NCBI GenBank assembly: GCA_025201805.1
Contig: MU619259.1
Coordinates: 253,109 to 317,108, forward strand
DNA length: 64,000 bases
Origin: Parasitella parasitica NRRL 2501
Lineage: Eukaryota > Fungi > Mucoromycota
Direction: 5' to 3'
Position 1 is the first letter of the stretch. Each line of letters starts with the position of its first letter. Shown here piece after piece: positions 1 through 64,000 of the stretch. A program made the position numbers and the translations under genes. The notes beneath the pieces were generated by a model that saw only the letters and a list, made by a program, of their open reading frames with translations, was not told where the DNA came from and searched no databases.

Positions 1-299
1 GGTTTGAGCGATCGAAATTCCTTCTCTTGGATTTTTCGTCTGAGCGATGGAACAGCCTTAATTTTCAAATAATAAAGCATTCATCCTGTCGTCATATTTA
101 CCAAAAAGGCGTCAACATAAGCATTTGAAGTAGGCATTTATTATTAGAAAAAGAATGATATCGGTCTGATTGCTGTTTCGTTAAATAGTAGTACTAATAA
201 TAAAAAGAATGGTTGAAAAGAGAGAAAGAAAGAAGAAGAAAATGAAAGCAAAAAAAAAAAAAAAGAAAAGAAGAAAACAGAATCCCAGAAAATGCAGCA

Positions 300-909
300 T
301 TACTCTTCATCCTCAGGATCAGCGCCGAACTGCTTGTAGTCAATCTTCTTTCCGCGAGTTCTTCTGCCGCCTGAAATGATTAAGCTTGTATCCAACACTT
401 CTAATTCGCTCTCTAGATCGAATAAATTTTTGTTAATAATCATCAGCATGACACAATCTACATAACCATCGTACCGGAAATGTCGCTCTTGTCATTATCA
501 GACGCATCATCATCACTTTGTTTTTTGCTGGATTTGTCTTTGGGCTTTCTGCTAGAGCTACTACTGCTGTCACCTTTGCTAGAGTTTTTTTTGGGCTTGA
601 CAACCTCTTCATCAGAGGAGTTGCTCTCTTCCTCACGCTCCTCTTCGGATTCTTCTTCTTCTTCCTCGTCCTCCTCATCAGATTCATCATCACTGCTGCT
701 GTTCTTTTGTTGCTTATTTTTGCTGACAATATTGCTGTCAACAAGCCAATTCAGTATAAATACAAAGCCATAGCAACAAGTCGATTTCAATCTTACCGCT
801 TCTTTGAAGCCTTTTTTTGAGGTTTCTCATCATCGCTGTTTTGTACTTCAGCGTGTTTACGCTTGTTTGCTAAGGCTAAAAGCTTGGAACGACGATCAGA
901 GTCAGACAT
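300..909 (-). CDS. CHZ1: Acidic histone H2A.Z-H2B chaperone-like protein with C-terminal CHZ motif (multi-exon)
   Basis: ATG at 909 (MSDSDRRSK...). Asp/Glu/Ser-rich middle exon (ORF 458-790). Last exon reads SELEVLDTSLIISGGRRTRGKKIDYKQFGADPEDEE* (stop 300-302), matching the CHZ motif (D..II..GRRTRGK.IDY). Confidence 0.75.
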
Positions 910-1149
910 GAATAATTGATTTGAACAGGTGTGAAAGGGATCAATAGAGAACAAGAGGCTCAACAAGTACCAGATGGCTCGCGTTCGCAGTCAATTCAAG
1001 AGGGAAAATTTTTTGCAACTCCTTGATGTGAGTGTAACTGTTCATTGTTTCCCTGTTTTGGTTCAATATTTTCAAAAAATTTACCAGCGTTGTAGTAAAT
1101 GATATCTAGATGATGATGTTGTTGTATTCGCACTTGCACTCAAATAGTA

Positions 1150-3700
1150 AAACTGAAATAGAGTCTTAATTTAAGTCGTGATACGTAAACAAGTTATCCG
1201 ACATTCGCCAGTAGTCAATGCCAAATTCCAATATACATTAGCTCGGATGATCCTGTTGTATCCAGACTAGAGTTATACATAATCTAATAGTATGATTGTG
1301 ATAACAGAAGTGATATTCGACCCTAAACTATACCTATTATTATCACCACTGTAAATGAGCATTGAATCATTCATAAAGTGTAAATAGCAAGGCATACCTT
1401 CCTGTCCTGGTTATTTTAAAAGGTTATCCTTAAATAAACCTATCAAGCCTCAACTCCTCATAAAATATAACATACGTATATTATTGAAAAATCAAACACG
1501 TAATATATATTTGAGGGAGGATGTAATAAAATAAGTGGATAGAGTGATAATAGGTATGTATACTACTAATGATAGTGTTCAGACCAGAAAGTTGAATAAA
1601 ACGGAAGGCGTTTCATGGTTCTTTTTCAAAATACTTGCGAGAGTCAGTTTGTAGGCTAGACTCCTCAATTAAAATGGGCACTCACCACTGGCAAAAGCAT
1701 GTGTATACAATGACAGTATAGTAGTAGGCAGAAAATTCTATCCGAGCAATACGTTGCCATTCAATTTCAAATTATGCCTCAAATCTTTATTGCTAAATAT
1801 CTCAAGCACTTTTTAGGGCAGCGCTGTTGTAGATCAGCATAAAATGAGCTATCATATAAAAGGATCTCTGTAAATAAAATTATTCAAATCATCCAAAAAT
1901 ATTCTACAAAGATCACAATCATCAAGGCCAGGCTAGTACGGATTCAAGAATAAATAGTAGCAACTCCAACACTCGTCAAATCAGCCATTAGTTCTCTCTT
2001 TCTCAATCCTTGCTGCCAAGACGTCCTTGATGAATAATTCACTATAATTAGGGTTCATATCCATAATAATCATTTATCCTTGGAAAACTAGTATAAAAAG
2101 ATGACATTTTGACTATCTTCATCTCAAAAATAAACATGTTGAGATCTACAAGATCGAAAAAGTAAAAAATAAAACGTTGAATTAACGAGATGCGAAAACT
2201 TAAGATTACTTTGTTAAAGATTCAACTTTGCATCTGCTACTGTATTTATATATACTTTTTACAACTACTTATTTAAAAAACTAGTCGATACCAATCGATA
2301 AGAGTCATTTGCAAGCAACATCTCATATCTTAAATTATGGCAGATCACCTGGAGTTAACCAAACAATCAGAGAGATTGTCTTTATTCCGAGAAGAATATA
2401 TAATCAGAAAGATAGATGAGATAACTGACAAGGAATCCTCTGAACTATTATAAATTATTAATTAGCTAATTTTTTTTTTGGCAAGAACTAGGATATGAGT
2501 CTATCAGATATGAATAGAGTTAATATGCACATGTATTATGATAGAAGATGGCGCATATGCAGAATGAACTACTATGCACCCGTAATACAAATTGTTGCGC
2601 ATATGCCATCCAAGACTTCGATCGCATATGTAGCTAAAATTATTATACACATATCCAGCCCCTAATTCATTAGAACAGCACAGTTTATTAACATGTGAAA
2701 AGGCTAGACGATAAGTAGTAGTTTGTGCTTAGTAGCGTATTTATTATGTTCAAAAAAAGTAGGATGATATGCGTGGACGAAGAACGATCAATTATTGTGA
2801 GTGCTTTTTCATTTTATATTATAGTTTAGTCTGTCAATGTATCGATACTAGTGTAAGTGGCATTGTGTCTAATAGTCGGTTTCATGGGTAATATCTCAGT
2901 TATCCAAATGTAACTACCAAAGCTATATTGTTATATGTATTCTCCACCTAGGTTATTATACTCTTCATGCTAATAAAAGTCATTCTTTCTTCTTCCTTTC
3001 CCTCTATCTATAAATCCAGTTCCTCACTTTATCTTGGTATTCCTTGGCTAGCACTTTTTGATTCTACTTAGTTTAGGTTTATTAACAATGCATATCTGCT
3101 GTGACAGGTCTTGATATGGGCACAGCAAACGATTGTTTATGATAATAGCAATGTGAAAGTAATAAAGATTATAAAGTCACCAGATATTACAAACTGAATG
3201 TTTTTATTGATTGTATTTTTTACATAGAATAAATATACATGAATCAATCGAAGAATACAATCAGACCACGTTTGACATCATTCAATTGTCAAACAAAATT
3301 ATAACACAGTAGTAGTCAGAGCAAGATCTATCTATATTTAATCAGCTAAACTATTATGAACATAAACCATACATCGAAAAGTTTAGCTTCGTAATTTAGA
3401 ACAAGTAGAACCCAATCAGATAGTTACTTATACAAGAGATTTCACCATCAACTTAGAATTACCGGTGTACCAGATCCGATCAGGAACGGTTGCCATGATG
3501 TGACTATTGGATTCTATTGCACCCATAGATACCAACAATATTCCATAACCATGTACGCGATGATATCCACAGGCCAACTCTTGATGGTGATCCGACCAGT
3601 TTTATTAAATGTGTGTTTATATACATTCAACTCCACTCATAATTCGATCTCTGGTCAGACAAATCACAAGTAGCCAAATGGTTGTTAGTGTTTATGATGC
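1150..3700. mobile_element. Highly degenerate repeat/retroelement remnant
   Basis: No ORF. 3130-3560 matches 62940-63460 in inverted orientation (e.g. AGATCCGATCAGGAACGGTTGCCATGA), and ~2085-2110 matches ~42107-42135. Family not identifiable. Confidence 0.5.
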
Positions 3701-3990
3701 TCTTATATTCACATTCAATTAAAGAGGGCAAGAGAGTTTGCGTTTGATATGATTACACTGAACGGATAGATTCTGACAAATCAAATGGTTGACATCATTA
3801 TTGAAATTAGTTTTTATCTGAAGAAAGAGTTTTAGCAATGCAACTGTTTCTTAAATGCTGCCAAAATTCAATATTTATGTTGTAGACAAACACTGTTGAG
3901 TCAACATCTCTTCTCTCTGGTTTATTATTTTATATAAAGAAAAAAAAAAAAACTATATTACAAACTCTAAACAAAATTTCCAATTATCTT

Positions 3991-4386
3991 TTACTTTCTC
4001 TTTCCCTTGGTAGCAACCTTCTTTGGTGGGCCACCGCTTGCAGCAGCCTTCTTCATGGCATTTGAGACAGCTTCATCACTTTCAATCCAAGAAATGTCAC
4101 CCAAATCCAAATCACCAAAACGCTTTTGAAACTTTGTCAATTGCTCACTTTCATCAGTAACGCCCTCCTTTAACATGGAAGGATTCCAAAGAGGATGGTT
4201 GCGAGTATCTTTGGTTAAACGAATCTGGGCACGAGTAGGTGAAGTAGTTCTAACAGTGTAGGTTGCGCCATTGCTTAGAACAATAGTTTGGAGAAACTTC
4301 TCTGGCTTTGAGTATGTTGATGCCTTTCTGATTTGCACAAGCTGGTTTGTAACTCGAATCGCTACGGTAGAGTTCAATCGAAACAT
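3991..4386 (-). CDS. MRPL36: Mitochondrial ribosomal protein bL31m
   Basis: Presequence-like N-terminus, then TIVLSNGATYTVRTTSP...KDTRNHPLWNP, typical of fungal bL31m. Confidence 0.85.
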   Translation of the reverse strand: MFRLNSTVAIRVTNQLVQIRKASTYSKPEKFLQTIVLSNGATYTVRTTSPTRAQIRLTKDTRNHPLWNPSMLKEGVTDESEQLTKFQKRFGDLDLGDISWIESDEAVSNAMKKAAASGGPPKKVATKGKRK

Positions 4387-4577
4387 GATGAAATGCTGTG
4401 TAAAACAATAAAAGCCCTTGTTTAAAATAGGATACCGTACAAGAGGGGCCGGGTATTGATGGATTTGCTTGATGAAAACTAGTCACCTTTATACTGCGAA
4501 ACGACTCAATTCCTAGGGACGAACATCCTTAGACATCCTTCGGCATCCTTGTCATATTCATTCTTACTTTGTAGATC

Positions 4578-6795
4578 ATGCTTAGAATCAGCCAAAATGT
4601 AAAACACAGGCAATATTTGCATGGGCCTACATTTTGCAGATATTTATCAGAACAAGCATCAATTGAAAAGGAAGCATTAGCAGAAAGTAAATCGGATGTG
4701 TGTGTGATTAGCCAGTCGACATTAAAGGATAAGAAATCCAGAAGAATTAAAAAAGCTCAAGGATTAAGAGATTTTGCGATAAAAAAAGGCATCCGGCTTT
4801 CGCAGCGATTGAGAGCTTCTATGATAAAAAATGAACTTGCCAAAGGCAATTGGATTGAAGTACCCGAGAATGTAGCATATACACGTAGCGCATTATTTAA
4901 TTTTCTATAAATGATCTTATCTGACATGTTCACAATAGGTGTACCACCACCGAATCATGTTGAAGTCCCAACGCTTGCGCATGGTTTAGAAAAGGTTTTA
5001 TTCAAGTAATGTTTTTTTACATGATAATTATACTTCAATTACTGACTTAGATAATTAGACCTGGAGTACATTTTCTTCGAGATCCTGCAACAAAGCTCTA
5101 CAATTTCACATCATATTTGGAGAATATTACACAGCCAGTAGACTTTGATTATGACTCACTGCAGCCTTATATCACTTCTTCACAAGATACCGTAAGTTGT
5201 CACTTACTAACTGCTTATATACAAACAAATTAATCATCTCAAACTGCCAAACAGACTTTGGTTGATTTAGCTAGAAAAATGCAGAAGCGGTACATTGGAT
5301 CAACATCATCAGTGTCTGCGACGCTATCCCATTTTTACTTTGTCATGTCAAACTTCAAACCAGTAGAGACTTCTTTCTTATCCCAGGCATTCCAAAATGA
5401 GGCAAGTAATAAAAAACACCTGGCTTTTTTTTTTAATTTAGATGTTAAAAACGTCGAGTTAGTCGAAAGAATTCACTAGAGGATCAAGAACACCAGCCTC
5501 TATCTATCTCAGATGGAAGGATGGAGTGTATGCAGTTGATGCGGACAAGTCTTATGATGTAGATGAAACAATATTATCCGTACTTGTAAGTTTTTTTTAG
5601 CGAATGTTGATTGTGGAAAGCTCTAGACATTGACTCTGTGATTTTGACCAGGGGAAATCCATGGAAAAAGTACTGACTTCTGAGCCTGATGAATTTGAGA
5701 AATGTCTTAAAGAGAACTCATCACAGCTAACAGAGGAAGAAAAAAATCAAGCAGAATCATATGCATATGGAGAGGTAGAGTCATCTTGTTTACAAGATAT
5801 ACAATATGTACATATTCGGATTAACGCTTTTTCATTGTTTAAAGTGTGGAAAATTCTTATTGAGATCGCAGCTTGACTGCTACGATCCCAAGCTACCAAG
5901 AGGCACATTTGATCTCAAGACAAGAGCAGTTATGCCAGTTCGATTAGATATTCAAAATTATGCAGCAAGTAGTGCGTTTTGTTTGCATGCAATTATTTTA
6001 TTTATACATATTGAACAGGAATATTTGGGTTACAAACTGAAGCGTTACAAAGGATTGTATGAATCATTCGAGCGTGAATACTACGATATGATACGATCTG
6101 CATTTTTAAAATACTGGTAAGAAAGGCGATATACACATATCTATTTGTTCTTACCTAATGTCTCTATGTATAGCTTCCAAGTACGCATAGGACACATGGA
6201 TGGTATTATGGTTGCGTATCATAATACTAGCAAAATATTTGGTTTCCAGTACATCTCTAGAGAAGAAATGGACTCTCGTTTATTCGGATCTTCTAAAATT
6301 GGCAATCAAGTGTTTCGAAATGCATTAGTGATGTTTGAATCTATTTTAGACAGGGCGACAGAAAAGTATCCTCAGCAAACTTTGAGGCTGTCATTTGATA
6401 CACGAAAATCAAACAAGTTCAACAATGCCACCACTTACATTTTTGTGGAAGCAGTGCCTAATGCTGCAGCAAATAAAGAAGCAACAAACACAAAGCCTGA
6501 AAATCAATATAATCCTTATGACAACCTAACCATGTATTCGCTCCAAACACACTCATTAGTAAACAATGAAGCCATACACGGCCCATTGCAGTTCAAAAAC
6601 CCTCATACTGATACCTGGTCTGTACATACAAAAATACAGGAAGTGTTTCAAGATGACCTCGATAAGAAAACAAAGCAGTTCATCCAAATGCGCAAATTTC
6701 AAGCATCTGTCTATCTACCTTCAACTAGAAGAAACCCACTTCAAGACCTGTTTAAACGAATCAGCCAGAGAGAATTGGGAAATGAAATACAATAA
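4578..6795 (+). CDS. PET127: Mitochondrial RNA 5'-processing nuclease Pet127 (multi-exon)
   Basis: Exon peptides VPTLAHGLEKVLF, PGVHFLRDP, YIGSTSSVS, GTFDLKTRAV, ESFEREYYDMIRSAFLKY and FQVRIGHMDGIMVAYHNT. Confidence 0.9.
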
Positions 6796-6887
6796 ACACG
6801 CTTTATTTTTATTTTATTTTATTTTATTTTTTTAAAAAAAAAGGTTCTTTGCAGGGTATTGAAAAAAAAAAATGCTTGGAATAGAAT

Positions 6888-7751
6888 TTAATATTGACGA
6901 CATTCCAAATCGTGCACAGGCTTGTGTGCTTTAAGACAGCGGATACCACAGTAGTATTGTGATTTACATTTCGAACAGACTGGCATTCCTCTTTTCTCGA
7001 CACCACAGTTGGAGCACGACATGGAGCACGATGATGATGCACCGCTAGAAACAGAAGATGTCCTGGATGGCAGTTTCGGTCTGGTGGTGTTGTGTTGATC
7101 GGTAATTAACTGTTCAAGAGCCATTTTGGCGGACTGCTGCAGATTCTGCTGCTGGGCGTCCAACAGAGTTGGATGCACAGATAGACACTTGCGATAGTAG
7201 GAGATAGCTTTGTCCAAATCCATGTCCTCACAGATGTGAGCACGACAGTAGTAGACAGATATACGAATAGCACGGCCGTAATCCTCACGCATTACCAGCT
7301 GCTGCTTGCTGTGTGTACTTACATTCAAAGGCAGAGACAAAGGGATATATCTGTCTGTCTGCAGGCTGTCATCCTTGATCAATTTACCCAATTCACGTAA
7401 TTCAGTCATCAAGACTGGTAACCATGGCAAATGCGTTGCTCTTGAATTGTCAACATGGCATTGTATCAATGCAACAGCTTGCTGAACGATAGCCAATAAC
7501 GCTGCATTGGTCTGAATTGACTGTTTCCTCTTGCTTAAGCGAAGCGCAATGAGATGATAGTTTGCGGTGTTGTCACAGTTATAGCATGTGCCTTGGGAGT
7601 CATGGCTGTATTCTGTGGTTGCTGCCATCTGGTATGCTGCCTCAATTGACTCGTCCGGCTTCAATTGATGCTCAAGATGATCATTTTGGCTAATGAATGG
7701 AGATTTTTCATTATCAAAAATTTTGTTGTTGGGAAGAAGCAGAGTAGGCAT
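6888..7751 (-). CDS. MYND-type zinc finger protein
   Basis: Likely ATG at 7751 (MPTLLLP). C-terminal CSNC...CSKCKSQYYCGIRCLKAHKPVHDLEC MYND finger, preceded by a TPR-like helix pair. Confidence 0.8.
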   Translation of the reverse strand: MPTLLLPNNKIFDNEKSPFISQNDHLEHQLKPDESIEAAYQMAATTEYSHDSQGTCYNCDNTANYHLIALRLSKRKQSIQTNAALLAIVQQAVALIQCHVDNSRATHLPWLPVLMTELRELGKLIKDDSLQTDRYIPLSLPLNVSTHSKQQLVMREDYGRAIRISVYYCRAHICEDMDLDKAISYYRKCLSVHPTLLDAQQQNLQQSAKMALEQLITDQHNTTRPKLPSRTSSVSSGASSSCSMSCSNCGVEKRGMPVCSKCKSQYYCGIRCLKAHKPVHDLECRQY

Positions 7752-9370
7752 TTTCTTTTTTGGAGAGAAAACTGAAACAGGAAGGAAAGAGGGGAGATTA
7801 AGACTAAAATACCAAGATAATCGATATTTAAACGAGTACAAAACCTTGATTGCAGCATGTTGGTTCGCTTTACACAAAATATCAACACTGCGGAATATTT
7901 TGGCTTTGGAACTCAAAAGACCAAACAAAATCAAACACTTGAATCAAGTGACCCCATGTGCCTTTGTTGTTTTGTTGATGGAAGACATATTCAGGCAAAT
8001 AAAACTAGTGATACTTGTAATGTATAACACAAACCAACGATGTCAGCGTGAATCAATTGCCACTGTGATATTCAACTTAATGGCTTTGTTTGTTTCCTTT
8101 GCATTCAAACAACCAATCAAATCAAACTATAGTTGCTCGTGGTTGTAAACCTCTCCTTTCACTGGCTTACAAACTATTTGTATAACCTGGGCATATTGTC
8201 CTCACTGATATTCATTTAGTTGTAACGTGTCAAAGTCAAATAAAGACGTGTAGATGCCTCAACTAGGAATATATACAATTAGAAATCAAGAAAATTCAAC
8301 ATTAGCCGTATATTATTGTTGATACCTTCTTTCATCATTAGCTTTATTTATTTGTACATCATACTATAGTTTGCTAATTATTTGGTCTTTGCCGAGGGCT
8401 GTCTAGAATTCTGTTATTGGTGTAACTTTCCTGCAGGTCAAAGGAAGCTTATTTTTTCTTTTGAATGTATGCATAGTTTATTAAGAGCTATTAAAGTTTC
8501 AGATACGAGCAGATCAATCCAAGTGTTTAAATTGTCGAAATGTTGTCTTGAAATACAAGGTATTTGAGTTATTTTCAATACAAGATCTACCGACGGATTT
8601 AGCCATCCTTTATGGTAGCTTTGTAATTTGGCCAAAACATCGTAACACGAACTCTAAATGTTGCAATTTATGTGAACACAAATTATTAATAGGGTTTTCC
8701 TTTTTTTTTTTTTTAAGATTGTGGCTATTGGGGAATTAGGTTTATCATTTATTCACATGTGTTTCAATCAGTGGCATTGCGCATAGTCTCTTGACGACAT
8801 GTACCTTACATTAGTAATATGTACCTTAAAAAAGAAAAAAAAAGAGTGCTCAATGTATATATCATCTTTCAGTACAATGCCGCTCTTCTAGAATAAGCTA
8901 TAAAAAAAGAAAGCAGCCTCCATGTATGCGCTTGAAACTGATTTGTTTTACTTGTCGCATGAAACGCGATATTTTTTATTCTGAAATTTGTTTTTACCAA
9001 CAGAATATTAGCGCAAGTCATATCCATCAATCAAATTGTGCTAGTTCTATTTATGTATGTATACGCATATACTAGAGATATTTAGCATAACTGGCTTCGA
9101 TGCAAAAGCAGCTATGGAAAAGGAAACTTATTCTTGGTCTATCATACCATGACATATATTAATTTTGCCACATATATGAAACAGGCAGTTGATTGTCCCT
9201 GAAATAACACCCCCCCCCCCTGAATTGAATTGATATGTTAAAGTAATAATCAAATGTACATTGAATATGAAGACATTCCTGATTTACAGAAGATAGAGAT
9301 CTCATGGCTTCGTACTACTCAAGCTGAATATAAAGAAGCTTAATATTTTAGGGTCAGCAACTATAGTATA

Positions 9371-10872
9371 TCGTATTTTCAAATCAAACTCACAAAATAT
9401 TTGGGGGTACCTACAAAATCTGAATATAAATCTCACAAAAATGATCTAATCAAACTCACAAAATTGACCTAAGGATTATAATAAAATAGCATCATGCTTT
9501 ATGCATGTTGGCGTAGCATGTCTATATATAAATATACTTCGTTCTTCACTTATCATCTTTACCACCTAGTTTTTTGGAATTATAAAATTATCTCTTTATA
9601 TTTAAAATGTCATGCCTAATAAAAACTTTCAACGCAACATCACACATGCAACTGTGGAAACCCGAGAGAAAATCTGTTTTGACCATTTTATGGGTTTGAT
9701 GACAGTAAAAGAAATCTGTCAAAAATATCGAATAGCTGACAAAACAGTCAGAGATATCCTTGATCGATTTCCTAAAACTGACTCTGTTGAATTCCGTCCT
9801 CGGGGAGGCCCACGAAATGTAAAGATTCAGCAAATCCACTCTGAATTTTTAAGAAATATAATTGATGAAGAAGATGAAGGAAATATTTGACATTAGAGCA
9901 ACTGCAGCAAAGACTCATCGACGAGTTCCCAGTAGAGTTTCCTTCAAAAAATGCAATTGGGATTTCTACAATCCAAAAACATATAACTCATAAGCTGTGC
10001 TTGACTCTCAAGAGAACATCGCCAGTGGAAGAAATACAAACAACTGAAAGAATAGCAAGAGAGCGAAAAGATTATTGCACTGGCATTTCGCTCAAGGGCA
10101 TTAATTACATGACAAATTGTATTTTTGTTGATGAAAGTGGATTTAATGCTTGTATGGTACCTGGACGTGCGAGATCAGCCAAAGGAAAGAAGGCCCATGT
10201 AACCACAAAGACGAAAAGGCCAAGAACATTTCAATCATTGGTGCTATTTCAGCAAAACGGGTTGAATCTTTACAAGCTGTTATGGTAGATGGTTCTACAA
10301 ACAGGTTTATCTTTGCTGAATTTATCAAGCAGCTGTTAGAATGGGTTGATAAAGAGTACCCACATCAAGAATTCTATTTTATTATGGATAATGTCAAATT
10401 TCACAAAAGTCCTATTGTACAGGATCTTTTTAAACACTCAAAACATAGCTGCCATTTTCTGCCACCATATTCTCCTATGCTAAATCCTATAGAAACTAGC
10501 TTCAACAAATTGAAAAACTTTGTTAGAAGGAACCCAAAGGAAAACAAAGAGACTATCTTGGAGCTCATTAAGGAAGCAGAGAAGAAAATAACGCCTCAAG
10601 ACTGTGAAGGATGGGTCCATCATTGTGTCAATAATGTCAATAGATGTATTGCTGGAGAAGATCTCACGTTTGAAAATTAGTGTTATGTTTTATTGAATAA
10701 AATGATTCTCTTTATCAAAGTTGTTATTCCTAAGTACTGTCGGTTCGATAAGTAATTTTTGTGAGATTGACTAGATCAATTTTGTGAGTTTGATTAGATC
10801 ATTTTTGAAAGATTTATACTCAGATTTTGTAGGTACCCCCAAATATTTTGTGAGTTTGATTTGAAAATACGA
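9371..10872 (+). mobile_element. Full-length Tc1/mariner (IS630-like) DNA transposon with ~100-bp TIRs and TA target duplication
   Basis: Left end TA|TCGTATTTTCAAATCAAACTCACAAAATATTTGGGGGTACCTACAAAATCTGA is the reverse complement of the right end ...GGTACCCCCAAATATTTTGTGAGTTTGATTTGAAAATACGA|TA. Confidence 0.92.
9612..10680 (+). pseudogene. DD34E transposase split by two frameshifts
   Basis: HTH region (9612-9890), IFVDESGFN (ORF 9887-10288) and FIMDNVKFH...LPPYSPMLNPIE (ORF 10150-10680); 34 residues between the second D and E. Confidence 0.85.
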
Positions 10873-11588
10873 TATGCGTATATCAATTCTATTCGTCCTA
10901 TACGGTATACCTTAAGCTCTTTGAAGTTAATCTTTGAAGTTAATGATTGGATCTGTCAGTTTTAAGGTCATTATGTATAGCAATAGAAAGATCTATACTG
11001 GCTCCAGTGGCTGAAAAGCGTCGCATTCCGTCAGCCTTCTTGTCACCATGTACCTACTTTTTTTGTATTATGTGACGCTGCCGGGTAAAGTAGATGGGCA
11101 AAATATGTCTCCAGTGATTATGATTCTTGGGTGCGCAAGACCCATGATCAGTGTTTTTGATTAACACAGTATCAGCTTCCATCCGTATTATTCTGCTAAT
11201 AAAGTTGTATCTCTCAGCTTGGATACCGGCTGCTAGGACACCACTGCATGGAGATTTCGTTGTATCCTACTGAGCACCAATAAACTTGGCTTTAAACAAT
11301 TTTTCGGTACATAATTGCTCAGTCAAATCAGCAAATGTTTACTTGGGAACCAAAAATCAATGAGGTTTTGCTTTTAATCGCACCATGTGAACCCATATAC
11401 ACTTGGCTTGATGGAAACAGATAAACAATGGTATGTTGCGTACTTCAAGTTTCTACAAATGTACATCATTTAGACATCCAAACGATGCTTGCGGTGACTG
11501 TCCGGACTTTATTCGTTTTACAAAAAGGCCCTGGCAATTGATATTTATGTATTCTTTTCCCCAATTTCACTAGCATTGTCAAGGAACT

Positions 11589-13051
11589 ATGCTTCGTAAT
11601 CCAAGCCATTTGAAACGAGTATTGATTAGTAAATATACAGCACCTACAGGCTGCAGCATCGTATTTAAAAAATGTCAAAGATCTTTGTATTCCACTGCAC
11701 CAGGTACATGCTTGCATGGATAAAATTTAAAAGCCCCTCCCTTTTTTCTAAATGACATTTGTCAAGTAGACTTTGAAATTGGAAGCAAGGAAACAAAAAT
11801 AAATGGACAAGTGATTGCCAGAGATGAATGGACAAACATCTCGCCCACAGTTTTATCCAAAGTCAACCGCAAATTGCACTTGCAGCCTCAAAATCCCATT
11901 TCCATCATCCGTCAATTGATCGAATCCAACTTTCAGGATTTTAAAACATATAACGAATTCAGCCCTGTTGTAACCACAAAGCAAAATTTTGATGATTTAT
12001 ACATCCCTGCGGATCATCCCAGTCGTACAAAATCAGATAATTACTACTTTAACAAGGACACAGTTCTCCGTGCACATACATCCGCTCATCAATTGCAAGG
12101 CTTGGCTTCTGGTGCAGAAAAATTTCTGATTAGTGGCGATGTCTATCGACGTGACGAAATTGATTCATCTCACTACCCTGTCTTTCACCAAATCGAGGGC
12201 TTTTTTTACCTAGATAACGACGTTTCAAAACTACAAGCAGCCCTGAAACGAATCCAAGCAAACAAAACACCCAACATTGAAGTAGTCGATGACACCATCA
12301 TAAAACCGGAAAACCCTTATCAAGACTGCCACACACCAGAGGCCGTAGATCTGATTGCAGCACATTTGAAGCATTCAATCAACTCGATGATTAGAAATTT
12401 GTTTGCTGATGAAAAGGACCTGAAAGTCCGTTGGATTGATGCGTATTTCCCCTTTACTAGTCCCAGCTGGGAAGTCGAAATTTGGTACAAAGGCGAATGG
12501 CTGGAAGTGTTAGGTTCGGGCGTAGTCAATCAAAAGATCATGAATCAAGCAGGATTAGAAAATAAGATTGGCTGGGCCTTTGGTATGGGCCTTGAGAGAT
12601 TAGCCATGGTTTTGTTTGGTATTCCAGATATCCGTCTATTTTGGTCAGAAGACAGACGTTTTATTGATCAATTCACTCCTGGAAAGATCAACAAATTTAT
12701 CCCCTTTTCGAAATATCCCCCTTGTATCAAAGACATTTCATTTTGGCTTCCTAAAGACGAATGGCATGAGAATGATTTCTGCGAGTTGGTGCGCGGTGTA
12801 GCTGGCGATATTGTAGAGACAGTCGGACTAGTAAGTCCCTATTAGTAGTGCGGTAACAAGGGATTGCAGACTGATCCATTCAAACTATTTAGATTGACGA
12901 TTTTAGACATCCCAAGACGAACCAACGCAGTTTGTGCTATCGTATCAATTACCGATCAATGGACAGAAATGTGACGAACGACGAAATCAATGAAATCCAA
13001 GAAAAAGTACGCTCCGTTGTACAAGATGAGCTTAACGTAAAACTTCGGTAG
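11589..13051 (+). CDS. MSF1: Mitochondrial phenylalanyl-tRNA synthetase (3 exons)
   Basis: Presequence exon from 11589. Class II motifs LRAHTSAHQ, GDVYRRDEID..HYPVFHQ and GWAFGMGLERLAM. FDX-ACB last exon (SLCYRINYRSMDRN...VKLR*). Confidence 0.93.
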
Positions 13052-13414
13052 ACTCCATCCACTATGAGAAGCGAAAATGACGCGCCTTTGAGTCGTGATT
13101 GTTCGTGTTGAGATTTTCAGATCGCCTGTTCCTATATAGATAAACATTCAATAAACACCCAACATGCAGCTTGCACAGGCTAAAGCCAATAAAAACAACC
13201 CTGCACCATTAATTGATACGGCATGTGATGGTTTGAACACACATAAAAAGCACATTTTTAACGTGATGAATTTAGGCCTTTAAATGGCCGAATTAAGGTG
13301 ATTGTGCAATGATAAAAAGCAAACAAATCCCCCTGTTTTTGTTTCCCTTCCTTTGCCTTTTTCTCTTTTCTTTTTTTTTTTTTTCTTTTCAGAAAAAGAC
13401 ACTAATTATATTAA

Positions 13415-15368
13415 ATGGATGCAAAGGTCCAAGTAGCTTCCTCGTCACCGTCATTATCTGCTGCTGTTAGCTTTAGTCCAAACAGAAAAACGTAAGACCC
13501 CAACAACATTTGATCGTCTTGTATCTAACAAATTGCTCGACAGCAATACACTCGCAGTATTTTCTTCAATTGAGAATATCGACAATAATGCAATGAGCCA
13601 GAAATTACAGAACATCTTGCCTTCAAAGCAATATTACATTCCACAAGAGCCACATGACAAATTCTACGCAATTCATCACTCCCAGCAGCTGCCAAAGTGC
13701 GAAAATGATAGTGAAAATACTGAACCAGCCTTGGCTTCAAAACCCAAAAAGAGCAACCGCGGCCGCAAGAGAGTGAGCGATAAGTCAATAGCGGATAGTA
13801 CAGCACAGCAACATCAGCTCAACAAGCAGCGCAAAAAACCACGTCAGCAAACAAAAGCGCGTAAAGACCAACATTCCACACCTTCGTTATATCAGACATG
13901 CGTTGGCTTATGGCCCAAATCAAGCACGCTGGACGACCTTGCTTATGACCAAGTGAAAGCAATGAGCGACTTGCTGAAAGTAAGACTCTGCCAAGCCAAG
14001 TTCAAAATGATGGCCAAACTGGATAAAGACAATGAATTGTTCACCTTCTTATCTGAAGAGTACATGCCGCCCAGCTCAACATTGCGTTCATCTGTTCAAC
14101 TGGCTTCAAGAAAGAGACGCAATAAATCGGCCATGTCTATTGTTGGCAACGGCAAAAACTTGTTTGCTCGCCATAACAAGTTTAACAAGACTGAAGCATC
14201 AGCGCCCACTAGCTCCAATGCGTTTTCTGAATCATTTGATCCAATGCGTCACGATGCTGTTGTAACTTCGCCACAAAGACCAAGGAGCCAGAAAGAGCGC
14301 AAGAGAAAGACACCCAAATCCGCAACACCCAAGCAAAAACGTGTTGCTACCCCAAAGAGAAGATCTGCTGCTGCTAATGTCGTGCCCATCACACTGTCAG
14401 ACGGCTCCTCCTTTTATGTCTGCGAGCCATGCAACAAAAAGTACAAGAATCGAAACGGTCTTGCTTATCATCTGGAAAGATGCAAGAATTCGGATAAAAT
14501 AAAGCAGCTACAGCCTTCGCAAGAGCAAGAGCAACAGCACGAGGAGAGCAATCACCATGTTGTTTGCTGTCAGCAGCAGAACTCGGAAAAGATGGCCTTG
14601 GTTCAATGTGATGGTTGCCATAGTTGGGCACATTCTGATTGCGTTGATTTAGCGGACGATACCTTGGAAGATAGTTTCTATTGCCCTGGCTGCAAAGAAA
14701 ATAGACATGATGTATCTCAAGCTAATCAAGTCGGAAGAAATCTATTGAAATGTCTGCTGGAAGCTCAAGCAAGCGATCAGGAGCAACACCAGCAACAACA
14801 GCAACAACAACAGATGATAATGAAGCAGGATCAGATTGACCAAATTCAAGAACTCTTAAATAATCAAACGCCATCTCAGCAAAACGACACTCAAGAAGAA
14901 GATGAGCTGCTCAGCGCACTGACAAACCAAGGCGACGACCAATCTTCGCAGCTTCATATTTGGGATGACTTTAACGCATCTTTCGACAAGAACAATACTG
15001 GAGAGCAGTGGGGCTTATTAGATGACGACGAACCCTTTTCCAATTACGATACCGATATACCAAGCTCATCATGGAATATGAGTGACATAGCCATGTTTGG
15101 TCAGCCTCCTTCTCTTTTGTTCTCTGATAATTCAACCAATACCAATGATGATGCGAATGCTGCCATGATGAGCGATTTATCCGCTTCTTTGCCTCTAAAC
15201 GATATAACCTCCACACCCAATGACCCTCTCTGCAGTGTTCCAACCCCCCTCGGTGATGTGTCTACACCTTCTGGTATCTCTTCCAATGCAAACACGCCCA
15301 TTCAAACAGGCGATGGCTTGTGGTTCCAATTTGCCAATTTCGAAGATGACTATCAGTGCGACAATTAG
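13415..15368 (+). CDS. Nuclear protein with C2H2-like finger and PHD finger
   Basis: Exon 1 MDAKVQ...SPNRK, then a GTAAG..CAG intron and a long exon with CEPCNKKYKNRNGLAYHLERC, a PHD (VQCDGCHSWAHSDCV...FYCPGC), and Q-rich and acidic C-terminus. Confidence 0.8.
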
Positions 15369-15416
15369 TATTATGTAAAGGCTCAAATAAAAGATATTGA
15401 CACACTATTTTTATTG

Positions 15417-17923
15417 TTATTGAAAAAGAGTTTCCTCGTGCTTTTTCTTTGGTTTGATAGTGCCAGGCTTTCCTTGTGCATCAGGGTGAACAGCCAATTC
15501 GTGAGGTACCTTGGAAATGCTTGATTTCGCAAGCATCTGCCTTAAATCGTACATAACTTCGGCATCTTTGTTGGATAAAAATGTGATTGCCACACCAGAA
15601 TTACCAGCACGACCGGTACGACCAATACGATGGGTATAATCTATACAAAATACTCGTTAGCATAAACCTTGCCTATATCAGCCATGACGTATATGCATAC
15701 CTTCTATCGTCTTTGCCATGTCATAGTTAATAACAAGGGATACATTCTTCACATCAATACCACGACCAGCCACATCTGTAGCTACTAGCACACCTGCAGA
15801 TCCATTTTTCAGCTGAGCCAGAGCTAGCTCTCTCTGTTCCTGAGATTTACCACCATGAAGCGTAACGGCATGATGGCCTGATCTATTGACAGTTTTAGAT
15901 AATATATCAACGCCACGTCTTTGGTTGACAAAAATAATAATAGGCGGTGCAAATTTGCCAGAGTTGAGAATCTCCATGAGACGATTACTAGAAAAAAAAA
16001 AAGGCCAAACGATTTAGTTGACAGGGTTTATACACACACTGAATACACTTACGTCTTTTTGCCTTCGTCGTTAATCATCTCTACACGCTGTTCAACAGAT
16101 TCCACTGCTTGGCCTGCTTGGCCAATAGTTACAACTGCTTCTCGACGCAAATACTTTCTTGCAAGACGTTCCACAGCAGTTGGCATAGTAGCTGAAAACA
16201 TGGTGGTCTGTCTATATTTGTAGCCCTGAGGGGGCTCCACTTGCATTTCATCGTCGTTCTCAGGCTTCATATTGGTAACCGGCAATGCATCCAAGATAAA
16301 GTTGACGTCTGCTTCCATGCCCATATCAATCATGCGATCGGCTTCATCCATGACAACATAAGTACATTGATTCAACACAAGAATTCGTCTGTCTAAACAG
16401 TCTTTCAAACGGCCAGGCGTAGCAATGATAATCTCTGCACCATTACGCAAATTGAATGATTGCTCCTCGATTGCATGACCACCGACGATGGATACACAAG
16501 TAAATCCCATAGGCGTGGCGAATTTGATAGTTTCCTCTTCAATTTGCTGCGCTAATTCACGAGTGGGCGCCATGATAAGAGCATAAGGACCTTCCGCCAT
16601 GTTTTCTGCCGTAATCTTGGGCATATCCATAATGTAGGTCAACAGGGGGATCACGAATGAAGCAGTTTTACCCGAACCGGTTTCTGCGATACCAATGATG
16701 TCTCTGTTCTGGATGCCGATGGGGATAGCCTGTCTCTGGATAGGTGTAGGCTCAGCGTATCCAACGCTTTTAATAACATCCAGCATCTTTTCAGGAAGAC
16801 CTGATTCAGCCCAGGAGCGAATGGGGTGGGGAATGTTGCCACCTTTGGTGGAAATATTAAAGTCTTCTTTGAAAATACGCCAATCTCGATCCCTCATTTG
16901 ATCCAAAGGCTTCTCGGTCCAATGACGTTCATCCCATTTGGCTTTGGCCTCCTTATTGATGGACATTTGCTTGAGGGCAACTGCTCTTTCCACTTCTTCA
17001 GTCGTTCTGCGCTCCTTCAATAGTCGATCGTAGAATTCAGACTGATGCTTCTTTTGTTCTTTGGCATCGATACCCGCAAGATGTCCACGACCAAACATTT
17101 GAGCATTGTGTTTGTTGGCGTATAGAGGATTGATGTCGTGTGAGGTGTCTTCGCCAGCATCCCAGTCAAACACAAATTTACGCTCGTTCATTCTACGTAT
17201 CTTTCTCTTTTTGCGCTCTCCACCAAAGTATCTCTCTCGAATTGCTTGTTTTTCCTTTTCAGTCAATGCAGCATCGTCGTCCTCTTGTGCAAGTCCAGCG
17301 TCATCGCCTACTTGTCGTCTACTATCACGGCTTCTTTTGCTACTGTAGTCGCCGCGCCTATCTCGTTCTTTGTTTCTGTCTGCGCGGCGATCCTCATAGC
17401 GTGATGACAAAGAGCGAGAAAAGTCGTTGTTCTTTCTGTACTCATCCTCTGCTGCGAGATCAAAGTTCTCTCTTGCCTTTCTGTCTTTCTCCTGCTTCTT
17501 TTTTTGCTCTTCAACCTGCTGCTGGCGTTTCTCCAGAGCCAATTTACTACGCTCTTCCTTTGTCAAAAACTTGGGCTTCTCTGTGAGCTTCTTCTCTTCC
17601 TGTTTCTTTTGTACCAGCTCCTCAATTGAAATCGGCACTCTCTTTCTGGGCACTGCAGGAGCTACGGCTTCCATTGTCGTATCCTCTTCTATTACTGCGT
17701 CTTTGTTGCGTCGATCGCTCTCCTGGGGACGCTCATGGTCGTATCGTCTGCCGCCACTGTCTTGACGTTCATCGTGATTTCTGCTTGACCGGCTGTCTTT
17801 GTAGTGATTGTAGCGTCTGTTGTCACGTCTATCATCATATCTGTCTTGGTTTCTTTCATTGCGACTATATCTTCTGTCGTCTCGTCTTGACGGTGAGCTA
17901 GAGCGATTGTATGAACTCGACAT
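15417..17923 (-). CDS. PRP28: Pre-mRNA splicing DEAD-box helicase Prp28/DDX23
   Basis: RD/RS-rich N-terminus; [13 protein letters not shown]; [12 protein letters not shown]; AETGSGKT; DEAD; [10 protein letters not shown]; [10 protein letters not shown] in last exon. Confidence 0.95.
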
Positions 17924-18318
17924 GCTCTTTGAATGAGAATGAAAGAGTCTTTCTCCTCTTCACGCAATGTTTTTAAATTGTTCGACTGCGGGGTGTTACT
18001 AGCAGGTGGACAGACATCTGCGACTACCGGGTTAGTCTTGGCGTTCAATGTCAATTCAGGCTGTTAAAAACAAGATTTTTGTTCCTTTTTTGAAATTATA
18101 AGCTTAATCAAAGCAATAATTTGATCAACTATAAACCTTGTCTGAAATTATAAGCATAATCAATTGGCATGATGGCACTAAAATTGTTTATTATTGTATC
18201 AGATCGTCAAATCGTAGCATACGACTTCTTAGTGATTTTGAGTTACATTCAGGATAAAAGATATCATTTAGATAAGGGCGGATCCCTTTTTATTATTTCA
18301 ATCATACATTATAGCAAT

Positions 18319-19590
18319 ATGTCTGCAACAGAAACTATCGAGATGACAATCTTTAAAAAAAAACTTGAATCACCATCATCATCAAAGATAAACTTTCCAA
18401 TCAGCGAGCCTGGTGTAAATAATCAACAGCAACAGCAGCAGCAACAACAAAATCACACAAATCAACTTCAAACATTTGAAAAGAAAGTTCCTACCATGCT
18501 TGCTCGGTATTGTTTCCTGCTTGGCTTGGGCATGGCTATCAGGGGTAAAGCTCATGGAGCCATTCAAGCACAATACACTGCCAAATGAGGGGGGGGGGGG
18601 AGGCGCTATTATCGTCATTTTCTTGCTTTCAGAGCTGATATTGGAAGTGTGTGTTATGCTGAAAAATATCGCTGGAGGTTCATTTAATAGTATAGGTTAT
18701 CAATTTCGTCTTGCTGCCGTTCCTCATGTGCCGTATTGCCCGACTTTTAATTGCTGTCCATGCTGACCTTGACATGACAGTGCACAAAGGCTGGATGATT
18801 GCATTATCCACAAGCACAACTGTTTCCTCCAATGCTATCATGACTCGAAATGCAAATAGAAATGATGGCGCAGCTAAATATAGATTTGAATCAGCAAATG
18901 TTACAATGTGCCTATATGTTTGGGTATGTAGCATTTTTTAATGCTGCATCATAAAAATGTGCTGGGCATCTTCATATCTCTCGCACTGATGACAGAGTTT
19001 CAAAACGGCCCCATTGTCCTTGAGCCAGGCGCAAATCAAGAAAATCCTGATTGTGTTGGTGTTTTAAACACTCTGGGTAGCATTGTTTTAGCACCTTTAG
19101 TGGTGGGACAGATCATTCCTTACCTCTTCCCTGTACGGGGTAAAGTATTTAGCAGCAAATTGTAAGTTTTGAATCATCCGCGGCTTGACCCTACTGCGTC
19201 TTGTGTGCTGTGTCTTTAGTGATAGTGTGGCCAGCGATCCCTCTTCTAAAAAGAGCGGCGTCCACATTGTGGCCACCATATTCGTGGATATTTTCATGTA
19301 GTTGTTTGTTTGTTTGTTGCAAGATTGCCTTGGCCAACGAAACACCTGAATGAGCCCAAATGGGTTGCAAAATGGAGATTTTCAAGAAAGGATTCAGTGG
19401 CCATCATGACATGTATTGTGCAGACATAATATATGTAAAATTAGGCGTAATAACAATATATGCAGTACTATAGTGCCTCTAATAGCGTTTCTATGGGTAT
19501 CCCATTGATCAACGTCTTATATTCCGATAGTAGCTGCGGTGTTATTGGTGTACTATAGCTCCCTCTTCTCATGTATCCTATATGCCAGTA
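18319..19590 (+). pseudogene. Degraded SLC10A7/Rch1-like bile acid:sodium symporter family gene
   Basis: Fragments in different frames: YCFLLGLGMAI, STSTTVSSNAIMTRNA, NVLGIFISL, LGSIVLAPLVVGQII and WRFSRKDSVAIM, separated by frameshifts and stops. Confidence 0.65.
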
Positions 19591-20239
19591 AATTTTATAA
19601 CACAACTTACTGAAATAGAGTGCCGTTCTTAATGCGCGAATATATATTTATTCATATATACTTTTCATCGGCATTCAGATGCAGACATTGAAGCAATGGG
19701 TTGAAAACGATTCAGCTATAAACGATGAAATTTACAGAGGTTTTACTCAGAATCAACCCAGTTATCAACCATGAGAAAAGAGCAAAGCAAAATAGTGCGC
19801 TCATGGCTTCAGCATGTCTTTTAGATACAATGTACTATACGTTCTCTACTTGTTTTTTCTCAATTTAATAAAGCCGATTGTTATATGAAGTTATTTCAAT
19901 AGCTTAAAACTTGTGTATACGATGTGTATATTTAAGTCTATGTTAGTATTCTTGTCGTTTGTCTGAACAAATTCTATGTATGCTACAGAAAGTGGTCAGA
20001 CGTGTACCAGGTTGTCCAGGTTTTGGCACTAGTATTACCCTTTCAGTAATCTCTGTGGTAAAGCATACTTATGTCCAAACACCTTGGGAATTTTCATTGT
20101 TGCAATATTTGCAAACTGTTAGCATAAAATCAGTAAAAAAATTTCCTTTTGTTGTCTCTTTACGTTCTAACTAAGACACTATGGCAGTGAACCAATCTCT
20201 ATAGTACATATTCTTGTTGGTCGAGTTTATAGGGTTAGA

Positions 20240-22260
20240 TGTACTCGCTTTTTATCAAAAACTATCAAAAAAGGTAATTTTTGAATATTTAAAAATTATT
20301 AATATGAAAAGATGTTTGCATAGCCTTGTAATCTAAATAGTTAGATGTAGAATTCTTTCATTGTCATAAAACATTTAGTACGCAAATCTGTTATATTTAT
20401 GACTTTCTTGAGATATCTAGCAATGAATCTGTTTCAGCTCAATTTGAAACACACTGTTGAGATTGAATCTAGTTCAGCCTGCTATAGCTTTGTAGTCACT
20501 ATAAATTGAATGCACCGACTGTTTTCAATTGAGGAGCAAAGCATGATCCTAATAGGTAGCTTGGCTATGTCTCGATATGAACCGATAGCTGAAATGCTGC
20601 ATAATACTGGCTCGAAAATCTTTTTTATATAAGTTTATTTTCGGATGCAATAAATACCACCAAATTCTGAAATATAACCTTTTTCCCCGCTAAGAGGGTG
20701 TAATCTGCAATGTTTAATATTCTTGAGAAATATCAAGCAATAGATACATCTTTTTCAGCCAAACCCTATCTCTTTTGCTTTACTCTACAACATATCCAAG
20801 CTTCAAGCGCCTCTGACCATTATTTAAATTTTGCCCGTTTGGGGCCGCAAACTTCATATTGAATTTTCTGTTTTCAACTTTGGGTCGACCTTCAGGGCCA
20901 TTTTTAGGTACGAATTTGGGGACCAAGCCAAGTATACAGGGTAATACTAGTGTGATAACTGTACCTCATTACGTCTTTTGATTCTCGATATCTATCTTTG
21001 CTGCCGAGATATTGCCAAAACTAGATTTTGCAGATTTTACAGCATATGCTCTTATAACAAGTACCAAAATTTGAAACTAAATCATGTTTAAGTTCCTAAG
21101 TAAAGTAATAAAGCACGTTTTGGTACATTTACTGATATTAAACATGTCGTAGTGAAGCTCGAATTCGACAAGCTTGAGCCAATTTTGTCTTTTTACGTTA
21201 AACTTTGTCCCCTTGTTACTCAACAAACTACTAAAACACTCTGACTTGGGTTATTATCAAAATCTTTTTGAAACCTGATTCTCTATTAGATGTATAAGTT
21301 TCAGATAGGTGTGTAGAAAAAAAAAATTTCATTTTTTTTTAGCTGAGGCTTGATTTATTTTCATAACTTTCAAAGCAATAAACGGTATTTAAAGGTACAT
21401 AATATAGCAACACAAACATAGAGCTACAAAATAGCTACCAAATGGTTTTTGTTTGGTCAAAAAATAGCAATTTTTGAGCGAGATAATGGCGAAAAACAGT
21501 ATGGTTTTTTACCCTTTTGAATGGCTCCATTTTGGCCATCTAAACATAGGGCTGAGATTTTGTAGATTCATTTTGGTCGAGACAAAATTTTGATTTTTGG
21601 CAGATATAATAAAGCTACAGTTATGAACAAGATATTAACGTGTAGGCATTGGCATGATAATTTGTTTAGTCAACTTTATAGAGCTTAATGTACTCAAAAT
21701 ATGCTTGATTTTACTCAAAAACTATCAAAAAGGACGTTTTTTGAATATTTGAAGATTGGTAATAAAAAAAGGTGTTTTTATAGCCTTATAATTTATATGG
21801 TTGGATGCAAAATTTAATTTTTGTTATAAAACACTTAGTGTGCATATCCGATATACTTATTGCGTTTATGAGATATCTAGCAATGAACTATGCGAAAAAA
21901 GCTCGAAACTGATTTGGGTCAAATGGAAACACAGTGCTGAGATTCAATCTGCAGCCTATTTTTTTGCTGTAAATGAGACCACCAACTATTTTCAATTGAG
22001 GAGCAAAGCATAACTCTAGTAGGTAACTTGGGTAGGACTCAATATGAATCGATAGCTGAGGTACTGTATAATACAGGCTTAAAACCCATCTCTACATAAC
22101 TTTTTATTGGATGAAATAAATACTACCAAATCTAAAAAATTACTCTTTTCCCTGCTCAAGAGTATCTGCAATCTCTAATATCTTTGCAAACTATGAAGGG
22201 ATATAGACACTACTTTCAGCCAACCCGCCCCCCGACTTCTTTCGCCTACAACATGTGTAG
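20240..22260. repeat. Non-coding dispersed repeat with ~550-bp direct repeats about 1.46 kb apart
   Basis: 20250-20800 aligns with 21710-22260 (CAAAAACTATCAAAAA...GAGATATCTAGCAATGAA...TTCAATTGAGGAGCAAAGCAT). Further copies at 36950-37480, 38130-38230, 38895-39545, 41447-41800, 42430-42650 and 63650-64000 (inverted). Confidence 0.8.
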
Positions 22261-22930
22261 AGTATTTACAGTTTTGAATGGTTCATATTTAGGAAAAGTT
22301 AAATTTTAATTGATATATATAATTGCTCGTTGTATGTGCATTTTGTAGCTTGACCAAGAAACGAGTTGAACGGTATGCTAGGCGCTGCTCAGAATGAAGA
22401 ATACAGTCCAAGCTACTGTCCAAACAACCAAGAAAAATTACTACTGCAAAGCATCCGTCCAGAATTACTGTTAAGATATGGTGTCTTTATTGATTATCCA
22501 AAAACGTGTTAGAAACTTGGTGTCTTTGTGCTTGTGTTATTGTTTGATTTTCTGCCAATTCTGACGCTTATAACGTAATTACAGGTAAAACTCGATTGTT
22601 AGTTAGGCTTATTTCCCCTACTAGAAGCAGAGAACATATCCTGGGAGTCCTGCTTGACAATATCCTGATAATCCACTTTATTGCTAAACGTTTCCAAGCA
22701 CTCAATTGTATAGTTTGAAGTCATCAGATGTGTCCATCTCGAGTATACTTACTTTTTAACGAAAGTAACTGGATCACACACCTGGAGCCAATAAACTATT
22801 AATCATTGAATGAACAAACAAACACCGCATTTGCACATTTCGTCATTATCACCCATATATTGAATTCCGCAATGATCAATCTCTCAATTGTCCCCTCTTT
22901 TCATCTTCCTTTCCATCTTTGCTTTAAAAT

Positions 22931-24494
22931 ATGTCAAAACCTTCACCGCTAGCAGCCAAGATAGCAGGATTGATATTACCTGTTGTAGTATATGGCCTAT
23001 TATGTTATACTTGGTATACTTACATCTTTCGTATCTGTGGTAGGATATAGACGATTTATGCTGAGCATTTCGCAGTTTACTCACTTCAAATAACACTATA
23101 GCATACTTGTTATTGAACAAACCTCCTGATTACACAGCACAAGCAGGTAAAGTATACCATACGCATTCATGTGTATAAACGGATTCTTATAATAAATGCA
23201 ATAGTTATTTTTATTATCATTGCCAGCTTTCTATGGATCATGGCGATAGTTTCTTATACCCGAGTGTTATTCACCTCACCTGGAAAACCGTCGAATGTAA
23301 GTTGAAAGAAACCGCTTTGTAAGTGATTGTAATACTAATTACTCACTCCTCCCTCTCTTTCTCCTGCAGGCTCGTACACCGCTTTTGACCGAAGAATCGA
23401 ATCAGGGTTTAGTGGCCCCTATCAATTTGCCTCGATACTATTATTCACCCAAACTATTCAACAAATCCACCATGAAAAGTCGACAGATAGATGAACAGGA
23501 TAAAATGGATATCATGCCAGTCATTTCAGTAAGTCGCCAAGACGGTCAGCCCAAGTTTTGTCACATGTGTGAGTGTTACAAGCCTGATAGGGCTCATCAT
23601 TGCAAGGAGTGTAACGCATGTGTGCTCAAAATGGATCAGTAAGTTATTTAATTGCTGGAAGATGGCTGCAAAACACTGATTACGTTATAGTCATTGTCCT
23701 TGGGTTAGTGGCTGCGTTGGATTTAGAAACTACAAGTTTTTCTTTTTATTTGTGCTGTACACAGGGTGCTATGGACTTTGGGTGTTTGTCAGTTCCTTGC
23801 CTTTGGTTGTCACTGGCATTCGTGATATGGTATGTGCATGACAGGGTCATTGCAATTTAGACGTTTTTGATTAATTTTTGTCTATAGAATGCTGATTTGG
23901 ATCCCCAGTGGATTGTCATTATTTTAATGTGAGTCTAGAAAAAGCCTGGTCAAACGAAATTCGTATTAACTCTCGCATAACTACAGTGCATTTATATTTG
24001 GATTGACAGTATGCGGGTTTGCGGGTGTACATGCATACTACATTATAAGAAACGAAACTACAATCGAGCATTTAGCAGACAGACCAAATGAAATCAGGGT
24101 TGATTTTGATATGACGGGCCAGAATTTTGAAATTGTTTCCATGCCAGTGGACGACAATTTATGGGAACGCAAAAAGATGGAAAATTGGGTCTCTGTGATG
24201 GGTAGAAATCCTTGGGGATGGTTTTGTAAGTCATATTTTTCAACTTGTCATACTACTATAGTTAATGAAATACAATCTATAGTTCCTGTTCGAAGAGGAT
24301 TGGGCGATGGTACTATATTCCAGTACAATGACTACATATTTGATACCATTGTAAATAGAGCAGTGAAGCAACGTCAATCTATGGATGCTTTTAACTATCA
24401 AAACAACAATAATGCTCAGGAGGCACAAGTTGCAGTTGCAGATTATGAAGCAGAAAGACTATCCTCGATTGATAGCACTGCCCATATGACTTGA
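22931..24494 (+). CDS. DHHC palmitoyltransferase (Pfa3/ZDHHC2-like, multi-exon)
   Basis: TM exon MSKPSPLAAKIAGLILPVVVYGLL; CHMCECYKPDRAHHCKECNACVLKMD/HHCPWVSGCVGFRNYKFF across an intron; NETTIE motif. Confidence 0.9.
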
Positions 24495-24881
24495 TGACAT
24501 TGTAATAATATACCAAAACTTCTTTGCATTCACTTGTATATACACACATTTTCTATAAAGGCTTTTTTTTTTTTGTGTGGAAATATACGCCGCAATGGAG
24601 ACGTTGATTTGATAATTTAAAAGGGTAAAAGGGGTATCATATGAGATTGTTGATGCTACTCTTTTATTTCTTGTTTATACAGGTGTATTGCGTAGGCTTT
24701 GATGTTGGAGCTATATAACCCAAAGGCGAACTACATCAGTTTGAATTAATGCATTTTTATTCATAAGCCCCTAGTCTTTACATGACAGATGCTAGGAAAA
24801 AGGGTCACCATGGCACTTTTTTGGCAGATTGTTTGAAAAAAATGGAAACTCGCTCTAATCCTCCTCTGCTTTACATTTAAA

Positions 24882-27026
24882 ATGGGATCCAAGGAAAAGA
24901 AATCCACCATCAAGTTTCAGAAAACCAAACTCAAGGGAGTTGTGAAGCGTAGAAAAGAAGTAAATAAATTCAAGAGACAAATTATCAAGCGTCAGCTTCG
25001 TCGTGGAGCCCCCACTGACCCTCATAAAGGTAATGAACATTGAAATGTATTGTGATAACCTTTTGCAGCTGACCATTTTACACATTTTAGACGAAGAAGA
25101 AGGACTTAAAAAATCTGAGCCGGCAGGAGAAGAGTATGTTTAGTTGGGCATAACATAAAAAGCTGCTGCTCACTATTGTTGAATAGGACACCATCAGTCA
25201 ACACCGAGGATTACTTCTGTAACTTTGTCATAGATGCTGAAGAATTGCTTGATTTGGATGAAGATGAGGAAAAAGATTTGGATGCGTTGGATCTTTTTGA
25301 GGCCATTCTGGATCCAGACCAAAATATCGCCGCTGAAGGGTTAGATGAAGAAGAGGAAATAGAGGAAAGCGAGGAATCTGAAGAAGATGAGGATGAATAC
25401 GAGTCTGGAGAAGAAGACCAAGAAATGGGAGACAGTGGTGACGAGTCTGAAATTGTTACAATGGCCTTGTTGAATGAATGGTCTGCTGCCGCTCTCAAAA
25501 AGTCGCCCTTAGCATGGAAAAAGATGCTCATGGCCTTTAGGTCTATTGTCAGATCCGATGAGGACACATCCAAACAATTTACATATCGGGTCGAAAGCAG
25601 CAAAGGTATGTTTCCTTTGATTGACATAATCGTAATCGTGTGATACATATAACGTGGCTTATTCTGCTTTGTATAGTCTACACCAAGCTCATTCGAAATA
25701 CACTAAAGGCAGCGCACCCCATCCTGAGTCAACACATTTATTTTTTGAAAAAGGAGAAATATCCTGGCAAAACAAAAAATTGGCCCAAACTTGAAAAAGC
25801 TATTCAACTATTCTTCAACAACTGTGTGAGATTCCTTCGAGAATTATCTCAGGACGATATTATCCAGTATGTTTTGGAGCAATTGGAACCATGTACATTA
25901 TATTTGGGTTGTTTTCCAAAAATCTCAAGAGAATACCTCCGTGTCTTGCTGGATCGCTGGTCTGATGTTGCTCTTTCTGCAGAAACTCGCAGCCATTGTC
26001 ACAAAGCAATCAAACACTTTGCAACCACTGCCATCGATGCCAACCGTAAAAACTACATGCCCAACGTATTGAAGGGCATTTACCTTGTGTTTGCTAACCG
26101 CGCCACCAAGATCAATCTAACAAGTTTACCAGTAATCCAACAAATGTTGGAAGAAGCAGGCGATATTTATACAGTTGATTCCCAATTAAGTTATGAACAT
26201 GCGAACATGTATGTTCGTCAGCTTGCCGATCATTTAAAGAAGGCTAGGAAGAGTCAAACTGTGGAAAGTTTTAAGCAGATTTATACTTGGCAGTTCATTA
26301 GCTGTCTCGATTTCTGGGCTAGTACTGTTGCTTCTACTTGTGATCCCTCTGCCGGTGAATCATCTCCTATGCAAGCTATTGTGCACCCATTAGTCGAAGT
26401 TTGTCTTCATACTATCCGCTTGAACCCTACCGCCCTGTTTTTGCCACTTCGTATTCATCTCATACGTACTTTGACAGGCTTAATTGATTCTACAGGCTAC
26501 TATATCCCATTAGCGCCATATCTATTTGAAATCTTGAGTAGCGACACTTTCAAAGGAAATCCTGCACAAGGTGATCTGCTTGAATTTGATTGGGATTTAC
26601 ACCTTAAGACGCCCAAAAGTTATTTACAATCCAAAAACTATCAAGATTCTGTATATAATATGATGTATGATTGCCTTGTCGACTTTTATGCCTGCCTTGG
26701 TTTATCTATTGCGTTCCCTGAATTGGCCATTCCTGCGATTGATAAGGTAAAATGTTTCTCGTCATTTACATAAGCATCACCTAACACATGTCTAGCTCAA
26801 GGAATACCTCGTTAAAATGAAGGGCACTCGTTTCGTTAAATCGATTCGTGCATTGATTGAGAAGATGGAAACTCATAAAAATTATATTGAACAAAAGCGT
26901 GCACCCATCGAGTATACACCAAATAGACTAGAAGAAGCAAACTCATTCTTGAGAACCACAGATTTCGAAGCAACCCCTCTTGGTAACTTTTTGAAAAAAA
27001 GGAACCAGCAAAAAAGCAATAATTAG
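24882..27026 (+). CDS. NOC2: Nucleolar complex protein 2
   Basis: N-terminus KSTIKFQKTKLK; acidic tract; YVRQLADHL, IYTWQFISCLDFW, FLPLRIHLIR and SIAFPELAIP. Confidence 0.9.
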
Positions 27027-27071
27027 ATTCTCGCAATAAAAAAAAAAATTTATTCGTAAAAAGTAACATTG

Positions 27072-30000
27072 CTATACAGAAGACTTCATCATCAAAACAT
27101 AGGCCCTAAAAGAAATCAAGTTGATGTTCATTCTTTCAAGCACAGTCAACCCTATCCCTACCTGTTTAAACGCGCCATAATATCATTAGTGATATTGTAT
27201 TGAATGGATCCAGCAAAGATCAAAATTGCTCTTGCTCGGTTTTCGAGATCGCTTGATGCCTATTCAAGAGTGAATAAATTAGAACACTTGGATTGATTAA
27301 ATAACACATACAAATTGCTTCAACGCTGTCGGTCGAACGTTTTGATGAGCCCAAGTTTTGTACAAGATGTCCATAACATTCAGCAAAATTTCTGGGACAT
27401 TCGACTTGATCTGCTCATCCAATGAATCAAACTGTTGTACTAAATTACGATTAAAACGGTGATCGTGGGCAAGGGGAACTATATTTGCTTGTTCTAATTG
27501 CTGCAAAGCTCTTTGATATTCATTTTGTTCATATGCTGTACGGAACTTCAAGAGTTGTATCAAAATACGGATAGTGCTTTGTCTTTGAGGTGAAATGACC
27601 TCGGTAAATGCCTCGAACCTGTCGTAATCCTGCATTGTCCTAGTAGCAAATTCAACAATAGTGGTATTGGATTCATCAGAAAGTGTACAATCCATAATTC
27701 TGTCGTCTTGGGATTGTTTCAAGGCATCATTAAGTCCCCTAGCCAACGCATCGACCATATTGTTGTAGTCCTGATGGGGCCATTAGTGAACATATCGCCA
27801 GATGATTGTAAAAAACTTACATGCGCTAAAACATAAATGTTGACAGCGTCCAAACAGCGTCCCATTTGAATGCATTTTTCGGCAGTGGGGTACATTATTT
27901 CCTCAGTGTATTTATCCTTTGAATCAATGTACAATAAGCTCTTTTGACTCTGGATTAGACCAGGCTTAGGCGAGAGATTAATGTTGGATTACAATTAACT
28001 TCAATATAAACTTACCTTGAGGGTATCGTTTGTGGTTCCCAATAAGGTTTCAAAATCTTTGGTGTCCAGAATAAATTGGCATACAGTTAATTTAGCAAGT
28101 TGGATCATGGATTGATCGTGATATCCGTTGGTTGGAGAATACAGACTTAATAGATAAAGATACTGGAGTGCATTTTGGCGGCTTTCAGACAAGAATACTT
28201 GAACATACTGGTAAAGCAGTCTAGGAAAGTTGAAATAATGTACTTGATTTTTGGCGTTTTCAGTGATGACTATAGTTCTGTTAATCTTGGTCTCTTTGTT
28301 TCCATTTCTACTTACACATAAGTTTGGTATCTGTTTGATTAGCTGGAATAATTCGCAATAATCCATGATACACTAAAGCTGCAGCAAAGTGTACTGTTTC
28401 CAATCGATAATTCTTTTGTTTATAGAGAAAGTCTATAGCCTTTTCAAACTGTAATGTTAAAATCAAGATTCGAAAATAGACCCATGGGTTTGTGTTTTCA
28501 GGGTCAAAGTAGTTGCTGCTGTACGTCGATACATGATTTTGTAAATCACATAATCTATAGCGATTAAATGAATAAGATTCTTCATCAGTAACCTCTCTAA
28601 CCAATGTAAGCTATAAATTAACTCTGTATTAACATCTTCTTGTCTTGCAATTACGACAATGCTTTTTACCTGAAGCCAGATGTAATCTTCTGTGGTGTGG
28701 ATAACTTCGAAAAGCGTCTTTTTATGTAATTCGCATCTGCCAAGTATCTTGTATAGAATCACCTTAAAAGGATCGACTGCCTGTTCCCCGTACTCTAACG
28801 TATGGTAGTCTGCAAGGATAGCTTCTTGAGTAGCTTTGGAAACACAATGATATTCTGCATTGACGTATTCCTCAAAATATAACACAAATTTACGATCTTC
28901 AGCAAATTTTTCGCGATTGGTATCTACAAACTGAGCAGCCAACTCCAAACGTCCACACCGTATCAAATAAAACATGAAGACCCAAATAGGTGAATCGTCT
29001 ACAATTTCAAGTCGCTTGTCTGACCATCCAGAGGCTGCTTTAAAAGTGAGATTGATGAAGGCATTCAGACGATGGCTAAATGACGGATTGCCACCAATTT
29101 TGATTGTCTGCGCATGTCTATTCAAAGTTTCGTTTATAGCTACTGATGCTTGGTTTTCTAGCCAAGATTTCGCAGTTGATATCAAGGCACGGCGAGTTTT
29201 GATGGCTGAGAACTCTTGGTATGATTGTGAGGCATAAGTTTTAGTGAATCGACCCTCTGATCTGCCCGTAATATCTGATTTATCAACCAGATATTTAATG
29301 ATATTCCAAGTTTCAAATGCACAATCTTGTGCCTAGAAATGAATCTAGGTAAGTATTGCAGGTGATTCATACAATATACTACTTACTTTTCTCAGCTCGG
29401 ACATGTTGCGGATGTTGGCTAAATTCTGGATCAAGTCGAAATCCGAGTTTTTAAGGCGCTCATTATTCAAGTTTGCAACAACATTAGCGTAATCGTTGAT
29501 TCTCTATGTGGAACAATTAATTTTCGACGGGTTAAAGAGTAGGGATTCCAAAGATGCTTACAACAACTAAAGTTGCATTGCTGTTTTTTTCGTATTCTTT
29601 GTAATCCACTGCATTTTCTATTTCTTGTTGTCTTTCTTTCTTAATGCTCTGGTGAATTTCTTCGAACTGATTGCTGTAGAAAGTTTCGAAATCGTCAACA
29701 TTCTAGTGCGATGATTAATCAACATTGCCTAACGGGCTTTTTCAACATTTCCATACTTGGGCTCTTTTACTCTCAATGATATTGATCAGCCTTTTCTCAT
29801 GCTCTTCCCCCAAAAATCTCTAAACGCAAATTAGAGCTATATCATATTTTTTTGGTGACTTATTTACTTCAAGATCTGTATTATTCTCAACTTCCACAAG
29901 AGTAAATGTTTGGCTTGTATCCATCGGTGTTGTCATATGTTCAGTATCAATGCCGTTGCTAGCCAAGAAATAATGACTAGTAAAATGTTTGATTAGATAT

Positions 30001-30206
30001 TGGATCACACCAAATATAAAAAAAAAAAATAGTAGTTACGCTTTGGCATGAAGTTCTTGTGTTGGTTGGATTCTTTCGCTCATTTGTTTAATATCTCGTT
30101 CTAACTGGCTCCAAGTTCTTTGGATTTCGGGAATTCCAGTATTTTCGCTTGTTGGGAGAAGCATCTTTGATCGCTCAAGGATCTGTCTAAGTTTCTTGTT
30201 TGGCAT
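27072..30206 (-). CDS. NIC96: Nucleoporin Nic96/Nup93 (multi-exon)
   Basis: IPEIQRTWSQLE; AHYFLASNGID; AKSWLENQ; PIWVFMFYLIRCG; DPFKVILYKILGRC; TEDYIWLQL; LTLQFEKAIDFL. Confidence 0.9.
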
Positions 30207-30934
30207 GCTACTATTTGGTACAATTAATGTGTTTAAAGTTAACAAAACACGTAAATGAGTTTTCCAAAGAAAAACCAGGTTGTACTGGTGTCCGGTCACA
30301 TTCTAATGACAGGTAAAGCATTGGAAAGCTACTCCTTGAAATCAGAGGCAGATTTATTATGTTTCTACATTAAAATGTATTTCTATTAGGATTAAGTACC
30401 TTTTGTTGGTTTTAACAGGTAGGAAACACCCAAGTCAGCACAAATGGGATAAATACTCTTTATAAATGATCTAATCTTTAATGAGCTTTAGAACATTCAT
30501 CCGTAGAAGAGAGGTTCTTGGCATTATGTTTATTTTTGTTTTATTTAAGAAAATCTGATTCAAAAAGGCCGAGTTTTTGAGTGATTATTGTGCCCTCGAA
30601 ACTAATCCTATAAACATATTTAAAGCTATAAGTATACTAAACAGCTTTCATCAGAATTCTTTTTGAACACATGGTCATAAGCTTTCTAACAAAGTTAGAA
30701 AAACATGCTTATTCATAATGATCTGAGAAGAAAGAATCGCAACTCTTTTCGTTTGTTCTCTCATATTATTATACCAGCTGCCCTTTTCTTTTGCCTGTAA
30801 TTATAATGAGAGCTTTGGCCCAAAGGGACAGATATGTATTTCACAAAATAAATCTTTTCAATCAATATCTGAAAGTTTCACACTTTAATAAAAATTATTT
30901 ATTTTCTAAACGTCTCACTTTTATTAAAAAAGAA

Positions 30935-31007
30935 TGCCTGTTAACAGAATTGAACTGCTGACCTTCTGCTTACTAGGCAGACGCTCTGCCAACTGAGCCA
31001 AACAGGC
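30935..31007 (-). tRNA. tRNA-Thr(AGT)
   Basis: Reverse complement GCCTGTTTGGCTCAGTTGGCAGAGCGTCTGCCTAGTAAGCAGAAGGTCAGCAGTTCAATTCTGTTAACAGGCA. 7-bp acceptor stem GCCTGTT/AACAGGC, D arm, anticodon arm TCTGC-CT AGT AA-GCAGA, T loop TTCAATT; oligo-T tract follows downstream. Confidence 0.93.
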
Positions 31008-31441
31008 AGGCACTTTTCTTTCTCCTAACCAATTTTTTACCTAATTTGGAACATTCACTTTTTGTAAGAAATTGTATAACACTTCATCCATCCATCTCGA
31101 TAAAAGCTTCATCATTGCATCCTTCGAAAAAATTAGCTCACCTACTTCGTTGCCTTCAGATTCTCTTTTTTCTGGCTTGAAACGGCCTATTTCGTCTCGA
31201 TCTCCACCTTTATTTGCGTTTGATCTCGTACAACAAATAAAGTCCAAAAGATCCTCAACAACATTTGGAGATCCCAAGCCCGCTCCTCCTGCCCAAATGA
31301 ATCTATCAACACCAGATATGATTGATTTCGGTGTTACTGCCCTCCCGTCTGCCTCTTCTGAGGNNNNNNNNNNNNNNNNNNNNNNNNNNNNNNNNNNNNN
31401 NNNNNNNNNNNNNNNNNNNNNNNNNNNNNNNNNNNNNNNNN

Positions 31442-31760
31442 GATCCCATCCTCTACCTGCCCATTGGTCGATCTGCTCGAAGTCGTCTTGTTCGTTGGCG
31501 TCTTGGCCGGTTCACAAACCGTAGAGAAGAGTGTCCCTGTGCCACAGGCGCTTTTATCTCTCGCGATCACTTTTTGACTTGTCGTGCCCTGGATCCCACT
31601 ATGTTGGATGCTTTGCCCTCTGCTCCTCCTAGTAGTGTCAACCGGATTGACCATGCTCTCAATTGCCTTCCCACAAAGGCATCTGATGGTCCTCCGAGGT
31701 TCTGGTCTGCTTTGTTTGCTCTCCTACATGCCATCGATTGCCTCGTGCATCCTTCGAGAA
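31442..31760 (+). pseudogene. C-terminal fragment of LINE ORF2 (post-RT Cys/His region)
   Basis: DPILYLPIGRSARSRLVRWRLGRF...ECPC...RDHFLTC...IDHALN; closely similar to the ORF at 33527-34135. Confidence 0.75.
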
Positions 31761-31915
31761 ATACTTCGTTGCCTTCAGATTCTCTTTTTTCTGGCTTGAA
31801 ACGGCCTATTTCGTCTCGATCTCCACCTTTATTTGCGTTTGATCTCGTACAACAAATAAAGTCCAAAAGATCCTCAACAACATTTGGAGATCCCAAGCCC
31901 GCTCCTCCTGCCCAA

Positions 31916-32992
31916 ATGAATCTATCAACACCAGATATGATTGATTTCGGTGTTACTGCCCTCCCGTCTGCCTCTTCTGAGGGCGACTTGAACATGGCGT
32001 CCTTCGTTCTTGAAGTTCGCAATCGTTTGAGTCGTCTAGAGTCTGCTCATGCTGAGATCTCTCGGCTAAGAGCAGCTCTAGCAGAATCAGAGTCTGCTCG
32101 TCAGGCTCTTGAAGCTCAAATTTCTCGTCTGTCTGCTCCTTCTGCTGCACCAGCTCCACCAAAAGCCGCCTCTTTTGCTTCTGTTGCTGCTGCTGCTGCT
32201 GCTTCTACCTCTGTCTCTGTCCCTGCTCTTTCTGTTCCTGCTGCTGTTGCTGGCAAAAAGAGAAAAACGAAATCTGCTTCTCCTCCTCCAACTCCCATCA
32301 AAAAGGCTGCTGCCACTGTTAGTCGTTTGTTTGGAAAGCAATCTGATATCCCCTCAGGATATCAGTTTGTATATTATGCTATCTCTCGTCGCCGGCCTCT
32401 GCAGGAGATGCGCCGAATTCTTCAGGGTATCAAACTGAACAATTCCCGCATCTTGGATATTCAGTATCCCACGCCACATGTCATCTCCTACCTCGTCCAC
32501 AACGACTATGTACTCACCTTCACCAGTGGGATGCATTTGAATGGTCGTGGTTGCTCTCCCCTCTCCGACTTTGATCCATGCGATCCCAAAAATCTGCTGG
32601 ATCCAAAGTATGCCTCTCTGTCTCCTTCTCTTCGTGCTGAAAAAGCAGTAGAGGTTGAAAATCTCCGTTGTCTTCGTGCCCTGTCGTTTGTTCGTCGTTC
32701 GGTTCGTCTCTCTGTTGCTCGCTCGTTTCTGTATTATGAAAGAATTACACAGAAGCAATATGATGCTATTCTTGCTGAAGAATTGTCGTTGCGTGCCGCT
32801 GCTGCCCCTGCTAAGGCCCTGTCTCCCACTGCTGCTCAAGATCGCTTGGCTAAAAAACAACGCCTGAGTTATCTCCATAACTTGTTGTTCTTTGACCCTG
32901 CCACTGCCAAAACCTTGGCATATACTGACTCTCCTGTTCTCTCTCCCTCTTCTCCTGTTGACACTCCAATGCCAGAAATTTCTGGTGTTTGA
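31916..32992 (+). CDS. LINE ORF1 (gag-like protein of Mucorales non-LTR retrotransposons)
   Basis: Coiled coil (RLSRLESAHAEISRLRAALAESE), Ala/Pro linker, then GYQFVYY...NNSRILDIQYP...LVHNDY...FDPCDP, which I recognise from Mucorales LINE ORF1 proteins. Confidence 0.75.
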   Translation: MNLSTPDMIDFGVTALPSASSEGDLNMASFVLEVRNRLSRLESAHAEISRLRAALAESESARQALEAQISRLSAPSAAPAPPKAASFASVAAAAAASTSVSVPALSVPAAVAGKKRKTKSASPPPTPIKKAAATVSRLFGKQSDIPSGYQFVYYAISRRRPLQEMRRILQGIKLNNSRILDIQYPTPHVISYLVHNDYVLTFTSGMHLNGRGCSPLSDFDPCDPKNLLDPKYASLSPSLRAEKAVEVENLRCLRALSFVRRSVRLSVARSFLYYERITQKQYDAILAEELSLRAAAAPAKALSPTAAQDRLAKKQRLSYLHNLLFFDPATAKTLAYTDSPVLSPSSPVDTPMPEISGV

Positions 32993-33508
32993 GTCTGTTG
33001 TTCAGGTTAAGTTTGGTTCTTCTGTCTTTTTCTTGTCTCTGCCTGCCTGTGCTGTTGTTTCTTTTGTTCTCTGTTTTTTCCCTTTTTCACTTGGTCTCTG
33101 CTCTCTCTTTTCCTCTTTCTTTCTTTACATTTTACATGTATTGTCTCGGTCTCTCCTTTTTTTCTCGCTTTTTTTGTGCTTTCTCTGGTTGCGTCTGTTA
33201 GTTTTGTTTGTGCTGCTGTATGCCGGTCGAGGTCTCCTCTATTGCACTGTGATCATACACGGCAACTTCTCTATCAGCCTTCCTTCATCTTTTTTCCTGA
33301 CATTACAACTTTTTTCAAGTTTATTCCGACGATCGACCATGCATTTCCTTTCTTGGCATCATCCCGATGATACCTGAATGGATCTGACATCCTAGTTATA
33401 AACTTTTTTATTGTAATAGACTCTCTTAGTATAGCAACCTATGATCATATCGATTAATGCATTAGATACTATTAATAAAAATTCAATCTTAAACTGAGCC
33501 AAGCAGGC

Positions 33509-34225
33509 GCTCTGCGTGCTGATACTTTGCCTTCTGACAGTCTCTTGGTCCTCCTGCGAAATGGTCTGACATATACAAGATTGGATCGTTTTATCTGTGA
33601 AAATCCGCTGTATTTGTCTCTGCCCGATCCTGTTCCCTCTGCGGCTGATTTGAAAGTGGTTTTTGATGAATACTGGCAAGACCAAGTTGATCGACAACTT
33701 ACTGCTGCTGCTACTACTGGTAGAAACACTCTGTTACGAGCTTGTCGCCCTACAACATCACGGCCAGACCCCATCTTGTATCTGCCTATAAGTCGATCTG
33801 CTCGCAGTCGCCTGGTTCGCTGGCGTCTGGGTCGGTTCACGAACATGCGAGAAGAATGTCCTTGTTTGGAGAATGATGCGTTTATTACACGTGACCATCT
33901 TCGGTACTGTAATGCTCTGGATCCTCAGCTATTTGATGCGCTACCGTCTACTGCTCCTGGTGTTCATCCAATCGACAATGCTCTAAACTGTCTACCAGTG
34001 AAGGCATCTTCTGGTCCCCCGGAGTACTGGTCTGCGCTGCTTGCACTGCTACATGCTATTGATTGTCTTGTACATCCTTCGGCTGTGATTGCCTTTGATC
34101 CAGATCCCGGATCATCATGGTTTTCTGCTGGATAAACTTGTCATTGGAGAAAGTTTGTTGTTTTGTCTTCTTTGTGCGGTGCCTCGGTGGTAAGTTATAT
34201 CAAAGTTCCCAGCCGTTGGTGTTCC
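33509..34225 (+). mobile_element. 5'-truncated second LINE copy (ORF2 C-terminus plus start of 3' UTR)
   Basis: Reading frame LRADTLPSDSLL...LLRACRP...DPILYLPISRSARSRLVRWRLGRF...CPC...DHL...C, stop at 34135. Begins immediately after the duplicated tRNA 5' fragment. Confidence 0.8.
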
Positions 34226-34540
34226 CACTATGGCCCTAAGGATGTTCTAGGTGAGAGCATTCGATGGTCTCATATGAGCCTGTTTTTAAGATGCGCTCAA
34301 TGAAACGGTAATTCAGAGCATCGATGCTCTCATGAGAACATCCGCTCATATGAGAGTGTCGAGGGTGCCACGAAAACATCCAGCGCTGCGCTCTTATGAA
34401 CCTTTCGTGTTGCTCATGAGAGCATCCAAATATTAAAATGAAAGGCTTCTTTTTCCCCACTAAATAGCATTTTTTCTGGGCATAATAATTTGATTTTTTA
34501 GGCATAAAATTGATTTTTATTTTTTACTTTTGTACTGGAT
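34226..34540 (+). mobile_element. Left end of a CACTATGG-terminated DNA transposon
   Basis: CACTATGGCCCTAAGGATGTTCT matches the termini at 39546 and 41446; subterminal ATGCTCTCATGAG-like repeats follow. Confidence 0.6.
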
Positions 34541-34851
34541 TGCACTGGAGCATTAAATATTTCTTTTTATTAGCATTGATATTCGCAATGATATAGAATG
34601 CTACGGCAGATACTATAGATACTAAAGTTTATCATCGCCCTTGCTTAGAAACTTACCATACAAATAGATACCCTCTGTACATTTCTGCAGCTAGAATTTA
34701 CATACTGTGAAATACATTCACTATGATGATCTGCATTCCACTTCTAGATTCATCCAGTTACCTTAAATTGATATAAACTACATATGCGCACAGATAATAA
34801 GATGTGCAATACAGATTTATACTATATAAGATATAAGCTAGAGACGGCACC

Positions 34852-35490
34852 ATTAGGATGGATGACGCTATAGACTGATACTTATATCTCGACACGAGCC
34901 TTAGACATTTACTAGATTTAGTATATGCTACGAGCTTATGCTATATAAGATCTATGCTTCAGATGCGTATTCCCAGTTTCTAGATACGCACTACAAGACA
35001 TATACTTATATTATCCATGATACTAGCTACAGATACATCATGTACTACAGACTTGTACAATATGTGCAATGCTATAGATATGCTTATGACATGCTATAGA
35101 CATGCTACATATACCGATATATGCTAAGATGAATACCAAGTGATATACACTCGACATGTACTATTAATATAGACTGGATAAGACTATACAAGGAATGATA
35201 TACGCTTATTGATCGATATTAATAATCTTCGCATAGAAGATTGATCAGGGTACTACCTCTGGTAAAGTCTATCTCCTGACTCAAATATATTTAAGTTATC
35301 TTGAGTCTGCTGATATGTAGGTTAGCACAAAGTTATGATGCTAGTTACGCAGTATTGTCGTACATGTTAAATTGCGAGAATAGAACATTTATCCACAGTT
35401 TAAGTATATAAAGGTTCATCTACCTGGCCAGTAGATGAACGAGAGCTTTATACACCTGTCGATTTGATAATAAAACCTATACCTTTATCA
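34852..35490 (+). mobile_element. LTR-like repeat (solo or 3' LTR)
   Basis: Aligns over ~570 bp with 62200-62785; TATA-like TATATAAAG at ~35405; AATAAA followed by terminal ...TTTATCA. Confidence 0.65.
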
Positions 35491-35599
35491 AGTTGACTTT
35501 ATTGTTTTTTATTATAATTTTTTTCCGTGAATCCAAATAATAATTTATACCGATTCCACAGAGAGAAACTATTTCATTCTTTTGTCACTCATAACGCAA

Positions 35600-36557
35600 G
35601 ATTGAAAGCAGCTGGAATTGGTATACATCATCAAACGCTATCGATATACAGTGTGCTGACAGACACGGCTTTGGGTCATGTTCCTCAGCATCTGTACCAA
35701 TGCTGAAACCCAAGCAAATCGAGAAAAGACTTGCTTGGGCCAAAGAAAAGGTTAATTGGACAGCTGAACAATGGTAGAATGTCATTTGGTCCGATGAATC
35801 TAAATTCAACGTTAATGGCAGCGATGGAAGGGTCCGAGTGATTCGAAAAGAAGGCGAAAGGTTCTCTCCAAACCATGCTCAAAAGACTGTGAAGTTTGGG
35901 AATGGTTCAGTGATGATTTGGGGTTGTTTCTGGGCTGAGGGTTTGGGTCCTATTGTAACCATGAAAGGGAGTATCAATCAAGACGCTTATGTCAACTGTT
36001 TGTCCAACCACTTCCTCCCATGGTTGCAGGACTTGAGTGTTGAACATTCCAAGGAATTTATATTCCAAGAAGACTGTGCCTCTTGCCATACTGGGAAGTA
36101 TGCAACCTGGTATAAGCAGAGACATCAGATCCAAGGGTTCAATTTCTGGCCACCTCAAAGTCCAGACCTTAACCCCATTGAACATGTCTGGGCTTACCTT
36201 GAAAAGCGGATAGAGAGTTGTAGATACCAACTGAAAAATGTGGGTCAGTTGGAGACTTGTATTCGCAACGAATGGTATGCAATACCTCCATCATTTTTAG
36301 AGACTTTAGTCGGCAGTATGAGCTCTCGATGCAAGGCTGTTATTGAGGCTAATGGTGGCAATACCAGATATTAATTTTAATTTTTTTTTGCTATATTACT
36401 AAAATAAACATGTTAAGCTTTGTATACTTCAAATCTTATACAATTATATTGATATTTCACTAATAAGTTTTTTCAATCAAAAAACATTTCAAAACTTGAA
36501 TTTAATTTCTGACACCAAAAAGTAAAAAAGGACGGTGACTTATCTCTACCCACGGTA
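35600..36557 (+). mobile_element. Truncated Tc1 transposon with DD35E transposase pseudogene
   Basis: WTAEQW*NVIWSDESKFN, TVKFGNGSVMIWGCF, FQEDCASCH and WPPQSPDLNPIEHVW; right end ...TATCTCTACCCACGG|TA; premature stop at ~35775. Confidence 0.85.
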
Positions 36558-36569
36558 CCATTCCATTGC

Positions 36570-36745
36570 AAGCATGATGCTTTTTTATTATAATTCATAC
36601 ATATTTTTATGAGATTGCCTAATAATTTTCGTAAGATTGCTTAGGTCATTTTTATGAGTTTAAATAGTAGATCGTTTTTGTGAGATTTATATTCAGATTT
36701 TGTAGGTGCCCCCAAATATTTTGTGAGTTTGATTGAAAATACAAT
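36570..36745 (-). mobile_element. Solo terminal fragment of the 9371-10872 Tc1/mariner family
   Basis: TTTGTGAGATTTATATTCAGATTTTGTAGGTGCCCCCAAATATTTTGTGAGTTTGATTGAAAATAC matches that TIR; adjacent bases match 9470-9500 inverted. Confidence 0.8.
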
Positions 36746-36949
36746 ATATTATGGTTTGATGCTGCAGAGTGCAAAGGCTGACAAAAAAATTTAAGAAATA
36801 TATGCAGCAATGTTTTACTACTTATTGTTTTTGGAAATATGAAGCAAGAGAAATTTGGGATGCTGTGAGCAAGTTGCAATGGCAACATATTTCTGAGCTT
36901 GAATTTACCAGTGCGAAGACAGCCCTTTAGCATATTGAAGCACCTATTT

Positions 36950-37503
36950 CAGTTGAGGAGCAAAGCATGAACTCTTTAGACACTCTGGTAATGTCTTGAT
37001 ATGAATCAATAGCCAAGATGCTGTAAAGTAGGACCTTAAAAGCTATTTTTATGTAGCTTTATGTTTAGGTTAAAATAAATGCCACCTAATCATGACCATC
37101 ACCTTTTCCCCCGCTTAAAAGCATAATCTACAATCTCTGATATCTTTACCAACTATTATGCAAATAGAAACACAACCTTCAGCCAAATCCTTATTTTTTT
37201 GCAGCATTTTACAACATATTCGAGTTTTATGCACCTCTGGCCATTTTTTAGATTTTGCTATTTTTGGACCCCAAACCTCATATTCGATTTTCAGTTTTCA
37301 ACTTTGGGTCAACCTTCGGGATCATTTTTAGGTACGAATTTGAGGTCCAAACTAAGAACACAGGTTAACTCTAGTATGATAACTGTACCTCACTACGTCT
37401 TCCGATTTTCAATATCCATCTTTGCTGTCGAGATATTCCCAAAACCAAATTTTGCAGATTTTCCAAATTTTACAGCTGCAGTAAATTTGAAAGATTTACG
37501 AAA

Positions 37504-37534
<31 letters not shown>

Positions 37535-39545
37535 AAATTACAATTATAATCAAGTTTGGGGTTCTTTATTATAAAAGTATACTGAGGTTTTATCTAGAGA
37601 AAAACATCTTAGTATTTATAGGATTTGAATTGTTGTATATCAGTTCTCATGAATGAAGCATTGATCCTAGAGTCAATGCGTTAATTTGTCGTTGTTTAAT
37701 TTTAGGTTTTAAGGAGAAGCAAATTATGCTGAATGCTTTCACCATTGATGGAGATTTGCGTAACATTGGTTGGCCGTGTTAGGATGGCTATCGTCATATT
37801 TTAGTTATTCTGTTAAAGATATCCTTATCTAGAATGATGGGAAAAACTCATTGAATGACGAGCTGCCATAATTGATATCTTTGTCATTATTATTCTTATT
37901 CTGAATGTCTATTGTGTAAGGGAAATCACTTTGATCAGGAGTGTTTTCCTTCACACGACATTCATTGATAAGGTCTTAAATTGTATTTGTAATTCGATTT
38001 GATTTATATGACTTGATATGTTATTTGAACTCGAATGGCACGAATTGACTATGCGTGACATTTGAGTCTTATTTTTTTTTAGATACTTGCTTTTAGTTAT
38101 ACCATTCCATTGCAACAGCATATGGTCCTATAATAAGTACAAAGTTTTGCAACTAAACCAAGTTTAAGTTCCTAAGTAAAGTAATAAAGCACATTTTGGT
38201 AAACGTACTCGTATAAAACATGTCGTACATGATCTCTGCAATAAAATTGGGATCAATTTTATGTGAAAATAAAAAAAATAAAAAAAATAAAGCCAGAGAA
38301 ATACAATTATAGTCTTTCCACCTTTATTTTCGATTAAAAGAAAACTGAAGAAAAGATACATGCTCTTTAAGAGAGCTTGTATTTATACTACTTGTGAAAT
38401 TGCCTCACTACAGTGAGAATGCTTATTTTACAGCTTATTTGAAGAATGACTTTTTTTGAGACATTCTCTCACTTGTATTGTAGTTGAGATTTCGATATGT
38501 TGGTATTGAAATTGATACTATGGTTTTGGGCAGGCTTGTAATATTTGAGGATCCTGATTATTTCTAATGCGACTGAGCTTTCCTTATTGTGTAATAAACA
38601 AGCCATTTCTGGCATCTAGAATTATTGCAATTGTTTTAACAATTGCATTGTTTATACATGTTTAGAATTTATTTATTTGTAATTATGAGTAGCGTCGTTG
38701 TTCAACATTAGCATGTGCCAGGGTTGTAGGAGATTGTACTTTGATCAGGAGTGCAAGCCTCTACCAACACTTGTTAATGTTTACTTGTGCTTTTCATGTA
38801 TTTCTTTCTTGAATGGATCAGTCATGATCCATCTGGATTTTATTTTAATGTAATTGTGGTGCCATATAATAGGTGCCATTTCATTACAATCTTGAATTCG
38901 ACAAGCTTGGGCCAATTTTGTCTTTTTACTTCAAACTTTGTCCGTCTGTTTCTCTAAAAGCTACTATGACATTTTGGCTTGAGTGATTATTAAAATTTTT
39001 TTAAAACTTAATTATCTATTAGACGTATTAGGTTTTAGATAGATATGTCGAAAAAAATATTTTTTCGGATGTTTTTAGCAGAGGCTTCATTTATTTTCAC
39101 AATTTTCAGAGCAATAAATAGTATTTAAAGATACATGATATAGCAATATACAAATAGAGCTACAACACAGCTACGAAATGGTTTTTGTTTGGTCAAAAAA
39201 TACCAATTTTTGAGCGAGAAAATCTCGATAAACGGAATTGATTTTTACCTTTTTGAATGGCTTCATTTTGGCCCTCTAAACATAGGGCCGGAAAATCGTG
39301 ATTTTTGGCAGATATAATAGAGCTACAGTTGTGAACAAGGTATTGTTGCGTAGGTATTGACATAATGGTTTGTTTGGTCAATTTTATAGAGCTGAATGTG
39401 CTCAAAATATGCTTGATTTTACTCAAAAACTATCAAAAAGGGCGTTTTTTGAATATTTAAAAATCGGTAATAAGAAAAGATCTTGCGATAGCCTTGTAAT
39501 CTATATGGTTAGATGCAGAATTTAATTTTTGTTATAAAACATTAA
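36950..39545. repeat. Fragmented copy of the 20240-22260 repeat with other insertions
   Basis: 36950-37480 ~ 20520-21040; 38130-38230 ~ 21060-21150; 38895-39545 ~ 21160-21830. Confidence 0.75.
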
Positions 39546-41446
39546 CACTATGGCCTCCTGGATGTTCTCGGTAAACATAAATGTGCTCAAATGGGAACAT
39601 TATTAGGGTCATGGGAGTATTTATGTGCTTGTGAGAACTTAAAATAATTTTGCCACAGAATGTGCGCTTATAAAAAAAAAGTTGAGATAGCTCATTTTTA
39701 ATGATATAATATTATTTCTGAGACATTTCGGTTTTTTTTGTGCTGGTAGTAGTAACATTTGCTACCAAATATTCGTTGAAATATTGCATTCCAAAGATCG
39801 CATCTGTTTTGAGTAAATGTTTGTTTATGCTCTCACGATCATACAAATGTTCATCTGAATGAAAGCAAAAAGTGACGAAGAAATACCTGTTTCTAACCAA
39901 AGTGTTGTTCAAGATGTTGAAGAAGACGCTGATGGTAATGATGCTAGCACCAGTAGCAATATACTTGAATAAAGTATATATTTTGTTTGTACATGTTTGC
40001 TTTCAAATGTTGGGATGACCTCTTGTAGCGGTGTTTTTCCATTGGCTTCTTTCTGCATGCTTAATTAGCCCAAAACATTGCATATTATTGTGATGACCGA
40101 ATGCATATTTTAGCTTATTTGTTAGCTCTCCTTGGCCTTTTTCTTTTGTTTTATCTATCNNNNNNNNNNNNNNNNNNNNNNNNNNNNNNNNNNNNNNNNN
40201 NNNNNNNNNNNNNNNNNNNNNNNNNNNNNNNNNNNNNNNNNNNNNNNNNNNNNNNNNNNNNNNNNNNNNNNNNNNNNNNNNNNNNNNNNNNNNNNNNNNN
40301 NNNNNNNNNNNNNNNNNNNNNNNNNNNNNNNNNNNNNNNNNNNNNNNNNNNNNNNNNNNNNNNNACGCAACATATTTTGTATATTGCTATTATCATGGTA
40401 TGTTTTCGAGTTTATTCTAACAAACTATTATTAATCCTTTTGTCAATAATATATAGAGGCTCTGCTCAGTTTAATATTTCATATGAGAGCATGGTATTGC
40501 TATGTGCATTAAATTGTTTGTAGCAACAACTAAGTGACTGACTACTTTTACTGCTGAATATAGGCAATAGCTAAAGATGATGCTATGTATGAATTTTTTT
40601 TTTGCATTATACGTCGTTTGGGTGTCAATGTCAAGTTAGTTTTGAATACTTTTTGGCTTGCTTCTTTTGCTTTATTAATATACACCAAAATTAGATTTCT
40701 TCTATTATTTAGGCATGCCACAGGTATAATTTTGTGCCCAGCATATGAACATATACGATAATATGAGAGGTTTGTTGCTCATTTTTGCCCTGGATTCTAG
40801 AAGTTATGAAGCTAAACCTTGTTACTTTTTTTCAAGATGCTGCCTCCTTGCTTCTTTTTTCGAGTATTATATATGATCTAGTGTATCATCTCTTTTCACA
40901 ATTAATGTAGGTGGTTATTTGTTATTGTCGTCAACAAAATTTATTATACTCATGCACTTTTCTTGTATATAGCAAATACCTCAGCGGCTGCTTCAATTTC
41001 AAATCGGGTAATAGCTAACCTTGCACTGTTTTCCATAATTGCCTGTGTGAACCAAAGGCTACATAATCAAGACAATATTGTATGTAACAATATGAAATAA
41101 AAGCAATAATAAATTACTGGTCCATACTACAAAAATTCAGAAATAAATAAAAGCTACAGCTACATTTTTATACTCAAATTTTACTTTTTTGAGTGTACGG
41201 GCACATTTTTGCTTCATGAGCACATTTTTTCAAGCCTTTTGAGCGTAATTTTAAGCCTACGAAACTAGTAATTTATGTGCTCATTTAAGCATAAAAATGT
41301 GATCATTTAAGATGTTTCAATTTTTGTTCTCGCATGAGCACATTTATCGCCTTAACCTAGCTCGATAAGCACTTTTTTTGGCTCTAAAAAATGTTCCCGT
41401 TCACGCACATCTATATTCTTATGAGAACATCGGCGAGGCCATAGTG
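39546..41446. mobile_element. Non-autonomous/degenerate TIR transposon with CACTATGGCC termini (CACTA/Transib-like)
   Basis: ~70-bp imperfect TIRs CACTATGGCCTCCTGGATGTTCTC... / ...GAGAACATCGGCGAGGCCATAGTG. It interrupts the host repeat, which resumes at 41447 (AAAACATT|...|ATTTAGTACGCA). Confidence 0.8.
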
Positions 41447-42650
41447 TATTTAGTACGCATATCTGGTATACTTATTGCGTTTATAAGATATCTAGCAATG
41501 AACTATGCGAAAAAAGCTCGAAATTGGTTTGGGTCAAATGAAAACATATTGCTGAGATTCAATCTGCTGCCTTTTTAATTTGTTGTTGTAAATGAGTGCA
41601 ATACCTATTTTCGATTGAAGAGCAGAGCATGATTCTAATAATAGGTACCTTGCGCATGTCTCATCAATACGAATTGATAGCTATGATACTGCATGATAGG
41701 AAGTCAAAAACCAATTTTATACACCTTCATTTTTGGAAGAAATAAATACCGCCAGATCAGAGATATAACCCTTTTCCAGGCTTAAAAATATAATTTTCAA
41801 TTACTGTGATGTGTCAATTTCACAACTGGAAGTCAAACAACTCAAGTAAACTCAATCCTGAACGCAATTCAGGAACATATCCCAATGGATCATGTTCCTT
41901 ATTTATAACTCAACATGACATGTTAATGGGCAATAGATGTTGTGCCAGAAAGGCATGAGATTAAGCAATTATTAGATTGGTAATTCTTTGTATACAATGA
42001 CAAGGAATAAGCTATTAATGTACAGTAGAACATGTAATAAACTTGGTATTACATACCAAGTTCAATGTTTAACCATGATGACAAATAGTGTTACAATAGA
42101 TATAATCTAGTATAAAAAGATGGCATTTTCTTATCAATAAAGTCATTAGTTTTTGTGTCTGATTTTATTTCTATAAAGTTATAAATTTTTTTGAGCAGAT
42201 CATATTTATATATCCTCTGCGCATAACAATAGACTCAATATATCGTTCCATTCTCTAAATCACACCATGTCTCACACTTGTATCTTATTCTCCTCCCATC
42301 AGTCCACTTAGATTCACTAGTATATAAACAATCATTTTTTCCATGTAATAAACGAGATCTTTACCTGATTAATTCACAACTGTTTTATTTAAATAATTTC
42401 TCATTCTGATAAATCATATTATTCAAATTTGCTTTTTTGTTTGGACGCCACACCTCATATTCGATTTTCAATTTTCAAATTTAGGGTAACCTTCAGGATC
42501 ATTTTGAGGTATGGATTTGGGGTCCACCAAAAAAAGTATACATTCCAGTTCTAGTACAATAGCTGTATCTCAACCACGCTTTCCGAATTCCAATGTCTAT
42601 CTTAGTTGTAGATATAACGCCAAAACAAAATTTTGCTGATTTTATAGCAA
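41447..42650. repeat. Continuation of the dispersed repeat plus degenerate element fragments
   Basis: 41476-41800 nearly identical to 63650-64000 (inverted); 41805-41898 ~ 63470-63560 and 42255-42375 ~ 62830-62950 (inverted); 42430-42650 ~ 20830-21040. Confidence 0.75.
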
Positions 42651-44016
42651 GTTATATGGAGGATGATTGATCAAGTCTTACTTCTATAAAAGTCTCTAGT
42701 TGTGCATTTAGAGCTTTATTCATAAAGTCTTTAATTACCACGTTAGAATAAAAAATTTGCACAACGTTTTGCTGTGCGCTTTATATTGGGAAAACGGAGA
42801 TGTGGTCTTCCACACATAAAGAGAATACACTCCAAATTATACGGGAAAAGATGTTCTCTATAAAAAGATTATATGTAATTGCAACGATTATTGCTTTGTC
42901 AAACTCATATTAAGGAACAGTTTGATCTGTGTCAATAGAGGTACAGAAAGCGTTTGGTATGTATTAGTTTAACGCGACCTAAAAAAATTCTTCTTGTGAT
43001 TACAGATATATTTTGTTGTTTTTGCTTCACTCGTTCAATGAACTACTGAGCAAATATTCAGTTAGAGTTTAAAAAAGACATAGTTAACAACCTGGAGAAT
43101 ACTGCATATTGCCTATTAGCTTTAGAAGCATGTCATCTACAACCTTTGTTGATGCATTGAAGTATAAAAAATCGGACAATTTGGCCTAAAAAACAAAATT
43201 TGGGTTTTTCTGTTTAATCCTTTAATTTTTCAATACAATTTAATTTAACTTTGCATATTAATATAGAGCACCAGTTTCTGTTTTAGTTTGTTGTATTATG
43301 CTTGGAGACTTTGTGACAAATCTGGCATCAAATATGCAATCAAAAAGCTTACATAAAATGATTTTTTTGACAAACTGAGCGATTTTAGCTTGCTTTTTTA
43401 AATTCAGTTGCGTGCTCATATATATCAATCAAAGGCTTTGGAGGTATAGCTGGTGTAACCAAACCATGCCATATCAGCATGGAATTATCTCTCTTTTCAG
43501 AAATTAGCACTAAAAGATATATCAGAATATCTACATTTTGAATACAATACCAATGAAAAGTACAACATACCTTAAAACCATAATATCTTTAAAGTGATGC
43601 TGCTGTAAGTCGCAGATTTCTCAATTTCGCTTGTTTGTATTGAGCAGTGTACAGAAACGAGATAGAACCCAGGTGTCAATTATAATACACCATTCGAATG
43701 ATACAAATTTAAACTTGGCTGTCATAACTAAAAGTCTGGGGAAGAACTATGAGGCTTAACATAACTGTTTTTCCCATTTTGTCCTCTTTTTGTCAAGACT
43801 TTAAACTGAAATAACTTTTCATCCAAGCAACTAATTTTTAAAACATAAAAAGCATCATATTCCAGAAAATCAAGTCTATCTTTTCATTTAGCTTTGGTGC
43901 ACCATATTATAGTTTTTCCCTTAGTTTTTTCACTAAATATTGTTTAGTGTATTGCATGCATTTACTGTTTACGCAAAAATAATGGTCACAGGCGTATTAA
44001 AAAATTGGCTATGCCT

Positions 44017-44017
<1 letters not shown>

Positions 44018-44069
<52 letters not shown>
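44018..44069. repeat. Poly(T) tract of about 50 nt
   Basis: Direct reading. Confidence 0.9.
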
Positions 44070-44073
<4 letters not shown>

Positions 44074-45429
44074 CTACTCTACTTCTATTACGCTATTACG
44101 TTGCTATTATATACTCTTATACTTGATTATCTACAATTCAAACGCTTGCAATTTGTGTTCATTATTGCTTTACCTCTTTGATTCTGGGTAAAGTCGATTT
44201 TTTTTGTTAAAAAAGTGAATATTACCCACATTTTTTAAAACGCCAGAACTAACACTCTCTTACGCGTTGTTTATAGTACCTATCACAAGAAAACAATATA
44301 CAGGATGGCATGTTTCTAGTGCAGTAGTTTATTCAGGTATTATCATTTATTATGTTTCTGCAAGAGCTTTTTTACTAACTGAAAAATCTTTTCTGTTCTA
44401 CATTTGTAGGTTTGGTTCTCTCTTCATGTCAAGTGGATGGCCTATCACTGAAACTTGACATTAGGTCTTTATCCGGGTCATACAGGAGCATGTAGGCTGT
44501 TTCTACTCATCGGCTGTGCTTACCCTAGCAGTTCATGAGATGGGCCATTTTATTCGAAGCTGTGAAGTGTGGTAAGGCATTTTTCGGCTATTTAGGGTGG
44601 GGTATTTATTGTAAATCTACCAATTTCTATTTTTGGTCGAATTTCAAACCCCGCTAACAACAAAACAGGGGGAAACCCTGTTTTTTTGTTTTTAGGATTT
44701 TGGTGTTGACTTAGCCAATTAAATTGCGCGATTCATAAATTTTCTGCACTTCTTTTTGTGTATTTTAATACATTTTACGAGAAAAATAAAGAATTGAAAA
44801 CATAATAAACACAACTAAAAAACACATCATAATATTCCCACTTTATTTGTACATAGACAATCAGCATGCCAGGATTCATATTGAAACGTAAAGCTGGTGA
44901 ACAACAAACATACAATGTAGTTTTTTTCATTCGTTATTCATGTAATAACACTTTCATTTATCCCATCATCTTGCAATGTTATCATTCTTTGATCTGTCAT
45001 TATTATAGATAGGATATCATGGGGATATATAAGATAATCAAATAGAAGCTGAAAGGTCAAATCTTACCAATAATGACGAGCCGTATTAACAGCAGGGCAT
45101 CACAATGCGACATCAAATGATTATCAGTACCATCAGTCTACACCTGGGTTCGAACTATTGACCGTCCATTTGGCAAGGAAACGATCTAACCAACCACCAA
45201 GGCCATTCGGCAACTTTTATCATCAAAAGCACCGGATAGATAATGACTCCACCAGATACTACCTCCATTTTTTATTAGTTAACTAAAAGACCGTAGGATT
45301 TTAGTTTAATAGACAATAAATTAATCTACCAAGTGTTGACTGGATACATCATACAGTAGCCTGTGATCATGGACTTTAGAGTCTACTTTTACATGATAGA
45401 TTTTATTTACAAGACTTTTATTATTTCTA

Positions 45430-45670
45430 CTAGACAAGGTCATCGTCTTCGTTTTCTTCTGCAGCATCTTCAATGACAACTGCAGTAGTATCGCTCATAA
45501 TTAGATATTCAAATCTCATGCAGGCATCAGATGCAGTTTGCTTATTCAATAATTTCCCGTGCTTGAAATAACGTAGCTGATTCCAGTCGATAATTCCATT
45601 CACATCTATGTCTTTTGTAACATCTCGAGCTTTTCTTTTACTATTTGGATTGAATTCACGAATCTCACTA

Positions 45671-45713
<43 letters not shown>

Positions 45714-48700
45714 AAGGGGGCGTTTAGTTTGGATGTGTTACGTAAAAAGAATACATACTCGTCAGGAATGTCATAGAGTTCAACAAGCAGGTTTTTCATA
45801 TACATCAAGATGCACATTGCCAATGCTAGTTTTGCTGCTAAAGTAAGATCGTCATCCAGATTATTTTCTCTTTCTTTCTGTTCTTCTCCTTCCTCGTTTT
45901 CTTCCGATAGAGCATCTTGAACAGTTATTATGGCTTGCTTTTTTAGAAAATGAACATAGGACAGTAAATCGGCGCCCAAGGTCATTAAAATGCGGTCCAT
46001 TATATAGACCATATGGAGAACTTCTTCTGTAGTAGATAAATCCACTGAAATAGCATTCTCTGCAAGATATCTGAGATAATCCAGATCAATCTCATCGATT
46101 GTAGTGGTTTTCAAGTCAAAGCTGAAAGGTTTCACCAACGCAGCTAAAAAGTCAAATCGAGGTTTCTTTTTGTCCCTCAACACAGAGAAACTAACACCTA
46201 ATACAGCGTCCATCTTGGCATCTCCCCCTCTTCTACCATAGCCTAGGTGAAAGGAGTCAGTATAGTTACTAGATGCAATTAACTCATTTTGATTACCTTG
46301 AGCATTACTGCCATACAAAAGCTTTTGGTATTGAAAAGATGTAGATAGGTATTCATTCATTTGGCTATACATCAGATTACCATATTTATCATGTGCGTAT
46401 TTATGCAAGTAAAAGGCCTTGTTGCGTAGAATGATATCAGGGCTAGTTTCCGCTGCCACAATAGCAGCCATACAAAGCACTGGATGTGCCAAGCCTTGGT
46501 GTACGATAGCCGAAACCACTTCAAAGGCTGCATATCGCAGATCTTGTGATTCTGATAAAGCGCATTTCAAAACTTTACGTAAATATCTCTGCATCAACGA
46601 CCCGTTTACACCCAATTCAGCATACTCTTCAGTGTTTCCCAGCAAAGTGTCAATGTCAATATTTTTGCCGTACATGCTTGAGCCATTGCTTCCTTCCCGT
46701 TTACCAATACGCTTTTCTTCTGCAGAGAGGAACTCTTGATAGACATGCATTAGTTGCGTTTTCAGTTCGATCGTGCCTTCTGCAAATATCTTGTCCATGA
46801 GTGAGGTGCTAGTAGCTGCAATCATGTATGTTGGATGGGAGGCGAAAAAGTACCCTAGGCCCTGCAGTGCAGTCATGCGCATCGATATGCCTTGATCGCC
46901 CAAATCGTCCATAAACTCTCCAGTAAAAAATTGGAGCACGTCAAATACAAGTGTGCAAATGTCTCCCTTGTAGACTAAATTTAGTGCTTCCATCTCTACA
47001 GGCTTTTGTTCTCTTTTTCTGTTAAATTCAAAATTCTGACACAGCAAACCACACATCAATATCATTTTTAATACGCCAGCAAACGAAGAATTCTCTGATA
47101 CTTGTCCATTTGAAATCATTTCTTGAACATTTCGAAGTTTAGCTAGTAATATTGCGAACAATTAGTTATTAATCTCATCACTAGAGTGCAGTAGATTGCG
47201 CTGCTTACAAACACAGGAGCCGAGCATCTTTATGAGGATGTTGTAGCGATGTGAAATAGCGTCAACAATGACACACAAACAAGATATACCATCGGTGATC
47301 AAGTCTAATGGGCAGCGACCAAGTAACTGCATCAAAACTCTTTCCACAGTTGAGATAAAGTCGGGATCATGGTATTTCATTTGAGGAAGCACATCTCTAT
47401 AGATACTAAGCACATACCGAGCCATTAACCAATCCGCCTATCGATATTAATGTAAAAATCATGCATTTCTTCTAGAAAATTTTACTACTTACATCTTCCC
47501 TCACACTTAGGTAGGGTTGTAACAAGGATATATGTGATTCGCGAAGTAAACTGGGGCAAGATTTTGTGAAAGAATAAACGGTAGCAAGACAATTGATAAA
47601 TTCAGCCGAGTTATCTTGCTCTTCAAGTACGATCATGCGATCAAATAGAGAATCTACAATCCATTGAAACACTTTTTCATACCAAATCAAGGACTTTTCG
47701 TCCGCTCCATCAACAGTCTATGTACACGGGGAGGAATATGTTAGTTGTGCTATATGATTTTTAATACTGTGGAAGCGACACATACTTTTTGAATAATCTG
47801 CGATAATGCTATATTTTGCGCAGAGATGGAAGAATCTAATTTTGACACCGCACCGGTAATGACAAGTGTTAGCTCTGTGATTTTTCGTTTACGCTCTTTT
47901 GGCGAATTGGCGTAAGAGTAACCAAAGTAGTCATTTCCATCTTTTTCAATTTCTTTGAAGGGTAAGAACAGGATCTCTTGAGTCGCTTTTAAAGAGAGCT
48001 GGCTAATGGTAATTTCGTTATCGCCAATCCTGAGAATAAGCTTGGACGCAACATCAATCTTGATTTCACGATCTGTTAACTTGAAGTATAATTCTCGCAG
48101 AAGTTTGACAAGACGCTTGCGAACTGAAACAGCAGTATCCTATATATGTATTGACAGGTTTTTGCTTAATTGATGCATTGCAATGGTGCAGGTAGTTCTT
48201 ACCATAATTCTAGCACTGAGAACATCATATAGTTGCATAGGAACATGATTCAAGCGACCCAAGTATCTAGCAACAACATCAACAGCAGCATCTCTTACAG
48301 AGGGCGAAGCATCATGGATACGTTGAACAACGGAAGCGCGAATGCGATTCTTTTGATGGAGATTTGCACAAGAAAAAGATGCATTGGATCAGTAAAATGC
48401 TACCGTAGATAAAATTAACACACTTACATCCTCCATAATCTCGGGTACCTCAGAAGCAATTTTGCCTATTGCCTTCAATGCTTTTGTTCTGTAAACAACA
48501 GCATCCTTATCCAAACAAAGTAAAATCTCTGATAAAATGAAATTAAAGCTTGTGTATAAAGTTTGCCTTGATGACAGCAGTTCAGTAAGCAACGAGTAAT
48601 CTGATCTTGACATCTCAGGGAAGTCGAATTGCTTGGTTTCTGTGGTAGGAAATGGGTAATCTATGCCCAAGCACGATAGCCAATAGTATTTACAAGTGTC

Positions 48701-51586
48701 TCCAAGGAGTAAGGCATTTTCTTTGGGCCATCTAGTTTCCTCATCTATTGTTACGTCCATAGTATTATTTTCAGGCGCATCCGTAACGGTGCTGGTTGTT
48801 GCTTCTACCGTATCTGTCATGAGGGTATCTTCTTCAAAGTCGTCAAGATCATCTTTGCTCGTTTTTTCGGTTTCTTTTGCTGTTGTGGCAGAAGTAGCAG
48901 TATCATCTGTCTTTTTTGTTTGCCCAGCACGTTTCTTTTGCTTGATTTCCCAGCCTTTATTCGCTTTTGTCCAAACAACAGATTCAATAAATCCCCAATT
49001 GCATAAATAAAACTGAATGACATTCTGACTAACTTTTTCTCCAACAACGTGGTCCAAAAGTTTCTTTCGACACTGATCCAACAATGCCAGAGAACTGATG
49101 GGAGTGTCTTTATCTACTTTGACGCCAAGTGATTCATTTAACTGACAAATCCATTCAGGGGTATATGATTTGACATCACCGGACAATCTGTTGTAGCCGG
49201 TCTTGATTCTGCACGATATGATGCCTAACCACTCAATTGCTAAAGACTTCAAATATTGATCTGATCGATCTTCATTTAACAGAGACATCTATATAGAAGT
49301 TATCGGTTAGACTATACACGCACACACACACACACTAACCGGCTGGATATGTCTACTTACAAGAATACGACTGAACACTCGAACGATGTGCTCCGCAACA
49401 GGCCATTCAGGGTCATTGAAGACTGTCATAATATCTTGCAGCGTTTGGGCTAGAATCAATCTGTATTCTGCAAGCGAATAGGCGTCCATCTTCCTTGACT
49501 TGCACCTGCGAGATGAAAAAAAAAAATTCCATCCCGCACCAACGATAATGAGTTACGACTGTATCAATGAGTTACTTTGTTGGATTGCTTCCTTACTTTG
49601 ACATGAGAAACTCGAGAAAGAACGAAGCGCTATTAGCCGCGGCTTCAGCGCCCAGTCTCCAAGCCTCTGCGGCACGACTGATTAGCTTGTCATCTAGCAA
49701 CTTTATCTGGTCCACATTTTTTTTCTTTGCCATCTTTTGATACTTGATATACCATTTGCTGTACCAGCCCTTATGACTTGCGTAATTGCTTACCGAAGAA
49801 CAGCATTGAACCAGCTGCATAAATAAAGCACTAATAACGTGGATTGATCTATTGTCACGTAATCGGTACTTTCTAACTCCATCCATTACTGTCAGTGACC
49901 CCAGGCTAGTCAAAATCTCTTCGAATATCCATCTCCTGTGTTTGGGGTATCTGCTAAAAATATGCTTCAAAATATCCAAGGCACAAAACTTGAGCTGCTC
50001 ATAAGGACTGAAAGTTGTTTCTTGGTTGTAGTTTGCTAGCAATATCGATTGACTGGATTCCGAGAAATCGTGAAAAAATGGCGCCATGCTGATGTAAGCA
50101 GTGATAACCAACACATCGTCGTCCAACTCCTCTGCAAGAATGAGTGTGAATGCCCGTCGAAAGAATCGTATAACCAGCGGAATGAATGTTGAAATCAAAT
50201 GTTTTTGCTTTGGCGATTCTGCAATCAGGTTCATAAAGTCACGAGTATTTGAAGCTACTATATGAGTTGTTAGTACATGTCTAAAAGCTCGGCTATATTA
50301 CATGATCTTACAGGAGACTGCTTCGTCTTCGAAACTGTTGGCATCTATTATGGGGTATATAGTGTAATCCAGCTGATTTTTGATAAAGTGTAGACAATTT
50401 GTGATGAGATTTTGAGACAGGAACTTTTTGTCCAGTTTGCAAGTTGTCAATATTTCGAATATCATGGAGCAGGTTTCCAGTGCATCGCTTATCAGTGCCA
50501 GCATGTCAAATGTAGATTCCCTATTTTCAGCAGGGTTTTTGGCATAATGCTCGATAATATCCACATCCGTAGCCGCAATGATGCCATTTTCCATCAGTTT
50601 GATCACTCTCCCGGCATTGTCCATGTCCAAACAATCCAAGTTTTTGTGGTTTTTGATAACATTTGCCGCCAGAGAAGTGAATTTTCTTATGACGCTGATG
50701 TCCAATGTTGGTAGATCATCCGTATTCCGAAATGTCAGCAAAGAATCTTTGACTTTGATCTTGTCGACATTGTACTGATCCAAGTCTTGGCTAATACAAG
50801 AAATGTAGTGACCAAGGCGACTTGTGCTTACTAGAAAAGAAAATCGTTAATGGTTTAATGTCTACACTATTACCACGCTTGTAACTCACAATCAGTGTAT
50901 TGGCCTTCCTGAGATGGATTGAGAGACATGGGCGCCTTAAATCCATTGGAGGATGGCGGTGGAGGCAGTGGTGCCATTGGGGCTTTAAATTCATTGAGGG
51001 CAGGGGGACCCATAGATGCAGGTGTCTTGAATTGGGTGGAAACTTGTACTGGAAATGGAGCTTTGAACTCGTTTGATGGTGTGGTAGAAATAGATTTAAC
51101 AGGCAGTGGCGCTTTGAATTCCGGTGCTGATGGAAGTGAGGGCTTCTGATCTATCTTTGCTTCCTCAGGCGCTCTTCTAGATGGCCTGCGTATTACAACT
51201 CTTGGCTCGTTTTTTCTAACTAAAGCTTCTGTGGATTGCACAGTAGATTGCACACCAAGATTTATTCTTGGTAGAGGCCTAATTCTTGTCCTTTGCGACA
51301 GATTGTACACACTTCTGGGTGATTCATACTGCTCTTTGGTATCTAGCTTCAGCTTCTTTGGAGGTATCTCGGGTGGCGTCTGTTTCTTGGCTGCTTTTCG
51401 CATGTTTAATGGGATATCATCCTCTTCGTCTTCGTCTTCGTTGCTACTGCTGCTGCTGCTGCTACTGCTGTCATCCTCGATAATTCTTTTAGGTCTTCGT
51501 CTAGATTTAGGTACAATGATAATGTCATCCGGATCGATATCATTGTCTAGTTTCTCGGGATGCATAGCTGTAGCGTCTGTATCCAT
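45430..51586 (-). CDS. SCC2: Cohesin loader Scc2/NIPBL (multi-exon)
   Basis: IFSRYPKHRRWIFEEILTSL; SIHVISALFMQLVQ; NDPEWPVAE; RTKALKAI; DASPSVRDAAV; SVRKRLVKLLR; LMQRYL; HQGLAHP...IVAAETSP (Nipped-B_C). Confidence 0.92.
45675..45708. repeat. (GA)n microsatellite in the last SCC2 intron
   Basis: Direct reading. Confidence 0.85.
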
Positions 51587-51734
51587 ACTTTTTCTGCTGT
51601 CGGTTGGGTTAAAAAAAAAATGAAACGCGATGTCCACTTCTTTCCGTTTTTATATTGAAGCGCGATAACAAAAAACAGAGGAGCTGGAAACACACGCGTT
51701 AAGGAAGAGACATTTATTACACATAATACTAGGT

Positions 51735-52910
51735 CTACAGGGATTCTCTACGCTGGATATCCAAGCATTCTTGCAACAACCTAATAACGTTACTAAAGCC
51801 CTTTAATAGCTCTGGATCCTGCATTTCTCTATCCGCATGCCAGTCGGAATGAGCAAAATCAATCAGCCTTAAATCACACATTTTAGGCGGTAGCTCTTCA
51901 TCAGCCTCTGCAGCAGCAGCATCTTCCGGGTTCTGACCCTGCAATGGCGCCGTTTTATCTTCTGCCAACATGCGCTTCCATGTCTTGTCTGCTGCAGATC
52001 GATCTCCTTCATACATGAACAATAGAGAAGATCCAATGAGTCTCAAATTTGGATGGTCTACCAAAGATTCTTGAATCTCTTTCAGCGTATCTATAAAGCA
52101 CTCGATAACCCACCTTGAGTATTTTGTTGGAATTTTATCTCTCGCAGTACTTGTGGAGGTGTTGTCGTCGATATAAGTTCTGTATTCCTCTGTCTGCGTT
52201 CCGTATGTTGATGTCGGGAATAGATAGGCAAGAATAGCATCCAATGTGTTTTCAGCTGTGCGAGATTTGCCAAATATTTTCTCGTACGTCGCATATCTTT
52301 TATCAGCAGGGTCATACACCTAGTTTGATGTATCAGCAAACAAGCCATATCTAATAAGACATGTTGCTTTACCTTCATTCCACATATTCTTAGTCCAAGG
52401 GAACCTGAGGTTGTCGATATTGATTGACGAATCATCCGTATACGCTTCTCGTCTGTAGCTTCATTATCGTACAAAAGAGATCCCATTTTCAAATCCAAAA
52501 TACAAGGTCGGGTAAATCCATGCAAAAGATTCTCTAAACAAAGGTTTTGTATAAATAAAGTTAAGGATGATATTCATGCTAATGCGCACAGTTCCATCAA
52601 GTATAAAAGTACATATAAAAAAAAGGATATGATCTTCCTTATCGCTGATGCTGATCTTTATAATCTCGTTATCCACGGCGAGTTCAGAGTTATCCAGAAT
52701 CTTCAAATCATTCTCTGTAGCAGCTCTCAGCGTACCATAGCATTCTGGGATAAAATCTTGGAACTCTGGAAAGCTGTGCGAGTCCTGATAAAAGCCATGT
52801 TCACGTTTTTTGCATGGCTTTATAACTATTAAATCGCTAGTAGGTAAAGCCATTAATTGATCATGACCTGCAACTTGTTGATCGAAATGTATGAGTGATG
52901 TCTTTTCCAT
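51735..52910 (-). CDS. Inositol polyphosphate kinase (IPMK/Arg82-like)
   Basis: QVAGH, PCILDLKMG (PxxxDxKxG), SSLLFMY and IDFAH motifs. Confidence 0.9.
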
Positions 52911-52959
52911 GGATTATTTGTTTGTGATGATAATAATTAAAAGACGGTTTTTATTTTTT

Positions 52960-53700
52960 CACATTCAAATTGGCTCCCAATTCTAAGCACTTTTCAAAAA
53001 CGTTTATCGAGTGCTGGACAAATGCTTGCAAGCTTCGGCATTTCAGGCTTGTTCTCAACAATCGCCCAAAATTGCTCAACACGATTATGCTCTGGAGAGT
53101 AAGGAGGGAGGTTAACACTCTTGTATTCTCTTTCATCGATTTGTGTGGCGGTGTGGATGGGTGCATTATCCATCACCATGTAATGACCCTGTAGCTCAGA
53201 AAAGCAATCCATCTCACCCATGGTTTTTTCCAAGAAATTTGAGCTAATGTCTAGTAACAGTACTTTTCAAGCAGGTTTCTTCATATTTGATATAAGCGCG
53301 GTTCTCAAGATAATTCATATCCGTTGCAACCTTTGTTGGATTATTGCTTCAAGAAGCTATGAACGGTTCTTTTTTTTTTCTAGCTGAGACGTGCAAAATT
53401 TTGAGCGAAGAGATCCACTGTGTTCATCACTCGCGCTTGTTAGTAATTGTCATAAAGGTTGAGGAGGTAAATCTTATGCTTCTCGTTTAGCTGACTCAAG
53501 AATATTCCAATCCTTATCTTCTTTTAAGCTTTTTGGCCCACTTCTGCGCCGTACGCTTGCTGATACCACCTGCTAAGCCGCCGAACTTGAACAACTTTGG
53601 GCTAATTGATGTTTTTACTCATTTGAATATATGTTGTGCTATTTCGCTTGCTTTTTTAACTGTGTCTGCGATTTTCTCTATGCATGTGTCTAACTCTCTA
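52960..53700 (-). pseudogene. Degenerate Tc1/IS630-type transposase remnant
   Basis: HYMVMDNAPIH...LPPYSPEHNRVEQFW in ORF 52994-53233; upstream part broken. Confidence 0.75.
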
Positions 53701-54453
53701 AAAGAGGGCGCTTGCTACATTACTTTGTGTGTATTTTTTTGACATGTAGAATAGCATACATTACGGCAACAATTTGACTTTTCCAATGGTATACATTATT
53801 TCACTTCAGGAAATAATGAATGAATAAAATTCAAACTATTCAGATCATCATAATCTTCAAGATGAGGACGTGGATGCTATTGTTGAACTAGATTCTTTTG
53901 ACAATGAGCTCCCTAATTGAATAGAATATGACAAATTCTGTATATTTTCTCAAGATACTATTGAATTATTGATATGTCAAAAGATTCGTTACAATCATTA
54001 AAAGGATTTTTATTTTGCAACATTACCCATTTGTCTGTCGTATAGATTTCAATCAGCGATTGTCACTCATCGTGAATACATGAATGCTTTAAATGCCTTG
54101 TTTCAACAATCAGTGCCTGGATTTTCTATATGGGACATTATTTGACATTTTGGCTTTCGTTGGGAAAAAAAAATCGCATCTCTCTCCTAAAATTTCCTCT
54201 AGTTATACGGCCAAAAAGAATAGGTCAAATTTTTCAATATAAATATCTCGTGCTTTGCAAAAATCTTCTTTGCCACATGCATTGTAACATGAATGTTGAT
54301 TACACCAAGCACACTCTTGATTAAATGAGTTTCAATTCTCATACCAGCCAGTACGCACAAAATTACATGAGCATATAAATGACACAAACTCCTTGATTTT
54401 TTGATTATCTCTTTTCTTTCTTTTTCTTTTGTGTTTCATATAACAAGTAAAAT

Positions 54454-56392
54454 ATGCTTCAGCATCCTCTAGACCCACATATTGGGCTTACTGACGCAAT
54501 CCAGATAAATAGCCAAGATAATTTTGATGCTTCTCCTCCACTGACAGACGATGATCTCTCCAGCTTTGAGCGTAAGGCATCATCACCCACACAGGAGCAA
54601 CAGCAACAACAACAGCAACAGCAACAGCAACAGCAGCAGCAGCAGCAGCCTCAAAATGACTCCATCATCCGCGCTCAGAGCCCATTTGGTAGAAGGTACA
54701 TGAAGCCCATTAATGGAATTCAAACAAAAGGGTTTGCTCGATCAGGTAAGTTGTCTAGGGTTAATTAAGCATTGCCAATTCCAAAGCTCAATTGCATGTA
54801 GCGCAAAGAAGATCCTCTGTGTTGACTCTGGGATCCATTGAGAGGTTGCAGCATTTTTATGCCAAGAGAGACTTGAAAGTGAACAAGTGAGTATATGATA
54901 AACACGTTTTCTATGAGTACATATTTGCTCAGACATTTACACAAACAATTTTTTAAGGGGTGGTACATTAGGGTTTCAAAACGGACCTCTTGTAGAAGAG
55001 CCAGATGACACAGGTGATCAGTTTCCAGAGCCACGAGAACCGCCACCAAGTTGGATTGATCTACACATTGAGACTGATTTAGATGTGCTACTGGCTTTGT
55101 GTTTTGAAGACATTCAGGCTACTCTAGCAACATGGTCTATGGTGACAGGACCCAACCGGCTATCGTCCTCGTCAGCCTCGTCATCACACCCTCTGGCAGA
55201 CGATAACAGCGGCATTAGTTCGTTTCAAATACTGCCACTGATCCAAGCGGTTGCCAAAATGCTGAGCTCAGTCAGGAACTACACAGTAAATCGACATGAT
55301 TTATCAAACGAGGCGTTGAGCAAATTGAGACATGCATCGCTTGAACTGCTGCACTCGATGAAAGAACTGGAAAATGAGCACCGTGTGGAAGCGCATGATG
55401 ATGACGGAGAGGATGAGGACGGATCTGAAGGAGGTTTTCTGTACAGCTCTTCTGATTTCAGCTTGCTGGAAAAGGAAAGGCAGGCCATCCACACTTATTT
55501 GAATATTGTTGAATCGCACGCATTTAACCCTCCTCATCATATCGGAAGCCCTCCAGCCATGTTCACACCAGAAATCCAAGCGTTAATGGGAAAAACTGAA
55601 ATTTTAAGTTTGACAGAAAACGAGCTGGAGGAACAACCGCAGAAACAAACAATTGGCTCGACTACTAAACGGACGACGCACGGGGTACCTGAATGGCTTG
55701 AACGTGGTTCATTTGTAGATGATTCAATGGGTAAATTCTTTCTTTTGCTTTTCGAGTTGACACTAACCTTTCGTACTTGCATATACACACACACACACAC
55801 ACACACAAACACACCGCATACGTAAATAGGCAGATACCATGCATTGATAGTAGATAATCTGGATGGTGCATTTACGCGAGAAGACATCCCTGATCCACAC
55901 CAAGATGAAGATTCATTTTTACACTTTTTGGCGTAAGTATTCAGTGCATAATAACTCCAACAAATTTCCAAGTAAGCTAATTGCTGCATTGATATGATAG
56001 GGATGGCATTGCACTCTGTAATGTGTACAACAGTCTTGTGAGACGTTCGCGAAGGCCATTTGGGTTGATTACCAAGATTCACAACGACAGTCGCCGTACA
56101 TACAGAGCAATTGAAAACCTTCGGTTTTTCTCTGCGTAAGTTCACTCTTGCGATGGTTTACTGCGCGTGTATCATTAACTTTTTGTTGCTGTACGTTTGT
56201 AGCGCTTGTAAGTTTCGATTTGAGCTTGACTTTGATGAGTTTGACCCATCTGAAATCGCCAGAAAAACGGACAAAGGGTTGAGCATGGTAAACAAGAGTT
56301 TGGCCTTATTCTTTGACTGCGCCATTCGCGAACTACGAGAGCAGGTAGACTCGGCGCAAAAAGTTGGAATGGTCCACAACATGCGCAAATAA
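54454..56392 (+). CDS. Hypothetical protein with polyQ and C-terminal calponin-homology-like domain (multi-exon)
   Basis: PolyQ exon; GT-AG introns; C-terminal DGMALCNVYNSLVRRSRRPFGLITKIH...YRAIENLRFF resembles a CH domain. Confidence 0.65.
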
Positions 56393-57205
56393 TAAGCATG
56401 CGTAAATACCCTTTACTTTCTACAATATAATACATGCATATATAAAAACATACGCTGCTCTATCATTATTCTCCAAAATCGTCTTACTACGTATTTTTCT
56501 CTCTCTTTTACAAAAAAGAGTTTTTAATTAAATTGTTGGTTTCGTCTCGTAACGATTTACATCAAATGTCTTTGTATGCTGATTAAACTAGCTTCTTGTT
56601 TCGTGGATCGTGCGTTGAAGTGTCAAAAAACATTCCTGAAACAATGCAAATCATTTGACAACTGAAGATGTAATATTGACGGCTCTATTCGGACCGAATC
56701 TCGAAATTCGAAAGCTGCTCGNNNNNNNNNNAAAAAAAAAAAAAAAAAAAGTCTCAATTATATAGAGTACAAAAAAGGAGACATCTCTAATCAACAATCA
56801 ATCAGAATCGATACAGTACATCATTAAGTTTGAGTTTACATCACTATATAACTGCGAAACAACAAAAAAAGAAAGCCTTGTGGATAATTTGCCACCTATC
56901 GTCTGAAATTAGTGTCTTGAATACGATAGCCTGCCATTGAATTAGCCTAGCAGTATACAGCCCCTCTTAAAAGAAGTAATGTAAATTTTTAGACTAATTA
57001 CTAGGCTGTATTTCTTGCATACGGTGATTACAAGTCTTTTTTCAACATCCTCAAGATCTATGGAAAAAGTTGATGCCGTACTGAATAGCGAGACAGATAA
57101 CTGGGTTTCACCGGGCCCGCATTATTTCGAATGTCATGATAAGCTAGAAGTAGGCCTTCTTCCTTCTTCTTTCTTGCGATTGTTCACTTCATTCCATATC
57201 TAGAA

Positions 57206-58559
57206 ATGCCCAAACCCACACTCTTTTTCATGCTGGCACTTTTTGCGCTTGTATCCGTCGATGCAAGCACAAATGTGACAGATATCAAAAATTGCCCTGC
57301 ACTTACACCTCGTAGCGGTGGCCCGCAAAATGTGCATGACCTCCGTATGGATGACATAAAAGTGGTCGGTGCTCTTGGTGATAGCATTACCGCTGGCTTT
57401 GGTATTATGGGTTTTGATACCACCATAAATCCAGTTATTGCTGCACTTAATTCATACAACGAGTATAGAGGCCTTAGTTATAGCATTGGCGGCGATACAG
57501 ATGCCTTCACGATCCCCAATTATGTCAAACATTATCAATCAAATGTCACTGGATATTCAGTCGGCAAGCACATTGGCGAATACTGTAATGGTAAGTTGCA
57601 TATATGGCTTACTGCCACTGTTCATGATGACCACATCTGTTCTGATAATTTTCATCTATTGCACGTAGCTGATAATTGTGCTGGTATTTGTAAGTAAACC
57701 TTGACCCGACATGTCATTTCATTCTCGGATGTCTATTTAACCGATTATTGCCTGAAACTAATTGATTTCTATGTCAGACTCACCTAAAGCCGATCAGCTC
57801 AATGCTGCTCAAAGTGGTGCCATTGCCATGAATTTGGACCATGAGTTAGATTACTTGATTCCACGTAAGCTAGTATGAGGTTGCAGTTAAAATGTGTTGT
57901 TTTTCGCTAATCATAAAATAGAAATAATGTTGATGGAAGGTGTCGATTTTGAGAATGACTGGAAAATGATCAACATCCAGATTGGCAGCAACGATATGTG
58001 TGGTGCCTGCAACAGCACCTATATGGATGAAGTAACTCCCGAAAAATTTGGAGGATACGTAGAAGCTGCCATTGAGAGAATTTACGATAACATACCCAAT
58101 GTACTTGTGAATTTGATTGGCACATTCAATGTATCTGAGCTCTTTCCTCTCACAGACGGGCAAGCCTACTGCCGTCCCAAGAACAATGATTCCAGCACAA
58201 TCGAAAACAGAAAATCGTGTTCCTGTGGTAATTCTCCAGAGGGCCTCGAAAAGATGTACAATCTCACGGCTGCTTACAACGAAAAACTGTACACCATCTA
58301 TGAAAAATACCAAACAAATAAGACAGATACATTTGCCGTTGTGTATCAACCTGCTAATCTCAACATCTCAGGCTTCCCTATCGAATTCTTCAGCAATTTA
58401 GATTGTTTTCATCCTAGCTTGATTGGTCATGAGTGGGTTTCCAAAGTTGTCTGGAATCAGCTGTTTTCAAAGCAATCCATGAAGCCAGCTGTCTTGAATT
58501 ACAACGCAAATGAGACTATATACTGCCCTATCGATTCTGACAGAATTGTTACAAATTAA
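57206..58559 (+). CDS. Secreted phospholipase B1-like SGNH/GDSL lipase
   Basis: Signal peptide; DIKVVGALGDSITAGFG; EYRGLSYSIGGD; QIGSNDMC; DCFHPS. Confidence 0.9.
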
Positions 58560-58935
58560 ATCATCTATTGCATTAATTACAAATGTTGTTTATTGTGGTG
58601 ACACATTAAACGAAACCAAATTAAAACATTGCATGTGCTGATATATCATTAATAGCAAATGTTGCAATTCAAGATTTACATTTTAATCTATTAAATACAT
58701 GGTACAAGAAATAAACTAAAGCATGTTAACGTTTACAATATTGGGTATTTTTAGGTAGAAAATGTCATATAAGTAATAATGAATTCACTTGGATTGGTGG
58801 TACATGTGTACCTAATATTTCATTATAATATGAGAAGAAACAAAAAACTGAAACACTCTGAATGTGGAAAAAAAAAAAAACTGATATAAGTTAATCATTT
58901 TGAAAAAATTTCTTTGCATAATTCTGTGTAAGAGT

Positions 58936-59319
58936 ATGGCATCGTTTTATGATGAGGTAGGTATATACCATGTGCATAAAAAAGAATCGAAAATCGTAAT
59001 TAACCTAATCGCTAAAAGAGATTGAAATTGAAGATATGAACTACGATGAAGAGGAAGATATATAAACTTATCCATGTCCATGTGGCGACAAGTTCATAAT
59101 CATTGCTGTAAGCTTAGCCAGTAGAGGTGCAGTTCAATAACACTGACAGCGTTACTACTACCTAAATGTTTGTAGGATGAGCTGATCGATGTCCACGATG
59201 TAGCACAATGCTCATTCTGCTCATTAATCATTAAAGTCATTTACGACCCTGATGATTTTATAGATGGAGATGATCAAACAATTACCTTTGACGTAGCTCC
59301 CGTTTCTTTATCCGTTTGA
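58936..59319 (+). pseudogene. DPH3: Diphthamide biosynthesis protein 3 (CSL zinc finger) with in-frame premature stop
   Basis: Three exons give MASFYDE/IEIEDMNYDEEEDI*TYPCPCGDKFIIIA/DELIDVHDVAQCSFCSLIIKVIYDPDDF...; TAA at 59063-59065. Confidence 0.8.
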
Positions 59320-59585
59320 TAGTTTGGCAGATGAAAAATACCTCTTACAAAGTGAACATTCACACCAACAAGATGTTACATTAAAATTTAATTTTTGTGT
59401 AAGCATTGATAGAAACAAGATCGCCTAAAAGTCTTCAAGTTGTACAAATCAATTAGAATAAATACAAGCCAAACTTTCTTAACAGTTGCTAATACATTTG
59501 ACTCTCTTCATTCCATTCACTATCGTGAACTCTCCCTTCCCTTCCTTTCAAATAATATTTTTGTGGTTTTAAAGCAGAGAATATC

Positions 59586-61309
59586 ATGTTGATCTCTAAA
59601 ACATTTATTTTCATTGCCGTCTCATATTTGACTACAAGAGTGTCTGCAAACAGCTTGGAGCACATTTTGCATTCAGGCAATGGCAATTACATTCTCCAGT
59701 TGAATCAAACCACATGTATCAAGCATTGTATGTTGTTTCGTTAAATGTATACAATATCACTTACTAAATGTTCAATTTTACAGTCGTTCCTGAGTTTATC
59801 GATGGTGCCTTCAAAATCTTTAGCCAGAACTTTGGTGGACATGAAAAATTGATAAAAAGCAACAACAGTATCGTTCGTCGAGACACCCAAGATGAGCAAG
59901 TTCATGTATTTGATGCATATGATATTGGAAACTCTTTTAAAGGTATTAGCGTCAAGTTTGAACAATTAAATATCGTCAAGACCTTGTTGGCTTCTTTCAA
60001 TCACGACATTATCAAAATTATTCCAGATCAAGATATTCAATTTGATTTGCCTACTAGTAAAAAAGCTGCTCTAAAGAAGCGCTATTATGCTCGTGCTAGC
60101 AAAAGTAATCCTCGTCGCGAAAATCGTGTAGGCAACTTTGATTATGATCATTATAAACATGATGTCAACTGCCCTTACAATCCCAATAATCAAATGGCAG
60201 CCACTTCTGCTACTTCTATCAAGAAAAATACTTCTAATCTCATTCAAAAATTTGCTATCACTACTAAAAAGAAGACTACCACCAAGAAAAAAACTGCTGC
60301 TAAGAAAAAGACCACTCCCAAGAAAAAGACTACTACCACTAAGAAAACTTCTTCCAAGAAAAAGACCACTACCAAGAAAACAACCGTTTCTACTTCTACT
60401 GCCAAACACTCTCTCACTTCTGTCAAGTTCACTCAGCAAGCCTCTCCTCAATGGAATCTAGCTCGCATCTCTGAGCATAAACGTGCTTTAAGCAAGCCTT
60501 ATATCTACGACACTGATGCTGGCTCTGGGACCTATGTTTATGTTATTGATGACGGGTTGAATGTCAACCATAAAGATTTTGGTAATCGTGCTAAATGGGG
60601 TTGGTCTGCCTACAAAGGAGCTTCTCCTCTCGGTGAGGGCCATGGTACTCATGTAGCTGGTATTATCGGTAGTAAAACCTACGGTGTTGCTAAAAAGACC
60701 AACTTAATTGCTGTTCAAGTCCTTAATGATAAAGGTACTGGCTCTATTTCTAGCTTGCTGGCCGGTCTGCAATGGGTTAATGACAACGCAAAGGCTCACA
60801 AGGGGAAAGCCATTATTAACATGTCTTTGGGCATGGAGGTTTCTGGTACGCCTAGCTCTTCTATAAATGCATTCAATGCTGCCATCAGTGCGGTTGTTGA
60901 TTCTGGTATTCCTCTTATTGCTGCTGCTGGTAATTGGGGCGATGATAGTTGTGGTATTCTGCCCGCTGCTAATCCTGATGTTTATACTGTTGCTGCATCT
61001 GATAAGAATGATAAATTTGCCAATTACAGTTCCTGGGGTAAATGCGTATCCGTAATTGCTCCTGGTACAGGCATTAAGAGTACATTTATCGATTCCAATA
61101 CTTCTACTGAAACTCTCTCTGGCACCAGTATGGCTTCTCCTCATGTCGCTGGTGTTGCTGCCTTACTGATTCGAAAGCTTGATAACCCTACTCCTTCCAA
61201 CCTTTACAAGGAATTGACTAAGCTTGCCACTAAAAACCTTGTCACTAGTGTTACCAAGAATACTCCTAATGTCTTGTTGTTCAATGGTCAAACACTGACC
61301 AAAAATTAA
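59586..61309 (+). CDS. Secreted subtilisin (S8A, proteinase K-like) with prodomain and Lys/Thr-rich linker
   Basis: Signal-peptide exon from 59586; intron ~59716-59783; catalytic triad VYVIDDG, HGTHVAG, SGTSMASPHVAG. Confidence 0.92.
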
Positions 61310-62199
61310 TATTGTATTATCTTTCCTACTAAAATATATAAAGACTATTCAAGTATAATATGTACAACAATATAAATATGTATGTAATTGAAACACGCAC
61401 TTTAATTTTTCAGCCTTTTATCGCACATGTTGCAATAATAAGCACCACTGATTTGGAAGAAGTTTGCGCAATTGGGTATCACTATTGTTGGCACCATATT
61501 TAATGAAGTGATCTGGTCCTTTTCACATTTTTGCATATTGAAAAAAAGATCCTTATACAAAACTGTGCAGAGGAGTAGATATAACGTAGGCGAGTACTGT
61601 ACAGAAGTTTGGTGGTATACGGTGTGAAATACATTTACTATAATTATCGGCATTCAGCTTATAGATTCATTCAATTACCTTATATTGATACAGGCTATAC
61701 ATGTGCACAGTAAATAAGACGGACAATACAGATTGTGCTGAAGTGATAGAACTTCCCACAAAAAGTAATTGAATGTCATCTCTTACGGAACTACCTTAGA
61801 GATTCCAAATCAAGCTAATAAACAGATTACCTAAATATCTAACCGTGAAACCGCGAAGCATTTATAAAAAGAAATCGAACCACAAACCACATTTGGAACG
61901 CATAGACCAATGTAAGGACTGGTCCATGCATGTCATTTACAAATGTGTCAGAAACATCGATATTAGAATACCGTACTTCATTATGTAAAATCAAATACAG
62001 AAAAACCTGACTGACAGTTACGGCATAACTGACAGACAGACCGTTTACAACAACGAATATAAATAGAGTAGAAATGTCTAACCTTTGCACGTTATCTTAT
62101 TCCAAAAAATAAAGAAGGAATTAAATTGTATCTATTGTTGTTTTACACTTTTTATTACACAAATTTATAATATATGAAATATAGGCTAGGAATGGGACA

Positions 62200-62785
62200 G
62201 TTAGGATGGATGACGCTAAAGAATTATATTTATATCTTGACACGAGCAATAGACATTTATCAGATTTGGTATATGCTAAGAGCTTATGCCATATAGGACC
62301 TATGCTTCAGAGGTGCATTCTCAGATTCCAGATACGCACTACAAGACATGTAGTTGTATTCATGATACTAGCCACAGATAGATTATGTACTACAGACTTC
62401 CGCAATGCTATATATATGCTCATGACATGCTATAGACATGCTTTAGTAAGACATCATGCTACATATACCGATATATGCTAAGATGAATACCAAGTGATAT
62501 ACACTCAGACATGTACAATTAATATAGACTAAATAAGACTTTACTAGAAATAATTTACGCTTATGGATAGATACTAATAACTTACGTATGAACGATCGAT
62601 CAGGGTAACTAGGGTAAAACTTATCTACTCTTTCAGATAGATCTAAGTTATCGTAAGTATGCTGAGATGTCATTTAGCACGAAATTAAAAATGCTAATAA
62701 TCAGGATTGTCGTTCGCGTTAAATTATGATAGACCAACATTTATCCATAGCTCTAGTATATAAGGCTTATCTACCTGTCAGTATT
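62200..62785 (+). mobile_element. LTR-like repeat, second copy (3'-truncated)
   Basis: Homologous to 34852-35430; preceded by purine-rich GCTAGGAATGGGACAG (PPT-like). Confidence 0.65.
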
Positions 62786-62799
62786 CATTGATTCATCAG

Positions 62800-64000
62800 A
62801 CTAAGAAATTATTGAAATAAAACAATTGTCAATTAATCAGGTAAAGATCTCATCTAATACATGGAAAAAATAATTGTTTATATTCTAGTGAATCTAAGTG
62901 GACTGATGGGGGTATAAGATATAAGTGTGAGACATGATGTGATTTAGGGATGGTACAATATGTTGTATCTATTGTCCATGTGTTGTATCCATAGAATACT
63001 ATGGTTACCACTATTTCAACTTAGTTGTCATGGCAACCGTTCCTGATCGGATCTAAGGTTAAATGGCATGGATTGTTCTATCTAGTAAATAATAGAAGTA
63101 TTCAATAGAATGTCTTGTATAAGAAACCATCTATCTAGGTTCTACTTATTATAAATTGCGAAGCTCAACTTATCAATGAATGATTCACATTCATTCATAA
63201 CGTTTAGCTGATTAAATATAGAAATAGGCCTTGCTCTGACTACTACTGTGTTATAATCTTGTTTGACAATTAAATGTCAAACATGACCTGATTGTATATT
63301 ATAGATTGATTCAGATAGAATTATTCTAATATAAATAGACAGCTTCTTGTCAATCAATAAATTAATAGTTTTGTATCTGGTAAATTAAGTCTTTATTACT
63401 TTCTTATATTCTTTATATCATAAACAATCACCTGCTGTACTCAATTTCAAGACCTGGCACAACACTATGAACATGATCCATTGGATATGTTCCTGAGTCA
63501 TGTTCCAGATTGAATTTACTTGAGTTTGACTTCCGGTTGGGAAATTGACACATCATAATAGTCAGAAATATGTGCGAATTGAATATGTTGTAGAATAGTT
63601 CAAACGGGAAATATTTTGGCTGAAAGTTGCGTTTTTATCGCTTAAAAGTTTGTAAAGATAGCAGTAATTGAAAATTATATTTTTAAGCCTGGAAAAGGGT
63701 TATATCTCTGATCTGGCGGTATTTATTTCTTCCAAAAATGAAGGTGTATAAAATTGGTTTTTGACTTCCTATCATGCAGTATCTTGGCCATATCAATTCG
63801 TATTGATGAGACATGCGCAAGGTACCGCTATTATTAGAATCATGCTCTGCTCTTCAATCGAAAATAGGTATTGCACTCATTTACAACAACAAATTAAAAA
63901 GGCAGCAGATTGAATCTCAGCAATATGTTTTCATTTGACCCAAATCAATTTCGAGCTTTTTTCGCATAGTTCATTGCTAGATATCTCATAAACGCAATAA
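62800..64000 (-). repeat. Degenerate element fragments and an inverted copy of the dispersed repeat
   Basis: Inverted matches to 3130-3560, 41805-41898, 42255-42375 and 41476-41800. Confidence 0.75.

Follow-up and report, generated by a model that had tools for sequence, protein, structure and literature searches.

In the 64-kb stretch of Parasitella parasitica NRRL 2501 DNA analyzed here (the window), the beginning of a tRNA-Thr gene occurs twice, once in the gene itself and once directly behind the tail of a LINE. This raises the question of how the second copy came to lie there. A sequence-only reading of the locus had proposed a tRNA-targeting retrotransposon, whose target-site duplication rebuilds a complete tRNA gene head-to-head with the inserted element. 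This core claim was borne out across the whole element family and in five other Mucoromycotina genomes, and the anatomy of the locus had to be redrawn in several respects.

The tRNA-Thr locus

ARAGORN called a single tRNA in the window, a tRNA-Thr(AGT) at 30934-31008 on the minus strand, and Rfam RF00005 placed the gene at 30935-31007 on the same strand (68.3 bits), in agreement with the +1 position of 31007 that the sequence-only reading had assigned. The gene has a perfect acceptor stem and, beyond its 3' end, a T-run terminator. The 17-mer at 30991-31007, corresponding to tRNA nucleotides 1-17, is repeated at 33492-33508 with 16 of 17 positions identical (A to G at 33503), directly 3' of a LINE tail ending in AATAAAAATTCAATCTTA, as had also been claimed. 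No further match to this 17-mer with up to three mismatches was found in the whole 64 kb, the chance expectation being 0.12; other matches to AACTGAGC in the window (28929, 40464 and 43373) were set aside as chance occurrences. ORF1-like and ORF2-like LINE sequence does lie between both 17-mer copies, but it is not the single insertion first envisaged: 31008-33494 consists of parts of at least two copies and a foreign ORF2 fragment, with a discontinuous gap among them. The features are arranged as follows.

30935-31007, minus strand: intact tRNA-Thr(AGT) gene (ARAGORN; Rfam RF00005, 68.3 bits; comparison with four paralogues)
30994-31007, no strand assigned: left copy of the 14-bp target segment (tRNA nucleotides 1-14), inside the intact gene
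31008-31363, plus strand: A-type (ORF1-only) copy 1, 5' part, with 5'UTR and the start of ORF1 (ATG at 31297)
31364-31441, no strand assigned: assembly gap (N run), caused by repeats, its sides discontinuous
31442-31754, plus strand: C-terminal ORF2 fragment from an autonomous subfamily, with 98.7% identity to the C269 element
31746-31754, plus strand: 9-nt microhomology TGCATCCTT at the joint of the ORF2 fragment with position ~112 of the A-type 5'UTR (from the alignment)
31755-33494, plus strand: A-type copy 2, 5'-truncated, with the remaining 5'UTR, an ORF1 homologue, a ~500-nt 3'UTR and the tail ...AATAAAAATTCAATCTTAAAC
33495-33508, no strand assigned: right copy (remnant) of tRNA-Thr nucleotides 1-14, 13 of 14 identical, G at 33503
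33509-34225, plus strand: 5'-truncated copy of an autonomous subfamily that follows the remnant in the stack and retains ~200 aa from the end of ORF2 together with part of the 3'UTR

Copy 1 stands head-to-head against the tRNA +1 and ends at the assembly gap; its 5' end is 99-100% identical to those of copies C11, C162, C131, C27 and C154, all of which adjoin tRNAs. The ORF2 fragment ends 65 nt short of the stop codon of the C269-type ORF2, and the ORF1 homologue of copy 2 (31916-32992) encodes 358 aa. Behind the remnant, the truncated copy agrees with a 1606-nt contig (about 20x unique depth) except for one difference. No third Thr remnant is present behind this copy in the window, since an unrelated repeat interrupts it at 34225. 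The two 17-mers do not mark the two ends of one insertion; they represent consecutive copies of one target segment, and the stacked array to which they belong is broken by an assembly gap.

The autonomous element and its ORF1-only derivative

The autonomous element is about 4.9 kb long and consists of a 5'UTR starting with ATCTCTTTCG, ORF1 (~320 aa), ORF2 (1123 aa) and a 3' tail of the form ...AATAAAAA-CAATCTT(T)A-A(A/C/T)C. Pfam searches of ORF2 retrieved RVT_1 (E = 3.4e-21 in C128) and Exo_endo_phos_2 (E = 1.5e-10, residues 122-244), with PF03372 also found in homologues, and the best relatives in the PDB were human L1 ORF2p, followed by R2 proteins. There are no LTRs, the sole flanking repeat being the tRNA-derived segment, and 5'-truncated copies occur (at 33509 in the window, and C3, 70 nt). 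With a reverse transcriptase, an AP-endonuclease, a target-site duplication and 5' truncation but no LTRs, the family belongs to the APE-type non-LTR retrotransposons. Its tail is not a poly(A) or simple-repeat tail; the end is fixed as ...AATAAAAANCAATCTTAAAC without an A-run (the 'stringent' tail type).

The element beside the window tRNA is a non-autonomous, ORF1-only derivative of this family. This A-type derivative is ~1.9 kb long (1882 bp span in C131) and combines a diverged ORF1 with the family 3' tail, as recognized by alignment. The C286 and C90 copies run from 5'UTR through ORF1 to 3'UTR with neither a gap nor an ORF2. Since the A-type carries no ORF2, it would presumably be mobilized in trans by an autonomous partner. 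HAL1-type 'half-LINEs' are ORF1-only derivatives as well, and the A-type resembles them in keeping an ORF1 homologue, the 5'UTR and the family 3' tail in the absence of ORF2; it differs in that the window ORF1 is only 31-38% identical to the assembled autonomous ORF1s (E = 1e-28 to 6e-29). Because of this low identity, the true partner of the A-type may be a subfamily that is missing from the assembly.

Neither the window ORF1 nor its autonomous counterpart matched a Pfam family significantly, and the C-terminal pieces of ORF2 gave no such match either. An AlphaFold model of ORF1 built on an 11-sequence alignment (mean pLDDT 65.5) predicts a coiled coil, a linker, a beta-alpha-beta domain and helices. 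A Foldseek search of this model against the PDB retrieved nothing at E <= 0.001, with weak ferredoxin-like or RRM-like rows only, so that likeness to L1 ORF1p is unsupported. An ORF of 130-142 aa overlapping the end of ORF1 in A-type copies has no similarity to ORF2. RNAalifold detected no conserved structure in the 3' tails.

Junctions with tRNA genes and the proposed insertion mechanism

A-type 3' ends were collected by BLAST independently of their target. In all 12 distinct places the 3' end is followed by AAC, TGAGCYA and seven variable nucleotides, and, read on the opposite strand, these nucleotides are the beginnings of different tRNAs (Thr, Ile variants, Phe, Lys-like and Ala-like). The same 3' junction is found in the autonomous copies C128, C16, C269 and C274, and 15 of the 69 AATCTTAAAC 10-mers in the genome are followed by TGAGCYA. 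At the opposite end, the full-length A-type 5' ends adjoin intact tRNA genes in every case (6/6), and the 14 autonomous 5' ends adjoin either intact tRNAs (8) or remnants (6). Overall, 20/20 full-length 5' ends thus lie at a tRNA +1, head-to-head (14), or at a remnant behind another copy (6), and control patterns for the 5'-end junctions gave 0 matches.

Crossing Rfam tRNA coordinates with 5'UTR matches added C99 and C16 to the occupied genes. In all, elements were located at the +1 of at least 17 tRNA genes, among them 15 of the 63 tRNAs scored from the candidates, in an assembly that is fragmented and in which young copies are collapsed. Apart from the BLAST collection of 3' ends, the census searches began from tRNA-like or element-end patterns, and insertions outside tRNA genes could escape them; the later part of the census drew on coordinates and matched strings alone. 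All five tRNA-Phe(GAA) genes in the assembly are occupied, which suggests that occupied genes are presumably functional. Single elements with exactly matched flanks were found at tRNA-Ile genes in C11, C154 and C131, the outer flank of the C131 element being unique, non-repeat sequence; the last seven bases after the tail vary between copies, and in these three they equal the acceptor stem of the tRNA at the opposite end. Three tRNA-Thr paralogues have unrelated upstream flanks and represent paralogous, not orthologous, empty sites. The 11-mer DAACTGAGCYA was no commoner than its control and was set aside as evidence.

The duplicated segment had been described as the first 17 nt of the tRNA. 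That it is the tRNA 5' segment counted from +1 holds, but its target-derived part is 14 bp long (nucleotides 1-14): Phe and Lys-like targets have other bases at nucleotides 15-17, and AAC is therefore the end of the element itself. The intact sequence is ...CAGCTGG in Phe genes and ...CAATCGG in Lys-like genes, whereas their remnants beside the tail read ...CAGTT. In one Rhizopus array the A-N-C triplet varies with the element subfamily, and AAC coincides with nucleotides 15-17 of both tRNA-Thr and tRNA-Ile. A duplication of 14 bp would move the first, priming nick from T17|G18, where it had been put, to A14|N15.

The same junction is present in Mucor velutinosus, a JGI Mucor-like genome, M. 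saturninus, Rhizopus stolonifer, Phycomyces and Umbelopsis. Its preservation from Mucor to Umbelopsis points to an old and stable relationship between the element and tRNA genes.

These results make it very probable that insertions by a single APE-type LINE family, which integrates sequence-specifically into tRNA genes, have piled up at the locus. Judging from the junctions, the endonuclease would nick the tRNA-like strand in the D-arm/A-box after T8-R-G-C-T-C-A14, and the freed 3'-OH would serve as primer for copying the element RNA into cDNA from its tail (target-primed reverse transcription). The cut in the second strand would fall precisely at the -1/+1 boundary of the mature tRNA sequence, so that nucleotides 1-14 would be duplicated: one copy would end up in a complete tRNA gene, head-to-head with the 5' end of the element, and the other would form the 14-nt remnant behind the element tail. 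The gene, being rebuilt, could then be targeted again, and repeated insertion would generate arrays of the order tRNA - element - remnant - element - remnant, such as the one in the window.

The target might instead be set mainly through contacts with the Pol III machinery (TFIIIB/TFIIIC), on the pattern of Dictyostelium TRE5-A or yeast Ty3, with the endonuclease not reading the D-arm and the cut positions reflecting the geometry of a bound complex. The second cut falls exactly at the mature tRNA 5' end whatever the acceptor stem, as such contacts would predict, and remnants that contain TRGCTCA but lack the rest of the gene were never seen re-used, new copies always lying on the tRNA side; moreover, the ORF1 protein of TRE5-A binds TFIIIB (PMC5911963). 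However, the first nick is nucleotide-exact and TRGCTCA occupies nucleotides 8-14 in all targets seen, which argues for sequence recognition, and factor-tethered LINEs such as TRE5 use a window of ~10 bp and not one bond (PMC5911963). We therefore consider targeting mainly by Pol III contacts unlikely, although sequence recognition and Pol III tethering are not mutually exclusive.

Sequence-specific integration by the family would also be compatible with a window arrangement that is partly a product of scaffolding or assembly, in which case the remnant at 33495-33508 and the sequence following it may not lie beside this tRNA-Thr. Identical repeats flank the N gap, the 221 nt before it (31143-31363) being 100% identical to 31762-31982. 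In contigs of four public runs, the sequence past 31363 continues into ORF1 (equal to window 31984-31996) and more ORF2 precedes the sequence at 31442; the two sides of the gap are demonstrably discontinuous, and the ORF at 31322-32992, which spans the N run, is an artefact. Lost at the gap are the remainder of copy 1 and the remnant of its target, and probably also the greater part of an autonomous element. The chimeric joint between ORF2 and 5'UTR at 31754/31755 was not reproduced in contigs of four other public runs, and the G variant that makes the one-base mismatch of the remnant at 33503 is carried by no intact tRNA gene in the assembly. Against this, the remnant is of Thr type, retaining the Thr-specific C at the ninth base of the 17-mer (G9 of the tRNA); the assembly contains only five Thr(AGT)-type acceptor genes, all with the A variant, and the present gene is the nearest of them. 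In better assemblies, arrays of this stacked kind, with the same remnant, are what is normally found. A misplaced remnant is thus improbable, and we retain the stacked array as the description of the locus.

Finally, that the 17-mer is the element's own tRNA-derived tail, or a chance match beside a coincidental tRNA, is refuted almost beyond doubt by the matched, tRNA-specific flanks: its first ten bases (AACTGAGCYA) are nearly constant among copies and three of them (AAC) did prove to be element sequence, but the last seven are copy-specific and mirror the tRNA at the other end in C11, C154 and C131, the Thr-specific C is kept in the window, chance would supply 0.12 matches even with three mismatches allowed, and no full-length 5' end among the 20 departs from a tRNA +1 or a remnant.

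Significance and known systems

Site-specific LINEs and tRNA-associated retroelements are each already known. New, in that we found it nowhere in the literature searched, is the combination of the two in an APE-type LINE whose cut falls inside a tRNA gene, at a motif that several tRNA species have in common, and which leaves the gene whole; as the sequence-only reading had supposed, no description of this geometry in Mucorales was found either. The wider picture, which in our judgment has an even chance of holding, is that of an ancient, Mucoromycotina-wide and undescribed APE-type LINE lineage for which the D-arm/A-box of many tRNA species may be a nucleotide-exact landing site, with a second cut at +1 by which the gene would always be rebuilt. 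Whole tRNA families (all five tRNA-Phe) would then have the element 5'UTR as their upstream DNA, Pol III initiation and the element promoter would have co-evolved, and tRNA genes would be renewable safe harbours on which LINE arrays grow.

Insertion of this kind is a new answer to the safe-site problem, the gene staying whole because the duplication begins at +1. It accounts for the tendency of short-read assemblies to break around tRNA genes in these fungi, a host group that includes the agents of mucormycosis, and it gives the 'other LINEs' of Mucor genomes a specific location after all. The replacement of native upstream DNA at every tRNA-Phe gene offers a natural experiment on Pol III promoter requirements, and a compact endonuclease/reverse transcriptase with a defined, multicopy and apparently harmless site could serve for targeted insertion in fungi.

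A described element from the same host group is Grem-LINE1 of Mucor, an L1-like, ~6-kb, pericentric LINE with zinc fingers in ORF1 and zf-RVT in ORF2 (bioRxiv 10.1101/706580). Both occur in the same host group (Mucorales, Umbelopsidales) and are two-ORF LINEs with APE and RT. Identity is ruled out on domain content, as ORF2 of the present family has RVT_1 and Exo_endo_phos_2 only, with no zf-RVT, and its ORF1 no zf-CCHC (Pfam, E <= 0.01). Grem-LINE1 is confined to pericentric regions; the present copies lie on many contigs beside tRNA genes. Other LINE families of this genome show 30-42% identity in the ORF2 C-terminus, and the Mucor literature examined makes no mention of tRNA targeting.

In yeast, Ty3 likewise takes a precise position at the tRNA 5' end and leaves the gene functional (PMC5911963), but it is an LTR element that uses an integrase and TFIIIB, makes a 5-bp duplication and inserts in both orientations. 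Site-specific LINEs include Keno (U2), Mutsu (5S) and Dewa (tRNA-Leu spacer) of the Tx1 group and R1/R2 (28S), and tRNA-specific ones are NeSL-1_TV (tRNA-Pro), LIN15_SM (tRNA-Arg) and LIN25_SM (tRNA-Glu) (PMC3706591, PMC4640811). The present family shares with the Tx1, R1, R2 and NeSL elements a nucleotide-exact insertion, a constant orientation and a fixed target duplication. The use of one bond, in one orientation, of a multicopy RNA gene is a likeness to Tx1, R1 and R2 in behaviour. Most Tx1/R1/R2-type elements interrupt their target gene or occupy a spacer, whereas the present duplication restores the gene. NeSL-type tRNA elements have a restriction-like endonuclease and use one tRNA species each, in contrast to the APE-type family described here and its motif common to Thr, Ile, Phe, Lys-like and Ala-like tRNAs.

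The analogy with TRE5 proved apt, as did that with Tx1/R2-type elements. Dictyostelium TRE5-A and NLTR-A of D. purpureum are L1-type, tRNA-gene-targeted LINEs with APE, RT and two ORFs, and NLTR-A has its insertion site upstream of the mature coding sequence at a distance of just 2-6 bp (PMC5911963). TRE5 belongs to an amoebozoan host and integrates within a window 40-54 bp upstream of the gene, guided by contacts of ORF1 with TFIIIB; the 5' end of the fungal element, in contrast, stands at +1, and its first nick would fall inside the gene. The fungal family and TRE5-A/NLTR-A nevertheless agree in occupying the 5' side of tRNA genes, in opposite transcriptional orientation, and in leaving the tRNA gene intact.

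The target segment and its junctions with tRNA genes

The sole tRNA gene in the 64-kb window is a minus-strand tRNA-Thr(AGT) (ARAGORN), which Rfam places at 30935-31007 with 68.3 bits; its +1 is therefore 31007, as proposed in the sequence-only reading. The first 17 nt of this tRNA (30991-31007) indeed recur with one mismatch directly after a LINE-like tail, at 33492-33508, immediately preceded by an AT-rich sequence with AATAAA. This is the only further occurrence, and allowing up to three mismatches retrieved no additional match in the 64 kb (chance expectation 0.12).

Used as a DNA query against the source genome, 31750-33508 gave 47 matches. Family 3' ends were then collected by BLAST with the element's last 112 nt, excluding the target from the query, and at 12 of 12 distinct places the element was followed by AAC, TGAGC(T/C)A and 7 variable bases. 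On the opposite strand these flanks correspond to tRNA nucleotides 1-17, the 7 variable bases being acceptor stems. The 5' ends, gathered likewise, adjoin either +1 of a complete tRNA gene on the minus strand or a remnant (a copy of the tRNA's 5' segment lacking the rest of the gene) preceded by the tail of another copy. In a pattern census, each of the 6 full-length 5' ends belonging to the subfamily of the window copies lay at an intact tRNA gene, as did 8/14 of those of the autonomous subfamily, the other 6/14 lying at remnants; neither 5'-end search returned a match for its reversed control pattern. The suggested head-to-head placement of the element and a complete tRNA is thus a property of the family. 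Crossing 5'UTR matches with Rfam tRNA coordinates added cases on contigs C99 and C16; with a truncated copy on C3 also counted, the tRNA genes occupied at +1 number at least 17, among them 15 of the 63 scored tRNAs. Exact matching flanks surround single elements at tRNA-Ile genes on C11, C154 and C131, the outer flank on C131 being unique DNA. The four other tRNA-Thr(AGT) genes comprise three with unrelated upstream flanks and one (C11:2950) bearing an autonomous element. The finding is real, and at the family level we have high confidence in its main interpretation, a tRNA-targeting retrotransposon that regenerates its target.

Searches with the Phe anticodon arm and the Phe 5' end retrieved the identical five genes. 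Each of these, the full tRNA-Phe(GAA) set of the assembly (on C27, C137, C145, C162 and C185), has a LINE 5' end at +1, and native upstream DNA has been replaced at every one of them. Since tRNA-Phe(GAA) is needed and all copies are occupied, the occupied tRNA genes are presumably functional.

A compact stack was seen on C3 (488089-488263; 1426-1600 of local stretch L026), consisting of tRNA-Lys(CTT), 2 nt, a 70-nt 5'-truncated copy, a remnant, 3 nt (GGC) and a full-length autonomous element.

Length of the duplication and inferred position of the cuts

The duplication had been taken to be 17 nt long, but the remnants of other targets point to 14 bp. The sequence is ...GCTCAGCTGG in each of the five intact tRNA-Phe genes but ...GCTCAGTT beside the tail in the three Phe-type remnants; likewise, Lys-like genes have ...GCTCAATCGG where their remnants show ...GCTCAGTT. 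Nucleotides 15-17 are GTC in other occupied genes. Because the remnants differ from the intact targets at these positions, the AAC beside the tail is the element's end and not a copy of the target. In other species the three positions are A-N-C, varying by element subfamily inside one array. In the window remnant, position 9 still carries the base specific to tRNA-Thr, so at least nucleotides 1-9 are target-derived; nucleotides 10-14 are invariant across the targets seen. The simplest reading is a 14-bp duplication, 30994-31007 and 33495-33508 (13/14 identical). The differing G at 33503 is absent from all intact genes of the assembly and hence represents a later change or an error. The apparent 17-nt repeat arises because AAC coincides with nucleotides 15-17 in Thr and Ile targets.

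On this simplest reading, the tRNA-like strand would be nicked between A14 and N15 rather than at T17|G18 as first suggested, and the opposite strand would be cut between −1 and +1, where the earlier proposal stands, duplicating 14 bp. Alternatively, the nick may fall at 17|18, with unpaired primer bases subsequently trimmed.

Organization of the window locus

The two 17-mers in the window are not the two ends of one insertion, as had been supposed, but successive copies of one target segment:

Features of the locus
30935-31007, minus strand: intact tRNA-Thr gene (ARAGORN, Rfam)
31008-31363, plus strand: ORF1-only element copy 1, head-to-head with its 5' end at tRNA +1, followed by a gap
31442-31754, plus strand: fragment of an ORF2 from another subfamily; 98.7% identity to the C-terminal end of ORF2 in an autonomous element on C269
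31755-33494, plus strand: ORF1-only element copy 2, 5'-truncated
33495-33508: remnant, 13/14 identical to tRNA segment 30994-31007
33509-34225, plus strand: autonomous copy, 5'-truncated, interrupted by an unrelated repeat

This order is the stacked pattern expected from repeated insertion into a rebuilt tRNA gene, and the same pattern occurs in better assemblies. ORF1 and ORF2 sequences are both present, as previously read, but they do not form one element: the ORF2 piece belongs to another subfamily, there are two ORF1-only copies, and the two sides of the gap are not continuous. The N run is preceded by 221 nt (31143-31363) that recur with 100% identity at 31762-31982. Past 31363, contigs from four public sequencing runs, each from a different study, read 13 nt equal to 31984-31996, which is ORF1 and not the sequence at 31442, and upstream of the latter they contain more ORF2. 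The ORF read through the Ns (31322-32992) is therefore an artefact. At its other end, the ORF2 fragment fuses with position ~112 of the next copy's 5'UTR via a 9-nt microhomology, TGCATCCTT (31746-31754), and the open reading frame continues across it. This joint is missing from the contigs of all four runs, whose 810-nt contig proceeds to the usual ORF2 terminus; either a template switch by the reverse transcriptase or a misassembly may have produced the joint. The window's local structure is only partly resolved.

The repeat interrupting the truncated LINE copy (34226-34695) starts CACTATGGCC, has 77% identity in inverted orientation to C128:6267-6683, and is probably a DNA transposon or MITE; inverted-repeat ends resembling its own occur at 39545-39569 and 41423-41447. 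Two further N gaps (40160-40364 and 56722-56731) lie away from the locus.

The elements, their conservation and known counterparts

Gap-free copies on C286 and C90 consist of a 5'UTR, a single ORF (425-441 codons stop to stop), a ~500-nt 3'UTR and a tail; the copy on C131 measures 1882 bp. Identity between this ORF and autonomous ORF1 is 31-38%, and within the last ~60 nt both forms have a conserved box and end in ...AATAAAAANCAATCTTAAAC. The window element thus represents an ORF1-only derivative whose mobilisation presumably occurs in trans. A second open frame of 130-142 codons overlaps the ORF1 end in such copies (L004:1619-2029, L002:1594-1983, L009:2504-2914); it has no Pfam match and no similarity to ORF2, and may be non-coding. 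The uninterrupted autonomous copy on C128 encodes a 324-aa ORF1 and an overlapping 1123-aa ORF2, with tail and remnant ~285 nt past the ORF2 stop. Autonomous ORF2 carries Exo_endo_phos_2 and RVT_1 domains, its best solved-structure relative being human L1 ORF2p, and a long JGI contig holds tandem arrays with a period of ~4.86 kb.

Contig depth suggests ~15-20 ORF1-only copies and ~20 copies of the subfamily at 33509-34225, the latter far above the number assembled. A 1606-nt contig whose depth in the four runs is ~20 times unique matches positions 33509-34191 with a single difference, and the best other assembled copy has only ~81% protein-level identity; this young high-copy subfamily is largely absent from the assembly.

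Mucorales are rich in ORF2 homologues, the closest named ones being from Mucor velutinosus (92% identity), which makes a Mucor-like host likely. Homologues were examined in M. velutinosus, M. saturninus, a JGI Mucor-like genome, Rhizopus stolonifer, Phycomyces blakesleeanus and, beyond the Mucorales, Umbelopsis isabellina; in all of them the flanks consist of tail, A-N-C, T(G/A)AGCTA and 7 nt, and arrays are frequent. The shared junction implies that target choice is older than the Mucorales/Umbelopsidales split.

Although tRNA-targeted and sequence-specific LINEs are known, the targeting by this family is apparently undescribed: no account of it was found in the literature searched. A curated Mucor TE survey reports that only GremLINE1 occupies a specific region (PMC9963178); Grem-LINE1, the Mucor LINE described so far, differs from the present family in its domains and pericentric location. 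In the Rhizopus genome paper, Ty3-like LTR elements, not LINEs, are associated with tRNA genes. The reviewed tRNA-associated retroelements, namely the LINEs TRE5, TRE3 and NLTR-A/B and the LTR elements Ty1 and Ty3, include none from Mucoromycotina and, unlike the present family, none cutting inside the gene (PMC5911963). Sequence-specific LINEs in tRNA genes or spacers (Dewa, NeSL-1_TV, LIN15_SM and LIN25_SM; PMC3706591, PMC4640811) are each tied to a single tRNA species, and those within genes are restriction-like-endonuclease elements.
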